DNA of 64,000 nt from Peptococcaceae bacterium (GTDB lineage Bacteria > Bacillota > Peptococcia > Peptococcales > BICA1-8), in the NCBI GenBank assembly GCA_049366715.1, contig JBMNCQ010000004.1:100470-164469 (forward strand). The letters run 5' to 3'. The notes under the pieces are model-generated. The model was not told the DNA's origin. It saw only the letters and a list, made by a program, of their open reading frames with translations, and did no database searches. Shown piece by piece: positions 1 through 64,000 of this stretch (position 1 is its first letter; each line of letters begins with the position of its first letter). A program made the translations under genes and the position numbers.

Positions 1-749
1 GGAAGCAGGACATAAATTGTAGAAGGCAAACTCTCATCTGCACTTGCTGCCGTTTCAATATTAGTCTTTTCAACGGTATGACCTGCTTTTCGATCAAACC
101 ATTTTTGGACAAAATAATGAAGAACAGCGATAGCAATAATTACGGCAATGGAAACAGGTATTTGGTATTTAGCAAAATAAATGGCAACATCCATGCCGGC
201 ATTTTTAGCCGCTAAGTTAGCATTACCCGAAGCGGGACCCAGATCAAGACAGGCAGAAGTCCCTATCATAGCAGTTGCCGCCAGCTTGCTTACACCCAGA
301 CTTACTAAGATAGGATACATAGTTACCATCAGCAGAACACCCAGCCCTGAAGCACTGGGAACAAAAATGTTTAGTATCTGACCCAGAACATAACCTAATG
401 CTAAAACAACATAAGGTGCATGTAATTTCTGTAAAGGCTTGACAGCTAATTTAACCAACACCTTGCTTGCACCGATATGGTCCATATAGCGGGCAAAACC
501 GGCCACCGACATAATGATTAAACCCAGTCCTGCAGCCCGGCTGCTGAAAGTATTTTTGATAAATTCAAAAATATCAAACCAGACAAAACCCGTGGAAGTC
601 TCCTCAGAAAGAATTGTTCCCAGGGACAGCATAATGGTCAGAGCCATTAAGATAATTCCGCCCAACATCAATACTGTTTGCGGTTTATAGTTTTTAAGTA
701 TCAAGTAAGCAACAAAGATCGTAATGATAATTCCTAACAATAAACCCAT
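1..749 (-). CDS. DcuC-family anaerobic C4-dicarboxylate carrier, partial (N-terminal ~249 codons; 3' end beyond window edge)
   Basis: Open - strand frame runs off the left edge, so it is missing from the ORF track. ATG at 749-747 follows AAGGAGG (764-758). My translation MGLLLGIIITIFVAYLILKNYKPQTVLMLGG... is polytopic and resembles the E. coli DcuC N-terminal half. Confidence 0.75.
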   Translation of the reverse strand, partial: MGLLLGIIITIFVAYLILKNYKPQTVLMLGGIILMALTIMLSLGTILSEETSTGFVWFDIFEFIKNTFSSRAAGLGLIIMSVAGFARYMDHIGASKVLVKLAVKPLQKLHAPYVVLALGYVLGQILNIFVPSASGLGVLLMVTMYPILVSLGVSKLAATAMIGTSACLDLGPASGNANLAAKNAGMDVAIYFAKYQIPVSIAVIIAIAVLHYFVQKWFDRKAGHTVEKTNIETAASADESLPSTIYVLL

Positions 750-885
750 TTTTAAACCTCCTTAAATTAAAATGACACCCTGTAACGAATCCTCCTTTCA
801 GCTTTTGTGTATTTTACTACATTTTATATTATTTTTGTAGTACATACAACACAATTTTAAACATTCAATTTTTTCTTTCCATAAC

Positions 886-927
886 AAAAGCGGTTAATAA
901 CCATCCCCGTGATCATTAACCGCTTTT
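886..927. terminator. Symmetric stem-loop, probable terminator of the rpiR-like gene
   Basis: AAAAGCGGTTAAT-N16-ATTAACCGCTTTT. Perfect 10-bp stem flanked by an A-run and a T-run, 49 bp past the - strand stop at 976. Confidence 0.55.
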
Positions 928-975
928 GCTATGCCCTAAGTGCAACAGACAGTATAAAATATTTATGCCTTTTTA

Positions 976-1845
976 TTAAAAACCTTTGTATAAGTCCATA
1001 TCAAATACATCCATCCTCTGCATGTTTTCTTGCAAACTTTTAGATATTCTTTCTTTATCTTTCTCTAAGATACTCATCAGCAAAATGTGACACAATTCCA
1101 AAGTCACTACATGGGAATTAAAAAATGTAAAATCATTTTCGATATAAACAAGAAAAATGATATCACTTTTTATACTGATCGAAGAAGTATTCGTATCTGT
1201 AATGGTAAGCACTTTAGCACCCTTTTCCTTCGCTAAAAGGATAACATTATATGTAGGCTTGGAATACCTGGGGAAACTAAAGGTGATCAGCAAATCATTT
1301 TCCGTTATATCCATTATTTTTTCAAAATTAGCTAACCCGCCCTGGGTAATTTGTATTACCTTAAATCCCATTCTGCGCAAATGAAGCGCGAGAAAATCTA
1401 TGATGGTCCCACTAAGCCTCATGCCCATTAAATAGATCGCCCGGGCTTTATAGATAGCTTCTACCCCTTCGGCGATCTTCCCCATATCAAGGTTTAATAA
1501 AAAATCCTCCAGGTTTTTTAAATCGGTTTTACCAACCTGCGATAATTGATTTAACTCACCGGTAAGACTAGCGGAATTTTGCGGAATTCTATTGTGGGGC
1601 AGATCAATGTTTTTTAAACTTTCTCTTATACTATTCCTGAATTCTGCATATCCCTTAAACCCAATGGCTTGAGCAAAGCGAATGGCTGTAGCATCACTTA
1701 CTCCTACCTGCTCCCCTAGTTCTATGGCAGACATAAAAGCAACCTTCCGATAGTTATCCAGTACATATTTTCCCAGAGTTTTCTGGCTGCCGGTTAATTG
1801 ATCAAAATTTTCTTTTATAAATTGCAGCACATTTTTTTGCTCCAT
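976..1845 (-). CDS. RpiR-family transcriptional regulator (HTH_6 + SIS domain)
   Basis: HTH segment SAIELGEQVGVSDATAIRFAQAIGFKGYAEFR followed by a SIS-like half. Start moved to MEQKNV (ATG 1845), 11 nt after AAGGAGG. The track's 321-aa ORF carries a spurious N-terminal extension. Confidence 0.85.
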   Translation of the reverse strand: MEQKNVLQFIKENFDQLTGSQKTLGKYVLDNYRKVAFMSAIELGEQVGVSDATAIRFAQAIGFKGYAEFRNSIRESLKNIDLPHNRIPQNSASLTGELNQLSQVGKTDLKNLEDFLLNLDMGKIAEGVEAIYKARAIYLMGMRLSGTIIDFLALHLRRMGFKVIQITQGGLANFEKIMDITENDLLITFSFPRYSKPTYNVILLAKEKGAKVLTITDTNTSSISIKSDIIFLVYIENDFTFFNSHVVTLELCHILLMSILEKDKERISKSLQENMQRMDVFDMDLYKGF

Positions 1846-2016
1846 CCCATATTCGCCCTCCTTATAGGTATGGTTGTCTCCCATTATATCACAACCTCTC
1901 TTGAGCCTTAAACCTCTCCCGCAGCCCGAAATTGCTGCCAAAAAATTGCTCCTTGGCCTTATTTCAAGCCAGCGACTAAATGTAGTTCTCCGGCTTATCC
2001 GTTTGTTTGTGTCAGT

Positions 2017-2041
2017 GTGTCAGGGGACGGTTCTTTGACAC
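2017..2041 (+). repeat. Hairpin repeat copy A (class 1): GTGTCA-GGGGACGGTTCT-t-TGACAC
   Basis: 6-bp inverted arms around the invariant 12-nt core. Preceded by a tandem TGTGTCAG duplication (2007-2022). Confidence 0.85.
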
Positions 2042-2374
2042 ATTTGCCGGTGAATCTGGGGATTTAAATTTTACAGTGCGGTTGGGATTGATTGAGAAAT
2101 ATCACATTAATTAGTAATGGGGCTGTTAGTGCAACAGCCCCTTGTAGGTAGATATTATCAGTGAACTATTAATATGGTGAGGGGTAGGGAATGAGAAAAA
2201 ATACATTGGATTTAAATACTATTTAAAAGCTAAAGCGTCGCTCTGGTTTGAAGATTGCTTTTGATACTGTTAGTCATATGATTTTGGTATCATTCCCCAC
2301 TTCGCACATAGCCACAGGTAGTGATGTTTTATGTTTATTTATAAAGCGTTGTACCTGTTTTTCTCCGCTAAAAT

Positions 2375-3064
2375 TCATTCCGCAGGCGGCATTGCAGAAA
2401 CGAAATCTCTAAGACCATTATCAGAATAGAAGACATAACTTTTCACGCCATGCACTCGGCAAATATAGATTACCTCATCGGTCATTTGGACAGGGATAAG
2501 ATAGGAATGACCATTCACACGTGGGAATCTGATCCTTATATTATCAGATTTGATATACCCACCCCCTGCGGCCTCTCGATATTTTTCCTGTTCTCCAACA
2601 CTCAGCGGCTCAAGTTCCATACAAAATTTTACCAGTTTAGGTATATCCGCTTCGCCGACTGATCTCCGAATTCCATTGTAATACACCCCAACCCTCTCCG
2701 GTGATATGGTATAAGCTGTATTTATGATCTGCTGCGATTGAATCCGAAACGCCCCCAACAGCCCTGCGGATATCGTGAAACCGATTAGTAGCGCGAGAAC
2801 GGGCGCTTGCCATTTCTTTGTTTTCCATAGCAGAACTGCGGCAACAATCGGCGCGACAACTAATGCTGTTAAAATCGCTGTACCATAGCCTTCGGGCGCG
2901 TTGAAATAAGTCAGCTTATCCGGGGAAAAGAGAAACACCATCTTTTCATCGATGTACACAGCCTTTATGTTGATGAAGCAATATACAATAAGAGTCAGAA
3001 AAAGGAAGGCAATCGCCCAATCGCGCCTCCGGGTAATTTTTAGTTTCTTGATTTTCTCAATCAT
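2375..3064 (-). CDS. Hypothetical membrane protein, last gene of the ECF sigma operon
   Basis: 229-aa ORF overlaps the anti-sigma gene by 8 nt. It has hydrophobic segments and I recognise no family. Confidence 0.5.
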   Translation of the reverse strand: MIEKIKKLKITRRRDWAIAFLFLTLIVYCFINIKAVYIDEKMVFLFSPDKLTYFNAPEGYGTAILTALVVAPIVAAVLLWKTKKWQAPVLALLIGFTISAGLLGAFRIQSQQIINTAYTISPERVGVYYNGIRRSVGEADIPKLVKFCMELEPLSVGEQEKYREAAGGGYIKSDNIRIRFPRVNGHSYLIPVQMTDEVIYICRVHGVKSYVFYSDNGLRDFVSAMPPAE

Positions 3065-4019
3065 TGGTCATTCTCCCTTTCTTCATCACATTACTGTAAT
3101 TCCGGCCGGCAATTGATTGGGCAAATTCGGGTGAAATACGATACAGCGTTCCCCGACTTGTTAGCAAATATTGCTTCTCGCAGTTAATAAGAACAAGCAT
3201 GGTCTCCTTTTGATGTCTCCACGTAAATATGACCGGTATTTCCTCGTTGTGGTCACGCATTATGCTGTCATCCTGTACCAAGCCTGAATAGAAAATATTG
3301 TATATATCAGCATCTTTTCCTGGGGTCCAAACTATCGATGCCCCTTCCTTTTCAGGCGGTATCCAAATCTCCTCCACATTTTTCAGCGTTTCCATCTGCT
3401 TGATTTGATAGGCGTTAAAACCAAAGGATAAACCAACCGACAGCACGATCAATACAGCCCAGCAGGCAAGAAATTTCATAAGTCGCTGTAGCGTGAATAT
3501 TCGTTTGTCGCCGGTACAGTAGGCTAACGCTCCATAAATGGCTCCACCGAACAGGACTGCAACAACCCGCTCAGCGATCAGAGTTGCAAAGACCGACTCC
3601 GGGAAAAAATCCGTCTTTAGAAAACTCAGCCCCCCATACCGGATTTCTATATCCGAGTGATGATGCAGCAGGGTATGAATCCAGAAACTGAGTTTATAAG
3701 GGACTGCGATCACAGCCTTTAGCGGCCAGAACCCCATCGTCCTGTAGCTATAGCTGAACCATCCCAAAACCAAGCCAACAATTGTAAAGATAACGATCCT
3801 GCTGATGCCCTTGTCAAATTTTACGACTTGCTGTTTCAGCGTGTCAGGATTCCCTTGATATACGGTTTGCGGTAATTTCATTTTTTGTTCTGCGTCCAGA
3901 TATTCGTCGACCATAGCAGAACATTGCGGGCACCCAGCAAGGTGTGCTTCCAGTTCAGGATCATCGGAACCTTGTGAGTTCAGATAGGATAAGACTCTAT
4001 CATGATATTCGCAGTTCAT
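3057..4019 (-). CDS. Anti-sigma factor (zf-HC2 N-terminus, membrane-spanning)
   Basis: N-terminal HLAGCPQCSAMVDEY zinc-finger motif followed by several TM segments. It abuts the ECF sigma gene directly (4019/4020). Confidence 0.7.
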   Translation of the reverse strand: MNCEYHDRVLSYLNSQGSDDPELEAHLAGCPQCSAMVDEYLDAEQKMKLPQTVYQGNPDTLKQQVVKFDKGISRIVIFTIVGLVLGWFSYSYRTMGFWPLKAVIAVPYKLSFWIHTLLHHHSDIEIRYGGLSFLKTDFFPESVFATLIAERVVAVLFGGAIYGALAYCTGDKRIFTLQRLMKFLACWAVLIVLSVGLSFGFNAYQIKQMETLKNVEEIWIPPEKEGASIVWTPGKDADIYNIFYSGLVQDDSIMRDHNEEIPVIFTWRHQKETMLVLINCEKQYLLTSRGTLYRISPEFAQSIAGRNYSNVMKKGRMTND

Positions 4020-4535
4020 TCAATCACCCCTTGATTCTCCAGACCACTGCTGATACAGTGCCTGATATCGTTTCCTCGCACGAAAGATCCGCAATTTGAC
4101 AGCCGACTCCGACAGCCCCATGATCCGCCCGATTTCCTGATAGGACAATTCCTCATAGTCGCGCAAAAGCAAGACAGACCGGTCGTCCTCCCGTAACGCA
4201 AGCAAAACGTTTCTTATCATTTGTTCATGTTCGCGCAGCAGGATGTTTTCTTCCGGGTCAATACACAGCGCGGGCAACAGATTTGCCCACTCCTGTTCTT
4301 TCAGTAGGATGGGTTTTTTCTTTCTTGCATAGGAGAGAAACGTATTACGAGCAATTTTCAATACCCAAGTTTTTTCACTGCAATCTCCACGAAAGTGGAA
4401 TAAATTCAGGTATATCTTAAGAAAAGTATCCTGGCTCAAATCCTCAGCCGTTTTGCCATCTTTTGTCATGTAAAGCAAATATGCATAAACGACATCTTTC
4501 TGCCGTTCGTAGATATGGTTAAATCGCGCTTTCAC
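4020..4535 (-). CDS. ECF-type RNA polymerase sigma-70 factor
   Basis: Region 2 (DLSQDTFLKIYLNLFHF) and region 4 HTH (LSYQEIGRIMGLSESAVKLRIFRARKRY). Confidence 0.9.
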   Translation of the reverse strand: MKARFNHIYERQKDVVYAYLLYMTKDGKTAEDLSQDTFLKIYLNLFHFRGDCSEKTWVLKIARNTFLSYARKKKPILLKEQEWANLLPALCIDPEENILLREHEQMIRNVLLALREDDRSVLLLRDYEELSYQEIGRIMGLSESAVKLRIFRARKRYQALYQQWSGESRGD

Positions 4536-4696
4536 ACGCTCTCTCCTTCCTTTCCGAGATAAATGATCCTTTTGTAGATATAGACGCGCGCTTTACCCAA
4601 AAGTTACTCTGTTATCATAAATAACTCCAATACAGCATTCTGAAATAAGTTTTCCGCTAGGGATTCTGCAATTCTATTTCGTTCATTTTGAAAAGT

Positions 4697-4721
4697 GTGT
4701 CACAGAACCGTCCCTTGACAC
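4697..4721 (-). repeat. Hairpin repeat copy B (class 1, inverted): GTGTCA-cAGAACCGTCCCt-TGACAC
   Basis: Reverse complement reads GTGTCA-AGGGACGGTTCT-g-TGACAC, with one G>A change in the core. Inverted partner of copy A across the sigma operon. Confidence 0.85.
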
Positions 4722-4802
4722 AATGTAGACACTCTATCTTCAAAGTGAAGAACAAATTGAGATATGCAGCCGGACCAACTTTTAACTCCACACTTTTAGA
4801 CC

Positions 4803-4927
4803 TTAGATTCCTTCCCACGGGAAATCAAACGTATTATTTTCCACGATCCACCTACGTATCGTTGTTGAAGTAACCCCAATACCCCGGCAATCTCTTCTGC
4901 TTTTTACCAAATTTTGCGACTAGCCAT
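4803..4927 (-). pseudogene. Decayed small HTH (excisionase/HTH_17-like) gene remnant
   Basis: My - strand translation gives MASRKIW*KAEEIAGVLG, then after a frameshift VTSTTIRRWIVENNTFDFPWEGI*. It is a classic short HTH interrupted by a stop and a frameshift, about 80 bp from hairpin B. Confidence 0.35.
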
Positions 4928-5393
4928 ATTATTTCTCTTTTATATTCAGGATAAAAACTTTTTGGTTTTGTTTTTCGGTACTGACAATTCCTCTCGCATT
5001 TTTACTATAGATAATTCTATGTAGCTAGCAAAAAAGAAATTTTAAAAAGTTATCTTCTAACCGCTACATCGGCACTGGTATGTTTGCAAGTCAGATTATC
5101 TGCGGCGAGAGGACTTTCAAAAAAGTGATTTGTGACGGTGTTAAAAGTTACTCGCCGAACATAGCTGAAATGTTCACAAAAAAAGCTTGTGGTTTTAACA
5201 TAAAAGTTTTGTTTGAATGCCATAAATAAAAATTATACTATAAAGATGCAAACGATTACAGTAATTTCCGTAAGCAGCATCATATTAAAAGCGAATTAAG
5301 AAAGAAAACGAATGGCATAAGTGAACACCTTTAACCATAAAATTTTCGGACTTTTCGAAAGACTACAATTATTTTAAGAGGAGGCGAAGATAT

Positions 5394-6824
5394 ATGTCTT
5401 ATCCAAATGTTTATCCAACAGGTGTTACGATTTATAACCCTGAAAAGTGCTGGAATGGTTATACAATTCTACCTGCTAAAGAGCTTGGGGCACTACTCAT
5501 TAATATGAATGGAGCGGAAGTGAATCTTTGGGAAGGGCTACATGGATTTCCTAACAAAATGTTGCCAGGAGGATATGTTCTGGGGCATACAGGTGAACGA
5601 CCTAGTAGATTTGGACTCCAAGATCAAAAGGATCTTGTTCAAGTTGACTGGGATGGAAATATCGTTTGGAAATTTAATAAATATGAATATGTAGAAGACC
5701 CTGGTGAAGAGCCGCAATGGATGGCTAGGCAACACCATGATTATCAAAGGGAAGGGAATCCTGTTGGGTATTATGTGCCAGGTATGGATCCCTTCATAGA
5801 TAAAGGAAATACATTACTCCTGGTACACAAAAATCATGTAGTTCCCCAGCTATCCCCCTATGAACTCTCAGATGACGCCATTATTGAAGTTACTTGGGAT
5901 GGTGATATTATATGGGAGTGGGTCTGTTGTGACCACTTTGAAGAACTAGGGTTCAGTGAAGCTGCAAAAAACATATTGCATAGAGATCCGAATCTTAGGG
6001 GAACAGGCAAAGGAGACTGGATGCATATCAACTCAATGTCGGTGCTTGGTCCTAATAAGTGGTATGATGCCGGTGATGAGCGCTTTCATCCCGATAATGT
6101 TATATGGGATGCACGGGAAACAAATATATTGGCTATCATTGATAAGAAGACAGGGAAAATTGTATGGAAAGTTGGACCAGATTATGATAAAGGTGACGAA
6201 GCTAAACTAGGTTGGATTATTGGTCAACACCATTGTCATATGATTCCTCGCGGATTACCGGGTGAAGGAAATATTTTAGTGTTTGATAATGGTGGTTATG
6301 CCGGCTACGGAGCACCTCATGCAAGTTCAAAGACTGGTAGAAAAATTGCTTTAAGAGACTATACTCGTGTTTTAGAGTTTGATCCGGTTACCTTAGATAT
6401 TATTTGGCAATACACACCTGCAGAAGCAGGATTGCTTATGCCCTATGATGCACATCGCTTTTATAGTCCATTTATTAGTAGTGCTCAAAGGCTTCCTAAT
6501 GGAAATACATTGATTACCGAGGGATCCGGCGGAAGAATTATGGAAGTCACTCAAGATCATGAAGTAGTTTGGGAGTATATTAGCCCTTATTGGGGAAATA
6601 AAATGAAAATCAATATGGTATATCGAGCATACAGATTACCGTACGCTTGGGTTCCACAAGTTGAGAAACCTGTAGAAACTCAGATTGAGCGAATTGATGT
6701 AAAAACATTTCGCGTTTCAGGTGCGGAGTCGGTACGACTAAAACAAACTAAGGTTGATGGGGTTACGCCGTTTGATATCGGTGCCGGTTTATGTATCGGA
6801 ACTTTTGAAGAACTAAAGAAGTAG
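5394..6824 (+). CDS. Arylsulfotransferase (ASST)-family protein, no signal peptide
   Basis: 476 aa with strong RBS GAGGAGG. Beta-propeller-like repeats with His-rich motifs (ARQHHDYQ, IGQHHCHMIP) typical of ASST-like proteins. The N-terminus MSYPNVYPTG has no leader. Confidence 0.6.
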   Translation: MSYPNVYPTGVTIYNPEKCWNGYTILPAKELGALLINMNGAEVNLWEGLHGFPNKMLPGGYVLGHTGERPSRFGLQDQKDLVQVDWDGNIVWKFNKYEYVEDPGEEPQWMARQHHDYQREGNPVGYYVPGMDPFIDKGNTLLLVHKNHVVPQLSPYELSDDAIIEVTWDGDIIWEWVCCDHFEELGFSEAAKNILHRDPNLRGTGKGDWMHINSMSVLGPNKWYDAGDERFHPDNVIWDARETNILAIIDKKTGKIVWKVGPDYDKGDEAKLGWIIGQHHCHMIPRGLPGEGNILVFDNGGYAGYGAPHASSKTGRKIALRDYTRVLEFDPVTLDIIWQYTPAEAGLLMPYDAHRFYSPFISSAQRLPNGNTLITEGSGGRIMEVTQDHEVVWEYISPYWGNKMKINMVYRAYRLPYAWVPQVEKPVETQIERIDVKTFRVSGAESVRLKQTKVDGVTPFDIGAGLCIGTFEELKK

Positions 6825-6888
6825 TATATATTTATCAGGGGATAGGGATGTATTCCTACCCCTGATACCTCGAAAAGGAGTGTTAATT

Positions 6889-8298
6889 ATGAGTGAAAAG
6901 ATATTACTTCAAGAACAACCTGCCCAAAAGCTAGACGTTAAATTAATCTTAAAGTGGGCAACTCCGATTATTCTAGCTTTATTAGTTTATGGCCTAACTG
7001 CACCGTTAGGAGAAAGTGTTCGTTTATTTTCAACACTAACAATTTGGGCAGTTTTTTCTTGGGTTTTTGAAATTCTGCCGGAATCTTTAATTGCAATCAT
7101 GCTTGTAACTTTTTACATTTTAGCGGGAGTAGCAAAACCTGCTCAAGTATTTGCTCCTTGGCTTTCAAATATTCCTTGGATTGTATTTGGTGGGCTAATT
7201 TTAAGTATGGCTATGGGAAAAAGTGGTCTAGCCAAAAGAATTGCTTATAAGATTATAGCAGTTATAGGCACATCGTTTATAGGGATTCTTATAGGGTTAG
7301 GAATTATTGGGTTAGTATTAACTCCATTAATATCATCGCCGTCAGCGAAAGTCCTATTACTGGCACCAATTATTATTGGAATATTTCAGGCGTTAGATAT
7401 AAAACCTGGCTCAAAGGCAGGTACGGCACTTATGCTGGGTATTTTCTACGCAGTCTGGTCTCCTAGCTTTCTTTTCATTACTTCTAGTGAAGGTGCACTT
7501 GCTGTTCAAGCTGTACAAAAAGTTACCGGTGAGTCACTTACTTTCACCGGATACATGACTCATATGTCTCTAATTGCAGTATTGTGGACTTTCGTTTCCC
7601 TTGTCACCTTATTATTAATTAAACCAGGAAAATTGCATGTAAATAGGGATACTTTAGATAAAAACCTTAAAGAACTGGGAAGAATAACCAGAGAAGAGAA
7701 AAGCTGTGCATTGCTTTTTATTATAATGCTAATTTTATTCCTTACCGATAAATGGCATAAAACTAACCCTGCGTGGATTATTGTGTTAATTAGTTCACTT
7801 ATGTTTTTCCCTGGAATAAATGTTTTAAAAAAAGAAGATTTATCTAAGGTAAATTTTTTGATTCTCTTTTTTGTTACAGGCGCAATGGGAATTGGTGAAG
7901 CTGCCAACGCATGTGGAGCTACAAAAATTTTCACTGAAGCAGTTATCCCGTTTTTGCAAGATCAATCTGCATCCGCTGTAATCTTAGCAACCTGGCTTAT
8001 AGCGCTTATTGCCAATTTCTTACTAACGCCTGTTGCCATTATGGGAGCACTTTTTGTTCCAATTGTTGAGATTTTTAATACACTCGGTTTAAATCCCTAT
8101 ATAGGTCCGTATTCGTTAATACTAGGCTTTAGCCACCTGCTATTTCCGTATGAAATGGCACCTGCATTAGTAGTTTATTCCTTTGGGTATATTAAGTTAA
8201 ATGATATGATTAAACTGGGTTTTATAAGAATGATTGTAGGAGTTATTTTTATGCTACTTATAGTAATACCTTATTGGAAAATGATTAACCTAATGTAA
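6889..8298 (+). CDS. DASS/SLC13-type anion permease
   Basis: Polytopic protein of about 469 aa. Start set to the ATG at 6889, 8 nt after AAGGAG. Overall pattern matches divalent-anion:Na+ symporter / ArsB-NhaD superfamily permeases. Confidence 0.65.
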   Translation: MSEKILLQEQPAQKLDVKLILKWATPIILALLVYGLTAPLGESVRLFSTLTIWAVFSWVFEILPESLIAIMLVTFYILAGVAKPAQVFAPWLSNIPWIVFGGLILSMAMGKSGLAKRIAYKIIAVIGTSFIGILIGLGIIGLVLTPLISSPSAKVLLLAPIIIGIFQALDIKPGSKAGTALMLGIFYAVWSPSFLFITSSEGALAVQAVQKVTGESLTFTGYMTHMSLIAVLWTFVSLVTLLLIKPGKLHVNRDTLDKNLKELGRITREEKSCALLFIIMLILFLTDKWHKTNPAWIIVLISSLMFFPGINVLKKEDLSKVNFLILFFVTGAMGIGEAANACGATKIFTEAVIPFLQDQSASAVILATWLIALIANFLLTPVAIMGALFVPIVEIFNTLGLNPYIGPYSLILGFSHLLFPYEMAPALVVYSFGYIKLNDMIKLGFIRMIVGVIFMLLIVIPYWKMINLM

Positions 8299-8319
8299 TG
8301 AAAAAATAGATTGGAGATT

Positions 8320-8365
8320 TATATAAACCGGGGTTGATTTAGCCCCGGTTTATATAATGTTTTTG
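8320..8365. terminator. Bidirectional rho-independent terminator between convergent genes
   Basis: TATATAAACCGGGG-ttgatttag-CCCCGGTTTATATA followed by a T-run. Lies between the + strand stop at 8298 and the - strand stop at 8366. Confidence 0.75.
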
Positions 8366-9304
8366 CTAAAATGAATATTCTTTCAAAGAAATTGTTTTGA
8401 GGGTTTTGACAAATTTCTTTGCGGTAGGTGATAGTAAAGTATCTTTAAAAGTTATATATACTATCAGAAGTTCAAAATCAATCTTGGTTTTAATTGGTAT
8501 ATTTACAAAGAGACCTTTTTTTTCGTAACTCTTAGATAGACCATGTGAAATACCTATAGCTAGTCCACTACCAATAATTTCTTGATAAAAATCAAAATCC
8601 CAATTTGCAGTTTTAATTTTAATATTAGGTTCGCCAACACTTTCGAACATTTTGTGGATTGTTTTGATATGCTGTTGAGCATTAAAAACAACAATGGGGT
8701 ATTTTATCAACTCGTTAGGGGTAACAAATTTTCTTTTTGCTAGAGGTGAATTAGGTGCTATACTAGCAAACACTTCACATTTACAGAGTATATCGAAATT
8801 TAAATCTTTTTTATCATTTTCGTCCAGATCATCAAAGGCGTATTTTCTTATGCACAAGAGGCCAATTGTATTATTTTTGTTTTTAAATTCTTTAATTAAT
8901 TCATATGCAGGTAATTCAATGACATTTAAAGCCACTTGAGGATTTCTTTTGTAAAAGGCTAATACTGTTTTTTGCAAAATAGTTTTACTCAACAAATGGG
9001 TTGTGAGAATGCTTAATTCTTTGGCCGTACCAGCTTCTGAGCTTAGGTCGGGTGAAAATAATTCTAACATCTCATCGTATTTTTTTAAAATTTCCTTAGC
9101 GATTTCTATGGCTAGTTTTCCTTCATGTGTAAGAATAAGATTGTTAGATTTACGCTCAAATATAATACCGCCAAGTTCATTTTCGAGGCTTTTAATGGTA
9201 TAACTTAAGCCTTGTTGTGACATGTGCAAAATTTCGGCAGTATGTGAGATTGAACCTATTTTAGCTATATGAACCATTGCCCTTAGCTGATCTATACGCA
9301 TCAT
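8366..9304 (-). CDS. LysR-family transcriptional regulator
   Basis: N-terminal HTH MRIDQLRAMVHIAKIGSISHTAEILHMSQQGLSYTIKSLE plus a LysR substrate-binding half. Confidence 0.9.
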   Translation of the reverse strand: MMRIDQLRAMVHIAKIGSISHTAEILHMSQQGLSYTIKSLENELGGIIFERKSNNLILTHEGKLAIEIAKEILKKYDEMLELFSPDLSSEAGTAKELSILTTHLLSKTILQKTVLAFYKRNPQVALNVIELPAYELIKEFKNKNNTIGLLCIRKYAFDDLDENDKKDLNFDILCKCEVFASIAPNSPLAKRKFVTPNELIKYPIVVFNAQQHIKTIHKMFESVGEPNIKIKTANWDFDFYQEIIGSGLAIGISHGLSKSYEKKGLFVNIPIKTKIDFELLIVYITFKDTLLSPTAKKFVKTLKTISLKEYSF

Positions 9305-9429
9305 TTTAACCCCCTTCTGTTGAAAACTTATTTTGCTTGAAATATTTGGAAAGTTTTGTATAATAATATTTTATCATAATTATGTGATTGCGCAAAGTTT
9401 GTATCAAGTAGTTGTGGGCAAATTTTTCA

Positions 9430-10080
9430 TCTTCCTTGTAGCCAGCTTTTTACTATGGATCGCATTTATTCCACGCTCCTCTTGACAACGAGCCTCTCAC
9501 GGCATATTTTAGGCATCAGAGGCATAAACGCTGCTTTATCGGTAGGTCATTTCTCTAAAATTTTGCAGGTTAAACATGCTGCGTATGACTCTCCGTCCAT
9601 TTATCATCTTGCTGTTTGAAAATGGCATCTCTCCTCGGTGTAAAGATATATTGATTTTTTTACTGTTTTCTTTAGCACGTCTCAACTTCTATAATCCAAG
9701 CCTTCTGGCGGTGTTGGAATTTTCAAGTCTTCTCTATCCTGGTAAATCACTATGCCGTATTTGTTATTCTATATGTATTTCTCCAATACCGTAAGCTTCT
9801 CTACCTCACTCGCTAGACCACCACATTTATACTTTAATTCATCTATTTTTTTCAAAACTTTTTCAAATTCCCCAACCCTGAACCATCGTATTATATGTCT
9901 TCTGGCCTTTTTATCAGATACATTCCTACCTTTGGATTTATAAACTCTGCGACCGCTTCCGCTACTTCTCTGTACGACATCTCATAACTGTGTTCCAATA
10001 TTTTTTCCACTTACAGATACTTCTCCCATCAATGTCTTTATAACTGTTCTTCTGGTTCCTTTATGCCTTATGTCGAGGTG
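9430..10080 (-). pseudogene. Stop-riddled single-frame gene remnant of unknown family
   Basis: My - strand translation keeps one frame for about 650 nt (..RRHIIRWFRVGEFEKVLKKIDELKYKCGGLASEVEKL..GIVIYQDREDLKIPTPPEG..) but has about 6 in-frame stops. It ends next to hairpin C. Confidence 0.3.
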
Positions 10081-10103
10081 CAATGTGTCATGTGTCAGGG
10101 GAT

Positions 10104-10128
10104 GTGTCAGGGGACGGTTCTTTGACAC
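10104..10128 (+). repeat. Hairpin repeat copy C (class 1), identical to copy A
   Basis: GTGTCAGGGGACGGTTCTTTGACAC. Preceded by tandem partial duplications ATGTGTCA / TGTGTCAGGGG / ATGTGTCAGGGG (10084-10113). Confidence 0.85.
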
Positions 10129-10338
10129 ACCCTTCTTTGCACACTTTCCGATTTAAATCCAATAAAGCAGCAATCTTCCGGATTGACAACTGGATTTGGC
10201 TTTTAAGATCACCAGTATCTCTTATAAATAATGTTTATTGTCTTTACTTTTCCATTTACTCATTGATAATCTCTTTGCTTTTAAGTACTCTTCTAAAATA
10301 CCCGGCCTCCTCCGAAGATAATCGTGTCCCGTCGGGTT

Positions 10339-10363
10339 GTGTCACAGAACCGTCCCCTGACAC
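10339..10363 (-). repeat. Hairpin repeat copy D (class 1, inverted)
   Basis: Reverse complement is GTGTCA-GGGGACGGTTCT-g-TGACAC. It forms an inverted doublet with copy C, 210 bp apart. Confidence 0.85.
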
Positions 10364-10586
10364 ACCTCGACACGATGATAGTGCCGGACCAGTAATCATA
10401 ACTGAAGGTCTTGCTGTCTATCGTGGTATTTCCCAGCTATCCTGATTGTTAATGAAATAATTAAACACGTAACATAAAATTTAACAGGTAACAAAAGTTT
10501 TTGAATTTTTGTAGACCCCGTTGCTTTCCCCTCAAAAAAGCCGCTCTCTCTGAGAGCGGCTAAGTGAAAATGACCGGAAGCGGGCT

Positions 10587-11588
10587 TTATTCTGCCCAAA
10601 ATTCCTGAGTATAAGCATACAAAGCCGGGGAGCCGCCGGTATGAATGAACAAAACGTTGGCATCCTCCGGAAAATATCCTTTCCGTACTAAGCCCATAAG
10701 TCCGGCCATAGTTTTGCCGGTATAGACAGGATCAAGTAAAATTCCTTCGGTTCCGGCCAGCAATTTAACAGCCTCTACCATTTCCGGTGTGGGAAGGGAA
10801 TAACCGGGGCCGACATATTCATCAAAACAAACCACCGCTTCCCGGGGTATGCCGCTTTTCACACCTACCCGGGCAGCAGTTTTCCGGACCAGCTGATAAA
10901 CCAACTCCTCCTGCACAGCTTTTTCCCGGCTCACATTGATTCCAACAAGGGGAATATTTGCATTGCAGCCGTAAAAGCCGGTGACTAAACCGGCATGTGT
11001 CCCGGCACTGCCGCTGGCACAAATAACATAATCAATATTCAAGCCTTCCGCAAAAATTTGTTCTAAAATTTCCTGGGCACAGGCAACATAGCCGGTGGCG
11101 CCGATTTCATTGGAACCACCCCCGGGAATGATATAGGCCCGGCCCCCCTCTCTGTCCACTTCTTGCGCCACTTTTTCCATGGCCCGCAGCATATCGGATC
11201 CGCCCGGAACAACTGAAATGCTTTCCACACCTAAAAGATGGAAAAGAAAATTATTACCGCTGGCCTGAGGATCGTAGCTGCCCGCCACCCGTTCTTCTAG
11301 AACAAGACGGCACTTTAAGCCTTCTTTAACAGCGGCGGCAAGGGTCAAACGGCAATGATTGGATTGAACGGCACCGCAGGTAATCAGCGTATCAGCGCCT
11401 TGAGCTAAGGCATCGGCCACTAAAAACTCCAATTTCCTGGTTTTATTCCCGCCGGAGGTTAAGCCTAAAAGGTCATCCCTTTTCATATAAATATTGGGAC
11501 CGCCTAAGGCTTTAGAAAAACGCGGCAGTTTCTCCAAAGGGGTTGGTCCTTGCGTATAGCGTCTGCGGGGAAATTTTCCTAAATTCAT
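10587..11588 (-). CDS. PLP-dependent D-cysteine desulfhydrase / ACC deaminase / L-cysteate sulfo-lyase (CuyA) family enzyme
   Basis: GPTPLEKLPRFSKALGGPNIYMKRDDLLGLTSGGNKTRKLEFLVADAL..TCGAVQSNH aligns closely with the DcyD family, including the PLP lysine motif GGNKxRKLEF. Start set to the ATG at 11588, 7 nt after GGAGG. Confidence 0.85.
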   Translation of the reverse strand: MNLGKFPRRRYTQGPTPLEKLPRFSKALGGPNIYMKRDDLLGLTSGGNKTRKLEFLVADALAQGADTLITCGAVQSNHCRLTLAAAVKEGLKCRLVLEERVAGSYDPQASGNNFLFHLLGVESISVVPGGSDMLRAMEKVAQEVDREGGRAYIIPGGGSNEIGATGYVACAQEILEQIFAEGLNIDYVICASGSAGTHAGLVTGFYGCNANIPLVGINVSREKAVQEELVYQLVRKTAARVGVKSGIPREAVVCFDEYVGPGYSLPTPEMVEAVKLLAGTEGILLDPVYTGKTMAGLMGLVRKGYFPEDANVLFIHTGGSPALYAYTQEFWAE

Positions 11589-11669
11589 CTCCATACCTCC
11601 AAACTTTCACTAAATTTTATTTTTAATAATACACTCATTTCTGATCCGTCGGTCACTTAAACAGCTCCC

Positions 11670-12971
11670 TTACTTATTTTGGCCGGCCTCATAAAGGGGA
11701 ACAGGCAAATTGTATTTTTCCAAGCGTTTATCAATGGACATTTTGTGCCCTAACATACCTTCCATGGCACAAGAAATTGCACAATAAGGCGCAACATATT
11801 TCAATCCTTCCGGTTTCACTTTCTGATAGGTCAAATTTTTCAAGAACATGCCGACCCATAAACCGCCGGTATACCGGGAGGCTTTTCTAGTGGGGAGGAT
11901 ATGATTTGTTCCAATACCTTTATCTCCCAGAGCAACGGTCGAATACTGCCCGACAAATAAGGAGCCGTAGTTGGTTAAATTCTCCAAAAGCCATTCGTCA
12001 TCTTTAGTTTGAATCTCCACATGCTCACTGGCGTAATCATCCGCGACCTCTGCAGCCTCTTCCAAACTACCCACGACAATTACCTCACCGTTATTGTCCC
12101 AGCAAATCCGGGCGATGTCTCCCGTTGCTAATTCCGCAATTTGCTTATCCACCTCAGCAATTACTTTTAAGCCAAAATCCTCCGACAATGTGACTAAAAC
12201 CACCTCAGATTCCGTACCATGTTCAGCCTGGGCAATCAAGTCCGCTGCAACGATCACGGGATCAGCGGTTTCATCGGCAATTACCAGGGCTTCCGACGGG
12301 CCGGCAAACAAGTCGATCCCGACTTCACCGAACAACTGCCGTTTTGCTTCCGCTACATATTTATTCCCCGGTCCTACAATGATATCTACAGGTTTAATTG
12401 TTTCCGTTCCTAAGGCCAGAGCAACCACAGCCTGCACCCCGCCTAGGCAATATACTTCCCCGGCACCTGCCGAAGCCATAGCATAGATGGTCCGATTGGG
12501 AAGCTCACCCCGAAAAGGCGGGGTTACGGCGACAACCCTTTTGACACCTGCTACAACGGCAGGAGTAATACTCATATTGGCCGAAGCAACAATGGGATAA
12601 CTCCCCCCCGGTACGTATGAACCGGAAGAGGCAACGGGAACGGTTTTCTGTCCTAAAGTAACTCCCGGAAATAACTCCGTTTCAAAATCAGTAAACATCT
12701 CATATTGTTTCCGGGCAAAACGCCTTACGGAATCCTGGGCAAAACTAATGGTTTGTTTTTCGATCCCCGATACGGTCTTTGCTACTTTGGCCAGCTGTTC
12801 ATCGGAAATTCGAAAAGAAGCAGGTGCCCAGTTATCAAACTTCTGAGAATACTCCCGTACAGCTTCATCACCTCTGACATGAATATCTGCAATGATTTTT
12901 GCCACAGCTTCCTGAACTTCTGCCGCAGATTTTTTTTCCCGGAAATTTTTTTCTTTTAAATATTTTTTCAT
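11670..12971 (-). CDS. Histidinol dehydrogenase-family 4-electron alcohol dehydrogenase (HisD/HpsN-like paralog)
   Basis: HisD motifs QAEHG, SEHVEI and GIGTNHILPT are present. It is not in a his operon and sits in a TRAP-linked catabolic cluster. Confidence 0.8.
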   Translation of the reverse strand: MKKYLKEKNFREKKSAAEVQEAVAKIIADIHVRGDEAVREYSQKFDNWAPASFRISDEQLAKVAKTVSGIEKQTISFAQDSVRRFARKQYEMFTDFETELFPGVTLGQKTVPVASSGSYVPGGSYPIVASANMSITPAVVAGVKRVVAVTPPFRGELPNRTIYAMASAGAGEVYCLGGVQAVVALALGTETIKPVDIIVGPGNKYVAEAKRQLFGEVGIDLFAGPSEALVIADETADPVIVAADLIAQAEHGTESEVVLVTLSEDFGLKVIAEVDKQIAELATGDIARICWDNNGEVIVVGSLEEAAEVADDYASEHVEIQTKDDEWLLENLTNYGSLFVGQYSTVALGDKGIGTNHILPTRKASRYTGGLWVGMFLKNLTYQKVKPEGLKYVAPYCAISCAMEGMLGHKMSIDKRLEKYNLPVPLYEAGQNK

Positions 12972-13105
12972 GTTTTCACTCCTAACTGGATATTTTGTTT
13001 AAAAAATCCCGCCTTTTACTGATTCCAAGCTGTTATCTGCCGGCAATTGCAGGTCAATTAATTATTCACCCTTTTACGTGCCATTCTTTTCAACATGGAA
13101 CAGTT

Positions 13106-13131
13106 ATTGTACGGATGTTCATACATGTATG
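13106..13131. promoter_or_regulatory. Putative HutC/GntR operator 1 (ATTGTACGGATGTTCATACATGTATG)
   Basis: Imperfect palindrome TGTACGGA-TG-TTCATACA between the GntR stop (13156) and the hisD-like start (12971). It matches the site at 18324-18349 at 23 of 26 positions. Confidence 0.6.
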
Positions 13132-13155
13132 TGTAAAATTTTTTATTTTCGGATT

Positions 13156-13884
13156 TTATACTGAATTTTCACTCCGTCCCAAATTAACGACAAATCCATA
13201 ACTATCCGCTCGATAAACACTGTGCTCATATTCCACCGTATTCCCGGCCACATCGAAATTAATCCGTTCAATAAATAAAACGGGCACCGTATCAGGCATA
13301 TCCAAGAGCATACACTCTTCTGCCGTCGGCATCCTGGCGGTAATGATCTGCTTGGCATTCCAAAGCTTAATCCCCATATTTTCCAGTAAATTATAGGTGC
13401 CCACATTATTTAAATCAAATTTCGTTAATTTCCCCCCGATTTCCAAAGAATAATAGGAATTTTCTATCGAAATCGGATTATCATCGGCATAGCGGACCCG
13501 TTTGATGTTATAAAATTCTTCCTCTCCCAGAGTCTCAGCGACCTCTTGGGGCGTAGATGCTATAGTACTGCTCAAAAGCTTAATATAAGGCTTCATACCC
13601 ATATTTTCAATAATTTGCCGATAGGTACTAAAACTACCCAGCCACTCTTCAACAGGCTTAAAGGAGATAAAGGTACCCTTGCCGTGCAATTTCTTTAAAA
13701 TTCCCTGGTCGACCAGCTCCTTGACGGCCTGTCGTACAGTGGCTCTGCTTACGGAAAATCTCTCCATTAATTCAAATTCCCCGGGGATTTTTTCATCATA
13801 GATTCCTTTGAGAATTTCTTCTTCTAAAGTCATTTTTATTTGTACATGCAACGGTAAATATTTATTAAATTCCAATGATCGCAC
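13156..13884 (-). CDS. GntR-family regulator, HutC subfamily (wHTH + UTRA)
   Basis: N-terminal ELMERFSVSRATVRQAVKELVDQGILKKLHGKGTFI followed by a UTRA-like effector domain. Confidence 0.9.
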   Translation of the reverse strand: MRSLEFNKYLPLHVQIKMTLEEEILKGIYDEKIPGEFELMERFSVSRATVRQAVKELVDQGILKKLHGKGTFISFKPVEEWLGSFSTYRQIIENMGMKPYIKLLSSTIASTPQEVAETLGEEEFYNIKRVRYADDNPISIENSYYSLEIGGKLTKFDLNNVGTYNLLENMGIKLWNAKQIITARMPTAEECMLLDMPDTVPVLFIERINFDVAGNTVEYEHSVYRADSYGFVVNLGRSENSV

Positions 13885-13995
13885 CTCTAGCCTGGTCTAG
13901 TTTAGATTGCCAAATTCCAAATATATTGTATATTGCATTTTACGGCAAGTCAAGCTGGTCCGGATTTAACCCCCAACCCAGCCTTGCTCCTGCAA

Positions 13996-15210
13996 TTATC
14001 CAAATATTTCCTCCGTCACTTGCCGGATCACTTGGGCAATAATTTTACAATCATCCAGAGTAAAGGTTAAAGGAATACGGAAATCACACACAAAATTCAA
14101 AATACTTTTAGTACGGGGAAGATCCTGAAGGTTTTTGATATACTGCCAGCTTTCCCAGGAGCTGGTAAACCCTGCCGGTTCTTGTGCTCCGAACCACTTA
14201 ATCTCAACCCCTCTTTCCCCGCAGGTTTTTATAAACACCTCTACCAGTTCCTGCCGGGTATCGGTGAGAATAAATTGTAAAGAAGAACCGACATAACCTT
14301 CCTTAGTCCCCCTGGCGGGAATGCGCAAATGAGGAACTCCTGCCAGTTCCTGAACCAATAAATCATAGCGATCATTCCAACGCTTCACCTGTTGTTCCAA
14401 ATCAGGTAGCTGAGCCCGGATCAAAGCTGCCACCAGATTGGACATCCGCAAACTGAAATTAGGAATCTTTTTTTTATATGGTTCAAACACTTCTAAGGAC
14501 GGCCTGGCCAAATGCCGTTCATAGAGCATATAGGATCCTGAATACAAAATAGCCTTGGCAATCACCTCAGCATCATCCGTTACCAAAAGTCCTCCTTCTC
14601 CGGAGTTTAAATGTTTATAAGTTTGGGTGGAATAGCAGCCCGCCTTGCCAAAAGTACCGGTATATTTATCACCCCACCGGGCACCAACGGTGTGGGCGCA
14701 ATCCTCAATTAACGTAATACCCCGGCGCTTACAAACCGCCACCACTTCATCCATATCCACAATATGCCCCCGCATATGGGATAAAAGAAAATATTTGGCG
14801 TTGGTTTGCACCGCTTTATGCTCCAAATCAGCAAGATCCGTCAGCAAATCCTGGTTGATTTCCACAAAAACCGGGATGGCACCGGCATTTTCAATGGCTC
14901 CCGGAACCGGGGCTAAGGTAAAAGCGTTGCACAATACTTGATCACCCGGCATGACTCCACTGCTTTTAAGGGCCACATAAAGGGCGCTTCCACAGGATGA
15001 AACCCCTACACAGTATTTGGCCCCTACATAATCGGCATATTCTTTTTCCAAAAGGGCTACGTCGGAAACCTCTTCTCCGGCAGTATTATAGCGATGCAAT
15101 CGGCCTGATTGCAATAACTCTCCCACACGCTCAATACCGGCTTGGGGAATCCCTTCCTGACGTGTAAATTCCTTATTAAATCGGATCGGCTCTCTTTTTT
15201 CAGTTGTCAT
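13996..15210 (-). CDS. DegT/DnrJ/EryC1/StrS-family PLP aminotransferase
   Basis: 404 aa with a fold-type I pattern. Candidate PLP lysine in YSTQTYKHLNSGEGGLLVT. Confidence 0.8.
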   Translation of the reverse strand: MTTEKREPIRFNKEFTRQEGIPQAGIERVGELLQSGRLHRYNTAGEEVSDVALLEKEYADYVGAKYCVGVSSCGSALYVALKSSGVMPGDQVLCNAFTLAPVPGAIENAGAIPVFVEINQDLLTDLADLEHKAVQTNAKYFLLSHMRGHIVDMDEVVAVCKRRGITLIEDCAHTVGARWGDKYTGTFGKAGCYSTQTYKHLNSGEGGLLVTDDAEVIAKAILYSGSYMLYERHLARPSLEVFEPYKKKIPNFSLRMSNLVAALIRAQLPDLEQQVKRWNDRYDLLVQELAGVPHLRIPARGTKEGYVGSSLQFILTDTRQELVEVFIKTCGERGVEIKWFGAQEPAGFTSSWESWQYIKNLQDLPRTKSILNFVCDFRIPLTFTLDDCKIIAQVIRQVTEEIFG

Positions 15211-15254
15211 ATTGGCTTCTGCCTCCTTTATACCGCTTTTCTTAATTACCTTTT

Positions 15255-16550
15255 TTATCCCTTATAGCCTAATAATAGTTTAGGCAGGAATAAAACGATT
15301 TCCGGGAAAAATACCACGATAATTGTGGCAATTATTAATGTGATTAAAAAAGGGAAAACCGCCTTTGCCGTCTCCTCCAGGCTTAATTTGCCTACACTCA
15401 TGGCCACAAAAAGATTCACCCCTAAGGGAGGGGTCAGCATAGCCACCTCATTGGACATAACCATGAGGATTCCTAAATGAAGAGGATCAATACCGACCTG
15501 CCGGGCTAAAGGCACCAGAATGGGGGCCAGAACGGCCGTCGTCGCCAATTCCTCCATAAACATCCCCAGCAGGAATAAAAATCCCAAGATCATCAAAAGA
15601 ATTGCCTGGGGATTTGTACTAATGGACATGACCCACTTGGCAAGATTCTGCGGAACCTGGTACATTGTCAAAATACGGGCGAACAACTGGGTTACGCCTA
15701 CCACCATCAAAACCATTCCCGAGGTTTCAGCGGCATTGATGAATGAACCCCACAGCAGATTGAAATCCCGCAGCTTTTTCGTTGCAAAAAAGCCGACCAG
15801 GGCCGAATACAATACTGCAACTACCGACGCCTCTACGGGAGTGAAAATTCCGCCGTAAATGCCACCCAGAATAACGACCGGCGCTCCCAGAGACCATTTA
15901 TTCTTCCAAATTATTTTGAGAATTTCCCCCGACGTATAAGATTTGGCAGAACCTTGATAGCCTTTTTTACGGGCAATAAGATAGGCTGTCAAAATCAGCA
16001 TTCCCCCCACAAAAAAGCCCGGGATAAAGCCTGCCATAAAGAGTCCCGTTACAGATACGTTACCAATTACCCCATAGACGATCATGGGATTACTGGGGGG
16101 AATCAAAATTCCGATGGTACCCCCTGTCGCGCAAATGCCGGCGGCATAATCCTTGCCGTAGCCTTGCCGTACCATAGCCGGTATCATCAAGGTACCCATT
16201 GCGGCAGCCGTTGCAGGTCCTGAACCAATTAGGGCCGCAAAAAACATGCACCCTAAAATCGTCACAATTCCCAGTCCGCCCCGTACCTTGCCAACCATGG
16301 CTTGCATGGTTTCCACAATTTGATTGGCCATGTCACTTCTTTCCATCAAAGCACCTGCAAAAATGAATGAAGGGATCGCCAACAGAGGAAACAGTTCTGC
16401 CATTTTATAAAGATCCAAGGGTATAATGGAAAGAGGGATGTCCGTCATTAAAAGCACGGCAAAAGCCGATACGCCCAGAGAAACGAATATTGGTACCCCC
16501 AGCAAAAGACAAGCAAAGAGAACGATCCAGATCAAAACTTCAATCGGCAT
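15255..16550 (-). CDS. dctM: TRAP transporter large permease
   Basis: Polytopic protein of about 431 aa. Start set to MPIEVL (ATG 16550), 7 nt after AAGGAGG, overlapping the dctQ stop. Confidence 0.9.
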   Translation of the reverse strand: MPIEVLIWIVLFACLLLGVPIFVSLGVSAFAVLLMTDIPLSIIPLDLYKMAELFPLLAIPSFIFAGALMERSDMANQIVETMQAMVGKVRGGLGIVTILGCMFFAALIGSGPATAAAMGTLMIPAMVRQGYGKDYAAGICATGGTIGILIPPSNPMIVYGVIGNVSVTGLFMAGFIPGFFVGGMLILTAYLIARKKGYQGSAKSYTSGEILKIIWKNKWSLGAPVVILGGIYGGIFTPVEASVVAVLYSALVGFFATKKLRDFNLLWGSFINAAETSGMVLMVVGVTQLFARILTMYQVPQNLAKWVMSISTNPQAILLMILGFLFLLGMFMEELATTAVLAPILVPLARQVGIDPLHLGILMVMSNEVAMLTPPLGVNLFVAMSVGKLSLEETAKAVFPFLITLIIATIIVVFFPEIVLFLPKLLLGYKG

Positions 16551-17043
16551 TAAGCGTCCCTCCTTTCTCTTTTGACTCAAGATACTCCTGATAATAATTT
16601 TGCAATATTCTGAAGGTCATCAATAAAAATCCAATGGGAACAATTAAAAATATGTATTTCATGTCCCAGCCAAGTACAGGAGATATTTGCTTGTTTTTCC
16701 CCATACTGACAAAAACCTCAAATCCCTTATAGACTACAACACAGTTAAACACAAGCCACACACAGTCACTCAACAGCAAAACTTTTCTCCTGAGCTTAGC
16801 CTTTAAGGGTTTAAATTGAGCCGTAACACGGATATGGGTTTTATTTTTTGCGGATAATACGGTAGCAAAATACACAAGAAACACAAAACCATATCGGGAA
16901 ATTTCTTCTGTCCAGGGCAATGACTTACCGATAACATAACGGAAAAATACTTGCATCAGGAGACTGATAATCATTACTAACATGAAAATTACACAAAAAA
17001 CCTCTTCAAAATTTTTGATAAACCAGCTTACTTTTTTCTTCAT
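16540..17043 (-). CDS. dctQ: TRAP transporter small permease
   Basis: 167 aa with 4 TM segments, positioned between dctP and dctM. Confidence 0.85.
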   Translation of the reverse strand: MKKKVSWFIKNFEEVFCVIFMLVMIISLLMQVFFRYVIGKSLPWTEEISRYGFVFLVYFATVLSAKNKTHIRVTAQFKPLKAKLRRKVLLLSDCVWLVFNCVVVYKGFEVFVSMGKNKQISPVLGWDMKYIFLIVPIGFLLMTFRILQNYYQEYLESKEKGGTLNAD

Positions 17044-17156
17044 AAATGCCCCCCTTATTATCGGCAGCGGAATATTGGCTTATAAAATGCTTACAACAGT
17101 AAAAAAGGGAATATTTTGTAATAGGAGCAACTTTTTATAAAGTACCTCCTTTATTT

Positions 17157-18203
17157 TTAGGGCAGTTGCTTACCCAGCACTTCCATGGCCTTGGCTACTG
17201 TGTCTCTGCCGCCTACTTTTTCATAATAAGTGGGCCAGTCGGCTTTTGCTTTCTCCTCCCAAACACGTTCATCTTCCGGTGTAGGGTTAAGGGTTACGTT
17301 AACTTCCATTTCTCTTTTCGCTTTCTCAATAAAATCCTGGGTAAAACCTTTAATCCATTCCGTCGTTTCTTCTCCGGCTCTGATGAGGGCATTTTGCACA
17401 TTTTCAGGCTGGCTTTGCAGCCATTCATCCTTTACGACGATTGCACAGACATCATATTTGTAATGAATCTCCGTTATATAATCGATAATTTCATCCAAAT
17501 TTGTACTGTAAAAATCTCCGTAAGGAAGTTCCAGACCATCGATAACACCCTGCTGTACCGCGTTAATGGTTTCATCCCAGGCAATGGGCGTTGCATTTAC
17601 GCCCCAAGATGCAAAAGCCCCCAACATCATGGGATTTTTCGGCACCCTTATTTTTAAACCTTTCAAATCAGCAAGGGTTTTAACTGCACGACCGTTGGTT
17701 CCTAAAACCCGCGGCCCCTGCTCAAACCAGGTGATGGTTTTAAGACCGGATTCTTGAAATATCTTCTCGTTCAATTCATCATTCATTTCCGCCACAACTT
17801 TATTGAATTCTTCGCTGTTATTAACGAAATATGGTAAATCAAAGACACCAAAGGTAGGGGCAAAAGGGGATATATTATTCACCGATTCAATGGTGGCCTG
17901 AATTATTCCCGACTGTATATCCTGCACGGACTTATTCCCGCTCCCAATCTGACCCCCGGGATAAATTTGCACATCTATTTGACCTTGGGAATATTCTTCA
18001 GCCAGCTCTTTAAATTTTTCCGAAGCATGATGGAAAACACTATCGGTTCCTACCCCATGGGTTATTTTAAATGTTATCTTTTGGGGTTCCTCAGTCTGCC
18101 CTTTTGCTTCAGTATCCGTGTTTTTCCCGCAGCCTGCCAGAATCAACATTCCGCTTAATAATACCATCAGGATCATCAAACCTATTTTTCTTTTATTTTT
18201 CAT
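17157..18203 (-). CDS. dctP: TRAP transporter solute-binding lipoprotein
   Basis: Lipobox LILAGCGKN and a DctP-family body. Confidence 0.9.
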   Translation of the reverse strand: MKNKRKIGLMILMVLLSGMLILAGCGKNTDTEAKGQTEEPQKITFKITHGVGTDSVFHHASEKFKELAEEYSQGQIDVQIYPGGQIGSGNKSVQDIQSGIIQATIESVNNISPFAPTFGVFDLPYFVNNSEEFNKVVAEMNDELNEKIFQESGLKTITWFEQGPRVLGTNGRAVKTLADLKGLKIRVPKNPMMLGAFASWGVNATPIAWDETINAVQQGVIDGLELPYGDFYSTNLDEIIDYITEIHYKYDVCAIVVKDEWLQSQPENVQNALIRAGEETTEWIKGFTQDFIEKAKREMEVNVTLNPTPEDERVWEEKAKADWPTYYEKVGGRDTVAKAMEVLGKQLP

Positions 18204-18323
18204 TTTACCACCTCTTCAAATGATTATTTTCTTATTTTTACTGCAATTTAAAAATTAAAATTCTTTTAAACAACCTCCTTTCTTTTCGCAAAATCATTAG
18301 GTTTAAGGCATCACCCCTTTCTT

Positions 18324-18349
18324 ATTGTACAGATGTCTGTACATGTATG
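18324..18349. promoter_or_regulatory. Putative HutC/GntR operator 2 (ATTGTACAGATGTCTGTACATGTATG)
   Basis: Perfect 8-2-8 palindrome TGTACAGA-TG-TCTGTACA, 121-146 bp upstream of the dctP start. Near-identical to the site at 13106-13131. Confidence 0.65.
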
Positions 18350-18569
18350 GCTAAAAAAAATACATCCTTTTCCTGTTAATAATATTTTTACATTATTCAA
18401 TTTAAATTTTAGTATTCCACATTGAAATATTTTTTCCTGCCAATAAATAAAATTTATTATAAAAAGCCGGCGTGTTAAACAGCTTGAAAATAATTCCGGG
18501 GACGGTAAGCAGACGCCGGGAACCAGTTTTGCACCGGTTTCGAAACTTTCCCTTGATTTATTCACGAAT

Positions 18570-18616
18570 AAAAAAACTGCCGCCCGATGTACTGAACAGT
18601 GCATTGGACGGCAGCC
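18570..18616 (-). terminator. Rho-independent terminator (- strand)
   Basis: On the - strand, CTGCCGTCC-N21-GGGCGGCAG followed by TTTTTTT, just after the stop at 18639. Confidence 0.7.
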
Positions 18617-18638
18617 CCCTTATATCTGTTTCCCTAAG

Positions 18639-18821
18639 TCATTGATTAAACACCAGCATATAAATTGCTAATGAAAGTACCGTACTAATAAATACTATGC
18701 TAATTAAGCGATCACACCAGCCAGGTAATTCCCCCTTAGTTTCCGCTTCTTCTAACCGGGCTTTAAGGATTACTTTGGCAGTTTCTTCATTGCGAGCCCA
18801 ATCCCACATTTTAGAAAACAA
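18639..18821 (-). CDS. Small hypothetical membrane protein (60 aa)
   Basis: C-terminal TM segment LISIVFISTVLSLAIYMLVF, followed by a terminator. I see no family assignment. Confidence 0.35.
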   Translation of the reverse strand: MFSKMWDWARNEETAKVILKARLEEAETKGELPGWCDRLISIVFISTVLSLAIYMLVFNQ

Positions 18822-18879
18822 CTCCTTTTATCTCTGTTTTTCTATCATTTTAATTGAAATAAATTTTACCGCCCTTGAT

Positions 18880-19185
18880 TTAAACTGGAAGCTTTAACTG
18901 ATCCGGCGGTTTTTTCTTCCCAACCAAATGCTTCATTCTTTCAGCACCGTATTTCGTTATTTTATAAAATTGTTTCAGTCTGCCGGATTCGTCAAGGATA
19001 ATATCGGTCAAACCGATCATCCCCACAGCTTTTAGGGAGATAAGGTAATCTTCAATGCCCTTTTCAGTAAGATTCCGGCCCAGGCCATACTCTTTTTTTA
19101 AATTTGCCAGTAAATCTTCGTTGGAGATGCCTTCATGATATTTAATTAGTTGTAAGATTCTAATTTTGACAGGCAATAGACTCAC
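18880..19185 (-). CDS. Hypothetical small protein, possibly winged-helix
   Basis: 101 aa, 13 bp downstream of the permease gene. The pattern IRILQLIKYHEGISNEDLL..KITKYG suggests wHTH, but this is weak. Confidence 0.4.
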   Translation of the reverse strand: MSLLPVKIRILQLIKYHEGISNEDLLANLKKEYGLGRNLTEKGIEDYLISLKAVGMIGLTDIILDESGRLKQFYKITKYGAERMKHLVGKKKPPDQLKLPV

Positions 19186-19198
19186 GATCCCAACCTCC

Positions 19199-20194
19199 TT
19201 AATCTCCTCTTAAATTTGCAATTTGTTTAGGATTTCCGATCGTAAGGATTGTTCCTAAACTAATTGTGATAACCCCGGTAATCAGCGTTGGTGTTATTTC
19301 TAAACCGTTTAATAACCAGCCGAAGAATACAGACCACAGTGCATAAGTTACATTCAGACCCATAGCCCGGGTTACTCCCGTCATATTCATCGCACGATAC
19401 CAGCACAAATAACTGATGCCGCCTATTAAACCGATTATTCCCAGATACCAGCCGGATGGAGTATTAAGGCTGTGCAACAACAATTGTAAGGCCTCTCTGC
19501 CAGCTAAAGGAAGTATACATACTATGTAGAAAATGAATGAAGTGGCCTGCCGGATGCCTATGGCAATATCTGAATCCACCATATCCATGCCATAAGTTGA
19601 CATCACACCTTCAACAGCCCAGCTGACAGCGGCAACAAAGGCTAAACTGATGCCGAGATAAAAGTAAGGAGAATTTTCCGTTGCTGGCGGGACATAACTT
19701 ACGATAAATGAACCTATGATCGCTAAAGTAATTCCCGCCCTTACTTTAGCCGTGATTTTTTCTTTCAAAAAAACCGCCCCCAGTAAGGCCCCTATTGCCG
19801 GATAGGCCGCAGTAATAGCAGCCGTATAAGAGGCACCGGCGAAATATATCCCCAGGAGATTGCCGGACATCCCGACCGGTCCTCCGATAATCGCAGCCAT
19901 TACAATAATCCTGGCCGGCCGGGTTCTTAAAGTCCGGAGATATTCACACCCCTTGCCGCAAGCAAAATTCTTACCAAAAATCCAGAGGGCTGCAAACCCG
20001 TCATGTAAACACGCAGCTACCAGCGGGGCAGCAAACAAACCGGCACTATTCACGAATGGAATTAAACCTAATACTATTCCCAAAAGAACCCCGTCCAAGC
20101 CCCATAAAGCTCCCGTGAGCAGCCCCAGACCAAGTCCTCTTTTCGCAAAGGATAACTCTCTTCGTTGAAGTAATAATACCGCTCTTGGGTCCAT
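19199..20194 (-). CDS. DMT-superfamily (EamA/GRP-like) permease
   Basis: About 10 TM segments. EamA-like end motif GALLGAVFLKEKITAKVRAGITLAIIGSFIV. Confidence 0.65.
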   Translation of the reverse strand: MDPRAVLLLQRRELSFAKRGLGLGLLTGALWGLDGVLLGIVLGLIPFVNSAGLFAAPLVAACLHDGFAALWIFGKNFACGKGCEYLRTLRTRPARIIVMAAIIGGPVGMSGNLLGIYFAGASYTAAITAAYPAIGALLGAVFLKEKITAKVRAGITLAIIGSFIVSYVPPATENSPYFYLGISLAFVAAVSWAVEGVMSTYGMDMVDSDIAIGIRQATSFIFYIVCILPLAGREALQLLLHSLNTPSGWYLGIIGLIGGISYLCWYRAMNMTGVTRAMGLNVTYALWSVFFGWLLNGLEITPTLITGVITISLGTILTIGNPKQIANLRGD

Positions 20195-20390
20195 TTATTT
20201 TTAGCTCCTTTATATTGTGTTGAATTTCACTATCTCTATCTACTACGATAATATTCCTTACGACCATTGTGAAATACCGATTATATATGCCCCCTATAAG
20301 CAAGAAATATTGTAAAAAAACAAGACCTGTCCACACAGGTCTTGACAAACAACTCTTTCGTTCTAAAGTACCTCTCCTATTTACTTTGAA

Positions 20391-21353
20391 CTATATTTGC
20401 GATAATAAAAGTTCATTAACTTTACTCAGGTTTTCAGAGCAAGTGCTTCTTATGATCTTAATAAATTCTTTCTCGATGAGGGAAAGGTGGTGACGGTTAG
20501 ACCAAATTAAGATCACAACAACTTCCAGTTTTACGTCTTGTATTTTAACCGTCTTAAATTTAGTATCTTTAAAATATTCCTTAGCCATGAGATTAGGTAC
20601 AAATACCAAAGTTTGACCTTGAGATATTATCTTCTCCAGCATGGGTAAATTATCAACTCTAAAGGAGACATTAACATCCCCGTATTTATTTAGAATACTT
20701 GATACACCGCAATCTGTAACATATTCCGTATTATATAAAACGATGGGAAAAGATAGAGCCTCCCGCAAAGTAGCTATTTCATTAGAGATTGCACAGTCTT
20801 TTCCTGCTAAAACAACCAACTCGTCGGAAAACAGCTCTAAATGTTTAATGTCTTTTGCTCTGCTAAATGCCTCCGTTTTCATAATAATACCAAAATCAGC
20901 TTTTCCGGAATTTACATCTCTTAAAATATTATTAGATTCCCCTACTTTCAGAAATGTATTAACTTTGGGAAAATTCTTTTTAAAATTAATCAGAACGTTC
21001 GGCATTAAAGAGATATTAACTCCCGGTTCTGCCGCAATGGACATATCACCGGCTAGTTCTATGGAATTAACTTTAGCAACTTCTTTGATTTCATCAATCG
21101 TTTCTATAATTTCCATTGCCTTTTGAATAATCAGTTCACCTATTTCTGTCGGGAAAACCCCTTGATTCGTTCTTTTTAACAGTGGAATGCCCAGCTCCGC
21201 TTCTAACTTACTGATAGAAGTACTTAAGGCCGGCTGAGATATATGAGCCCGCTCAGACGCTAAAGAAATGGATTGAGATCTATATACTTCAACGAGAAAA
21301 TATAGCTGTTCCAGACGCAATATAATCACCTTTTCAATTTTATTGTAAAGCAA
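20391..21353 (-). CDS. LysR-family transcriptional regulator
   Basis: HTH LEQLYFLVEVYRSQSISLASERAHISQPALSTSISKLE. The true start may be the internal TTG at 21317. Confidence 0.9.
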   Translation of the reverse strand: MLYNKIEKVIILRLEQLYFLVEVYRSQSISLASERAHISQPALSTSISKLEAELGIPLLKRTNQGVFPTEIGELIIQKAMEIIETIDEIKEVAKVNSIELAGDMSIAAEPGVNISLMPNVLINFKKNFPKVNTFLKVGESNNILRDVNSGKADFGIIMKTEAFSRAKDIKHLELFSDELVVLAGKDCAISNEIATLREALSFPIVLYNTEYVTDCGVSSILNKYGDVNVSFRVDNLPMLEKIISQGQTLVFVPNLMAKEYFKDTKFKTVKIQDVKLEVVVILIWSNRHHLSLIEKEFIKIIRSTCSENLSKVNELLLSQI

Positions 21354-21390
21354 TTAAATTGTTAACAGAAATATTGTAATTTATTTTTTT

Positions 21391-21402
21391 TATCAGGTAT
21401 AT
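21391..21402 (+). promoter_or_regulatory. TATCAGGTATAT motif upstream of the LysR gene (site 3 of a shared motif)
   Basis: Reverse complement of the ATATACCTGATA core found at 23494 and 41621. Lies 38-49 bp upstream of the annotated LysR start. Confidence 0.4.
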
Positions 21403-21462
21403 AAAAAAATTTGTGGTAATTTAATCTTCCCTATTATTGTTGTGAAGCAGGTAAATTAAATT

Positions 21463-21500
21463 AAAAAACACAGCCCCCGCCAATTACCCAAGGGGCTGTG
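21463..21500 (-). terminator. Rho-independent terminator (- strand) downstream of the BCCT gene
   Basis: On the - strand, CACAGCCCC-N13-GGGGCTGTG followed by TTTTTT. Confidence 0.7.
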
Positions 21501-21707
21501 TATCATAGAAAATCCGCTTTACACCAACTATTCATTTACAATTATCATCCGATTATCTCCAAAATATTTCTTCTTTTTTTAAGCAAGCTGCGGCAAACCT
21601 TAACTCTTAGTTAAGGTTATCGGCCATAAAAAGCTAATATTTAAATGAATAGTTGTGAACCCTTGAGTATATAACCCTTCTATGCATATTGAAATTTGTC
21701 TTCCTCG

Positions 21708-23348
21708 CTACTTTCCGCTATTCGGTGTAATCGTTGTCTCAGACATTATCGACCTGCTTAGAGAATCGGTATTCTCTAAAGTATCATCTGATTTCAAACT
21801 TGAGTCGGCATAAGTTAGATATTGCGGTTTAACTTTTTCGCCGAAATCTTCTTTCAGCCATTTAACTAATGAAACAGCCAGCATAACCGTTACAATTGCT
21901 ACCGGGAAACTGGTTATAATTGATGATAACTGTACGACTTTCAAACCACCAACTAAAAATAAGGCCGAGGTACAGAAAAACAGCATAAAAGACCAGAATA
22001 TTCTTGACCATTTGGGAGGTTCCTGCGTATCCCTTATTTCAGAGCAGCACATAGCGGAAATTGTATAGGAAACAGAATCTACGGCTGTAACCTGAGATAC
22101 GAGCATTACAATCAGAAACACCGGTATTGCAACAGCACTCATCGGCAGGGTATTCAGCAAATGGGTTATGACTACCGGGCCCCCGGATTCCTGCAGCATC
22201 GTAATCAAGTCCGCCCCCCTGTTCAAAATCAAATCAACGGTATAAGAACCAAAAGTCAGATAGAAAAGAGAAGATCCTGCCGTCGCCGTGAAGATCATAT
22301 TTAAGACAAGCTCCTTGATCGTACGGCCTCTGGATATTCTGGTAGCAAAAAGCCCCATGTAAGTTGCCCAGGCGAACCACCAGGCCCAGTAAAAAACGGT
22401 CCAATCCTGGGGGAACCCGGATTTCGTTATGGGATCGGTATATAAGCTCATCCGCAGGAAGTTGTCTAAAAGCATTCCTACGTTGTCGAAGAATAAGGAA
22501 AGCATAAATGCTGTCGGTCCTGCAAGCAGCACGAATAATAACAGCAATAAAATTAGCCACATATTGTAATCCGATATTTTCGCAATCCCCGCATATAAAC
22601 CCCGGTAACAGCTATAACCATAAAGACAGGAAAACAGTGCTGCAACAATAATTCTTAACCACAGGGTGTCCGTAAGTCCTAAATAATTTGCTGCGATATT
22701 TGTCATCATAGGTAAAAGGAGTCCTAAGGAGGTTGCTACGCCACCCACCATACCTACAACCATGATTAAATCAATCACTCTGCCTAACCATCCGTCAACC
22801 CTGTTCCCTAAAATGCCCCGACAGGCATAACTTGGATAAAGGAACGGCTTTTTCCTAACATAAAACATATAAGAGAAACCAATTGCAGGAATAACAAAGG
22901 TACCCCAGGCACTGACACCCCAGTGAAAAATGCCATAGGAAAGAGCCCACTGAGCAGCCTGGGCCGAATTTGCTTCCGCCCAAAAAGGCGGCCACTGTAA
23001 ATAATAAATCGGTTCAAGAATCCCCCAGTAGATCAGACCCGCTCCCGAACCGCCGCAGAACATCATGGCAAACCAGGTAAAAGTAGAAAATTCCGGCTTT
23101 TCATCCGGCCCGCCCAGCTTTACCCTGCCATAAGGACCAAAGGCCAGCCACAAGGAAAAAAGCACCGCACCAAAAACAACGATTTCCCACATCCAGTCAG
23201 TACCATGGGTAACGGCATACATTACTTTATCTACCAGACCTTGCGCAGTTTCTTGGTAAATGATCATCGGACCAAAAAATAATAAGCAAATAAGTACACT
23301 ACCCCAAAAAACCGATTTGTTTATCTTTGCATATTTTGAAAAATCCAT
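21708..23348 (-). CDS. BCCT-family (betaine/carnitine/choline) transporter
   Basis: BCCT signature DWTVFYWAWWFAWATYMGLFATRISRGRTIKE. Start set to MDFSKY (ATG 23348), after AGAGGTGG. Confidence 0.9.
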   Translation of the reverse strand: MDFSKYAKINKSVFWGSVLICLLFFGPMIIYQETAQGLVDKVMYAVTHGTDWMWEIVVFGAVLFSLWLAFGPYGRVKLGGPDEKPEFSTFTWFAMMFCGGSGAGLIYWGILEPIYYLQWPPFWAEANSAQAAQWALSYGIFHWGVSAWGTFVIPAIGFSYMFYVRKKPFLYPSYACRGILGNRVDGWLGRVIDLIMVVGMVGGVATSLGLLLPMMTNIAANYLGLTDTLWLRIIVAALFSCLYGYSCYRGLYAGIAKISDYNMWLILLLLLFVLLAGPTAFMLSLFFDNVGMLLDNFLRMSLYTDPITKSGFPQDWTVFYWAWWFAWATYMGLFATRISRGRTIKELVLNMIFTATAGSSLFYLTFGSYTVDLILNRGADLITMLQESGGPVVITHLLNTLPMSAVAIPVFLIVMLVSQVTAVDSVSYTISAMCCSEIRDTQEPPKWSRIFWSFMLFFCTSALFLVGGLKVVQLSSIITSFPVAIVTVMLAVSLVKWLKEDFGEKVKPQYLTYADSSLKSDDTLENTDSLSRSIMSETTITPNSGK

Positions 23349-23493
23349 TTTTCCACCTCTTTTTTCGATTAGGTTATAAATTTTTCTTGACCGCAACTCC
23401 TTTCTCTAAAATTTTCCTTATCTAATTTTGTTAAATAATTCACTTTTGTTTTGATTATAAAATGTCTTTATATATTTGTTAATAAGGAAATAC

Positions 23494-23520
23494 ATATACC
23501 TGATATAATAATAAAATATA
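23494..23520. promoter_or_regulatory. Shared upstream motif site 1: ATATACCTGATATAATAATAAAATATA
   Basis: 146-172 bp upstream of the BCCT start. Matches 41621-41647 at 24 of 27 positions. Confidence 0.5.
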
Positions 23521-23641
23521 GCTATCAATAATATTTTCCGGGGATTAATTTTAATTATTATTAATATTAATGGCACCGGAAAGCATTTCTCCTTGACTGC
23601 TTTTCCGATCCTACTTGCATCATAAATTTTCGCTTTAGCAG

Positions 23642-23679
23642 ATAAGGGCTGCCTTGCTTTTGCCGGGGACAGCCCTTAT
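23642..23679 (-). terminator. Stem-loop after the last BMC gene (weak terminator or processing site)
   Basis: ATAAGGGCTG-N18-CAGCCCTTAT, a perfect 10-bp stem 22 bp past the stop at 23701. There is no clear U-tract on the - strand. Confidence 0.4.
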
Positions 23680-23700
23680 TATAATCTGTTTTCCGGCTCC

Positions 23701-23991
23701 TTAAGCTTCCTTCCTGCTTACAGGAAGGATAAATTCTACATCACCATGAGGACGTGGAATGACATGGACGGAGAGCAGTTCACCAACACGCTGGGCTGCT
23801 GCTGCTCCGGCGTCCGTTGCTGCTTTTACAGCACCTACATCACCTCTGACCATAACGGTTACCAGCCCGCCGCCGACTAATTCCCGGCCCAGGAGATAAA
23901 CATTGGCGGCTTTAACCATGGCGTCTGCCGCTTCAATTGCTCCTACCAGACCTTTTGTTTCAATTAACCCTAAAGCTTCTGTTTTACTCAT
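23701..23991 (-). CDS. BMC-H shell protein (PduA/EutM-like)
   Basis: [31 protein letters not shown]... is a canonical Pfam00936-type sequence. Confidence 0.92.
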
Positions 23992-24009
23992 TTTTGTTTC
24001 CTCCTAATT

Positions 24010-24651
24010 TTATTTTATAATTGTTATTTTTGAGTTTGGCACAAGGTTAAGAGCATTGGCTTCTTCCGTGTCAAGATGACATTCCAGAGCTGAGGTATTG
24101 CCGGCTCTGATGACAACATTACAGTAAGTTCCGCCACGAATTCCGCCTATGTTGATCGTTACCAATTCCCCGTCTGTTACCCCGAAGTTCCGGGCATCTT
24201 CTAAAGTCATATGAATATGCCGTTGGGCAATCATCACGCCGCGGGACAACCGGATACTATCCTGGGGGCCAATGACAGTGATCCCCGGGGTTCCGGCTAA
24301 ATCTCCGGACATTTTTACCGGCGCCTTGATCCCCAGCTTAAAACAATCTGCCTGCAGTATTTCTACCTGAGTTTCCCTTCTCACCGGCCCGAGGATGCGG
24401 ACTTTTTCAATAGCACCTTTAGGTCCGCAGATGGTCACCGTTTCCCGGCAGGCATACTGCATAGGCTGGGATAAATCCTTGGTTTTTGTCAATTGATATC
24501 CGGCACCAAACAAAATATTTAAATCAGTTGGGGAAAGATGGATATGACGGTTGGATATTCCTACGGGGATAGAGTCATCCTCTTTCCTAGAATCCCCCCC
24601 CTCTTTAAGAACCTCCAGAAGAAGCTCCTTCAAAGCATCATACCTTCCCAC
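24010..24651 (-). CDS. pduL: Phosphotransacylase PduL
   Basis: Duplicated PduL motifs GISNRHIHLSPTDL and IAQRHIHMTLEDA. Confidence 0.9.
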   Translation of the reverse strand: MGRYDALKELLLEVLKEGGDSRKEDDSIPVGISNRHIHLSPTDLNILFGAGYQLTKTKDLSQPMQYACRETVTICGPKGAIEKVRILGPVRRETQVEILQADCFKLGIKAPVKMSGDLAGTPGITVIGPQDSIRLSRGVMIAQRHIHMTLEDARNFGVTDGELVTINIGGIRGGTYCNVVIRAGNTSALECHLDTEEANALNLVPNSKITIIK

Positions 24652-24653
24652 TT

Positions 24654-26138
24654 TTAGTAATCACCCCTTTTCTTCAGCATGGCGAGAACTTCATCCACCA
24701 GGGTCATAAGCTGGTCTTCGCTGACGGCACCGGGGTTCTCCCGCCGCACTGTGCTGTCTCGATAAGAAGTTCCTGTATTTTCGGTACAATCTTTAAGCCC
24801 ATAGGCCACCCGTTTGATATTGATCAGGTGCAGAGGTGTTACATTGTCGGAAGTTGCACTTCCCCCCCAGGTACCGCAGCCTAATGTAAAGGCCGGAGCC
24901 AGTCCGGTACTTACCCCTACCCCGCCGTGGGTAGAGGGGGTGTTGACCAGGATTCTAAATACCGGCTTTGCTGAGAATTTTAGCGCCATTTCAGGTTTTT
25001 CCGTATGAATGGCCAGGCTATGACCCACACCGCCGTTATGCAAAAGTTTCATGCACAAATCACAAGCTTCCTGCCAATCCCTTACGGTATAAAAAGCCAG
25101 CACCGTAGTCAGTTTTTCATAGGACAGGGGATATTCTGCCCCCACACCCTGCTGCTCACCCAGCAAAACCTTGGTTTCCGGAGGAATAACGATCCCGGCA
25201 CTGTCTGCGATGATTGCCGCGGACCTGCCGACCATTTTGGCGTTCATGGCATGACCGTTAACAAAGAGCTTTTCAGCCACCTTAGCGGTCTCTGCCGGAG
25301 TCATGAAGTAACCGCCCTGGCCTCTGAATTCTTCCCTAACCTGTTCCCGGATGCATTCTTCCACAATAACCGCTTGCTCCGAAGCACAGACGGTTCCATA
25401 ATCAAAGGTTTTGCTGGTGATAATATTTTTTACGGCTTTTTTAATATCGGCAGTTTTTTCTATATAGGCCGGAACATTGCCCGGACCCACTCCCAAGGCC
25501 GGTTTGCCTGCACTATAGGCAGCCTTTACCATGGCTGTGCCGCCTGTGGCAATAATCATATCCACTTCAGCGCACTTCATGAGTTCATTGGTTGCCTGCA
25601 AGGAAGGCTGGGCAATACAGCCGATAATATTTGCCGGAGCACCGGCAGCTACTGCGGCCTCATTCATAACTTTGGCTGCCTGCAGGGTGCATTGCAAAGC
25701 CGCGGGATGGGGTGAAAATATGATCCCGTTACGGGACTTAATGGCAATAATCGCTTTATAGATGGTCGTCGAGGTAGGATTTGTCGAAGGAATAATCCCC
25801 AGCAGCAATCCGACCGGTTCAGCAATTTCCATGACCTTATTGACCTCGTCATTTTTAATGACTCCCACAGTTTGCATGGGTTTAATGAAATGATACAACT
25901 CCAGCGAAGCAAGCCGATTTTTAAAAACTTTATCTTCTACCTTGCCGAAGCCCGTTTCTTCCACCGCCAGTCTGGCCAGCGAAACAGCATTTTCTTCAGC
26001 CGCTTTTACCATATTGCAAATGATCTTTTCAATCTGTTCGCTATTGAACTTGGCCAGCTCAGCCTGTGCAGCTTTAGCCTGACGGGCCAGATTCCTGGCC
26101 CCTTGCACAGATTGTAAATCATAATCAAATGTTTCCAA
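24654..26138 (-). CDS. CoA-acylating aldehyde dehydrogenase with catalytic Cys intact
   Basis: Active-site motif KTFDYGTVCASEQ, with the Cys codon TGT at 25386-25388. Amphipathic C-terminal tail EDQLMTLVDEVLAMLKK resembles an encapsulation peptide. Confidence 0.9.
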   Translation of the reverse strand: METFDYDLQSVQGARNLARQAKAAQAELAKFNSEQIEKIICNMVKAAEENAVSLARLAVEETGFGKVEDKVFKNRLASLELYHFIKPMQTVGVIKNDEVNKVMEIAEPVGLLLGIIPSTNPTSTTIYKAIIAIKSRNGIIFSPHPAALQCTLQAAKVMNEAAVAAGAPANIIGCIAQPSLQATNELMKCAEVDMIIATGGTAMVKAAYSAGKPALGVGPGNVPAYIEKTADIKKAVKNIITSKTFDYGTVCASEQAVIVEECIREQVREEFRGQGGYFMTPAETAKVAEKLFVNGHAMNAKMVGRSAAIIADSAGIVIPPETKVLLGEQQGVGAEYPLSYEKLTTVLAFYTVRDWQEACDLCMKLLHNGGVGHSLAIHTEKPEMALKFSAKPVFRILVNTPSTHGGVGVSTGLAPAFTLGCGTWGGSATSDNVTPLHLINIKRVAYGLKDCTENTGTSYRDSTVRRENPGAVSEDQLMTLVDEVLAMLKKRGDY

Positions 26139-26173
26139 TGTACTCTTCCTCTCTCTGTCTTATTTACCCCAAG

Positions 26174-26752
26174 CTACTTGTTACTCCCCCGCCGGTAATA
26201 TTCCGTCAGCTTCTCTATTAACAAATCTTTATTGGCTTTAGATATGGCCCTGCCTGCTAAGTCAAGTTCCTCATAATCCCTGACCAGCTTACGGAGTTTT
26301 ACTACGGAGAGCCGTTTCAGAGTGCCGATACTTTCTGTAATACCCTGGTCCCGTACCAGAGCATCAACGTCCTCTTTGCCGGTGTGCTCCGGCAATAGTA
26401 CAGCGGAAGCCCCGCTTTTTTGCGGATTAACCTTCCGTTCAGGCACTTCTCTGGCCTTACTCCGGTCCGGCCCGGGATTGGTAACGGCGATCATCCCGGC
26501 TAGATCAGGATGGGGCCTGGGAATTACATGCCGGGAAACCGGTGGCAGCCGGCCCAGCTTGGCAGCTGCCGCCGCACCTGCTTCAACAGAAGCCTGAACA
26601 GCCGCCACATCACCTGTTACTGCAATTGTTACGTATCCGCCTCCTACCAAGGTTCTCTCCACAAGTTCTACCTGTGCCGTCTTAAGCATAACATCTGCGC
26701 ACTCAATAGCAGGGAGTAGTCCCCGGGTTTCAACTAGACCAAGAGCCTGCAT
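26174..26752 (-). CDS. BMC-H shell protein with a C-terminal extension of about 100 aa
   Basis: N-terminal MQALGLVETRGLLPAIECADVMLKTAQV BMC domain. The tail ends in LSVVKLRKLVRDYEELDLAGRAISKANKDLLIEKL, which resembles an HeH/SAP/Rho_N motif. Confidence 0.85.
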   Translation of the reverse strand: MQALGLVETRGLLPAIECADVMLKTAQVELVERTLVGGGYVTIAVTGDVAAVQASVEAGAAAAAKLGRLPPVSRHVIPRPHPDLAGMIAVTNPGPDRSKAREVPERKVNPQKSGASAVLLPEHTGKEDVDALVRDQGITESIGTLKRLSVVKLRKLVRDYEELDLAGRAISKANKDLLIEKLTEYYRRGSNK

Positions 26753-26763
26753 AGCTTACCCTC

Positions 26764-27483
26764 CTATTGTTTTACCATGATAAGATCAGCCCAGTTCGCC
26801 TTAACATAAAACAGCTTGACATACCCTGAAGAGCTCCGGGTTACTTGAGAACCTTGAGGTATAAAGAGAACATCCCCCTGGCAGGCTTCATAAGTCTCAC
26901 CATTGACCGTAACGGAGAGACTGCCTTCCAGAATGATATCAATCTCATCATTGCCCAGCTTCCGCTTAAATCCGGATTGTTCAATGCTTAAAAAGCCTGC
27001 ACCGGTTTGGGAATGATCTTTGCTGATTACTTCCCGGTAAGTTACCTTGGTGCGGGGGTCCCCCAGATCCAGGGGTTTATATTTTACTGTCCGGCCCCGC
27101 ACAATTTTCAAGCCGCTGCGGGGGTCGCAATCTGCAAGAAACGGCTCGGCAGAGCCTAACGGCACTGCACTTGTCAGAAGATTGTTTGCTAAGACAACTT
27201 TGATAATTTGATAGATTAAATCCCGGTCAATATTCTTTTTCACCTGGTCATCCTTCTGAAAAGCTTTATCCTCACAGGTGTGGTCTTCCGCACCGGATGA
27301 AGCTGCCAGAAGCTCTACGCCCAGTTCGCGGGCCAAGTCCCTGGCTGCCGGTGTAATAATGGTATCCCCTGCTAAGCAAAATATTTTCTGCCTTTTTTCT
27401 GCCGCGGCTTTAATCTCATCGGTACAAACAAGTTTTTTCAAGTCGGCACCTCCTTCACGAATAGTTGAAGATTGGATTTTCAT
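26764..27483 (-). CDS. eutQ: EutQ-like cupin protein
   Basis: N-terminus LVCTDEIKAAAEKRQ..IITPAARDLARELGVEL parallels Salmonella EutQ. C-terminal cupin segment EIDIILEGSLSVTVNGETYEACQGDVLFIPQGS. Confidence 0.8.
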   Translation of the reverse strand: MKIQSSTIREGGADLKKLVCTDEIKAAAEKRQKIFCLAGDTIITPAARDLARELGVELLAASSGAEDHTCEDKAFQKDDQVKKNIDRDLIYQIIKVVLANNLLTSAVPLGSAEPFLADCDPRSGLKIVRGRTVKYKPLDLGDPRTKVTYREVISKDHSQTGAGFLSIEQSGFKRKLGNDEIDIILEGSLSVTVNGETYEACQGDVLFIPQGSQVTRSSSGYVKLFYVKANWADLIMVKQ

Positions 27484-28032
27484 TTAAAAAATGGCGCCCC
27501 ACAATTTTGCCGCCGGAGCAGGAATCACTTCTACATCTACTAACAACCCGTTTTGGAGAACAAGGGCCTTGCCGGCATCGATACCTGCCTTGACAGCAGC
27601 TACATCTCCGGTAAAGGTGAAGTAGGCTTTACCGCCTAATCCACGGCCCAGACAAAGCTCCAGGGCTTGGATGTCTGCCGCTTTCAGCGCCGCATCGGCA
27701 GCAATTATCATGGAGGCCAGGGAAAAGGACTCCATGATCCCCAATGCTCCCGTTTCATCAGGCATGGTCGCACCTGTAATGGCCGGAAACACAGCTTCGT
27801 GAACATTGGGGAGAATAAAACTGTCGATCAGATATTCCCCGGCAGCTGCGCTGCCGGCGTTAATTGAGCTATCTACGGCGGCAACGTCTCCCTGAATGAC
27901 GGCGATATATTTTCCCGGACAGACGGGAGTCGCACTGACAACTTCAACTGAAGCTGTCTTCAGCAAGAGATCTGCCACATAAATTCCCCGGGCCACACTG
28001 GAAAGTTCAAGCATGCCTATTGCTCTATACAT
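27484..28032 (-). CDS. pduT: Tandem-domain BMC-T shell protein (PduT-like)
   Basis: Two BMC domains in 182 aa. The PVCPGK motif corresponds to the PduT Fe-S ligand Cys. Confidence 0.85.
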   Translation of the reverse strand: MYRAIGMLELSSVARGIYVADLLLKTASVEVVSATPVCPGKYIAVIQGDVAAVDSSINAGSAAAGEYLIDSFILPNVHEAVFPAITGATMPDETGALGIMESFSLASMIIAADAALKAADIQALELCLGRGLGGKAYFTFTGDVAAVKAGIDAGKALVLQNGLLVDVEVIPAPAAKLWGAIF

Positions 28033-29377
28033 AAGAACCCACCTTTATCACAATAAAATTACCGGTTATTTCCGTAACGGTACCGTCAAGGCTGGCATGA
28101 ACAGCAGCACCGAGGCTGTTGCCGGGTATTTTCCCAATCAATTGACCGGCTTTCACCTGCTCACCTACAGCGACAACAGGCAGGGCCGGCGCTCCAATGT
28201 GCTGACCAAGAGCAATGCCGGTGTATTCAGACCGCAATCGGGCCTGAGTCAGGGGAGCCGGTTTGTCGTAAGCACTTAAGCCGATTCTGGCGATCAGCCG
28301 CTTGCTGGGAATCAGACGATAGTCTCTAAAAGACCTGGCTTGAAATTCCCCCTGAACCGGCTGATATCTAAGACCTTGCTCTGTCAGTTTTTCCTTAACC
28401 AAAACATTGACGGCTTTAGGATGGAGATTAGCGGGACAGGAAAATAGCTCACAGGCATTACATTCACAGCATAATTGGGCAATTTGCCGTTCTTTTACGT
28501 CTGCCAGGTTGTAGTTTAAAGCTCGCATAATCTTATGGGGCTGGATATTGTGTCCCAGAAGATAACGGGGGCACAAATCCGTACACATCCGGCATTGTTC
28601 ACAGGCGGTTTTGCTTAATATCCTGGCCTGCTCCGGCCCCACCGATTTTTTTCGAATCAGAAAATGATCCTTTTTCAGGAGCACATAGCCTTTGCTTTTT
28701 TTCGTGACATACCCCTGCAGATTTTTTAGAACAGAGCCCATCATCGGACCGCCGTCTATCACTGCATAATCAGCGATATTTTCTACTCCGCATTGTCTGA
28801 TCACATCCTCTATCGGTACACCCACAGGAACCTTAAGGGTCAGGGGATGAGGGATATCGCCGGCAATGGTAATGTACGTTTCCGTAACTGCATGGCCGGT
28901 CAGAGCATAATAGATATTTAAGGACGTCTCGACATTGATCACCACACAACCAACCTTTAGTGGTATGGCTGCTTCCGGAACAATTCTCTGCGTCAGTTCA
29001 TAAACCAAGACCTGCTCATCACCGGCAGGATAAATATCCCTTAATTCCATGACCTCCATGTAATCTGCCAGTCCTAAAGCCCGAATTCTTGTATGCAAAA
29101 GATTGATAATTTTTTTATGTTTGCCCTTGATCCCAATGATGGCTTTACGGGCTCTAATATATCTCCCGGCAGCATCCAGGCCATGAATAATTTCGTCGGG
29201 GAACTGCTCCATTAATTGCTGGTCCACCCTGAGCAAAGGTTCACATTCTGCCCCGTTAAGCAGAATATACTCGGCCCGGGAAGTTAGTTTGGCGTGAGTT
29301 GGAAATCCGGCTCCTCCGGCCCCGATAACCCCTGCATCCCTGACTTTGTTCAGTAGATCCAACATTTCCACCTCCAA
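28025..29377 (-). CDS. pduS: PduS/RnfC-like Fe-S flavoprotein
   Basis: GAGGAGFPTHAKL nucleotide/FMN motif and two ferredoxin-type clusters (CEQCRMCTDLCP, CCECNACELFSCP). Confidence 0.85.
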   Translation of the reverse strand: MEVEMLDLLNKVRDAGVIGAGGAGFPTHAKLTSRAEYILLNGAECEPLLRVDQQLMEQFPDEIIHGLDAAGRYIRARKAIIGIKGKHKKIINLLHTRIRALGLADYMEVMELRDIYPAGDEQVLVYELTQRIVPEAAIPLKVGCVVINVETSLNIYYALTGHAVTETYITIAGDIPHPLTLKVPVGVPIEDVIRQCGVENIADYAVIDGGPMMGSVLKNLQGYVTKKSKGYVLLKKDHFLIRKKSVGPEQARILSKTACEQCRMCTDLCPRYLLGHNIQPHKIMRALNYNLADVKERQIAQLCCECNACELFSCPANLHPKAVNVLVKEKLTEQGLRYQPVQGEFQARSFRDYRLIPSKRLIARIGLSAYDKPAPLTQARLRSEYTGIALGQHIGAPALPVVAVGEQVKAGQLIGKIPGNSLGAAVHASLDGTVTEITGNFIVIKVGSYV

Positions 29378-29382
29378 ATTTC

Positions 29383-29643
29383 TTAAAAGGTACAGTCTTC
29401 ATCAATGATTCCCACAATAACCGCATCAATGGGGATATTGTCCTGGTCCAGCATCCTGCGGGCCGAACTGCCGGTACAAATCAAAACTCTCTCGCCGATA
29501 CCGGCCCCGATGGTATCGGCAGCTATAAGAAGGCGGCCGGCTTCAATGCCGCCCAGAACTTCCACCAACATGAATTTCAAGCCCCGGAGGGAATCGGCTT
29601 TTCTGGTGGACCAGATATGATCAATTACTTGGGCTGCGATCAT
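29383..29643 (-). CDS. eutN: BMC-P pentameric vertex protein (EutN/CcmL family)
   Basis: 86 aa, MIAAQVIDHIWSTRKADSLRGLKFMLVEVL..DAVIVGIID. Confidence 0.9.
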   Translation of the reverse strand: MIAAQVIDHIWSTRKADSLRGLKFMLVEVLGGIEAGRLLIAADTIGAGIGERVLICTGSSARRMLDQDNIPIDAVIVGIIDEDCTF

Positions 29644-29951
29644 AATTCCTCACCCTTTTTGGCCCCGGACAGTTTTTCTTTAATCTGATTAATTGCTGCT
29701 TCTACCGCCGCCGTATCGCCAAAGACAGCAATCATAATCAGATTCTGAGGACAATGGCCTTTAATATCCTCCACTACGACCCCCGCAGCCTTTTCAGCAA
29801 TATCGGCGGCAAAAACCATATCAATCAGCCGGCCCTGAATCAAACCGATGGCATCATAATTTACAATAGGGACGGTGGCCGGAGAGCTTTTGCGCCGCAG
29901 GAGCATATCCAGTGTTCCCCGGGACGGGGATTTGATCATTCGGTACTCCAT
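29640..29951 (-). CDS. Circularly permuted BMC-domain shell protein (EutS/PduU-like, short)
   Basis: AIGLIQGRLIDMVFAADIAEKAAGVVVEDI..IAVFGDTAAVEAAINQI aligns with the permuted PduU/EutS core. Confidence 0.7.
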   Translation of the reverse strand: MEYRMIKSPSRGTLDMLLRRKSSPATVPIVNYDAIGLIQGRLIDMVFAADIAEKAAGVVVEDIKGHCPQNLIMIAVFGDTAAVEAAINQIKEKLSGAKKGEEL

Positions 29952-29963
29952 GTAAACTCACTC

Positions 29964-30809
29964 CTATCTCAGGGCTTCCCGGGTGCAATTAAGCGCGATA
30001 CCCAAGGGTGTTACAAACATGGGGTTCTGCGGTTTATAAACGGGAAACCCGGTTCGTTGGGCGATAATATTTTCGATCCCCGCCAGACAGCAAGTTCCCC
30101 CGACCAGATAAACGGCTTCCACCTGGTAATCCTTGACGTGGCGGCTGATAATGGACGAAACTTTTTCTATGACAGGCCGTAATACAGGCAGCAATTCCCG
30201 CTGGTTTTGCGGATCCCGCTTATACAGGTCCGCATCGTCAAAGCTCATTTTATAGGCCCCGGCGATCACCAGGGAAAAATGCGTGCCGCCGGTAGGTTCA
30301 TCGGCAGCATAAATCACTCTGCTGTCCTGTAAGACGGCAATCCCGGTCGTGCCGCCGCCTATATCGACAATGGCTCCGTCTTTGATCTTTAGTACGGCAT
30401 TAGCTGCCGTCGGTTCATCCAGCAAACCGGTAATTTCAAAACCGGCCCCCTGAACCACGTGTTTAATCGCTCCCCCATCCAGGTTAAAGGTTCCCGGAGG
30501 CAGGGCTGCTGCTGCATAGATTAAGACTGTGTCCAGTTTTTCTTCCAGTTCCTGTTTTAATTCTTTGACGATCCTTATGGCACCGAGATAGTCCACCACC
30601 ATACCGTCTTTGACAACACCGGTCAAGCGGTAAGCACCGGCAACAGGCTGCTGGTTTTCATCAAGAACAGCCAGCACAATACAGGCAGTTCCCAGGTCAA
30701 CACCGGTATAATAAACGGAGGATTTTTTTAAAACAGGGGTTTTGATGACCTCCGCAAAACTACCCACAATTTCGTCACAATATTGAAAAACCGGATTTAT
30801 CATGTGCAT
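29964..30809 (-). CDS. eutJ: EutJ-like Hsp70/actin-fold chaperone
   Basis: GVDLGTACIV..IVDIGGGTTGIAV..YLVGGTCCLAGI ATPase motifs. Start set to the ATG at 30809, after GGGAGG. Confidence 0.85.
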   Translation of the reverse strand: MHMINPVFQYCDEIVGSFAEVIKTPVLKKSSVYYTGVDLGTACIVLAVLDENQQPVAGAYRLTGVVKDGMVVDYLGAIRIVKELKQELEEKLDTVLIYAAAALPPGTFNLDGGAIKHVVQGAGFEITGLLDEPTAANAVLKIKDGAIVDIGGGTTGIAVLQDSRVIYAADEPTGGTHFSLVIAGAYKMSFDDADLYKRDPQNQRELLPVLRPVIEKVSSIISRHVKDYQVEAVYLVGGTCCLAGIENIIAQRTGFPVYKPQNPMFVTPLGIALNCTREALR

Positions 30810-30953
30810 TTTTTCCTCCCTGACTTTTCTCCGCGTCACGGAGAGTATCTTCATAAACAACTTTCGGGCTTAAATTAATAAAATTTATGTCCTCATCTGC
30901 CCTTCCTTGATTTACTGCCGGGAAAAAATAAAGTAAATGTATCTATAAAAGAG

Positions 30954-31409
30954 CTATTTCTTGGCAGTTGTTTCCGGCAGACCGAATAAATAATCTTTTA
31001 AATCTGCCATACCTAGATTGTCTGGCAGAGAGATCGCAAAGTAAGGCTCAAAGACACCTGCTCTTTTCAACTGTTCCCTGGCCCGGGGGGCATTTTGCAC
31101 AGCTAAATCAATTTTGGTAATCACTCCCACAACAGGACAATTAAAGACTTTGGCAAAACCCGGCGGATAAACCTGAACAGGCCTGGATTGATCAACCAGA
31201 ATGAGCACACAGGACGCATCCTGAGCCAGGGCAATCAGATACCGGTACATCCCGGGGTTTTCGAGATACGCGCCCGGCGTATCAATGGTAGAGCGGCCAT
31301 AAATCACATCCTGGGTCTTTTTTAAAGGCAGAATACAGTCATTCAGCGCATTAATCAAAGTCGATTTGCCGGACTGAACCGGTCCCACCACCATAATCCG
31401 CTTTTTCAT
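30954..31409 (-). CDS. EutP/PduV-family small GTPase
   Basis: P-loop [16 protein letters not shown], 151 aa. Confidence 0.85.
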
Positions 31410-31759
31410 GTCCGGGTAATCCTGGCAGGAGTAAAGCCTAACAACTTTTCTAAAATATCATTAACGGCAGTCATGGCCGCTTCCACACTGGCCACATCAC
31501 CGGAAATAACCAGTGCTCCCGTAAACCGGTCCAGAAATCCGATCTCCACACCGGATGCTTTGGTGGCGATATCTGCGGCAATGATCGCCGTCTCACAGGG
31601 AGTAAGGGTTGCAATGCCAATGGCTCCCGTTTCTTCTATCCCCAGACGTTCATAGAGATCCCGGGCAGGTGCGGCTATGATATGAGCCAGCGTGACCTGT
31701 TTGCCGGGTACAGATTCCTGGATAATGCGTTTTTTGTTAAATTCAGCGGATCCGCTCAT
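31406..31759 (-). CDS. Circularly permuted BMC shell protein EutS/PduU
   Basis: [63 protein letters not shown] closely parallels EutS/PduU. Start moved to the ATG at 31759, after GGAGGG. Confidence 0.88.
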
Positions 31760-31784
31760 AAGATCCCTCCATCCTGCTAATCCT

Positions 31785-32768
31785 TTAATGCCTGATGATT
31801 TCTGCCTGTAAGCCATAACCCTTGATCAACTCTGCAATTTTAACCACCTCTGCTTCCGTAAAGCTCACATCCCCGCTGATGGCATATTCCAGATCCAATT
31901 GCTTGTATTTGCCGATACCCAGTTTATGATAAGGGAGCAGGTCAATCCCTTGAAAATTTTTATATATTTTAAAAGCTTGTAAAAACTCCACTGTTCTGCG
32001 GATGGTATCTTCACGATCATTCATGCCCTTGATCAGAGGCATCCGTACTTTAAGAGGAAAACCCCGGCGGATGAGTTCCGTCAGGTTACTCAAAATGCGT
32101 TCATTACGCACTCCTGTCAGCTCATAATGCCGCTCTGCATCAATATGCTTAAGATCATAGAGAATTAAGTCGCTAAAACGGGCCACCATCAGTAAGCGGT
32201 CCAGCTTTGCATATCCGCAGGTTTCAATTGCTGTATGGATTCCTATCCGCCGGCATTCCGCTAACAGGTTGACGGCAAATTCCAATTGGGCCGTAACTTC
32301 GCCCCCACCGAGAGTAACCCCTCCCCCGGAACTTTGGTAAAAAAGCGAATCCTCTTCAATAATCTCCATGACTTCAGAAATGGATTTATCTGCGCCAACA
32401 ATGGACAGAGCTTGTTGCGGACACGCAGCTTCGCATTTGCGGCATCCCACACAGTCAATGGTTCGCTTTACTTTATGACCGGGCCTTAGCAGGGTAGTGA
32501 TTCGCCCGCCCTCGGTTTGCTCCTGAAAATAATGGATATGCACAGGACAAACAGAAATACAGCTTCCGCAGTTGATGCAGAGATTTTCTTGAAACATAAC
32601 CTGGTATTTTCTTTCCAGTCCCTCGGGATTAGCACACCACTTACACCTGAGGGGACATCCTTTAAAAAAAATTAAAGTCCGCACCCCGGGTCCGTCATAT
32701 AGAGAATATTTCTGAACATTGAAGATTCTCGCTTTTCTTTCTAGGCCGTAACCAAGTTCTGTACGCAT
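31785..32768 (-). CDS. cutD: Glycyl-radical enzyme activating enzyme (choline TMA-lyase activase)
   Basis: Radical [11 protein letters not shown] plus two ferredoxin-like clusters ([24 protein letters not shown]). Lies immediately downstream of the GRE. Confidence 0.9.
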
Positions 32769-32837
32769 AATGTCCCCATCCCTTAAAAATACCTTCTGAA
32801 AAGTTAATCCTTTGCTTATTTAAAAATTATCGGTCAA

Positions 32838-35387
32838 TTAAAAATGGTCCAATACCGTCCTGCTGATAATTTCATCCTGGACTTCCTTGCACAGCTCTAC
32901 AAAGTAAGCACTGTATCCAGCCACGCGGATAATTAAATCCCGATACTGATCAGGCTTAAGCTGGGCTTTTTTCAATACTTCATTGTCCACATAGCTGAAT
33001 TGCATCTGGCCGTTACCGAGAATGGAGGCTGTCCTCAGCAAGGTAATCAGACCATTCTCACCTTCCGGAGTTTCCAAAATTCCCCGCAACAGCTTAAAAT
33101 TATGCACCATGCCAATATTCATCGCTTCCACATTCAACTTGCTGACGGACTTGATGATGGCTGTCGGACCCAGTTTATCAGCACCCTGAGTAGGGCTGAT
33201 CCCATCGGAAAGAGGGGTCCAGGCCAGACGCCCATTGGCTGAAGCACCGGTAATCTCCCCGATGGGCGTATTATTGGAAATGGAGAGAGTACCATGGGTG
33301 AAATGGGAATAAAGCATCTTAAAGCTGTTGTGCATCCGTTCAGTCCAGACAACAATATCGGCGGCAATCAAATCAGCGTAGTCGTCATCATTGCCGTATT
33401 TGGGGGCCTGGAGGCAATCGGTCCTGAGCCCTTCATACCCTGCAAAATTGACGGCCAAGGCATCCCTGACTTCTTTCAGGGCATATTTTTTTTCTTCAAA
33501 GACCAGCTTTTTAATGGCTGCCATGGAGTCTGCATAAGTTCCCAAACCGGAAAAAATCAGTCCGGGACCGTAGTTAATCAGCGCACCGCCGCCGGTGACA
33601 TCGGTGCCCTTTTCCATACAGCCTTCTACCAGCAGCGACATTAAGGGTTTCGGCACAAGTTCCCTGTGCACCCTCTGGCTAATAATCGTTCCAAGCGCAG
33701 ATAAACGGATAATATGTTCAATCTGCTTTTTAACGGCAGCGGCAAATTCCTCATAGGTCTTAAAATTGTCAAGATCCCCGGTGTCCAGCCCTTGCTGTGT
33801 TTGCTGCCATTTCATAATACCGCGGTTTAAAACAAATTCAATGGCAATTGGCCATTGGGTATAGCCGGTAGATGTCCACTGATAGATACGGCCGGATTTT
33901 TGCGGTTCAACACAGCCCATCAGACAGTAATCCCGGGCATCTTCCAGGGAGAATCCCTTGGCCAGCATCATTTTTATATGGGCATCATCAAAGTGACAGG
34001 CCGGAAAGCCTAGTCCTGCTTTAACAACATCCACAATTTTCTTTAAATATTTTTGCGGTGATTTGTTATGGATGCGGCAAGCCAGTGACGGCTGATACAT
34101 CTTGGTAAAGCGAACCGCATCCATAATCAGATAAGTTAAATCATTGGTTGCATCCCCGCCGGTCCGCTTTTGACCGCCAACGGTTAAATTAATAAAAGGC
34201 TGATAACCGGCGAAATATTTTGCGCCCAGTTCACTGGACAGCCACATAACTTCCGAGCATTTGATAAGAAAACACCCCAGCAGTTCAAAGGCTTCCAGTT
34301 TGTTCATACGCCCCGCTTCCAGATCGGCTTTGAACAGAGGGTAAATATATTGATCCAGACGTCCCAGGGAAATACCGGTCTGGTTTTCTTCCACCACAAA
34401 TAAAGACTGCAGCATCCAGATAGACTGGAGGGCTTCCTGAAAGGTACCGGGCGGATTGGCCGGTACACGGGTTAAAATACCGGAAATTTTGTACAGTTCT
34501 TCCTTGCGGCCGGTATCCTCTTCCCGGTCGGCCAGCTCCCGCGCATAGTCAGAAAGTCTTTGCGCATAGGCCAGAATACCGTCACAGGTTTCAATTTCCC
34601 CTTTATAAAAGTAAATCTTATCAAGATCCGCGGGATTTTCCGGAGATAGTTTGCTCAATCTCTCGGCAGCTTCCTGTCTGACACCGCCAATGCCTTTCGC
34701 GATAAGGATGATATCATAACCCGGGCAGGTGTCACCGCCGCCATTAATCTGATGATAGGAAAGATCACTAACAAAGGCTTCCCCCGCAAATGACCAGATA
34801 CCGGCTTCTTCATATTGCTGCTGACAAATTTCGTCTACACTGCGGCCTTCCCAAAAGGGGAAAATCTCTTCCCGTAAAATCTCCTTATCTTCTGCACTGA
34901 TCTGGAAGGGATCCTGGGGCCTGGTGGCCATAGTATCCAGTTCATCCCGGACCCATCTCCAGGCAATATCCGGGGACACAGCACCGGCCCGGGGTTTCCC
35001 GCAGGGATGCCCGACAATCAATTCATCTTTTTGAATGACTAAAGGCGCTGTCTCACAAGCCCTTCTAAAACACTTGGCCCGCAGCAGAATTTTGGGTAAG
35101 CCCGGATTTTCTCTGGTCACTTGGGTGAAAGCCCTGGCCCGGTAAGTACTGATACTGGGTTTAGCCTGTAAATAATTGGCCCGCAGCCGTTTTAAGCGCG
35201 GAGTCGGTCCTGTGATTTCCACATCATAAACAGGGTATTTGGTGGTAGTGGTATGATATACTGCAGCGTTTTGGGCAGAAAGTTCCCGGGAGATACCCTG
35301 AAACAGCTTCATGACAGCAGCCTTTTCTTCCGGGGACAGGTGCTTTGTTGCATCCGCAAATTTATTTGAAAATTCTGTAAGATCCAA
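32838..35387 (-). CDS. cutC: Choline trimethylamine-lyase (glycyl radical enzyme)
   Basis: 849 aa. Glycyl loop RVAGYSAYF (G824) and thiyl loop GCVEP (C492, E494). Y211, D219, F392, F398, T505 and Y509 equal D. alaskensis CutC Y208, D216, F389, F395, T502 and Y506 at a constant +3 offset. Confidence 0.92.
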
Positions 35388-35463
35388 CTTTTTTTCCCTC
35401 CTTACTTATCTAAATCAGCAGAGTAAGCTGCTTAATGATCTCTGCACAGTTACTGCACCGGTT

Positions 35464-36954
35464 TCAAAAATTGAGCTGCTCAAGTAATTTTTCCAACAGT
35501 TCTTTTAATTCATAATTTTCTCCGGGGGCAGGTCCTGTACTGTTTATTCCTCTAGTTGCAAAAGTTTCCGCAGACTGCACGCCTCCGGTTATATCCTCCG
35601 GTTGCCGCACACCATAGCCCACTTTGCGGATATTAATCAAATTCAGAGGCGAAACATTATCAGAAATAAATCCGCCTCCTGCCGCACCACAACCCAGGGT
35701 TAAAGCCGGGAAAAGATTCGTCGTGGCACCGATACCGCCTAATGACGCCGGAGTATTTACCAGTACCCTGGATACCGGTTTTTTCAGGGCAAATTCCCGA
35801 ATGACATCCTCATTACGGGAGTGAATAACCAGAGTATGCCCCCTACCTTCATTAATAAGCAATTCTATACATTTTTCACAAGCATTCTGCCAGTTCTTTT
35901 CCACGTAAAAGGCCAGAACAGGACAAAGCTTTTCCCTGGAATAAGGATTGGCGGGAGACACATATTTTTGTTCCGCAATCAATACTTTGGTATCTTTATC
36001 AGCATCAATTCCGCTGCGCCGGGCCAGCTCTACGGCTGATTTTCCCACAATCTCGGGATTGGGGCTGCCGTCAGAACGGAAAAAAAACCTGCCGAGCCGC
36101 TCCGCTTCTTGTCCCGACATGAAGTAAGCACCGCTTTTCCTGAGTTCTTGTCTGACCTCAGCGGCAATACATTCTTCAGCGACAATGGATTGTTCCGAAG
36201 CTGAGACAATTCCATAATCAAAGGTTCTGCTGGCAATAATATCGGCTACGGCTTTGCTTATGTCCGCCGAACGCTCTATGAAAGCCGGTCCGTTCCCCGG
36301 ACCGCCATAAATGGTCGGTTTGCCCGAAGCATATGCTGTCCGAACCAATTTAGGCACACCGGTAAGCAAAATCAGTGCCGTGTTCCGGTGATTCATTAAG
36401 GCCGCCGTACCGGCAACAGCCACTGTTCGCAAATAGCTGACAGCTCCCTTTGGCAGTCCCCGGGCTTCAGCAGCCTGTATCAAAATATCCAGGACTTTGC
36501 TAATGGTCTTTTGCGCCTTAGGATGGGGGGAAAATACAATAGCATTACCGGATTTTATGGCCAGCAGAGTTTTATAGATCGTGGTGGACACCGGGTTGGT
36601 TGCAGGAGGCACTGCGACAATCACACCTACGGGAACACCAATATCCAGGGTCTTCTTTTCTTTATCTTCAGAAATAATGCCGACCACTTTCATATCCCTG
36701 ATTTTTTGATAGAGAAAATCACTGACAAAAAGATTTTTGCTAAACTTGTCCTGCCATTTGCCGAATCCTGTCTCTGCAACGGACATCATGGCAAGCTCCC
36801 TGGCATGTTTAGCTGCTTCTGCCGCCATTTGCCGGACGATTCCGTCCAGTTTTTCCTGAGGGAAAGCAGCCAGTATCTTTTGCGCCTCCCGGGCGTTTTC
36901 TATCAGGATCCGAGCCTCTTGAACCGAAAGCAGGTCATGATCAATTCTCTGCAA
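35464..36954 (-). CDS. Aldehyde dehydrogenase paralog with catalytic Cys replaced by Ser
   Basis: Motif RTFDYGIVSASEQ, with the Ser codon TCA at 36202-36204. Start moved to the TTG at 36954 (MQRIDHDLLSVQEAR, parallel to METFDYDLQSVQGAR of the paralog), 7 nt after GGGGAG. C-terminal tail YELKELLEKLLEQL is amphipathic. Confidence 0.85.
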   Translation of the reverse strand: MQRIDHDLLSVQEARILIENAREAQKILAAFPQEKLDGIVRQMAAEAAKHARELAMMSVAETGFGKWQDKFSKNLFVSDFLYQKIRDMKVVGIISEDKEKKTLDIGVPVGVIVAVPPATNPVSTTIYKTLLAIKSGNAIVFSPHPKAQKTISKVLDILIQAAEARGLPKGAVSYLRTVAVAGTAALMNHRNTALILLTGVPKLVRTAYASGKPTIYGGPGNGPAFIERSADISKAVADIIASRTFDYGIVSASEQSIVAEECIAAEVRQELRKSGAYFMSGQEAERLGRFFFRSDGSPNPEIVGKSAVELARRSGIDADKDTKVLIAEQKYVSPANPYSREKLCPVLAFYVEKNWQNACEKCIELLINEGRGHTLVIHSRNEDVIREFALKKPVSRVLVNTPASLGGIGATTNLFPALTLGCGAAGGGFISDNVSPLNLINIRKVGYGVRQPEDITGGVQSAETFATRGINSTGPAPGENYELKELLEKLLEQLNF

Positions 36955-37004
36955 GTCCAATCTCCCCTTTCCCTTCCGAAGCAAAAACTTAACAAATCCG
37001 TTCT

Positions 37005-37295
37005 TTACCAATCGATAAAGTATTTCGCAATAATCTTCAGTACGTCGGGATGAGGCCGGGCGATGACATTAGAGCTATAGACCTGGCCTACCTTGCCGGC
37101 TTCCTCAATACCGGCCTCTACCGCAGTTCTTACCGCTGCCAGGTCACCCCGGACCACAACGGAAACCAAACCGGAGGCCACATTTTCATAGCCGATCAAC
37201 TCCACATCGGCGGCCTTGCACATGGCATCGGCAGCTTCCAGTACCGAAACCAGGCTGTATGTCTCGATAAAGCCCAGCGCATCATTTCTGCTCAA
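37005..37295 (-). CDS. BMC-H shell protein
   Basis: SRNDALGFIETYSLVSVLEAADAMCKAADV. Start set to the second TTG (37295), 6 nt after GGAAGGGGA. Confidence 0.88.
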   Translation of the reverse strand: MSRNDALGFIETYSLVSVLEAADAMCKAADVELIGYENVASGLVSVVVRGDLAAVRTAVEAGIEEAGKVGQVYSSNVIARPHPDVLKIIAKYFIDW

Positions 37296-37324
37296 GGGGA
37301 TTCCCCTTCCCAAATGAATTAAAA

Positions 37325-37624
37325 TTAATTCGCATCAATGTCATGTTTGGCAACAATCTTACCCACCCGGCTGACAGGACGCGGCATGACATGGGTGGCT
37401 GTCATCTCCCCAATGGCAGCGGCCCCTTTAACCCCTTGCTCTACAGCCGATCTGACCGCCGCAACATCCCCTTTTACCATAACCGTAACAAGACCTGAGC
37501 CCATATTTTCAAAAGAGACAAGAACAACATCAGCAGTTTTACACATAATGTCTACGGCTTGAATAGCCGGAACCATACCTTTTGTTTCAATAAGGCCTAA
37601 TGCTTCTTGGCCGGTATATTCCAT
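37325..37624 (-). CDS. BMC-H shell protein (first gene of the shell/enzyme block)
   Basis: [33 protein letters not shown]. Confidence 0.9.
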   Translation of the reverse strand: MEYTGQEALGLIETKGMVPAIQAVDIMCKTADVVLVSFENMGSGLVTVMVKGDVAAVRSAVEQGVKGAAAIGEMTATHVMPRPVSRVGKIVAKHDIDAN

Positions 37625-37673
37625 CGCACGAACTCCTTTTTTTTGCCGTCTTAAACTTCCGGGACCGTAAATA

Positions 37674-38885
37674 TTAATAAAGCTGCATTTTTAATTGTCC
37701 TTTATCTACAATACCTTCCAACCGTTTAATTTCCCGGCCCCGGTCTAAGACAAGAACTGCCGGTACCTGTCGGACAGCATATTTTGCGGCGAGATTTTTC
37801 TTGGATGCCAGATCAATCTTGACAATTTTATAGCCATTGCCCTCTTCAGTGTTTAATTGTTCCAATAAGGTGCTGAATTCTAAACTTTCATCGACGAAAG
37901 CATTAAAAAACAACAACAAAATCTTTTGATCACTTTGGAGCACCTGATCATGGTAACCATTAACCTCGTCAAGATACCTCTCCGCAGCCACAGCTGCGGT
38001 GGCACCGTCACCTGCCGCCGCAACAACCTGCCGGAGATATTTTACCCGGTTGTCGCCCGCCGCATAGATCCCGGCCAGATTGGTTTCCATGCGGTCATTA
38101 ACAGGCAGATATCCTCTTTTATCCATTTCAATTCCGCTATCCTTCAGGTAACCGGTGGAGGGAACCATCCCCACAAAGAAAAATACACCCTGACACGCTA
38201 ATTCTGTAGAGGCCCCTGTTTTAAGATTCTTAATTTTGACCCCTGCTACATTGTCTGCACCGATAACTTCCTCAATGGTAGAGTTCCAAATAAACGCCAT
38301 TTTTTCGTTATGAAAAGCCCTTTGGGCACTCACTTTATTACAATCCAGAATTCCTTCCTCATGGAGCACGATCACGGTAACTTTACGGGCAAACTTGGTA
38401 ATAAACATGCCTTCTTCGATGGCCTGATCACCACTGCCCACAACGACAACATCTTCTCCGGCAAAAAACTCGGCATCACAGGTAGCACAATAGGCAACTC
38501 CATTCCCCCGCAGTCTTTTTTCACCAGGGATATTCAGCAGGCGCGGTTCACTTCCGGAGGCAATAATAACGGCTTTGGCCGAAAATTCCTGTCCTTTCCT
38601 GGTCTTAACAATTTTCTCCTCTTGAGAGAAATCAACGCTGATTACTTCTCCTTTGAGAAATTCAACCCCAAAACCCTCCGCATGCTTCTGAAAATCCTTC
38701 ATTAAATCCGGGCCGCTGATTTGAAGATAGCCGGGGTAATTAACGATTTCCCGGGTGGTATCTACTAAACCGCCGATGCGCCCTTTATTAATCACGATTG
38801 TTTTCAGCTTAGCCCGGCCGCCGTAAATGGCGGCGGCAAGCCCGGCCGGACCCGCCCCGATTATGATTAAATCATAAGAAGTCAT
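37674..38885 (-). CDS. Thioredoxin-reductase-like flavoprotein fused to a Cys-less thioredoxin-fold domain
   Basis: GAGPAG FAD motif and redox-active CATCD. The second Rossmann motif reads VTVIVLHEEGILD where NADPH-type TrxR has HRRDxxRA. The C-terminal ~95 aa form a Trx fold without CxxC. Only 49 bp separate it from the first shell gene, with no terminator. Confidence 0.8.
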   Translation of the reverse strand: MTSYDLIIIGAGPAGLAAAIYGGRAKLKTIVINKGRIGGLVDTTREIVNYPGYLQISGPDLMKDFQKHAEGFGVEFLKGEVISVDFSQEEKIVKTRKGQEFSAKAVIIASGSEPRLLNIPGEKRLRGNGVAYCATCDAEFFAGEDVVVVGSGDQAIEEGMFITKFARKVTVIVLHEEGILDCNKVSAQRAFHNEKMAFIWNSTIEEVIGADNVAGVKIKNLKTGASTELACQGVFFFVGMVPSTGYLKDSGIEMDKRGYLPVNDRMETNLAGIYAAGDNRVKYLRQVVAAAGDGATAAVAAERYLDEVNGYHDQVLQSDQKILLLFFNAFVDESLEFSTLLEQLNTEEGNGYKIVKIDLASKKNLAAKYAVRQVPAVLVLDRGREIKRLEGIVDKGQLKMQLY

Positions 38886-38912
38886 GTATTCCACATCCCT
38901 TTAAACAGCAAT

Positions 38913-39239
38913 TTAGGCACCCAGAATTTCAGCAATTTTTTCTTCCACTTCCTCAGCTCCTGCGTTACCGGCAAGTTTTCCTTGATACTCACCCTCCCTG
39001 AAAAAAAGGATTTGCGGAACTCCTTTTAAGGAAAACCTCTGCAACAGACTCTTCTCTTCATCAACATCAACATAATAGAAACCAAATTCACCGTCATATT
39101 GAGGCTGCAATTCCTCCAACACAGGCACTACTTCTTTACATACATGGCAGTCCTTCCTGGAAAAAATAACCAGACAAGACGCACAATGGTCATAAATAAT
39201 TTCTTCAAAAAGGTTGACAGCCAACCGTTGTAAAGCCAT
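38913..39239 (-). CDS. Thioredoxin-family protein with atypical CHVC active site
   Basis: LVIFSRKDCHVCKEVVPVLEEL...LKGVPQILFF (cis-Pro motif), 108 aa. Confidence 0.8.
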   Translation of the reverse strand: MALQRLAVNLFEEIIYDHCASCLVIFSRKDCHVCKEVVPVLEELQPQYDGEFGFYYVDVDEEKSLLQRFSLKGVPQILFFREGEYQGKLAGNAGAEEVEEKIAEILGA

Positions 39240-39304
39240 ATTCCCACTCCTTAAAATTTTGCCTTAAAAATTAACTGTTAAATCTTAAGCGGCAGTATAC
39301 TTGT

Positions 39305-39343
39305 AAAAAGCAGCCATCAGAGTGCTACTTCCTGATAGCTGCT
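39305..39343 (-). terminator. Rho-independent terminator after the NPP-type gene
   Basis: On the - strand, AGCAGCTATCAG-N11-CTGATGGCTGCT (one mismatch) followed by TTTTT, 15 bp past the stop at 39358. Confidence 0.65.
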
Positions 39344-39357
39344 CAGGTCACAATCGA

Positions 39358-41409
39358 TCAAACATCTTCCGAAAAAATCTGATAAATTGGTGCACCTTCG
39401 CATTGGGCAGGATAACGTAAGCCCAGCAATGCCGCTACCGAGGGCGCCACATCCACTTGCCGGATAATCCGCTTTGTGGTAAATCCGGGCTTAATGCCGG
39501 GACCCGCCGCTACAAAAATCGGTGAAACGGAAGTCTCATAATATCCCTCTGAGGTGGAAATACTGTCACCATGCAATCTGTTGTATCCTTCTTCAACAGA
39601 GAAAAAGATGTCACCACATTCCGGTCCATGGGCACCGATTAACACAGCATCTTTATTCCTGAGGCAGATACCGACAACACGTTTACCTGTCCGGTGGTCC
39701 CGGTAATTATATAAATCACTGATTATTTGTTCCTCCAGTTCATATTTATCTTTAGGGTCCACAATACCATATTTATCACGGCCTTTAAGATTGATATAGA
39801 TATAGTTGCTGCGGATCTGCACAGCCCTGGTCCTTTCCCAATCTACTTCCCGCAGGGAATTGCCGTCTTCATCTTTTTTCAAGACCGTATAGCCCAGCTC
39901 TTCCATAACTTTTGTATTGAGGCCGCCATACTCCCCTAAAATAGGCGGAACATTTTCCCCGACGATCAGGCCGTGATCACTTACCAGTAAAATCGTCCAG
40001 CCTTCAGCCAACAAGGGCATGAATTCGCCCAGATAATCATCGGTCTGCCGGTAGAACTTTTCAATAAACCCTTGATAGGTTTTTTCCTCGGTATGATCCC
40101 ATTCAGGCAGCGTCTTAGCAAGATGCCACAACTGATGACCGGCACAATCAATATTGTGAAGATGGGAGAATACGACTTCATAACCCTTCTCTCTAATACA
40201 GTAATTCATGCAATCCGCCTGCCATTTATTGTATTGAACCCAGGAAGGTTCAAATATTTCCCGGACCAGCTCGTCATCTTCCCCGCCGATTAAGCTAACA
40301 GGCGGAACATGACCGATATTTTCCACAATTTCCTGATAGAGTGACTTAGGATGCCATAATTGATCATTAGAAATATCCAAAGCATTACTAATCCACAGCC
40401 TGACTTTTTCCCCGGCCGGATCAAGCTCTAAAATCTTCATAGAACGGCAGGCCGGCTTAGTGACTTCTTTTTTGGTAACATCATCAATAATTCCCGGCAC
40501 CATTTCACCCTTTTTTAAAGTAACAATAGGAGTTTCGGCTTTCTTATTTTTATAAATAGCCACCCGGTCGTATTCGCCGGCTGCATTTTTAAGAATTAAA
40601 GCCGGACGTCTCATTACACCGCCGGAAGTCAGCACGGTGAATTCTTTGGCTCCTTCCGGGGCATGGGCCCAACCTGCGGCATCTTTGAGGGGAGAGTTAA
40701 CGATATCATAGGCTACCTTACTGCCGATAACAACTTCCGTATCTTCATCATCCATAACATAGGTACGGACCTCACCGCCTTGACGGGCTGTATCACCCCA
40801 CCACAACTCCATCATTTCATCATCAATATCATCGTCTAAAGTATCTTCCAAATCAGTAATGATACAACCCACACCTGCCGGTTTATCCACCCTGGGTGCA
40901 TAACGCACTTCTTTAATCTCAGGTGCGGCCACGATCACTTTTTCCCAGTCAAGCTGGGCCACGCCCATATTGACCGAACCTGGCTGCGTACCATCCACAA
41001 CACTTAGATTTTCACTCTGGGAAGACGGGGGCCAGGAGCTCCCGGGCCAATGCCAGACCAGAGTTTTCATACCGGCTTCCGAGGTAATATTCCAAATTTG
41101 TTCTGCGGTGCAATTACGGGAGTCCATATTATAAACAACCGCATCCAGGCTCTCCGGAGATTGGCGCCAATAGCAGGTGATGCCATGGGTTCCCGGATAG
41201 GCACCGGTAGCAAGTGTCGTCCAGCAAGGAGGTGTGATCGTGGGGATTGCTCCCAGAAGGATTAAATCTTCTCGGGCCGCTCCCCGGTCAATTAATTTTT
41301 GCAGATTAGGCATTTTCCCTTCAGCCAGGTATTTCCGGCTGATTCTTGGATCCATCCCGTCGACCCCAACTACCAATAGTTTATTCGTAAGTCCTTTTCT
41401 CTTCATCAT
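39358..41409 (-). CDS. Alkaline-phosphatase-superfamily enzyme, NPP/type-I phosphodiesterase type, cytoplasmic (683 aa)
   Basis: Core motifs VVGVDGMDPR, Thr-nucleophile block IPTITPPCWTTLATGAYPGTHGI, HNIDCAGHQ and LLVSDHGL. No signal peptide and no sulfatase CxPxR motif. Confidence 0.75.
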   Translation of the reverse strand: MMKRKGLTNKLLVVGVDGMDPRISRKYLAEGKMPNLQKLIDRGAAREDLILLGAIPTITPPCWTTLATGAYPGTHGITCYWRQSPESLDAVVYNMDSRNCTAEQIWNITSEAGMKTLVWHWPGSSWPPSSQSENLSVVDGTQPGSVNMGVAQLDWEKVIVAAPEIKEVRYAPRVDKPAGVGCIITDLEDTLDDDIDDEMMELWWGDTARQGGEVRTYVMDDEDTEVVIGSKVAYDIVNSPLKDAAGWAHAPEGAKEFTVLTSGGVMRRPALILKNAAGEYDRVAIYKNKKAETPIVTLKKGEMVPGIIDDVTKKEVTKPACRSMKILELDPAGEKVRLWISNALDISNDQLWHPKSLYQEIVENIGHVPPVSLIGGEDDELVREIFEPSWVQYNKWQADCMNYCIREKGYEVVFSHLHNIDCAGHQLWHLAKTLPEWDHTEEKTYQGFIEKFYRQTDDYLGEFMPLLAEGWTILLVSDHGLIVGENVPPILGEYGGLNTKVMEELGYTVLKKDEDGNSLREVDWERTRAVQIRSNYIYINLKGRDKYGIVDPKDKYELEEQIISDLYNYRDHRTGKRVVGICLRNKDAVLIGAHGPECGDIFFSVEEGYNRLHGDSISTSEGYYETSVSPIFVAAGPGIKPGFTTKRIIRQVDVAPSVAALLGLRYPAQCEGAPIYQIFSEDV

Positions 41410-41620
41410 GCTTATCTCCCCTCTTATTACCTATTCAGGCTTAATATGCAAATAAGAATCATTAGTTCTATTTATAGGTTAATATCTGGGCAGGGTAATG
41501 TAAAATATTGAACATATATACCCCCTATAATCAAAATAAATCTGCATTAAATACACTTCCGCCTTAACTATTGGTATGAGCCGTTCAGCGCCGCCGGCTC
41601 CCATTTAAACTAAGAAATGG

Positions 41621-41647
41621 CTATACCTGATATAGCAATAAAATATA
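41621..41647. promoter_or_regulatory. Shared upstream motif site 2: CTATACCTGATATAGCAATAAAATATA
   Basis: 212-238 bp upstream of the NPP-type gene start. Matches 23494-23520 at 24 of 27 positions. Confidence 0.5.
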
Positions 41648-41880
41648 ACCTCTTTTCTAATAACAGAAACTGCCTTTCCTATGCACTGAGAATATTTCTG
41701 CCGCTCCCCCGGGCAATATTTTTCCTTATATTTCCAAAAATGGCCGCATAAAAAAACCTCTCTAAAAAGCGGTTGGCCCATTGATCACTTTATTTTTAAC
41801 TGCTCCGTTCTAAACAGCCCTTAAGCAAAGGAATTGTCATAACGGACAATAAATGGCTGAGGAGAGCACATTTAACTGCA

Positions 41881-41922
41881 AAAATAAAACTAAGGCCGCA
41901 CTCCTTCTTGGTGCGGCCTTAG
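41881..41922 (-). terminator. Rho-independent terminator of the molybdoenzyme operon
   Basis: CTAAGGCCGCAC-N9-GTGCGGCCTTAG, a perfect 12-bp stem followed on the - strand by TTTTATTTT. Lies 25 bp past the stop at 41947. Confidence 0.85.
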
Positions 41923-41946
41923 TTTAACTACTAGGGGAATCTCTGC

Positions 41947-42459
41947 TTATTTTTCTCCTGCTGTTTTGTAGGCGGCATTAATCATATTCCCCGCAAATTT
42001 AAATTCCTTATTCTCCAAAACTTTATTAAGAGGCGCAAACTTTAAAGCCTCCACCGGGCACACCCTTACGCAGGCAGGCTGCAAACCCGCTTCTACCCTT
42101 TCCGTACAGAGACTGCATTTGTACATTTTATCCTCCAGGTCATAACGGGGAACCCCGAAAGGGCAGGCCAAGGCGCAGCTATGACACCCTATGCAGAGCT
42201 CTTTATTGACCAGTACGGCTTTGGTCTTAAGATTTTTTGTTATGGCTCCGGTGGGACAGCCCATAATGCAGGGACTGTCTTCACAGTGCAGACAGGAAGC
42301 CGAGATATAATGAATACTGCCTCCCTCTTCCACCTGATAGATTCTGCGGTTAGCGGGCTGTCCTTTTTCCGGATCAATATCATTCTGATCCATACAGGCC
42401 ACGGCACAAGCCCCGCAGCCGGAGCATATATTCAAATCCAGATAAATCGCCATTTCCAT
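41947..42459 (-). CDS. 4x[4Fe-4S] ferredoxin-type electron-transfer subunit (DmsB-like)
   Basis: Four Cys clusters (CSGCGACAVAC, CLHCEDSPCIMGCP, CIGCHSCALACP, CSLC..CVRVCP). Confidence 0.85.
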   Translation of the reverse strand: MEMAIYLDLNICSGCGACAVACMDQNDIDPEKGQPANRRIYQVEEGGSIHYISASCLHCEDSPCIMGCPTGAITKNLKTKAVLVNKELCIGCHSCALACPFGVPRYDLEDKMYKCSLCTERVEAGLQPACVRVCPVEALKFAPLNKVLENKEFKFAGNMINAAYKTAGEK

Positions 42460-44624
42460 TAGTTGCTGCCCCCTTCCTCAATTTTCTCCACCTTGCAAAG
42501 AACAGATTTAAATCCCGGAAATCCGGAAAGGGGATCGAGATAATCTCCTGCAAAGAGCAGGTTGACATCTGCCGCCGGATGACCATGGTACATATGGATA
42601 ACCCCCGGCTGGACCATCTGGGTCAGATTTGCTTTCACGATAATGGAATTCCGGGGTGTCGCCAAACGCACGGCTTCATCCTGCTTAATGCCCAGGCGCA
42701 AGGCATCATCAGGATTAAGGTCCGCCGCAGGGTTATTGGGACGCAAGCTGTTTGTCCAGGAAAGACGGAAAGTCCGGGAGTGAATGAACATGGGCAGTCT
42801 TGAACCCGTATTGAGAATATAAGGGTATTCCTGAGCCATTTCCGGGGTCCTTTCTCTACTGTATTTGGGCGGGATATAGGCAGGCAGGGCTTCAAACCCG
42901 GGGCGGCCTTCATATTTCTCCAAGATCTTGGATTTAAATTCAAACTTACCCGACGGTGTTTTAAACCCGCTGTCTACATACTTTCTCTCAGGTATCTGCA
43001 AAGGATTCGGCACAAACATTCCGCCCGGATGCTTTTTCAGTTCTTCCACCTTCATCCCACTAGGTTCCAGAATCCAGTCAATACTTGCTTCATAACCGGC
43101 CTGGAAAAGAGGGTCCTCAAGCCCCAGTTTTTCCGCTAGCCCATAAATAATGTCCGTGTCGGAGCGGGAATCATAAAGAGGCTCAATAGCAGGAGTCGTA
43201 AAAATAAGGTAGCCCATCCCCCAGCAGCGCATTTCACTCCGCTCCACCGAGGAACAAGCCGGCAGAACGATATCGGCATACCGGCAGGTATCGGTCATAA
43301 AAATATCTACATTAACAAAGAACTCAAGTTTTTGGAGACTCTCCAGCATGCCCTGGGAATCAGGCCACATCCGGTAATTGAGACCAAATCCGATCAGCCC
43401 TTTAACCGGATAAGGTTTTCCCGATTTGATCTGATACGGCAGTTCCATAGCCTGAGCCTCTTCATCAATGACTTCTGTCCAAACCGGGAATTTAGCGGCC
43501 CCGATTCTGGGTGCCATCTCATTCCACGGTTTAGGCTGAATAAATTCATGTTCCCGGGACAAAAAACGTCCCGGCTGGTGGATAAAACTCTGCGGCGCGA
43601 CAAAATTTCCGCCTTTCACATCATAGTTACCGGTTAGACCTACCAGAGAAAATATCGCCCGGTAATTTTGCACCCCATTGGTGTGATGTACCACAGGAGA
43701 TGCACTGGGCAGGATGGCTCCCGGCTTAACAGTTCCATACATCCGGGCTGCAGCCCGGATCTTTTCGGCAGGTACTCCTGTCAGTTCTTCCCCTTTCTCC
43801 GGCGGAAAGTTTTTGACATACTCCTGATACTCCTTAAACCCATAACAATAATTCGCTGTAAATTCCTGATCATACAGCTTTTCCTTAATCAGGACATGAG
43901 CCATGGCCAGAGCCAGGGCCCCGTCGGTACCGGGCCTGACCTGCAGATGGATATCGGCCTGGGCTGTAGTGGGTGTCTTCCGGGGATCCACCACAATGAG
44001 TTTCATTCCCCGCCCTTTACCCTTAAGAATCGCCCGGGCATTGCCGGGATTGGTATAAAAAGGGTTGGCACTCCAGACTAAGAGACAATTGGTATTTTTT
44101 AAATCCGGACCGCCCGCCCGCCCGAAAACAAGCTGCTGGGCCATAGCCGTCGCCCGGGCACAGGTACTGGATTCCGATAAATAATTAGGAGAGCCGAAAG
44201 AATGGGCCAGACGCTTTAAGTAAGGCCGGAACCATTTGCTGTAGCCGGCGAAAAAAGCCACCGATTCCGGACCGGATTCACTTTTAAAAGTATTGAATCT
44301 TTCCGCAATTGTCCCCAAAGCTTCATCCCAGGATATCGGCTCAAACTGGCCCGAACCCCGTTCCCCGCTTCTCTTTAAAGGAGTTTTTAAACGTTCCTCA
44401 TGATACACGTACTGGCGGGTGGCGGCCCCTTTAGAACACAATTTTCCCTGACTATACGGGTGTGCCTCACTGCCCTCAACCTTGATGATCCTGCCGTCTT
44501 TCACAAAGAGATCCAGCCCGCACTGTGTGGTGGGATCACAGATCGCACAAATAGATTTTCTGATTTGAATACCGGTCCGGGGACCGGGAATCTTCCCTTT
44601 TAATAATTGCTCAACATCTTTCAC
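42459..44624 (-). CDS. Molybdopterin (bis-PGD) oxidoreductase catalytic subunit, no Tat signal
   Basis: N-terminal Fe-S motif CAICDPTTQCG..CSKG, 721 aa with Mo-oxidoreductase and C-terminal dinucleotide-binding regions. No RRxFLK leader. Overlaps both neighbours. Confidence 0.85.
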   Translation of the reverse strand: MKDVEQLLKGKIPGPRTGIQIRKSICAICDPTTQCGLDLFVKDGRIIKVEGSEAHPYSQGKLCSKGAATRQYVYHEERLKTPLKRSGERGSGQFEPISWDEALGTIAERFNTFKSESGPESVAFFAGYSKWFRPYLKRLAHSFGSPNYLSESSTCARATAMAQQLVFGRAGGPDLKNTNCLLVWSANPFYTNPGNARAILKGKGRGMKLIVVDPRKTPTTAQADIHLQVRPGTDGALALAMAHVLIKEKLYDQEFTANYCYGFKEYQEYVKNFPPEKGEELTGVPAEKIRAAARMYGTVKPGAILPSASPVVHHTNGVQNYRAIFSLVGLTGNYDVKGGNFVAPQSFIHQPGRFLSREHEFIQPKPWNEMAPRIGAAKFPVWTEVIDEEAQAMELPYQIKSGKPYPVKGLIGFGLNYRMWPDSQGMLESLQKLEFFVNVDIFMTDTCRYADIVLPACSSVERSEMRCWGMGYLIFTTPAIEPLYDSRSDTDIIYGLAEKLGLEDPLFQAGYEASIDWILEPSGMKVEELKKHPGGMFVPNPLQIPERKYVDSGFKTPSGKFEFKSKILEKYEGRPGFEALPAYIPPKYSRERTPEMAQEYPYILNTGSRLPMFIHSRTFRLSWTNSLRPNNPAADLNPDDALRLGIKQDEAVRLATPRNSIIVKANLTQMVQPGVIHMYHGHPAADVNLLFAGDYLDPLSGFPGFKSVLCKVEKIEEGGSN

Positions 44625-45879
44625 CCTTTTCCACCTCCATTAGGATCTTATCGATTAAAATATTTTGCATCACTGGTGCCGAATATCCCGGAGCAGGGGT
44701 ATTCTGCAGCAATGCTTTGATCATTCCGGTCTTTAAAGCACCGGACGAGGTATAATCATCCACGAAATTGGCCCCGGTCAAGCGTTCATCCTGCCAGAAT
44801 AACTGACTGAACCTCTGCCCGTCATACCTTTTTTCGGTTCTGGTATAGTTCCGGACATCACCGATTCCTACAAAATCCATCCCCATAAAATGAGTAATAT
44901 TATGGGGAATATTCCCGGGTAATGCTTCCGCCAACCCGGCCATATTCCGTCCTGCCGTGCGTCCCTGGTAACGGCCATTAGCCCACAGCCCGATGATCTG
45001 CTGTTCCCCCGTAAGAAGATTCGTACCCTGAGCTACGTCGCCCGCCGCATAAACCCCCGGGACATTGGTCCTCATATACTTATCCACCAGCACCCCTTGC
45101 TGACATTGAATCTGGCCGCGGTCAATAAAATTAATGTTGGCCCGCACACCGATACACATGACTAAAAAATCCGCTGCTTCTCCTTCCGGGCTCTCTCCGA
45201 AATAGGCCTTAATCCCCCCCGCTGTTTCTTCAATCTTTTTGATGGCGGCACCGAATTTTAACTTTATTCCCTTTTTCACTAAACGGTCTTCAATCACTTC
45301 GGCACAATCCCGGTGGGCAGCTAAAGGAAAGATGTACTCTGCTAAATCGGCTAAAGTTACTTCCAAACCGGCTTTGTAGAAAGTCTCCACGAGCTTGATG
45401 CCTACCATTGAAGCACCGATTATCAGGGCTTTCTGCGGCCTCTGAGCCAGAACCTCTTTCAGCCGGACAGCATCCTCTACCGTTCTCATGACATAAACCT
45501 TGTTGGAGTCGATTCCCGGAATGGGCGGTAAAAAAGGGGCCGCCCCCGCGGCAATCAAGCATTGGTCAAATTGAAGCTCAAACCCCCCTTGATTTGCGAC
45601 CACCCTTTCCGAAGCATCCAGCTTGATTACAGGTGAATCCGGATGCACATCTGCCCGGTATGTTTGATAAATCTCGTCTCCATTTCCATAAGGAAAAAGG
45701 CCCGGAAAGTCAATTTTTCCCGCTACATAATAGGTTGTTAACATGGGATTGGCTACCGGCCATTGATTATCTGTGAAAATATGAATTTCCCCGGTATAGC
45801 CGCTTTCCCGCAGCGCTTTAAGGCACTCGGCACCGGCACAGCCATTACCGATTATGGCAATTTTTTTTCCAGCCTCCAA
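44611..45879 (-). CDS. FAD/NAD(P)H pyridine-nucleotide-disulfide-oxidoreductase-fold reductase, no redox Cys
   Basis: IAIIGNGCAGAE and IIGASMVGIKLVE Rossmann motifs. ANPMLT replaces the CoADR/Nox Cys motif. 14-nt overlap with the Mo subunit gene. Confidence 0.8.
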   Translation of the reverse strand: MEAGKKIAIIGNGCAGAECLKALRESGYTGEIHIFTDNQWPVANPMLTTYYVAGKIDFPGLFPYGNGDEIYQTYRADVHPDSPVIKLDASERVVANQGGFELQFDQCLIAAGAAPFLPPIPGIDSNKVYVMRTVEDAVRLKEVLAQRPQKALIIGASMVGIKLVETFYKAGLEVTLADLAEYIFPLAAHRDCAEVIEDRLVKKGIKLKFGAAIKKIEETAGGIKAYFGESPEGEAADFLVMCIGVRANINFIDRGQIQCQQGVLVDKYMRTNVPGVYAAGDVAQGTNLLTGEQQIIGLWANGRYQGRTAGRNMAGLAEALPGNIPHNITHFMGMDFVGIGDVRNYTRTEKRYDGQRFSQLFWQDERLTGANFVDDYTSSGALKTGMIKALLQNTPAPGYSAPVMQNILIDKILMEVEKGERC

Positions 45880-45900
45880 AATACTTCACCTCATTTTCCG

Positions 45901-45919
45901 CAACTTGTCTGACAGGTTG
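45901..45919. promoter_or_regulatory. Putative FadR-type GntR operator CAACTTGTC-T-GACAGGTTG
   Basis: 9-1-9 palindrome with 8 of 9 positions matched and a tGTC-n-GACa core. Lies in the divergent region 22-40 bp upstream of the reductase start. Confidence 0.5.
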
Positions 45920-46099
45920 TGTTTTCATTATAGCATTTTTTTCATAATCTTACACTTATTATTACAAAAACCCCCTGAGGAATTTCCTGGAGGCAGGTCT
46001 ATTTTCATCCGGGGATTCAGCAGCTTATTGCCCCCTGGGCGCTATTCTTTTATAATTATCTTAATGAGAAATTGATCTTACGATTAAAGGAGCAGGAAA

Positions 46100-46825
46100 A
46101 TGTTTGCGAAAAACGGCGGGGAAAAATTATATGAAAAGGTTATCGGACATGTACAAAACCTGATCAGCACCAACGAGCTTAAAGACGGGGATATGCTCCC
46201 TTCCGAGGGGAAATTGTCAAAAACCCTGGAAGTAAGCAGGTCGACAGTCAGAGAAGGGTTAAGAATCTTAGAATTAATGGGGCTGGTGGAAACCTTGCGG
46301 GGCAAAGGTACTTTTGTGAGAATAAATGACGGCGAATCCTTTAAAAATAAACTGCATGAAAGTTTTCAGAGTATTAGCAGTCCTAATTCCTATTATGTTT
46401 ATGAGATTGACAAATTACTGGAACCCAACATTGCCAAGCTTGCCGCCCAAAGGGCTGGCGCTGAAGATATCACCGCATTAAAACAGGCTCTGGAGCAAAT
46501 GGAAAAATCCATTAAGGAAGGCGGGTCCGGGGAAGAAGAATCCCTTTATTTTCATAAATGCCTGATTAATATTCTGAAGAATCCCTTTCTTAATTCTGTC
46601 TTCGATTTAACAAAAGAGATTCACCAGCGAAACCGCGGGGTTATCCTTAACTTGCCTTACCGGGCCCGGGAAGTTCTTCAGGAACACACCAAAATATATG
46701 AAGCGGTTAAAGCCGGTGACGGGAATAAAGCCGGACGTTATATGCAGAAACATCTGGAAAAGGTGGGCCGGACACATAACGTAATTTATAACCTGATCAA
46801 AGAGAGCCCTGCAAAAGATACCTAA
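46100..46825 (+). CDS. GntR-family regulator, FadR subfamily (wHTH + FCD)
   Basis: LPSEGKLSKTLEVSRSTVREGLRILELMGLVETLRGKGTFV plus an all-helical FCD-like C-terminus. Divergent from the Mo operon. Confidence 0.9.
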   Translation: MFAKNGGEKLYEKVIGHVQNLISTNELKDGDMLPSEGKLSKTLEVSRSTVREGLRILELMGLVETLRGKGTFVRINDGESFKNKLHESFQSISSPNSYYVYEIDKLLEPNIAKLAAQRAGAEDITALKQALEQMEKSIKEGGSGEEESLYFHKCLINILKNPFLNSVFDLTKEIHQRNRGVILNLPYRAREVLQEHTKIYEAVKAGDGNKAGRYMQKHLEKVGRTHNVIYNLIKESPAKDT

Positions 46826-47263
46826 GACACCGCTGTTTATACAACACAGAGCCGGCTAATACCCAATGGGAATTATGCTGACTACCGGCAGCAAATACAG
46901 CCAATTGCTGATCAAATGGAAACTAAGTTTCTGCTGTAAAGATTTTTATCACGATAATAGGTACATCTTATATTTTCTGCCTCAGCCGCTGCCCTGTCCA
47001 TTATTTCCCGGCCTGCGGACCGGCCGGTTTAATATATTTTTCTCTTTCAGCAAAATAGTAAGTTTATCCAGCCTAATATGGGTCACAAAGCATGTCTCAC
47101 GCCATTTTCAGCTGTTCTCTGTCCATCTTGTTATTCTTCCGCGCTCAACCAGAACTACCACGGCGCTTTCTTTTTCATAATATTCAATATATACTATTTT
47201 AAAGAGGAATAATAAGAGTATTACAGAGAAATACTATTTAATCACTTTTAGTGAGGTGCTCTT

Positions 47264-48082
47264 ATGATTTTTGATTATACAATAAATTTTAACCTTGACA
47301 CCGACTGGTTAATGCAAAAACACGATTTCCACGAAAACTACGAGGTACTTTTCTCTTTATCCAATGCAGGCAAGTGTTTTGTAGGCAGCAACACCTACCC
47401 TTTAGAGCGGGGAACGATCATGATCATCAAAGATGCTGTCCTGCACAGAACAATCGCGAATGAGTGTACCGATTACCAAAGATACGTTTTGTACATCTCA
47501 AAGGAAACTCTAAAATCCATATCAACACCACAAACAGACTTACTATCCCGGTTTAGTACGTTGAATCAATGTAGTAAGATCCAAGAAATGGACATTCCTA
47601 AAGTGATCCGACTATTCAAATCATGCTACACTCCCCAAAATGCAGGCTTCGGGGATGATCTCAGAAAAGGCATCGCTTTTATTGAGCTGCTGCTCACGAT
47701 CTCTGAATTGATCGACGATCAAAATCCTTCCGAGGCTTTAATGAATTTTGATTTCATAAAAGTATCACCGATTATCGAATACATCCAGAATAACCTGGCT
47801 GAAGAGCTATCCTTGGACTCTTTGGCAAAAAATTTTTTCATGAGCAAATATTATATGTGCCATATTTTCAAATCTTCCACCGGGTTCTCCGTAGGTGAAT
47901 TCATTATATCCAACCGGGTATTGCTGGCCCGGTCCCTGCTGAGAGAAGGATGCAGTGTTCAGGAAGCCGGTGAAAAATCAGGATTCAAAAACAACTCGCA
48001 CTTTATCCATACTTTTGGCAAATTGTCGGGAAAATCTCCCGGACTCTACAGAAAGGAATATCTTATGAGCAGCAAAAAATAA
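47264..48082 (+). CDS. AraC-family transcriptional regulator (cupin + HTH)
   Basis: C-terminal double HTH LSLDSLAKNFFMSKYYMCHIFK..VQEAGEKSGFKNNSHFIHTFGK. Confidence 0.9.
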   Translation: MIFDYTINFNLDTDWLMQKHDFHENYEVLFSLSNAGKCFVGSNTYPLERGTIMIIKDAVLHRTIANECTDYQRYVLYISKETLKSISTPQTDLLSRFSTLNQCSKIQEMDIPKVIRLFKSCYTPQNAGFGDDLRKGIAFIELLLTISELIDDQNPSEALMNFDFIKVSPIIEYIQNNLAEELSLDSLAKNFFMSKYYMCHIFKSSTGFSVGEFIISNRVLLARSLLREGCSVQEAGEKSGFKNNSHFIHTFGKLSGKSPGLYRKEYLMSSKK

Positions 48083-48085
48083 TAA

Positions 48086-48139
48086 AAGACTAAGCAGTTA
48101 AGCTCTCATTTCAAAGGCCTGTACCGCTTAGTCTTTTTT
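48086..48139 (+). terminator. Probable terminator after the AraC gene
   Basis: AAGACTAAGC-N30-GCTTAGTCTT followed by TTTT. The loop is long. Confidence 0.5.
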
Positions 48140-48374
48140 AATAACGATCTAAGGTCGCATCACTGCTCAATAAATTCCTTTTGCCATAATAATGCAAATT
48201 TTTTTTGATAATTCTAGTATTTTTTGAAATTTTCTGCACTATCCGGGCCTTTTCCCGCTACCTTACCTGCTCTAACAGGTCCCTTCTAACCCTAATCCTA
48301 TACTTTGCAGGATTTGAGCGGCAGCCTTGTTTATGGTAACCGGCCTCCCGCTTCAAGCAATGCGTTTGAGAGAA

Positions 48375-49328
48375 TCATTTTTCTTGCAACTGGTAAGTAT
48401 CGACAATTTTACCGACAACGATCACACCGATGGCATCATAAGCATCATGACTGGCACCACCGATGTGGGAACTTACAGTGAAGTTGTCAAATTCAAATAA
48501 CGGAGAAGTAATGACAACATCTTCACTGGATAATCCCCCGGTACCTAATTCCGTAGCCAGTACGTCTACAGATACGCCGCCCAGCTTGCCTGATTTCAGA
48601 TTATCGTAGGCAGCCTCTTCATTTAACACTCCGCCCCGTCCCGTATTTATAATAAACGCCCCTTCTTTTAATTCAGCGATTTGCTCATAAGAAATCATGT
48701 TATGTGTTTCTTCAGTAAGGGGTGTATGGAGAGTTATACAATCGGAACGATTCAGCAATTCTTTTAAAGAAACCAGCTCCGTACCTTTGGCAGCAACCTC
48801 TTCTTTATCAAGATAAGGATCATAGGCAATCGTCGTCATATCAAGAGCTTGGGCAATCTCTCCTACCCGGCTTCCGATTTTACCGTATCCGATGATCCCT
48901 AGTGTCTTCCCTTTTAATTCCATTCCAATCCATCTATACTTATTCCAAATGTTTTTACCTTTAATTTCTGTGTTGGATTGCATAGTATTACGGAAAAGAT
49001 CCAAAATTTTAGAAAGAGTCAGTTCTGCAACCGCATTACTGTTTGCGCCGGGAGCATTGGTTACAAGAATTCCTTTCTCGCGGCAATATGTTAAGTCGAT
49101 ATGATTTGTCCCTACAGAGCAAACATGAATGGATTTAAGATTTGTTGCCGCATCAATAATTTCTTTGTCAATAAAAGGATCTACCCGCATAATTAATAAA
49201 TCATAATTACCGATAAAATTTATTAATTCCTGCTTTGTGGGCAGGACTTTATAGTCAACTTCAACACCATACTTTACGAGGGATTCTCCAATAATTTTTG
49301 AAACATGATCGATAATCACTGCTTTCAT
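48375..49328 (-). CDS. D-isomer-specific 2-hydroxyacid dehydrogenase (PGDH-like)
   Basis: NAD motif GIIGYGKIGSRVG and catalytic-region motif SSHIGGAS. Confidence 0.85.
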   Translation of the reverse strand: MKAVIIDHVSKIIGESLVKYGVEVDYKVLPTKQELINFIGNYDLLIMRVDPFIDKEIIDAATNLKSIHVCSVGTNHIDLTYCREKGILVTNAPGANSNAVAELTLSKILDLFRNTMQSNTEIKGKNIWNKYRWIGMELKGKTLGIIGYGKIGSRVGEIAQALDMTTIAYDPYLDKEEVAAKGTELVSLKELLNRSDCITLHTPLTEETHNMISYEQIAELKEGAFIINTGRGGVLNEEAAYDNLKSGKLGGVSVDVLATELGTGGLSSEDVVITSPLFEFDNFTVSSHIGGASHDAYDAIGVIVVGKIVDTYQLQEK

Positions 49329-50230
49329 ATTATCTGTATCTCCTTTTGGTCTTTATCTTTTTCCGCCAGAAGGTTCAGGAGCTTTTCTTCTTCCCCGGCC
49401 ATCATCTTATAACTGTGCTCCGGTCCCGGATATGTCCCGTCCTGACACTCTTTAATAAATCGTCCGGCTGCTTCAAGGATCACACTACGGATATCCGCAT
49501 ACTTTTTAACAAACTTGGGATTATGCTCATAGAAACCCAGCATGTCATACCAATTGATCATCGGACTGTCACTGTAAGGGCCGCAGCCTGTTCCGAGAAT
49601 GGGAATACTACTCCGCTCATAAATTATTTTTCCTACTTCAGCCGGTACGGCTTCAATCACTACCGCGATCGCGCCGGCTTCTTCAAATGCCGCAACAACC
49701 TCTATCAGTTTAAGGGCAAGCTCCGCACTTCTTCCTTGCGCTTTAAACCCACCCAGCATTAATGCACTCTGGGGTGTTAAGCCAGTATGGGCAATGACCG
49801 GAATACCTGCTTTGGTCAGAGCCTCAATAACGGGAACTATTTCTAATCCTCCTTCGATCTTTACACAATCCATATCTGCTTCACGGATATAGCGCCCGGC
49901 ATTGTGAACCGCTTCTGCGATAGAAGCCTGATAGGTCATAAAAGGCATGTCTCCCATGATAAAAGCTGAGGGGGCACCTTTGCGTACCGCTTTAGCATGT
50001 TCGATCATGATATCAAGGTCAGCTTTTGTTGTAGATGCATAACCAAATGTAATATTGGCGATAGAGTCACCCATGTTAATGATTTCGATACCTGCTTCTT
50101 CGGCAAGTACTGCCATCGGATAATCATACAATGCGGTCCTGGATAATTTTTCGCCTTTGGCCTTTTTCTCCAGGATGTATCCAATTGTAACCTTTTTTCT
50201 TGGTGTTTTTGCTTCTTCTAAATAGGCCAT
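49325..50230 (-). CDS. PanB-like 3-methyl-2-oxobutanoate hydroxymethyltransferase-family enzyme
   Basis: Aligns along its length with E. coli PanB (..MGDS..KGAP..GDMPFMTY..VKIEGG..GLTPQS...GGFKAQGR..IPILGTGCG..YPGPEHSY). No panC, panD or panE nearby. Confidence 0.8.
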   Translation of the reverse strand: MAYLEEAKTPRKKVTIGYILEKKAKGEKLSRTALYDYPMAVLAEEAGIEIINMGDSIANITFGYASTTKADLDIMIEHAKAVRKGAPSAFIMGDMPFMTYQASIAEAVHNAGRYIREADMDCVKIEGGLEIVPVIEALTKAGIPVIAHTGLTPQSALMLGGFKAQGRSAELALKLIEVVAAFEEAGAIAVVIEAVPAEVGKIIYERSSIPILGTGCGPYSDSPMINWYDMLGFYEHNPKFVKKYADIRSVILEAAGRFIKECQDGTYPGPEHSYKMMAGEEEKLLNLLAEKDKDQKEIQII

Positions 50231-50268
50231 TGTTTATTTCCTCCTTATGGTTTTCTGGCTTTGAACAA

Positions 50269-51042
50269 TTACCATTCTTCAGGGGGGAGAATATCTTTTA
50301 AACTTTCGTAAGATTTTCCCTGGGCAATTGCATCAACCAAAACTTCTTCCCGTTTGGCATCTTGAAGCAGTCTCTCCAGCACTGCTTCAACCTGATCATA
50401 GGGAATAAAACAAACACCATTGTCATCAGCTACCACTAAATCTCCGGGATTTACAGATACACCGCCGCAGGCAATAGGTCCATTTATCTCTATCGTTCCT
50501 ACCCGGTGCCTCCCGGTTATAGGAGTTACGCCTCTGCTCCAAACTCCGAATCCTAATCTTCTCATTAAGCCTGTATCCCTGACTCCTCCGTCGACAATAC
50601 AAGCGGCTACTCCCGAATTAACGGCATATTGAGTAGAAAGGCCACCCATCGTGGAAATTTCACTCCTGCCGCCATTATCAAAAACAACGATATCCCCGGC
50701 CCGGGCTATTGCATATGCGTCTTTATCACCCAATTTAGCTTTTTTAGATGTTTGCAAAGCTTCCTTGGGCACGACCTCCTCCGGAATATATCTGATTGTT
50801 ATGGCCGGACCTGCAACGACTTTTCCGGAGCAAACCGGTTTAAGAACAGAGGCCGGTACCGTCCTGGCTATTCCTAAATCATCTAGAATATCAGAAATTG
50901 AAGGAGTAGGGTCTTCAATAGCCATAAAGCTTTTAATAATTTCTTTTGCTGGTCTGGGAAAGCTTATTTTCACAAAATTTTCCTTGTCTACTACGCCGGC
51001 AAGCTTGTGCTCAACTTCTTTCCATTCGTCCGCTTTTATCAA
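50269..51042 (-). CDS. RraA-like / class II HMG-CHA aldolase-oxaloacetate decarboxylase family protein
   Basis: GDIVVFDNGG..STMGGLSTQYAVNSGVAACIVDGGVRD motif. Start set to the TTG at 51042, after GAGGAGG. Confidence 0.7.
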   Translation of the reverse strand: MIKADEWKEVEHKLAGVVDKENFVKISFPRPAKEIIKSFMAIEDPTPSISDILDDLGIARTVPASVLKPVCSGKVVAGPAITIRYIPEEVVPKEALQTSKKAKLGDKDAYAIARAGDIVVFDNGGRSEISTMGGLSTQYAVNSGVAACIVDGGVRDTGLMRRLGFGVWSRGVTPITGRHRVGTIEINGPIACGGVSVNPGDLVVADDNGVCFIPYDQVEAVLERLLQDAKREEVLVDAIAQGKSYESLKDILPPEEW

Positions 51043-51112
51043 AATTAATCCTCCTCTCAATCAACCTATTTTTTTTGACATTTAAAGTATAGTCCAAACT
51101 TAAAACAACAGA

Positions 51113-51151
51113 TATCGATTTGTTGAGTTCTTATTTGTATATCTTGCTATG
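51113..51151 (+). repeat. 39-bp direct repeat copy 1 (TATCGATTTGTTGAGTTCTTATTTGTATATCTTGCTATG)
   Basis: 36 of 39 positions identical to 55539-55577. Lies 71-109 bp upstream of the RraA-like start. Confidence 0.85.
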
Positions 51152-51416
51152 TATCGTCAACCGACCAAGGGGAATTCTGAATGCCAATATTTCCCTGCAT
51201 AACTGCACCTTAATTAGTCTCATTACTCATGAGCTAAAAAAGCGGTCCGGAATTTTATCCGGGCCGCCATAGGTTACGGAAATCATTGCTGCTGTTTCAT
51301 TATGGAATTCTCCACCAGCACTATTTAAAGCCAAAATCCGGCAGAGTTGTCTGACGTTTAAAAAGAATCGGGTGAATATGCTTTGCATCTTCCGAGTAGA
51401 AATCCCGGGCAGAATT

Positions 51417-52178
51417 TTACAACACCGGATAAACTTTATTTTCGAGGACTTTGTCGTCATGACTGGGGATAACTGTAGCATGATAAGACTTCATTTTTTG
51501 AATGCTCTCATAATATTTCGCCATATCCAGACACAGACCGCTGATTACGAAATCATCTCCCGGGCAGTTATCGTACAGCGGAACGGCATCGGATGCCAGT
51601 AAATGAGGACCCTTTTCCGTATCCACAACGACACCCTGTAATCCCAAAGTATGACCTGGGATATGAATCAACTTAATGCCTTCCATTAATTCATAATCAC
51701 CGTCAATGTACTTCCAGCGGGTATCTTGCCGCGCCCACGGCGGAACAACACCCGTAGCGAAGGCCTCATATGTTATCATGAATCTGGGGAGAGGATCAAC
51801 TGCTCCTAACATTTCGCTTCTCTGAACATAGAAATCTGCCTGGGGGAACAAATGATTATTGTAACAATGATCCCAATGCAGATGGGTCATGATTACCGTG
51901 TCAATTTCTGCGCATTTCACCCCCAGGGCTGCCAGGGCCCGGCCGGGTTCTTCCTCGGGAGATCTGGTGCTCGGCCCGTGAAAACTGACCTTCATGGATT
52001 CCGTATCAGGGTCGCCACAACCGGTATCGACCAGAATCTTTTTCCCCTTTCCTTCAATCAAAAAAATCAAAACAGGAAAATCTTCTTTTTCCTTGTAATG
52101 ATCCTGATTAGATGAAAATGCACCCCGATAATATAAAATACTTCCCACTTTTATCGGTTTGATTGTATAATTCGCCAT
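51417..52178 (-). CDS. Metallo-beta-lactamase-fold hydrolase (lactonase-like)
   Basis: HLHWDH (HxHxDH) motif, plus downstream HIPGHT and the Asp in LLASDAV. Confidence 0.8.
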   Translation of the reverse strand: MANYTIKPIKVGSILYYRGAFSSNQDHYKEKEDFPVLIFLIEGKGKKILVDTGCGDPDTESMKVSFHGPSTRSPEEEPGRALAALGVKCAEIDTVIMTHLHWDHCYNNHLFPQADFYVQRSEMLGAVDPLPRFMITYEAFATGVVPPWARQDTRWKYIDGDYELMEGIKLIHIPGHTLGLQGVVVDTEKGPHLLASDAVPLYDNCPGDDFVISGLCLDMAKYYESIQKMKSYHATVIPSHDDKVLENKVYPVL

Positions 52179-52208
52179 ATTTTATTCTCCTTTCCGGTAT
52201 GAATTGTA

Positions 52209-53513
52209 TTAAATGAACATAGTTGATAAAAAAGGAATAAATGTGATCAATAAGATACCGATTATCCCGGAAATTACAAAAGGAATGATGCGTTTAAATA
52301 CAGAATCTACCGTCAAGCTTGACATGCCGGCAGAAAGAAAAACATTAGCACCAAAAGGCGGGGTGTACATGCCGATTGCCAGATTTGTACATGTAATGAC
52401 GCCGAAATGAACCAGATCAACTCCGAATTTAGCGGCAACGGGGTAAATCAACGGTACTACTAACAAAATAATCGAGCTTGTTTCCATCAGCATACCGGCA
52501 ATAAGGTATAACACATTCATCATTAGCAGAAATACAAATTGATTTGGGGAAACAGTTATAAACCATTCCGATACCATTTTGGGAATATGCAGCGTTGTCA
52601 TGACCCAGCCAAAGAAACTTGCGGTACCAATCAGGAACATGATTACGGCACTTGTCACCGCAGAATTCTTCAGTGCATTCCAGATCGTCTTGAAAGTCAG
52701 CTCCTTATACCAGAATACCCCGACAATAATGGCATAAATTGAAGCGATTACAGCCGACTCAGTGGGAGTAAATAAACCGGAATAAATTCCGCCCAGTACA
52801 ATAACCGGTGTTAAAATTGCCGGTATACCGTCTATCAAGGTCTTTTTCACGTCCACTTTTTCCCTTTCCTTTTCCTTTTCAAGAGCCATTCCATTTCTGA
52901 TAATGATAAACTGAGAAGTACCCATATAAATTATCGACATTAAAAACCCCGGAATAATTATCGCCATAAATAATTTGCCCACAGAGGCACCTGTTAAGGT
53001 CCCATATAAAATTAATGGAATCGAAGGGGGAATCATCAGACCTAAAGTGCCGCTGCAGGCAACAATTGCAGAAGCAAAAGGCGGATCATAATCATTATTT
53101 TTCGTCATTTCCGGATACAAAATGCCTCCTACTGCTGCAGAAGTAGCAAGGGCGGAACCGGAAATGGCACCAAAAAAAGCACTGGAAGAAAAACAAATTA
53201 ACGAAAGATTGCCGCGAAATCTACCGAAAAATAATTTGGCGATATTGATTAGCCTACGGGAGATACCTCCCTGCATCATTAAATCTCCGGCCATGATAAA
53301 AAAAACAATGGCCAGCAAGGGAAAGGAGTTGATTGCGGTAAATACTCGTTGTGGAAAAACCATTAAAGGAATATTATTATCAGTTATTAATACAATAACG
53401 CCGGCAGCCCCCAATGCATATGCAATGGGAAGTCCGATTACGATCAACGCCACAGCGCTTATACATAAAATTGCTCCTAAAGAAACCAAATACATCGCCT
53501 CCATTGTGGTCAA
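52209..53513 (-). CDS. dctM: TRAP transporter large permease
   Basis: 434 aa, polytopic, a paralog of the protein encoded at 15255-16550. Confidence 0.9.
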   Translation of the reverse strand: MTTMEAMYLVSLGAILCISAVALIVIGLPIAYALGAAGVIVLITDNNIPLMVFPQRVFTAINSFPLLAIVFFIMAGDLMMQGGISRRLINIAKLFFGRFRGNLSLICFSSSAFFGAISGSALATSAAVGGILYPEMTKNNDYDPPFASAIVACSGTLGLMIPPSIPLILYGTLTGASVGKLFMAIIIPGFLMSIIYMGTSQFIIIRNGMALEKEKEREKVDVKKTLIDGIPAILTPVIVLGGIYSGLFTPTESAVIASIYAIIVGVFWYKELTFKTIWNALKNSAVTSAVIMFLIGTASFFGWVMTTLHIPKMVSEWFITVSPNQFVFLLMMNVLYLIAGMLMETSSIILLVVPLIYPVAAKFGVDLVHFGVITCTNLAIGMYTPPFGANVFLSAGMSSLTVDSVFKRIIPFVISGIIGILLITFIPFLSTMFI

Positions 53514-53543
53514 TAACCCCTAATGTAATAGCTCAAATCATGC

Positions 53544-54038
53544 TTATTGCAGACTTTTGTCTTTTTCCATTTTGAAATAAGTATGAATTTCATCAAATGT
53601 ATATATAAGAGCTAAAACACTGCCCACGGGCAAAGCCAAATAGACAATACCCATCTTCAGAAATTTCATAGATGCGGATACCTGCCCCATCGTTTTCATT
53701 GACAACTCCCAGCCATATATGGCCAGAATAACAAATAATCCGATTTGAATAATAAAATTAATGATGACCAGAATATTCTTCAGCACTTCACTTTTCTTAG
53801 CTATAAATTCCGTGAAACTGCTCACGACGGCGAGTGCCTTCACCCGGATACCCATGCAGATGCCTAACATAGTGGCCCAAATATATAAATAACGGAGCAA
53901 TTCTTCAGACCAGGATAATGAGTTTGACAAAAGGTATCTCCAAAACACCTGCATACCGCCGACAACAAGCATTACTACTAAAATCATCACTAATATTGCA
54001 TAAATTAACGTATCTAAATATTTATAGCACCGCTCCAT
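53544..54038 (-). CDS. dctQ: TRAP transporter small permease
   Basis: 164 aa with 4 TM segments. Confidence 0.85.
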   Translation of the reverse strand: MERCYKYLDTLIYAILVMILVVMLVVGGMQVFWRYLLSNSLSWSEELLRYLYIWATMLGICMGIRVKALAVVSSFTEFIAKKSEVLKNILVIINFIIQIGLFVILAIYGWELSMKTMGQVSASMKFLKMGIVYLALPVGSVLALIYTFDEIHTYFKMEKDKSLQ

Positions 54039-54130
54039 TGGCAGTCACAAACCTCCTTAATTATAATGAAGACATACCGACATCAGAAGACCGCCGGTAT
54101 GTCATTAACAAATGACCTCTTAGCTGAATC

Positions 54131-55138
54131 CTATTTCGACAGGGCCCTGATCTCGTCCAGCTTATCTCCATATTCAGCTTTGTATTTCTCATACACAGGC
54201 TGAACAGCTTCGGTAAAGCTGGTCTTGTCCGGATAATTAACAGTCATGCCGGCCGCCTCCATAGCAGCAACGTCGGCATTAACTTTTCTTGCTTCCTCCC
54301 GCTGGTAAATTTTCGCTTTATCGGCAGCATCCAGCAAAATCCCCTGATCTTCTTCAGACAGAGAATTAAATAGCTCGGCATTAATCAGCAGCTCGGCAGG
54401 AGCATAAAGGTGCTCGGTCATAGCAAGATATTTATTAACTTCGAAAATCTTACCGTCGCGTACTGCCATCAGCGGGTTTTCCTGTCCGTCGATGGTACCC
54501 TGGGATAAAGCTGTATATACTTCCCCCCAGGACATAGGTGTTGCATTTGCCCCCATAGCGTTGAAAGCTGCGATATGAATCTCACTTTCCATAGTACGAA
54601 TCTTCATATTTTCCAAATCTGCCACCGTATTGATCGGTTTATTGGAGGTCATATTTCTGAACCCGTTTTCAAAATATGCCAAACCCACAATACCGATATC
54701 ATTCAATTCATCCAAAAGGGATTTGCCGATCTCACCGTCAAGAACAGCCGCCACATGATCGAAGTCCCTGAACATATACGGGAATTCAAACACACTAAAG
54801 TTTTTCGAGAAATTAGTCAGAGGTGCGTTAGTAGTAATACACATATCTATGGTTCCTATTCCGGTTCCCTCAACCAGGTCACGTTCTTGCCCAAGAGTAC
54901 CGGCAGGGTAAATTTCAACTTGTATTCTTGAATCCGTTGCTTCTTCCACTAATTCTTTGAAACGAACGGCACCTAGATGATAGGGATGAGCTTCAGTCTG
55001 GCCATGCCCAAGTTTAATAACAACGGCCTCGCTCTCAGTCTTATCTGCAGCTGGAGTAGGTTCAGATTTCGAACTGCAGCCGGTAAAAATTGTTAATATG
55101 AACACCAAAATTAATATTATTGCACTCAATCTCTTCAT
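54131..55138 (-). CDS. dctP: TRAP transporter solute-binding lipoprotein
   Basis: Lipobox IFTGCSSKS and a DctP-family body. Confidence 0.9.
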   Translation of the reverse strand: MKRLSAIILILVFILTIFTGCSSKSEPTPAADKTESEAVVIKLGHGQTEAHPYHLGAVRFKELVEEATDSRIQVEIYPAGTLGQERDLVEGTGIGTIDMCITTNAPLTNFSKNFSVFEFPYMFRDFDHVAAVLDGEIGKSLLDELNDIGIVGLAYFENGFRNMTSNKPINTVADLENMKIRTMESEIHIAAFNAMGANATPMSWGEVYTALSQGTIDGQENPLMAVRDGKIFEVNKYLAMTEHLYAPAELLINAELFNSLSEEDQGILLDAADKAKIYQREEARKVNADVAAMEAAGMTVNYPDKTSFTEAVQPVYEKYKAEYGDKLDEIRALSK

Positions 55139-55538
55139 TAAAATTTCCTCCCCTTTTAATTTGCCTTACTTTTAGCCTCATGCATCATTGTCTAGAAAAA
55201 CTTGTAATGCAAAATGACTTTTAAGTCTTTCTTATAGAAGAATACGCGCCACCACCTCCTAAATACTATAATATTGTCGTAACAACAGGCGCTCAGCACC
55301 TGTTTCTTATATCCACTAAAAGCACACTCAGCATATTTTTCAAAACTAAATCATCATAACCGTTATCTCAAGAAAACACGTTAAATCGGTAATGTGAAAA
55401 TCTAATTTTTCTCTACATACTTTATAGTTAAAATCAGAACTTTCGATAAAATTTGCTCAATTTTATGGAACAAATCCTCTAAAAGGAAGTCTGAGATGAG
55501 TCCGTATTCTAAGTATAAGGCAAATTATATGGATCAAC

Positions 55539-55577
55539 TATCGATTTGTTGAGATATTATTTGTATATCTTGCTATG
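55539..55577 (+). repeat. 39-bp direct repeat copy 2
   Basis: TATCGATTTGTTGAGATATTATTTGTATATCTTGCTATG, 401-439 bp upstream of the second dctP start. Confidence 0.85.
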
Positions 55578-55653
55578 GATATTATGGATATTACGGATAT
55601 GGATATCGCGGAAGCATAGGCGAAGCATGGGGAAGCATGGGGAAGCATGGGGG

Positions 55654-55682
55654 GGAAGCATGGGGACGGTTCTTTTGCTTCC
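55654..55682 (+). repeat. Hairpin repeat copy E (class 2): GGAAGCA-tGGGGACGGTTCTtt-TGCTTCC
   Basis: 7-bp arms around the invariant core. Preceded by about four tandem GAAGCATGGGG units (55617-55665). Confidence 0.85.
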
Positions 55683-55856
55683 TCTCCCCCAAAACCGTCC
55701 TGATCCTCGAAGGCCACCGGAGGATCTCAGCCGCTAAAATTCCGTTAGAAATCTTTTTTAAGCCTATCTTAAACTGTTTAATTATTATAACACTCTAATT
55801 ATTCAGAGGCATTTAGCAGCACTTTCCTCCCTGCCGTCAAGCCCTTGATACAAATT

Positions 55857-55902
55857 AAGCACAAGCAGACAACCCCTTCCCGGACTTGTTTGCTTGTGCT
55901 TC
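55857..55902 (-). terminator. Stem-loop downstream of sstT (weak terminator)
   Basis: AAGCACAAGCA..N..TGCTTGTGCTT stem 80 bp past the stop. The U-tract is poor. Confidence 0.4.
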
Positions 55903-55981
55903 TATCGTATAATATTAATTTGTTATTATATCAGCCTAATTATAGAAATAAAGAAAATCAAGGAAGCAGCATAAATTCATT

Positions 55982-57214
55982 CTATTTCCTGATAATAATT
56001 TCTCTGCCTTCTTTACGCCATTGGGCAAATTCAGCTACTGCCGTAAAAAGCACATCTGTGGATGAGTTAAGGGCTGTTTCACAGGAATCCTGTACAACCC
56101 CTATGATAAATCCCACTCCAACTACCTTCATTGCAATGTCATTGGGAATGCCAAATAAACTACACGCCAGGGGGATCAATAATAGTGACCCCCCGGCTAC
56201 TCCGGAAGCGCCGCAAGCACTTATGGCCGCCATGATACTGAGGATTAGCGCTGTAGCCATATCTACTTCAATACCTAAGGTATTAACCGCTGCGAGGGTC
56301 AAAATAGTAATTGTAATAGCCGCACCGGCCATATTAATGGTAGCCCCTAATGGGATAGATACAGAATAAGTATCTTTATCTAACCCCAGTTTTTCACATA
56401 AACTCATATTCACAGGAATATTTGCCGCCGAACTACGGGTAAAAAATGCAGTAATCCCACTTTCCCTTAAACACTTAAATACAAGGGGATACGGGTTTTG
56501 CCGGATATTTATCAATGCTATAATCGGATTGACAATAAGTGCCATAAAAAACATTGTTCCGACCAAAACGGTAAGTAACTGTCCGTAGCTAAGTAAAGAT
56601 TGTATTCCATTGGTAGCAATAGCTTCAAATACCAGCCCCATAATTCCTAGCGGGGCCAGGCTGATAACCCATCTAACCATTTGGGATAATGCTCCTGAGA
56701 AATCAGCTATCATTGTCTTTGTAGAATCAGGTGCCGACCTTAATGCAAGACCCAAAAGTACCGCCCAGGACAATATTCCAATATAATTAGCATTATAAAG
56801 TGCTTTAACAGGGTTATCAACGATATTCAGCAGCAATGTCTTGAGAACCTCGGCTACACCTCCGGGAGGAGTCATATTCTCTGCCCCTGCGGTAAGTGTT
56901 AAGCTTACCGGGAACATAAAACTTGTCACGATTGCTGTCAGGGCAGCCAAAAATGTTCCTAGCAAATAGAGTAGGATAATGGATTTCATATTCGTTTGCT
57001 GACCACTCTGGTGCTGAGAAATAGCCGACATAACCAGAAAGAACACCAGTATAGGGGCAATTGCTTTTAAAGCGCCTACAAATAAAGAACCTAGAATAAC
57101 GATAGGCCTTGCCATATCCGGAATTGTCACAGCTAAAATAATCCCTATAATCAAACCTACAATTATTCGTTTCACTAAGCTCAGTTGATTCCACCTCTGC
57201 AATAATTTAATCAA
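55982..57214 (-). CDS. sstT: Serine/threonine:Na+ symporter SstT (DAACS family)
   Basis: Near-colinear with E. coli SstT ([89 protein letters not shown]). Confidence 0.95.
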
Positions 57215-57455
57215 ATTTTATCTTCCTCCCATAGATATAATAGAAAAATTTTTTCGGCCGACTAATAATATTTAGTCTGCACCAAGTACAATTTTACCAT
57301 TAACCCTCATCAACATGAAACAATAAAATATCAAAAACAAGTAAAAAAATATGCCAAATTTTTCTATAGACATCCACGTTCTGGTTTAGAAAAAGCTCCT
57401 AAAAAAAAACAAGGCCGCACTACGCAGCCTGCTTATTTATAATATTTACCGTTTA

Positions 57456-57475
57456 GGAAGCAGAAGAACCGTCCC
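57456..57475 (-). repeat. Hairpin repeat copy F (class 2, inverted; left arm decayed)
   Basis: GGAAGCA-gaAGAACCGTCCCC. The reverse complement carries the intact core plus the TGCTTCC arm, while the opposite arm is degenerate. Confidence 0.75.
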
Positions 57476-57497
57476 CGCGCATCTGCCGTCCTTTAAT

Positions 57498-57851
57498 CTA
57501 CCAGCCTCCTGTTTTCTTCATATATTTAACATATTCTTTATATTCATTACCCCACTGGGCTAAGCCTTCGATAACCGGCAGCAGCTTTATGCCAATTTCC
57601 GTTAATGAATACTCTACCTTAGGAGGAACTTCCGGGTATACCTTCCGCTTTATAAGGTGATAACTTTCGAGACTTCGCAGTTCTTTTGTCAAAGTGGATT
57701 GCGTCATGCTCGGCATTAAGCGGTTTAGTTCTCCGAAGCGCAGAATTCCCTTACTCAGGTGATATAATATCAGGATGGTCCACTTACCGCCAATTATTTT
57801 CTGGGCTGTTGAAACAGGACAATTTATAAATCCATCGTTATTATGCTTCAT
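57498..57851 (-). CDS. HxlR-family transcriptional regulator
   Basis: CPVSTAQKIIGGKWTILILYHL..FGELNRLMPSMTQSTLTKELRSLE..PPKVEYSLTEIG. Confidence 0.9.
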   Translation of the reverse strand: MKHNNDGFINCPVSTAQKIIGGKWTILILYHLSKGILRFGELNRLMPSMTQSTLTKELRSLESYHLIKRKVYPEVPPKVEYSLTEIGIKLLPVIEGLAQWGNEYKEYVKYMKKTGGW

Positions 57852-57980
57852 TGTTTCCTACCTCCATACTATCTTTCTTGATAGTATCTATCAAAAATAA
57901 CTATACTTGACACATTGATTGTAACATCATAAGTTATATGCGTAAATAAATTTATCATAAATTAGAAAGAAGGTTATAAA

Positions 57981-58379
57981 GTGGAGAAAATTATTAATTT
58001 TCTAAAAGAAAACCCCGTATTCTATTTTGCGACTGTAGATGGTAACAAACCTAAAGTTAGACCCTTTGGTTTTTTTATGGAATATAATGGGAAGCTGTAC
58101 TTTGGGATGGGCAAACATAAACAATCTTATCAGCAGGTTGTTACAAACCCCCATGTAGAAATATGTACTGCAAATGCCAAAGGACAGTGGATTAGGATTA
58201 GCGGGGTCGCTGTATTTGACGACAGTACAGAAACAATGGCTAAGGTATTCGAGACAATGCCCAGTTTAAAAGATATTTATAATGAGAAAAGCGGCTTAAT
58301 TCTTGGTAATTTTTATCTGGAGAGCGGAGTCGCCGAATTAGCCGATATCGCAGGTAATTTTGAAAAAATTAATTTTTAA
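57981..58379 (+). CDS. Pyridoxamine-5'-phosphate-oxidase-like FMN-binding split-barrel protein
   Basis: 132 aa with a GTG start, divergent from the HxlR gene, which is a common pairing. FYFATVDGNKPKVRPFGF pattern. Confidence 0.7.
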   Translation: MEKIINFLKENPVFYFATVDGNKPKVRPFGFFMEYNGKLYFGMGKHKQSYQQVVTNPHVEICTANAKGQWIRISGVAVFDDSTETMAKVFETMPSLKDIYNEKSGLILGNFYLESGVAELADIAGNFEKINF

Positions 58380-58500
58380 AGCTAATTATACATATTCTTT
58401 ATTTATCTAAACTTAAGTTTTATACCATCACAAATAACCCAAATAAACAAATCAACCGAACACTCCAAATTTATCCAGCCATCATAGTTATGATAAAGGA

Positions 58501-58530
58501 TACTCCGGATGATACCATTCATCCGGAGTA
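58501..58530. terminator. Perfect 11-bp stem-loop TACTCCGGATG-N8-CATCCGGAGTA between convergent genes
   Basis: Perfect inverted repeat. No strong U-tract on either strand. Confidence 0.45.
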
Positions 58531-58539
58531 TCTCTTAAA

Positions 58540-58566
58540 GAAGCAAGGGGACGGTTCTCCTGCTTC
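58540..58566 (+). repeat. Hairpin repeat copy G (class 2): GAAGCA-aGGGGACGGTTCTcc-TGCTTC
   Basis: 6-7 bp arms around the invariant core. Confidence 0.85.
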
Positions 58567-58580
58567 CATTCCCTTTCTCG

Positions 58581-59360
58581 CTAGGCCTTGAAAATCAGGT
58601 TTGGGGAAACCCCTAATATTCTTGCCGCCTGTCTTTGCGTTATTCCTTCTATTTTTTTAACCTTTTGTAAAATTTTATCCCTCTCGATCTTAGGAAGACT
58701 CTTTATTTGTGCGATTTCAACTCCAGTAATCAGCTTTAAGATTTCTTCTCTTACCTTCTCATCGGATAGCTGTACTTTTTCATTAAATCCCACATCTAAA
58801 CATCGATCATTATTTTCTCGTTCATTAAATTCCCTGAAACGCAACATAGCTGTATTCTCAACATCCGCAAACATCTGCAGGACAAAGCCGGTATTTAATA
58901 ATCCCACCGGTACAATGTTCTGTCCATAATATCCTGGACAACTGCTCCATTGCCAGTTCTCAAGTTTTTTTACCATTCCTGCCTGCCGGGGGTTTTGATG
59001 AATATATCTAAGTACGCTTAATAAATATTCGTTTGATTCTACCTTTTCGCTTCTAAATCTATCCTGAAAAAGATGACCTGTTGTTTTATATTTCTGATTA
59101 TAATACCATACAAAGCTCACCCCGATCCGCTTCATGGTAACAGAAAGGTCTTCATCACCCTCTTTTAAAAGAAGATGCAGATGATTGCTCATTAAACACC
59201 ATCCATATATTTCCATTTCAGCCGCCAATTTATATTTCTTTAAAATTTCCAGAAATCTTAATTTGTCTTCATCATCATGAAAAATCTCCTGTTTATTCGC
59301 TCCTCTGATCATTATGTGATATATCCCGCTTGCACTTTTCTCTCTAGCCACACGGGGCAT
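58581..59360 (-). CDS. REP-associated tyrosine transposase-like protein (Y1/HUH, IS200-like fold) with C-terminal HTH
   Basis: HUH motif CLMSNHLHLLL and Tyr helix LRYIHQNPRQAGMV. C-terminal HTH GITQRQAARILGVSPNLI. Start set to the ATG at 59360, after GAGGTGA. Confidence 0.8.
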   Translation of the reverse strand: MPRVAREKSASGIYHIMIRGANKQEIFHDDEDKLRFLEILKKYKLAAEMEIYGWCLMSNHLHLLLKEGDEDLSVTMKRIGVSFVWYYNQKYKTTGHLFQDRFRSEKVESNEYLLSVLRYIHQNPRQAGMVKKLENWQWSSCPGYYGQNIVPVGLLNTGFVLQMFADVENTAMLRFREFNERENNDRCLDVGFNEKVQLSDEKVREEILKLITGVEIAQIKSLPKIERDKILQKVKKIEGITQRQAARILGVSPNLIFKA

Positions 59361-59410
59361 CTTAATCACCTCAAATTTATTTTTAATCTATTATAACATT
59401 CCCCATTTTT

Positions 59411-59440
59411 GGAAGCAAAAGAACCGTCCCCGTGCTGTTC
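59411..59440 (-). repeat. Hairpin repeat copy H (class 2, inverted)
   Basis: GGAAGCA-aaAGAACCGTCCCCg-TGCTGTTC. The second arm carries a 1-nt insertion and a mismatch. Confidence 0.8.
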
Positions 59441-59493
59441 AAAGGACCATTAATTTCCGGAAGAACTCCGCCCCGGCATCAATACCGCCGGGA

Positions 59494-60552
59494 TTATAGA
59501 CCGTGTCCTGCACGCAACCCATTGCTACCGGCTGCCTTTTTAATATCTTCAATAAAAGCTAATACTTTTTCTTCTTTCGTTGCCCAGGAGGTAACGAGCC
59601 GGATAGCTGAACGATCAGCATTAACCTTTTCCCAGACATAAAAAGCATATTTCTGCTGCAGTTCAGCTATTACAGCATTTGGAAGTATGGGAAATATCTG
59701 ATTGGACGGAGAATGGATAAGAAATCCGAAGCCTGCCTTTTTTATTTCCTCCCGAAGTAAACCCGCCATCTTATTTGCATGTTGCGCCAGATCAAAATAC
59801 AGGTTATCCTCGAAAAGCTCCCAAAATTGTATCCCCAGGATTCTGCCTTTAGCCAGGAGAGCCCCCTTTTGTTTCATATGAAAGCGGAAGTTATCCTTAA
59901 GTGATTCATTGCATATGATCAGCGCCTCACCCAGGAGGGCTCCGTTTTTCGTTCCTCCTATGTAAAAAGCGTCCGCCAGTATGCCGAGGTCTTTCAGTTC
60001 CAGGTCATTCTCTGCGCAGCACAAAGCAGAACCCAGTCTGGCGCCGTCCATAAATAAAAAGAGATTATTTTCCCGGCAGAACCTGTTTAATTCTTGCAGT
60101 TCGGACTTATGATAAATTGATCCGATCTCTGTTGAATTAGAGATATACACCAGTTTGGGTTTAACCATGTGTTCATCAGTATGGATGTCAAGTACAGCTT
60201 TAATGCGGGCAGGGCTGACTTTTCCGTCGCCGGTTTCAACAGATATTACTTTATGGCCCGTCCCCTCTATGGCACCGGTCTCATGCACCAAAATATGACC
60301 TGTATGGCAGGCAATCACAGCCTCATATGGTTTTAGAAATGCTGAAATAGCCGTAAGATTAGTTTGGGTACCACCTACAAAGAAATGAATATCTATATCA
60401 TCTCTGCCGATTTTCTGTTTTAACAGTTCACTTGCTTTTTGCGAATAACTATCACAACCATAACCTGCAGCCTGTTCAAGGTTGGACTCTAATAATGCAT
60501 GCAAGATTCTGGGATGTGCTCCTTCACTATAATCGTTCTTAAAGCTATACAC
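59494..60552 (-). CDS. Low-specificity threonine aldolase (beta-eliminating lyase fold, PLP)
   Basis: YSFKNDYSEGAHPRIL..GYGCDSY..FFVGGTQTNL and PLP-lysine motif IGGTKNGALLGEA. Start set to the GTG at 60552, 9 nt after GGGGAGG. Confidence 0.85.
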   Translation of the reverse strand: MYSFKNDYSEGAHPRILHALLESNLEQAAGYGCDSYSQKASELLKQKIGRDDIDIHFFVGGTQTNLTAISAFLKPYEAVIACHTGHILVHETGAIEGTGHKVISVETGDGKVSPARIKAVLDIHTDEHMVKPKLVYISNSTEIGSIYHKSELQELNRFCRENNLFLFMDGARLGSALCCAENDLELKDLGILADAFYIGGTKNGALLGEALIICNESLKDNFRFHMKQKGALLAKGRILGIQFWELFEDNLYFDLAQHANKMAGLLREEIKKAGFGFLIHSPSNQIFPILPNAVIAELQQKYAFYVWEKVNADRSAIRLVTSWATKEEKVLAFIEDIKKAAGSNGLRAGHGL

Positions 60553-60743
60553 TTTACTAAACCTCCCCTTTATTCTCCACTTATCTCTCCGTCTCACCAT
60601 GAGCAAAACAGGACGTTTCTTAAATTCTTTACCATTTCTTCTCCCTCTCTTTCCTTAAAACCTTCCTCCGAGGTTCCTAAAACTTTATTTTATTTTATCC
60701 TATATATATCCCGCCGGTATTATTAAAAAGCACAGCACTCCTC

Positions 60744-60764
60744 GGAAGCAGGAGAACCGTCCCC
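60744..60764 (-). repeat. Hairpin repeat copy I (class 2, inverted; one arm decayed)
   Basis: GGAAGCA-ggAGAACCGTCCCC followed by a tandem CCCATGTTTTTCT x2 (60761-60790). Confidence 0.75.
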
Positions 60765-60992
60765 ATGTTTTTCTCCCATGTTTTTCTTGTCAAAAAGTCA
60801 TAAAAAATCCTGTGCATCATGGGCATCGTCATTTGTGCATTAATGTAATGCTACATGCTCTGTATCCATTAATTTACAGGTAACCATAAGCTACCAGACC
60901 GTTAGCTTAAAAATATTGCGGCCCTCCACCCTACCCGGGAGGCCATTGAGAGTATCCAAATAAACATTCATACTATTCATATAATTATTAAC

Positions 60993-61042
60993 GATAAGGA
61001 AAATTTTTTTGTAGCCTAGGCGACAAAAAATTTTCCTTTATC
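60993..61042. promoter_or_regulatory. Long inverted repeat upstream of the OPT transporter gene
   Basis: GATAAGGAAAATTTTTTTGT-agcctaggcg-ACAAAAAATTTTCCTTTATC, about 19-20 bp arms with two indels. Lies 62 bp upstream of the ATG at 61104. Confidence 0.5.
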
Positions 61043-61103
61043 ATTGCTAAAATTATATTACGCACGAGATCATAATTAAATGAAAGAAAAGGAGGTCCTT
61101 ATA

Positions 61104-62795
61104 ATGTCTGAACAAAATGATAATACAGTCGATCCAATTGAATTAATGATTGATGAAGCAATGAAAAAGCCCCATCCCCAAACATTAAACCCGATAATTT
61201 TCGTTGTAACTATTTGTGTTTCAATCCTAGGTGCCATCATTGGAATGGAACTAATTACAAGCTTGGGGGTAAACCCCAATACTTCCATTATCGGTGCATT
61301 GATTGCAGTTGCCATCGGGTTTATTCCGCTAAAAATGTTTGATCAATTTCGAAGTATCCACACACAAAACCTTGTAGAGACTGGTATTTCAGCAGCGACA
61401 TTTGGTGCGGGCAATGTCATGATTTATGCATTAAGTGTCTGCTGGCTACTGGGTCTCACGGATATCATTCCAGCAATGCTGGTTGGTGCTTCTATCGGTA
61501 TGCTTATCGACATTACAGTATTATATTGGCTGTACGATACATCCGTTTTCCCGGCAAAAGATGCCTGGCCACTGGGAATCGCAACTAGTGAAACAATTTT
61601 AGCGGCTACGGAAAAAGGCAAAAAAGCCTTAATCCTGGTCTGCGGCGCGGTAGTCGGCGCCTTCGGCTCATGGATCAAAATCCCGATGGACATTATAGGT
61701 ATTTGTACCATTGGAAACCTCTGGGCACTATCAATGTTCTGCATCGGACTGATTCTCAGGGGATATGTTTGCCCGTGGTTTAATTTCAAGCTTGACGACT
61801 ATTACATACCACACGGAATGATGATCGGTGCCGGACTTGTAGCAATGATTCAGATTTGGATAATAATTAGTAAGGAATCCAAGAAAAAGAAAATGAAGCA
61901 AATGTCATTGAAGACAGATGCTGAACTTGCCACAACAATCACGGAAACTATACAACCAGGAGAGCCAACTAGAAGTGCAGACGATATGAAAAAAGGGCTT
62001 ATCAAGGGGTATGTCCTATTTACACTGGGCGCAATTGCCATGGTAGTCATAGCAGGTCTCTGGACTGACATGAGCCTGCCTTGGCTCATCGGATTCATTT
62101 TATTTACGGCTGTCGCAGCAATTGCAACAGAGCTGATGATCGGGATCTCCGCAATGCACTCAGGCTGGTTCCCGGGCGTTGCGACAACACTGATCTTTCT
62201 CGTACTGGGAGTTTTAATCGGATTTCCGATTAGTGCAATGGCTTTAATCACTGGCTACGCAGCATCCACGGGTCCGGCATTTGCCGATATGGGCTATGAC
62301 TTAAAAGCCGGATGGATTCTTCGTGGCAAAGGCAAAAATCCCGCATTTGAACTCGAAGGAAGAAAACAGCAGTATATTGCCGAATTACTTGGTGGGATTG
62401 TGGCTATTATCATAGGGTCAGTAGCATACACCGGCTACTTTGTCAGAGATCTCGTTCCGCCTGCGTCCAGAGTTTTGGCAAAAACCATTGAAGCAGGTAT
62501 TAACCCTGAAATTATCAAATGGCTTGCAATTTTCGCAATATTCGGCGGTCTGATTCAGTTTATCGGCGGTCCGGAAAAACAACTCGGTATTTTGCTTTCC
62601 ACCGGTCTGCTGATTACAAATCCCAAAGCCGGCATTTTCGGTCTTGCAACAATCATCATCCGCTTCATTATTGAAAAGAAGTGGGGCAGCAAAGCCATGG
62701 ACCAGGTAATTGTTTTCGGTGCGGGCTTGATTGCAGGATCTGCACTCTTCAGTTTCTTTAATGGAACAATTGGGAATATAAAGAAGAAATTATAA
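61104..62795 (+). CDS. OPT-family (oligopeptide transporter-like) membrane protein
   Basis: About 563 aa, highly polytopic. Start set to MSEQND (ATG 61104), 7 nt after AAGGAGG. The family call is from overall pattern and gene context, and I did not verify it. Confidence 0.55.
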   Translation: MSEQNDNTVDPIELMIDEAMKKPHPQTLNPIIFVVTICVSILGAIIGMELITSLGVNPNTSIIGALIAVAIGFIPLKMFDQFRSIHTQNLVETGISAATFGAGNVMIYALSVCWLLGLTDIIPAMLVGASIGMLIDITVLYWLYDTSVFPAKDAWPLGIATSETILAATEKGKKALILVCGAVVGAFGSWIKIPMDIIGICTIGNLWALSMFCIGLILRGYVCPWFNFKLDDYYIPHGMMIGAGLVAMIQIWIIISKESKKKKMKQMSLKTDAELATTITETIQPGEPTRSADDMKKGLIKGYVLFTLGAIAMVVIAGLWTDMSLPWLIGFILFTAVAAIATELMIGISAMHSGWFPGVATTLIFLVLGVLIGFPISAMALITGYAASTGPAFADMGYDLKAGWILRGKGKNPAFELEGRKQQYIAELLGGIVAIIIGSVAYTGYFVRDLVPPASRVLAKTIEAGINPEIIKWLAIFAIFGGLIQFIGGPEKQLGILLSTGLLITNPKAGIFGLATIIIRFIIEKKWGSKAMDQVIVFGAGLIAGSALFSFFNGTIGNIKKKL

Positions 62796-62826
62796 TCAGG
62801 TGATACCGGAAGGGAGACTTAAGTAA

Positions 62827-63474
62827 ATGGTGAAAGTAGGATTAGTCAGAGTACTTACGGTTACCAGCGATAAAGCCCTTAAGTCACAAGAAGAAGTCAT
62901 CCTTAAAAACTATGCAGGTATTGAAATTACGTCAAGATGCATTTTAGACCAACCGGAAGGCATTTACGATGATAAAACCGAGCAAATCGCTATACCAAAA
63001 ATTTTAAAACTCGCAAAGGATTTTGAGCAGGAGGGATATGACCTTGTCTATATAAGCTGTGCCGCGGACCCAGGAGTTAGAGAATGCCGCACGGTACTTA
63101 AGATCCCAGTGATCGGTGCAGGATCCTGCTGCGCTTCTATGGCGGTAAGTTTGGGTCAGCACATTGGTGTGCTAGGCATTACCGCCGGTGTACCAAAGGT
63201 TATGCAGGAAATTATCGGGGAGCGTTTTGTTAAAATTATCAAGCCTGCAGGAGTCAGTTCGGTACTGGATATTTTAGTGCCGGGCGGCGCAGAAAAATGC
63301 ATCTCCTCAGCTAAAGAACTTGCTGAATCAGGCTGCGATGTAATTGCACTTGCCTGCGCAGGATTTTCCACTCTGGGAATTTATAAAGAGATCAAAAAAC
63401 AAACAGGGCTAATAGTCATAGACCCAGTCATGGCAGCCGGCGGAGTCATTGCAGCAATGAGGCCTTTTATTTAA
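62827..63474 (+). CDS. AroM / Asp-Glu-hydantoin-racemase-superfamily protein
   Basis: 215 aa with two Rossmann-like halves and conserved Cys-containing loops (YISCAADPG, IALACAGFS). Confidence 0.55.
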   Translation: MVKVGLVRVLTVTSDKALKSQEEVILKNYAGIEITSRCILDQPEGIYDDKTEQIAIPKILKLAKDFEQEGYDLVYISCAADPGVRECRTVLKIPVIGAGSCCASMAVSLGQHIGVLGITAGVPKVMQEIIGERFVKIIKPAGVSSVLDILVPGGAEKCISSAKELAESGCDVIALACAGFSTLGIYKEIKKQTGLIVIDPVMAAGGVIAAMRPFI

Positions 63475-63561
63475 TTTAAAAGAAAATGTAATTTTTAAAA
63501 CACTAAGATAAGCATATTGAAATTAAATGTAATTTTTGAACGAATAGGAGGAAATGCTACT

Positions 63562-64000
63562 ATGTTACTCAAGCAGACAGTTGAAGTGCTAGATTTATTA
63601 GACAGCTCAACAGCAAATGGCGAAGAGATAAAAGAACTTTTACTCTCTCGCGGGCTTAAAAATGTGAAAACAAAAACCGTCGAAGGGAAAACCGGGAGCA
63701 CTGATTTCATTAAGGCAGTCATCCCTGGAACAAACGGGAAGCTCAGCGGAGGCAAAGCACCAACCCTCGGTATCGTTGGGCGCCTTGGGGGGCTTGGCGC
63801 CCGTCCGACCCAGATCGGTTTTGTATCTGACGGAGACGGCGCGGCGGCGGTACTTGCAGCAGCTCTTAAATTTGGGGACATGCTGACACGCGGTGACGTG
63901 CTGGAAGGCGACACGATCATTGCAACACATATCTGCCCTAATGCACCGATTAATTATCCCATGATGGGTTCTCCTGTTGATATGACTGTAATGAACGAAA
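63562..64000 (+). CDS. DUF1177-like protein, partial (N-terminal 146 codons; continues past window end)
   Basis: My translation from the ATG at 63562 (RBS AGGAGG at 63546-63551) is MLLKQTVEVLDLLDSSTANGEEIKELL..TLGIVGRLGGLGARPTQIGFVSDGDGAA.., open to the window edge. It is missing from the ORF track because it has no stop. The family call is from memory. Confidence 0.55.
   Translation, partial: MLLKQTVEVLDLLDSSTANGEEIKELLLSRGLKNVKTKTVEGKTGSTDFIKAVIPGTNGKLSGGKAPTLGIVGRLGGLGARPTQIGFVSDGDGAAAVLAAALKFGDMLTRGDVLEGDTIIATHICPNAPINYPMMGSPVDMTVMNE

Follow-up and report, generated by a model that had tools for sequence, protein, structure and literature searches.

The TIRYT transposases and their TIRtrons (Di Nocera et al. 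2013, PMC3733652) are equivalent to subclass 2.1 of the TnpA_Y1 proteins (Quentin et al. 2018, PMC6006769), and the same class, TIRYT or subclass 2.1, also appears as RAYT Group 1 (Bertels et al. 2017, PMC5581495). Proteins of subclass 2.1 carry a C-terminal HTH extension, which can be Bac_DnaA_C, HTH_23 or HTH_28 (PMC6006769), and the inverted repeats flanking TIRYT genes have the consensus GGGGWSAS (PMC3733652). Quentin et al. did not find REP-like secondary structures next to subclass 2.1 genes (PMC6006769), and no Bacillota example was found in the three papers (PMC3733652, PMC6006769, PMC5581495). For the E. coli REPtron, a published cleave-extend-cleave-rejoin amplification model predicts stutter-like tandem additions (PMC3333891, PMC3479197, PMC8266576).

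The locus described here lies in a 64-kb stretch of DNA, the whole of which was analysed and is called the window. The transposase gene and its flanking repeats probably constitute a REPtron/TIRtron-type unit, in which a HUH transposase of RAYT Group 1 (TnpA_Y1 subclass 2.1, "TIRYT") is coupled to a cognate DNA hairpin. As an earlier note on this DNA had recognized, the reading frame has the hallmarks of a Y1 transposase: the motif SNHLHLLL (aa 58-65) containing the HUH pair H60-L-H62, the motif RYIHQNP (aa 118-124) containing the catalytic Tyr119 within YIHQNP, and a match to the Pfam profile Y1_Tnp (PF01797) with E=1.6e-14, the profile check that the note had proposed. A WxWSS motif is present at aa 136-140. 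A helical HTH-like domain forms the C-terminus (~aa 200-259), with helices predicted at aa 200-258 in the AF2 model; HTH_23 matches it weakly (E=0.01, aa 230-256). Among 18 relatives HTH_23 was detected in 12 (best E=5e-4) and HTH_28 in two, all below the Pfam gathering score.

The RAYT-like identity proposed earlier was borne out. The protein passes the NCBIfam model REP_Tyr_transpos (NF047646), marginally, at 80.5 bits against a cut-off of 80. The PDB profile search returned E. coli TnpA_REP (4ER8) as its sole match (E=4e-7) and found no IS200/IS605 TnpA. The AF2 model (pLDDT 79) has a fold matching 4ER8, 2A6O and 2VJU, and Foldseek placed 4ER8 first, above the IS608 and ISDra2 TnpA structures, at a sequence identity of ~20%. 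An identical protein occurs on a single contig of a Peptococcaceae MAG, where it is already named "REP-associated tyrosine transposase". Its features fit subclass 2.1 / RAYT Group 1 / TIRYT, an assignment by shared features rather than by a tree containing published reference sequences. The earlier reading as a REP/RAYT system is supported, and the REPtron-like layout is strongly conserved in relatives; the class is refined to one that fits Group 1 and not the GTAG-REP RAYTs.

The gene starts at ATG 59360, preceded by the ribosome binding site GAGGTG (59367-59372), and stops at TAG 58581-58583. The extended -10-like element upstream (Table 1) has a counterpart in relatives, where GTGGTGATnAAGATG is conserved. 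A two-hexamer promoter scan upstream of the gene made no call because the -35 candidate, TTGCTT, matches at only 3/6 positions. The long upstream region in Bacilli showed neither a conserved ORF nor a conserved leader. The neighbors encode a TRAP solute-binding protein (DctP), an SDF symporter, an HxlR regulator, a PNPOx-like protein, a beta-eliminating lyase and an OPT transporter; no tnpB-like gene is among them, as had been noted.

Table 1. Transposase gene, hairpins and associated elements in the 64-kb window
Feature	Position	Strand	Details
Y1/HUH transposase CDS	58581..59360	-	259 aa; features fit RAYT Group 1 / TIRYT type
Hairpin G, downstream	58540..58568	+	core 58547-58558; stem GAAGCA/TGCTTC; 12 nt past stop; inverted relative to H
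Hairpin H, upstream	59410..59439	-	core GGGGACGGTTCT 59420-59431; 3' arm TGCTTCC intact; outer 5' arm degenerate; ends 50 nt before ATG
Extended -10-like element TGTTATAAT	59390..59398	-	between hairpin H and ATG; direct sequence reading
Solo hairpin	55610..55683	+	core 55662-55673; stem GAAGCA/TGCTTC; preceded by tandem partial GAAGCATGGG copies (5' stutter)
Solo hairpin	57455..57483	-	core 57465-57476; 5' arm degenerate
Solo hairpin	60744..60787	-	core 60753-60764; 5' arm non-complementary; 13-nt stutter, AGAAAAACATGGG x2
Stem-variant hairpin	2008..2042	+	GTGTCA/TGACAC; core 2023-2034; short stutter, TGTGTCAG x2
Stem-variant hairpin	4696..4722	-	core AGGGACGGTTCT 4704-4715
GTGTCA-stem hairpin pair	10090..10364	-	10103-10129 (+), 10338-10364 (-); ~200 nt apart; stutter 10090-10109

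The two flanking hairpins share one core in opposite orientations, as first described, at slightly shorter distances from the gene than the 15 and 51 nt given then. Hairpin G folds (-6.7 kcal/mol, z=-2.3). Hairpin H calls for a qualification: its degenerate 5' arm, ACAGCA, forms 4 bp with TGCTTC, and its folding is no better than that of shuffled sequence. The same applies to three of the five GAAGCA-type copies, hairpin H included, all with poor 5' arms. The exact 12-mer GGGGACGGTTCT occurs eight times in 64 kb, and once more with a single mismatch. With up to two mismatches there are 14 matches in the window against at most eight in any of 100 shuffles. The five two-mismatch matches at 897, 12636, 19770, 30438 and 38161 have no flanking arms and were set aside as chance.

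Seven hairpins exist beyond the flanking pair, confirming that further copies lie nearby. There are no close doublets in the window, only the wider GTGTCA-stem pair, whose polarity equals that of the ends of a minus-strand gene unit. This pair is probably an internally deleted transposase unit. A candidate second transposase remnant inside it, SIRKIAALLDLNRKV aligned to the HTH helix RQAARILG, was not significant (hhalign E=0.35) and was rejected. No curated RNA family accounts for the hairpin: Rfam, searched at gathering thresholds, gave no match in the window.

The hairpin was then surveyed in 80 homolog loci from Clostridia and Bacilli plus the window, each locus having been picked for carrying the gene. 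Almost no variation in the core GGGGACGGTTCT was seen in 79 of the 80 loci. The hairpin is ~29 nt long and consists of a 6-7 bp stem of variable sequence around the nearly invariant core (G/A)GGGACGGTTCT. Over 558-562 instances, 11 of the 12 core positions carry 1.7-2.0 bits and the first (G/A) 1.05. Stem positions are paired in 76-89% of instances, with compensatory changes. In alignment A2, 82% of cells are paired versus 68% after shuffling, and both sides have changed in 139 cells versus 43 expected, a number reached in none of 500 shuffles; when the partner columns are slid, pairing drops to 39-54%. Departures from the consensus are seen in 45% of 5' arms and 21% of 3' arms. No covariation was found between core position 0 and position 13, a pair that would lengthen an inner stem. 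An inner stem GGGGA/TCTYN is present in some minimum-energy folds, within a core that does not vary. The position-frequency table has no GTAG 5' of the stem; conservation sits between the arms. The two hairpin classes proposed earlier exist as stem variants, on one invariant core common to both.

The link between gene and core extends to distant homologs. An Acetoanaerobium paralog only 35% identical is flanked by the same core, and a Sporomusa homolog with 31% identity is flanked by GGGGTCAGGCC, in which GGGGTCAG is a full match to GGGGWSAS. The idea that the 5' arm derives from the target site, which would be selected because it pairs with the 3' arm, was rejected as a general explanation: within a dense genome nearly every copy has one and the same arm (21 of 24 hairpins at locus L052, for instance), and target sites of such specificity could not arise by chance at this hairpin density.

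The arrangement around the gene is regular. Of 23 clostridial loci, 22 have a plus-oriented core no more than 150 nt upstream, and 18 have in addition a minus-oriented core no more than 100 nt downstream; 37 of 47 Bacilli loci have a core in that same downstream interval. The gene-flanking hairpins point inwards, their 3' arms facing the gene. Doublets within 120 nt have the same polarity as the ends of the gene unit: relatives contain 107 convergent ("+-") and two "-+" doublets. Singlet hairpins are as common as doublets.

An ordinary autonomous IS of the IS200 group, whose scattered hairpins would be decayed ends of past copies rather than elements mobilized in trans, is an unlikely account of this arrangement. 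It has points in its favor. A ~880-bp hairpin-gene-hairpin unit is present in 2-4 copies, 97-99% identical, in G. ferrireducens, A. multivorans and A. chartisolvens, so that the gene, described earlier as single-copy, is so in the window but not in these three genomes. Hairpin-flanked gene fragments are found at loci L010 and L025, and Group 1 is the most IS-like of the RAYT groups (Bertels et al., PMC5581495). Against it, at most homolog loci a lone gene is accompanied by many hairpins, at densities of up to 25 copies per 20 kb, and 38% of hairpins form compact convergent doublets, whose members are mostly 29-46 nt apart and enclose no gene remnant. A single hairpin, present in inverted copies, supplies both ends, unlike the distinct same-strand left and right ends of IS200/IS605, and the protein has an added domain and is nearer in sequence to TnpA_REP than to IS608 TnpA. 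Plasmids in PLSDB have no homolog above 35% identity, and in IMG/VR viral contigs neither the transposase nor the hairpin was found. The earlier note would have counted clustering with multi-copy IS200/IS605 TnpA, whose palindromes are unrelated to this hairpin, against its reading. Multiple copies do exist in some relatives, yet the identity of the duplicated units stops at the outer feet of both hairpins; carrying the same hairpin at their ends, they support the gene-hairpin link rather than refute it.

Some hairpins have an exact 5' stutter, found in 61 of 558 (~11%) versus 3/558 on the 3' side and 6/558 at a control position. The repeated unit begins at -7 to -9 and mostly ends after the third G of the core. 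Its junctions do not fall at one fixed place but across core positions 0-5, most often at 2; given this variation, the stutter could instead stem from slippage of a polymerase at a stalled hairpin.

A second rival is that the protein is a domesticated DNA-binding regulator or chromosome-structuring factor, with the core as a duplex site read by the HTH and the hairpins as immobile operators, terminators or RNA elements. The HTH domain itself, the extended -10 element adjoining hairpin H, the intergenic placement of all nine hairpin copies in the window and the high protein conservation (mean column identity of 75% over Bacilli and Clostridia) are in keeping with such a role, as is the phylum-wide invariance of the core, which is unusual for REPs and also compatible with the HTH reading duplex DNA. 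However, the HUH histidines H60 and H62 and the catalytic Y119 are invariant in 18/18 aligned relatives, stem covariation favors a folded single strand, the recent unit duplications and the one-sided stutter suggest ongoing breakage and joining of DNA at the hairpins, and the window hairpins are not consistently oriented relative to flanking genes. A domesticated regulator is improbable. Coincidence, for which nothing speaks but the shortness of the repeat, is already refuted by eight exact 12-mers in 64 kb that no shuffle comes near, by the same arrangement in dozens of independent genomes, and by the absence of any exact match to the 17-specified-base hairpin pattern in 2.9 million viral contigs.

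For the preferred reading, a transposase with its cognate hairpin, a mechanism can be sketched that goes beyond what was computed directly (protein class, layout, conservation, stem covariation, doublet polarity, unit duplication and stutter). How the protein might bind and cleave the hairpin, with what strand specificity, and what its HTH does are inferred by analogy with E. coli TnpA_REP and IS608 TnpA, binding and cleavage being extrapolated from proteins ~20% identical. The hairpin would fold as single-stranded DNA and the protein would recognize the invariant core; Tyr119 and a metal site formed by His60/His62 would then cut the strand and rejoin it. Through such reactions single hairpins and convergent doublets without a gene could be scattered among intergenic sites, and from time to time the complete ~880-bp unit of hairpin, gene and hairpin could be moved. 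The one-sided stutter points to two favored sites of breakage, namely the hairpin's outer (5') foot and the G-run within its core. A cleave-extend-cleave-rejoin cycle like that put forward for BIME amplification might produce the duplications. The HTH at the C-terminus may recognize the core as duplex DNA, perhaps autoregulating the adjacent promoter. The analogy may fail in detail, since the conserved sequence is inside the hairpin and not 5' of it like the GTAG of REPs.

A wider reading is possible, though on the doubtful side: that the Bacillota harbor one undescribed phylum-wide REP/REPIN-like system, with an invariant 12-nt core and lineage-specific covarying stems, co-evolved with an HTH-bearing Group 1 RAYT (TIRYT), and that the stutter records the enzyme's own breaks at the outer foot and at GGG^G. 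If the GGG^G break is true, the enzyme would nick within the hairpin, like replication-initiator HUH proteins at origins and unlike IS608 TnpA and E. coli TnpA_REP, which nick beside it.

Across Gram-positive Bacillota the gene is found again and again with the hairpin and its 12-base core, a type of system that does not seem to have been described there. The literature held nothing relevant on the core sequence, on RAYTs or REPINs in Bacillota, or in later TIRYT work. The core invariance, stem covariation, hairpin density with convergent doublets, unit duplication and one-sided stutter appear to be new. To our knowledge, RAYT Group 1 (subclass 2.1) is the largest and least understood RAYT class, and we know of no member studied biochemically. 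The 29-nt hairpin with its invariant core is a candidate substrate for it, and it comes with natural compensatory stem variants, a doublet polarity rule, near-identical units that mark the element ends, and a stutter footprint that suggests the site of DNA breakage. Together these open the class to direct tests that need no more than oligonucleotides and a single purified protein. The known range of REP/REPIN-type elements would also widen to Gram-positive bacteria. Certain Bacillaceae have more than one hairpin per kilobase around the gene, a density that must therefore affect intergenic annotation, spurious small ORFs and assembly.

The closest known system is TIRYT/TIRtron, a group present in many phyla, Clostridia among them. 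Both have a long RAYT-like Y1 protein with the class-2 Y---NP signature and a C-terminal HTH. In both, inverted repeats that begin with a GGGG motif bracket the gene (GGGGACGG here agrees with GGGGWSAS at 7/8 positions, G replacing A at position 7) and, arranged as dimers or clusters, can build up families of moderate abundance. The repeat here differs in being a hairpin with covarying arms, in having one 12-nt core common to Bacilli and Clostridia, in its one-sided stutter, and in a REP-like copy density in Bacillaceae.

The E. coli REPtron (TnpA_REP, RAYT Group 2, subclass 2.2; REP/BIME) likewise has a Y1/HUH gene between inverted dispersed palindromic repeats (PMC3333891, PMC3479197, PMC8266576). 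Its 4ER8 is the nearest solved structure, and the doublets resemble BIMEs and REPINs. However, there is no GTAG head here and the conserved sequence lies between the arms rather than 5' of the palindrome, the protein is ~95 aa longer with its HTH domain, and the core is phylum-wide whereas REP families are species-specific. IS200/IS605 elements (IS608 and ISDra2 TnpA) share the fold, the catalytic motifs, hairpin-bearing ends and a ~0.9 kb unit duplicated in some genomes; their left and right ends, in contrast, are different hairpins, their TnpA has ~130-155 aa versus 259, and tnpB is often present. Finally, REPINs (Bertels and Rainey 2011, PMC3116915) are also inverted-repeat doublets of fixed polarity that mirror the repeats flanking the transposase, but they were described in Proteobacteria, with RAYTs of Groups 2 and 3, whereas the partner here is Group 1-like and belongs to the Bacillota.

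The transposase carries a Pfam Y1_Tnp domain (aa 13-123, E=1.6e-14), and its C-terminal match to HTH_23 is weak (aa 230-256, E=0.01). In an alignment with 18 relatives the HUH histidines H60 and H62, the catalytic Y119 in YIHQNP and a WxWSS motif are all invariant. These features bear out the earlier note, which had read the gene as a Y1 transposase with an added C-terminal HTH. The NCBI model REP_Tyr_transpos is just reached (80.5 bits vs a cut-off of 80), and a 100% identical protein, recorded on a 330-kb contig of a Peptococcaceae MAG, is named there "REP-associated tyrosine transposase". When the family profile was compared with solved structures, E. coli TnpA_REP (4ER8, E=4e-7) was the sole match and no IS200/IS605 TnpA was matched. 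For the AlphaFold model of the protein (mean pLDDT 79), Foldseek ranks 4ER8 first and the IS608 and ISDra2 transposases next. The neighbours are ordinary chromosomal genes without resemblance to tnpB; the note, too, had seen no tnpB partner.

Hairpins G and H bracket the gene in the inverted layout described before, although the distances, given then as 15 and 51 bp, needed slight correction (see table). The core 12-mer GGGGACGGTTCT has eight exact copies and one with a single mismatch in 64 kb, a number that shuffles of the window come nowhere near, and all nine hairpin copies are intergenic. Five copies, at 55.6-60.8 kb, have GAAGCA/TGCTTC-type arms; the four at 2-10.4 kb have GTGTCA/TGACAC arms. 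As single-stranded DNA, hairpin G and the GTGTCA copies form more stable folds than shuffled controls (z -2.3 to -2.7). No such advantage is seen for hairpin H or for the copies at 57465 and 60753, whose 5' arms are degenerate. No intact gene was found between the two hairpins of the GTGTCA-stem pair. An HTH-like peptide, SIRKIAALLDLNRKV, stops just short of this pair's downstream hairpin; its similarity to the transposase family is not significant. A 120-aa ORF on the + strand (10083-10445) has no Pfam match and spans both hairpins, and is therefore probably spurious.

Coordinates of the hairpins, gene, stutters and other repeats (window positions unless a related locus is named)
Feature	Position	Strand or orientation	Remarks
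Transposase CDS	58581-59360	-	259 aa; ATG preceded by RBS GAGGTG
Hairpin G	58540-58568	inverted relative to H	12 nt past transposase stop; GAAGCA/TGCTTC group
Hairpin H	59410-59439	inverted relative to G	50 nt before transposase ATG; GAAGCA/TGCTTC group
GTGTCA-stem hairpin pair	10103-10129 and 10338-10364	polarity as for a - strand gene unit	~200 nt apart
Window stutters (four)	55610-55661; 60765-60787; 10090-10109; 2008-2022
Stutters in relatives	L061 ~6665; L079 9923; L051 2185
Repeats of L082 (Acetoanaerobium noterae)	486-542; 1386-1410; 1874-1910	tandem and inverted
Repeats of L081 (Sporomusa termitida)	517-550 and 1469-1502	inverted	flank the homolog gene
Nested hairpins of L014 (Bacillus sp. 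EB600)	e.g. 11782-11830; 13692-13740
Stem-loop outside hairpin G	58499-58532		14-bp perfect stem
Inverted repeat	880-933		24 nt, 88% complementary, 6-nt loop
Direct repeat	51080-51154 and 55506-55580		75 nt, 77% identity
Threefold segment	23894-23980; 37198-37284; 37521-37607		87 nt, 63-72% identity

Other repeats also occur in the window. The stem-loop GATACTCCGGATGA...TCATCCGGAGTATC, next to the outer side of hairpin G where the PNPOx-like and transposase genes converge, is probably a bidirectional terminator and does not belong to the hairpin repeat family. The inverted repeat just past the 3' end of gene 976-1941(-) looks like a terminator and explains one chance two-mismatch core match. 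The two copies of the direct repeat lie in intergenic regions, each upstream of a - strand gene, the second of which (54131-55138) encodes a DctP-type TRAP solute-binding protein; they may be a shared regulatory region. The threefold segment overlaps listed ORFs, which may be paralogous genes.

Relatives were sought in one genome per GTDB species. At least 511 were confirmed and the best 80 loci (54-73% identity) were kept. All were selected for carrying the gene, and the controls for the gene-hairpin association are limited to chance expectation and 2.9 million viral contigs, in which the hairpin does not occur. The 80 loci include Clostridia (Peptococcaceae, Desulfotomaculum, Desulfosporosinus, Dehalobacterium, Alkaliphilus, Anaerovirgula, Geosporobacter, Syntrophomonas and others) and Bacilli (Neobacillus, Cytobacillus, Oceanobacillus, Virgibacillus, Paenisporosarcina and others). 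Of these 80, the best of at least 511, 79 carry the core with at most one mismatch. Among the 23 clostridial loci, 22 have a "+" core no more than 150 nt upstream of the start (typically 54-71 nt), and 18 have in addition a "-" core no further than 100 nt from the stop (typically 6-27 nt). In Bacilli a core lies within 100 nt downstream in 37/47 loci. Their upstream hairpin is far from the start codon, usually ~200-450 nt, and the intervening DNA (e.g. loci L041, L058 and L068) has no conserved ORF, the RBS region GTGGTGATnAAGATG being the sole conserved sequence. Counted near the gene, hairpins number on average 2.0 per 10 kb in clostridial loci and 5.3 in those of Bacilli, with a maximum of 25 per 20 kb. 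More distantly, the repeats of a 35%-identity paralog in A. noterae have the identical AGGGACGGTTCT core within AATCA/TGATT arms, and the inverted repeats of a 31%-identity homolog in S. termitida carry GGGGTCAGGCC.

The hairpin consensus, from 558-562 instances, is GGAAGCA-N-[G/A]GGGACGGTTCT-YN-TGCTTCC. Eleven of the 12 core positions hold 1.7-2.0 bits each and the first (G/A) 1.05, the arms being lower. Arm positions are paired in 76-89% of instances with many compensatory changes, one pair being G-C in 269 instances, A-T in 122, C-G in 35 and T-A in 17. Among 146 distinct hairpins sampled, 82% of cells are paired vs 68% in shuffles, and 139 cells are changed on both sides vs 43 expected, which 0/500 shuffles reach; sliding the partner columns by 1-3 positions leaves 39-54% paired. 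The arms tend to be lineage-specific (GAAACA, GAGCCA, TAAACG, TAATCA; GTGTCA in the window). Judged from sequence, these covarying arms and the invariant core argue that the element is a folded single strand, in which the arms are free to change if pairing is kept and the enclosed core is not. In Bacillus sp. EB600 the arms vary from copy to copy, and inside the outer arms the core's GGGGAC forms a nested stem with a GTCCCC downstream of it (GGGGACGGTTCTTCCGTCCCC).

Three genomes contain near-identical whole hairpin-gene-hairpin units: Geosporobacter ferrireducens (98% over 879 bp), Anaerovirgula multivorans (97% over 880 bp) and Anaerobacterium chartisolvens (97-99%). The identity ends at the outer feet of both hairpins. 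Where two neighbouring hairpins are no more than 120 nt apart, they converge ("+" then "-") in 107 cases and diverge in two. The convergent doublets account for 38% of all hairpin instances. Because they have the polarity of the gene unit's two ends and a spacing of mostly 29-46 nt, they look like gene-less units, in the fashion of REPINs. Internally deleted units also occur; two related loci keep just residues 137-259, the non-catalytic C-terminal part, between two hairpins. In Paenisporosarcina (L010, 16740-17160) this remnant is an intact ORF of 128 aa that starts with TTG, and in Anaerovirgula (L025, 19375-19800) it is decayed.

Directly 5' of 61 of the 558 hairpins, from more than 40 genomes and with four of the 61 in the window, a stretch of 7-18 nt is exactly duplicated in tandem, here called the stutter; the same test gave 3/558 on the 3' side and 6/558 at a control position. 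The duplicated unit begins at the hairpin's 5' foot (-7 to -9) and stops in the core G-run, mostly after the third G. It thus contains the 5' arm and the first 1-5 core bases, always on the hairpin's outer side. Neobacillus sp. D3-1R (L061) has at least nine repeats of a 10-nt unit, ATGCTGAGGG. Since the 5' arm faces outward at either end of a unit or doublet, the stutter always falls where the element meets its flank. Consistent with this, departures from consensus are about twice as frequent in 5' arms as in 3' arms (45% vs 21%).

A mechanism can be proposed by analogy with E. coli TnpA_REP and IS608 TnpA. The former binds folded single-stranded REPs, then cuts and rejoins them (PMC3333891, PMC3479197, PMC8266576). 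The transposase would likewise recognise the hairpin on single-stranded DNA and read the invariant core, and Tyr119 would break and rejoin the strand, dispersing singlets, doublets and sometimes the whole unit. The break points behind the stutter would be one at the hairpin's outer foot and one in the core G-run. Alternatively, the stutter could be made by a polymerase that stalls at the hairpin and slips, and the junction position, which is not strictly fixed, is in keeping with this. The C-terminal HTH may bind the duplex core. An extended -10-like TGTTATAAT is ~30 nt upstream of the ATG, and hairpin H adjoins the likely promoter.

RAYT Group 1 of Bertels et al., the largest of the RAYT groups and the one most like an IS, occurs in 21 classes, Clostridia among them, and its flanking 16-mers are only modestly abundant (PMC5581495). 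Quentin et al. equate it with TnpA_Y1 subclass 2.1, whose members are long, have an HTH (Bac_DnaA_C, HTH_23 or HTH_28) at the C-terminus and show the class-2 Y---NP signature, and they reported finding no REP-like sequences beside subclass 2.1 genes (PMC6006769). In the TIRYTs of Di Nocera et al. the gene is flanked by terminal inverted repeats that often share GGGGWSAS; in some cases these repeats make up families of moderate abundance, arranged as dimers or clusters (PMC3733652). By shared features rather than a tree, the transposase best fits this TIRYT/Group 1/subclass 2.1 class. The analysis supports the earlier REPtron-like reading and narrows it to a TIRYT/Group 1 unit, a result that gives a concrete route to experiments.

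Within the searchable literature, several features seem to be new: a repeat that is a hairpin with covarying arms, one core kept across Bacilli and Clostridia, REP-like hairpin densities in Bacillaceae, the strict doublet polarity and the one-sided stutter; earlier accounts of any of these may exist in subscription-only papers. In GTAG-type REPs the conserved tag is outside the palindrome, whereas in this family the conserved core is enclosed by the arms. The core start GGGGACGG agrees with GGGGWSAS at 7/8 positions, the Sporomusa repeat matches it in full and the Acetoanaerobium paralog is flanked by the same core. Thus the locus is probably a member of a known, barely characterised class, and is neither a GTAG-REP RAYT nor an IS200/IS605 element.
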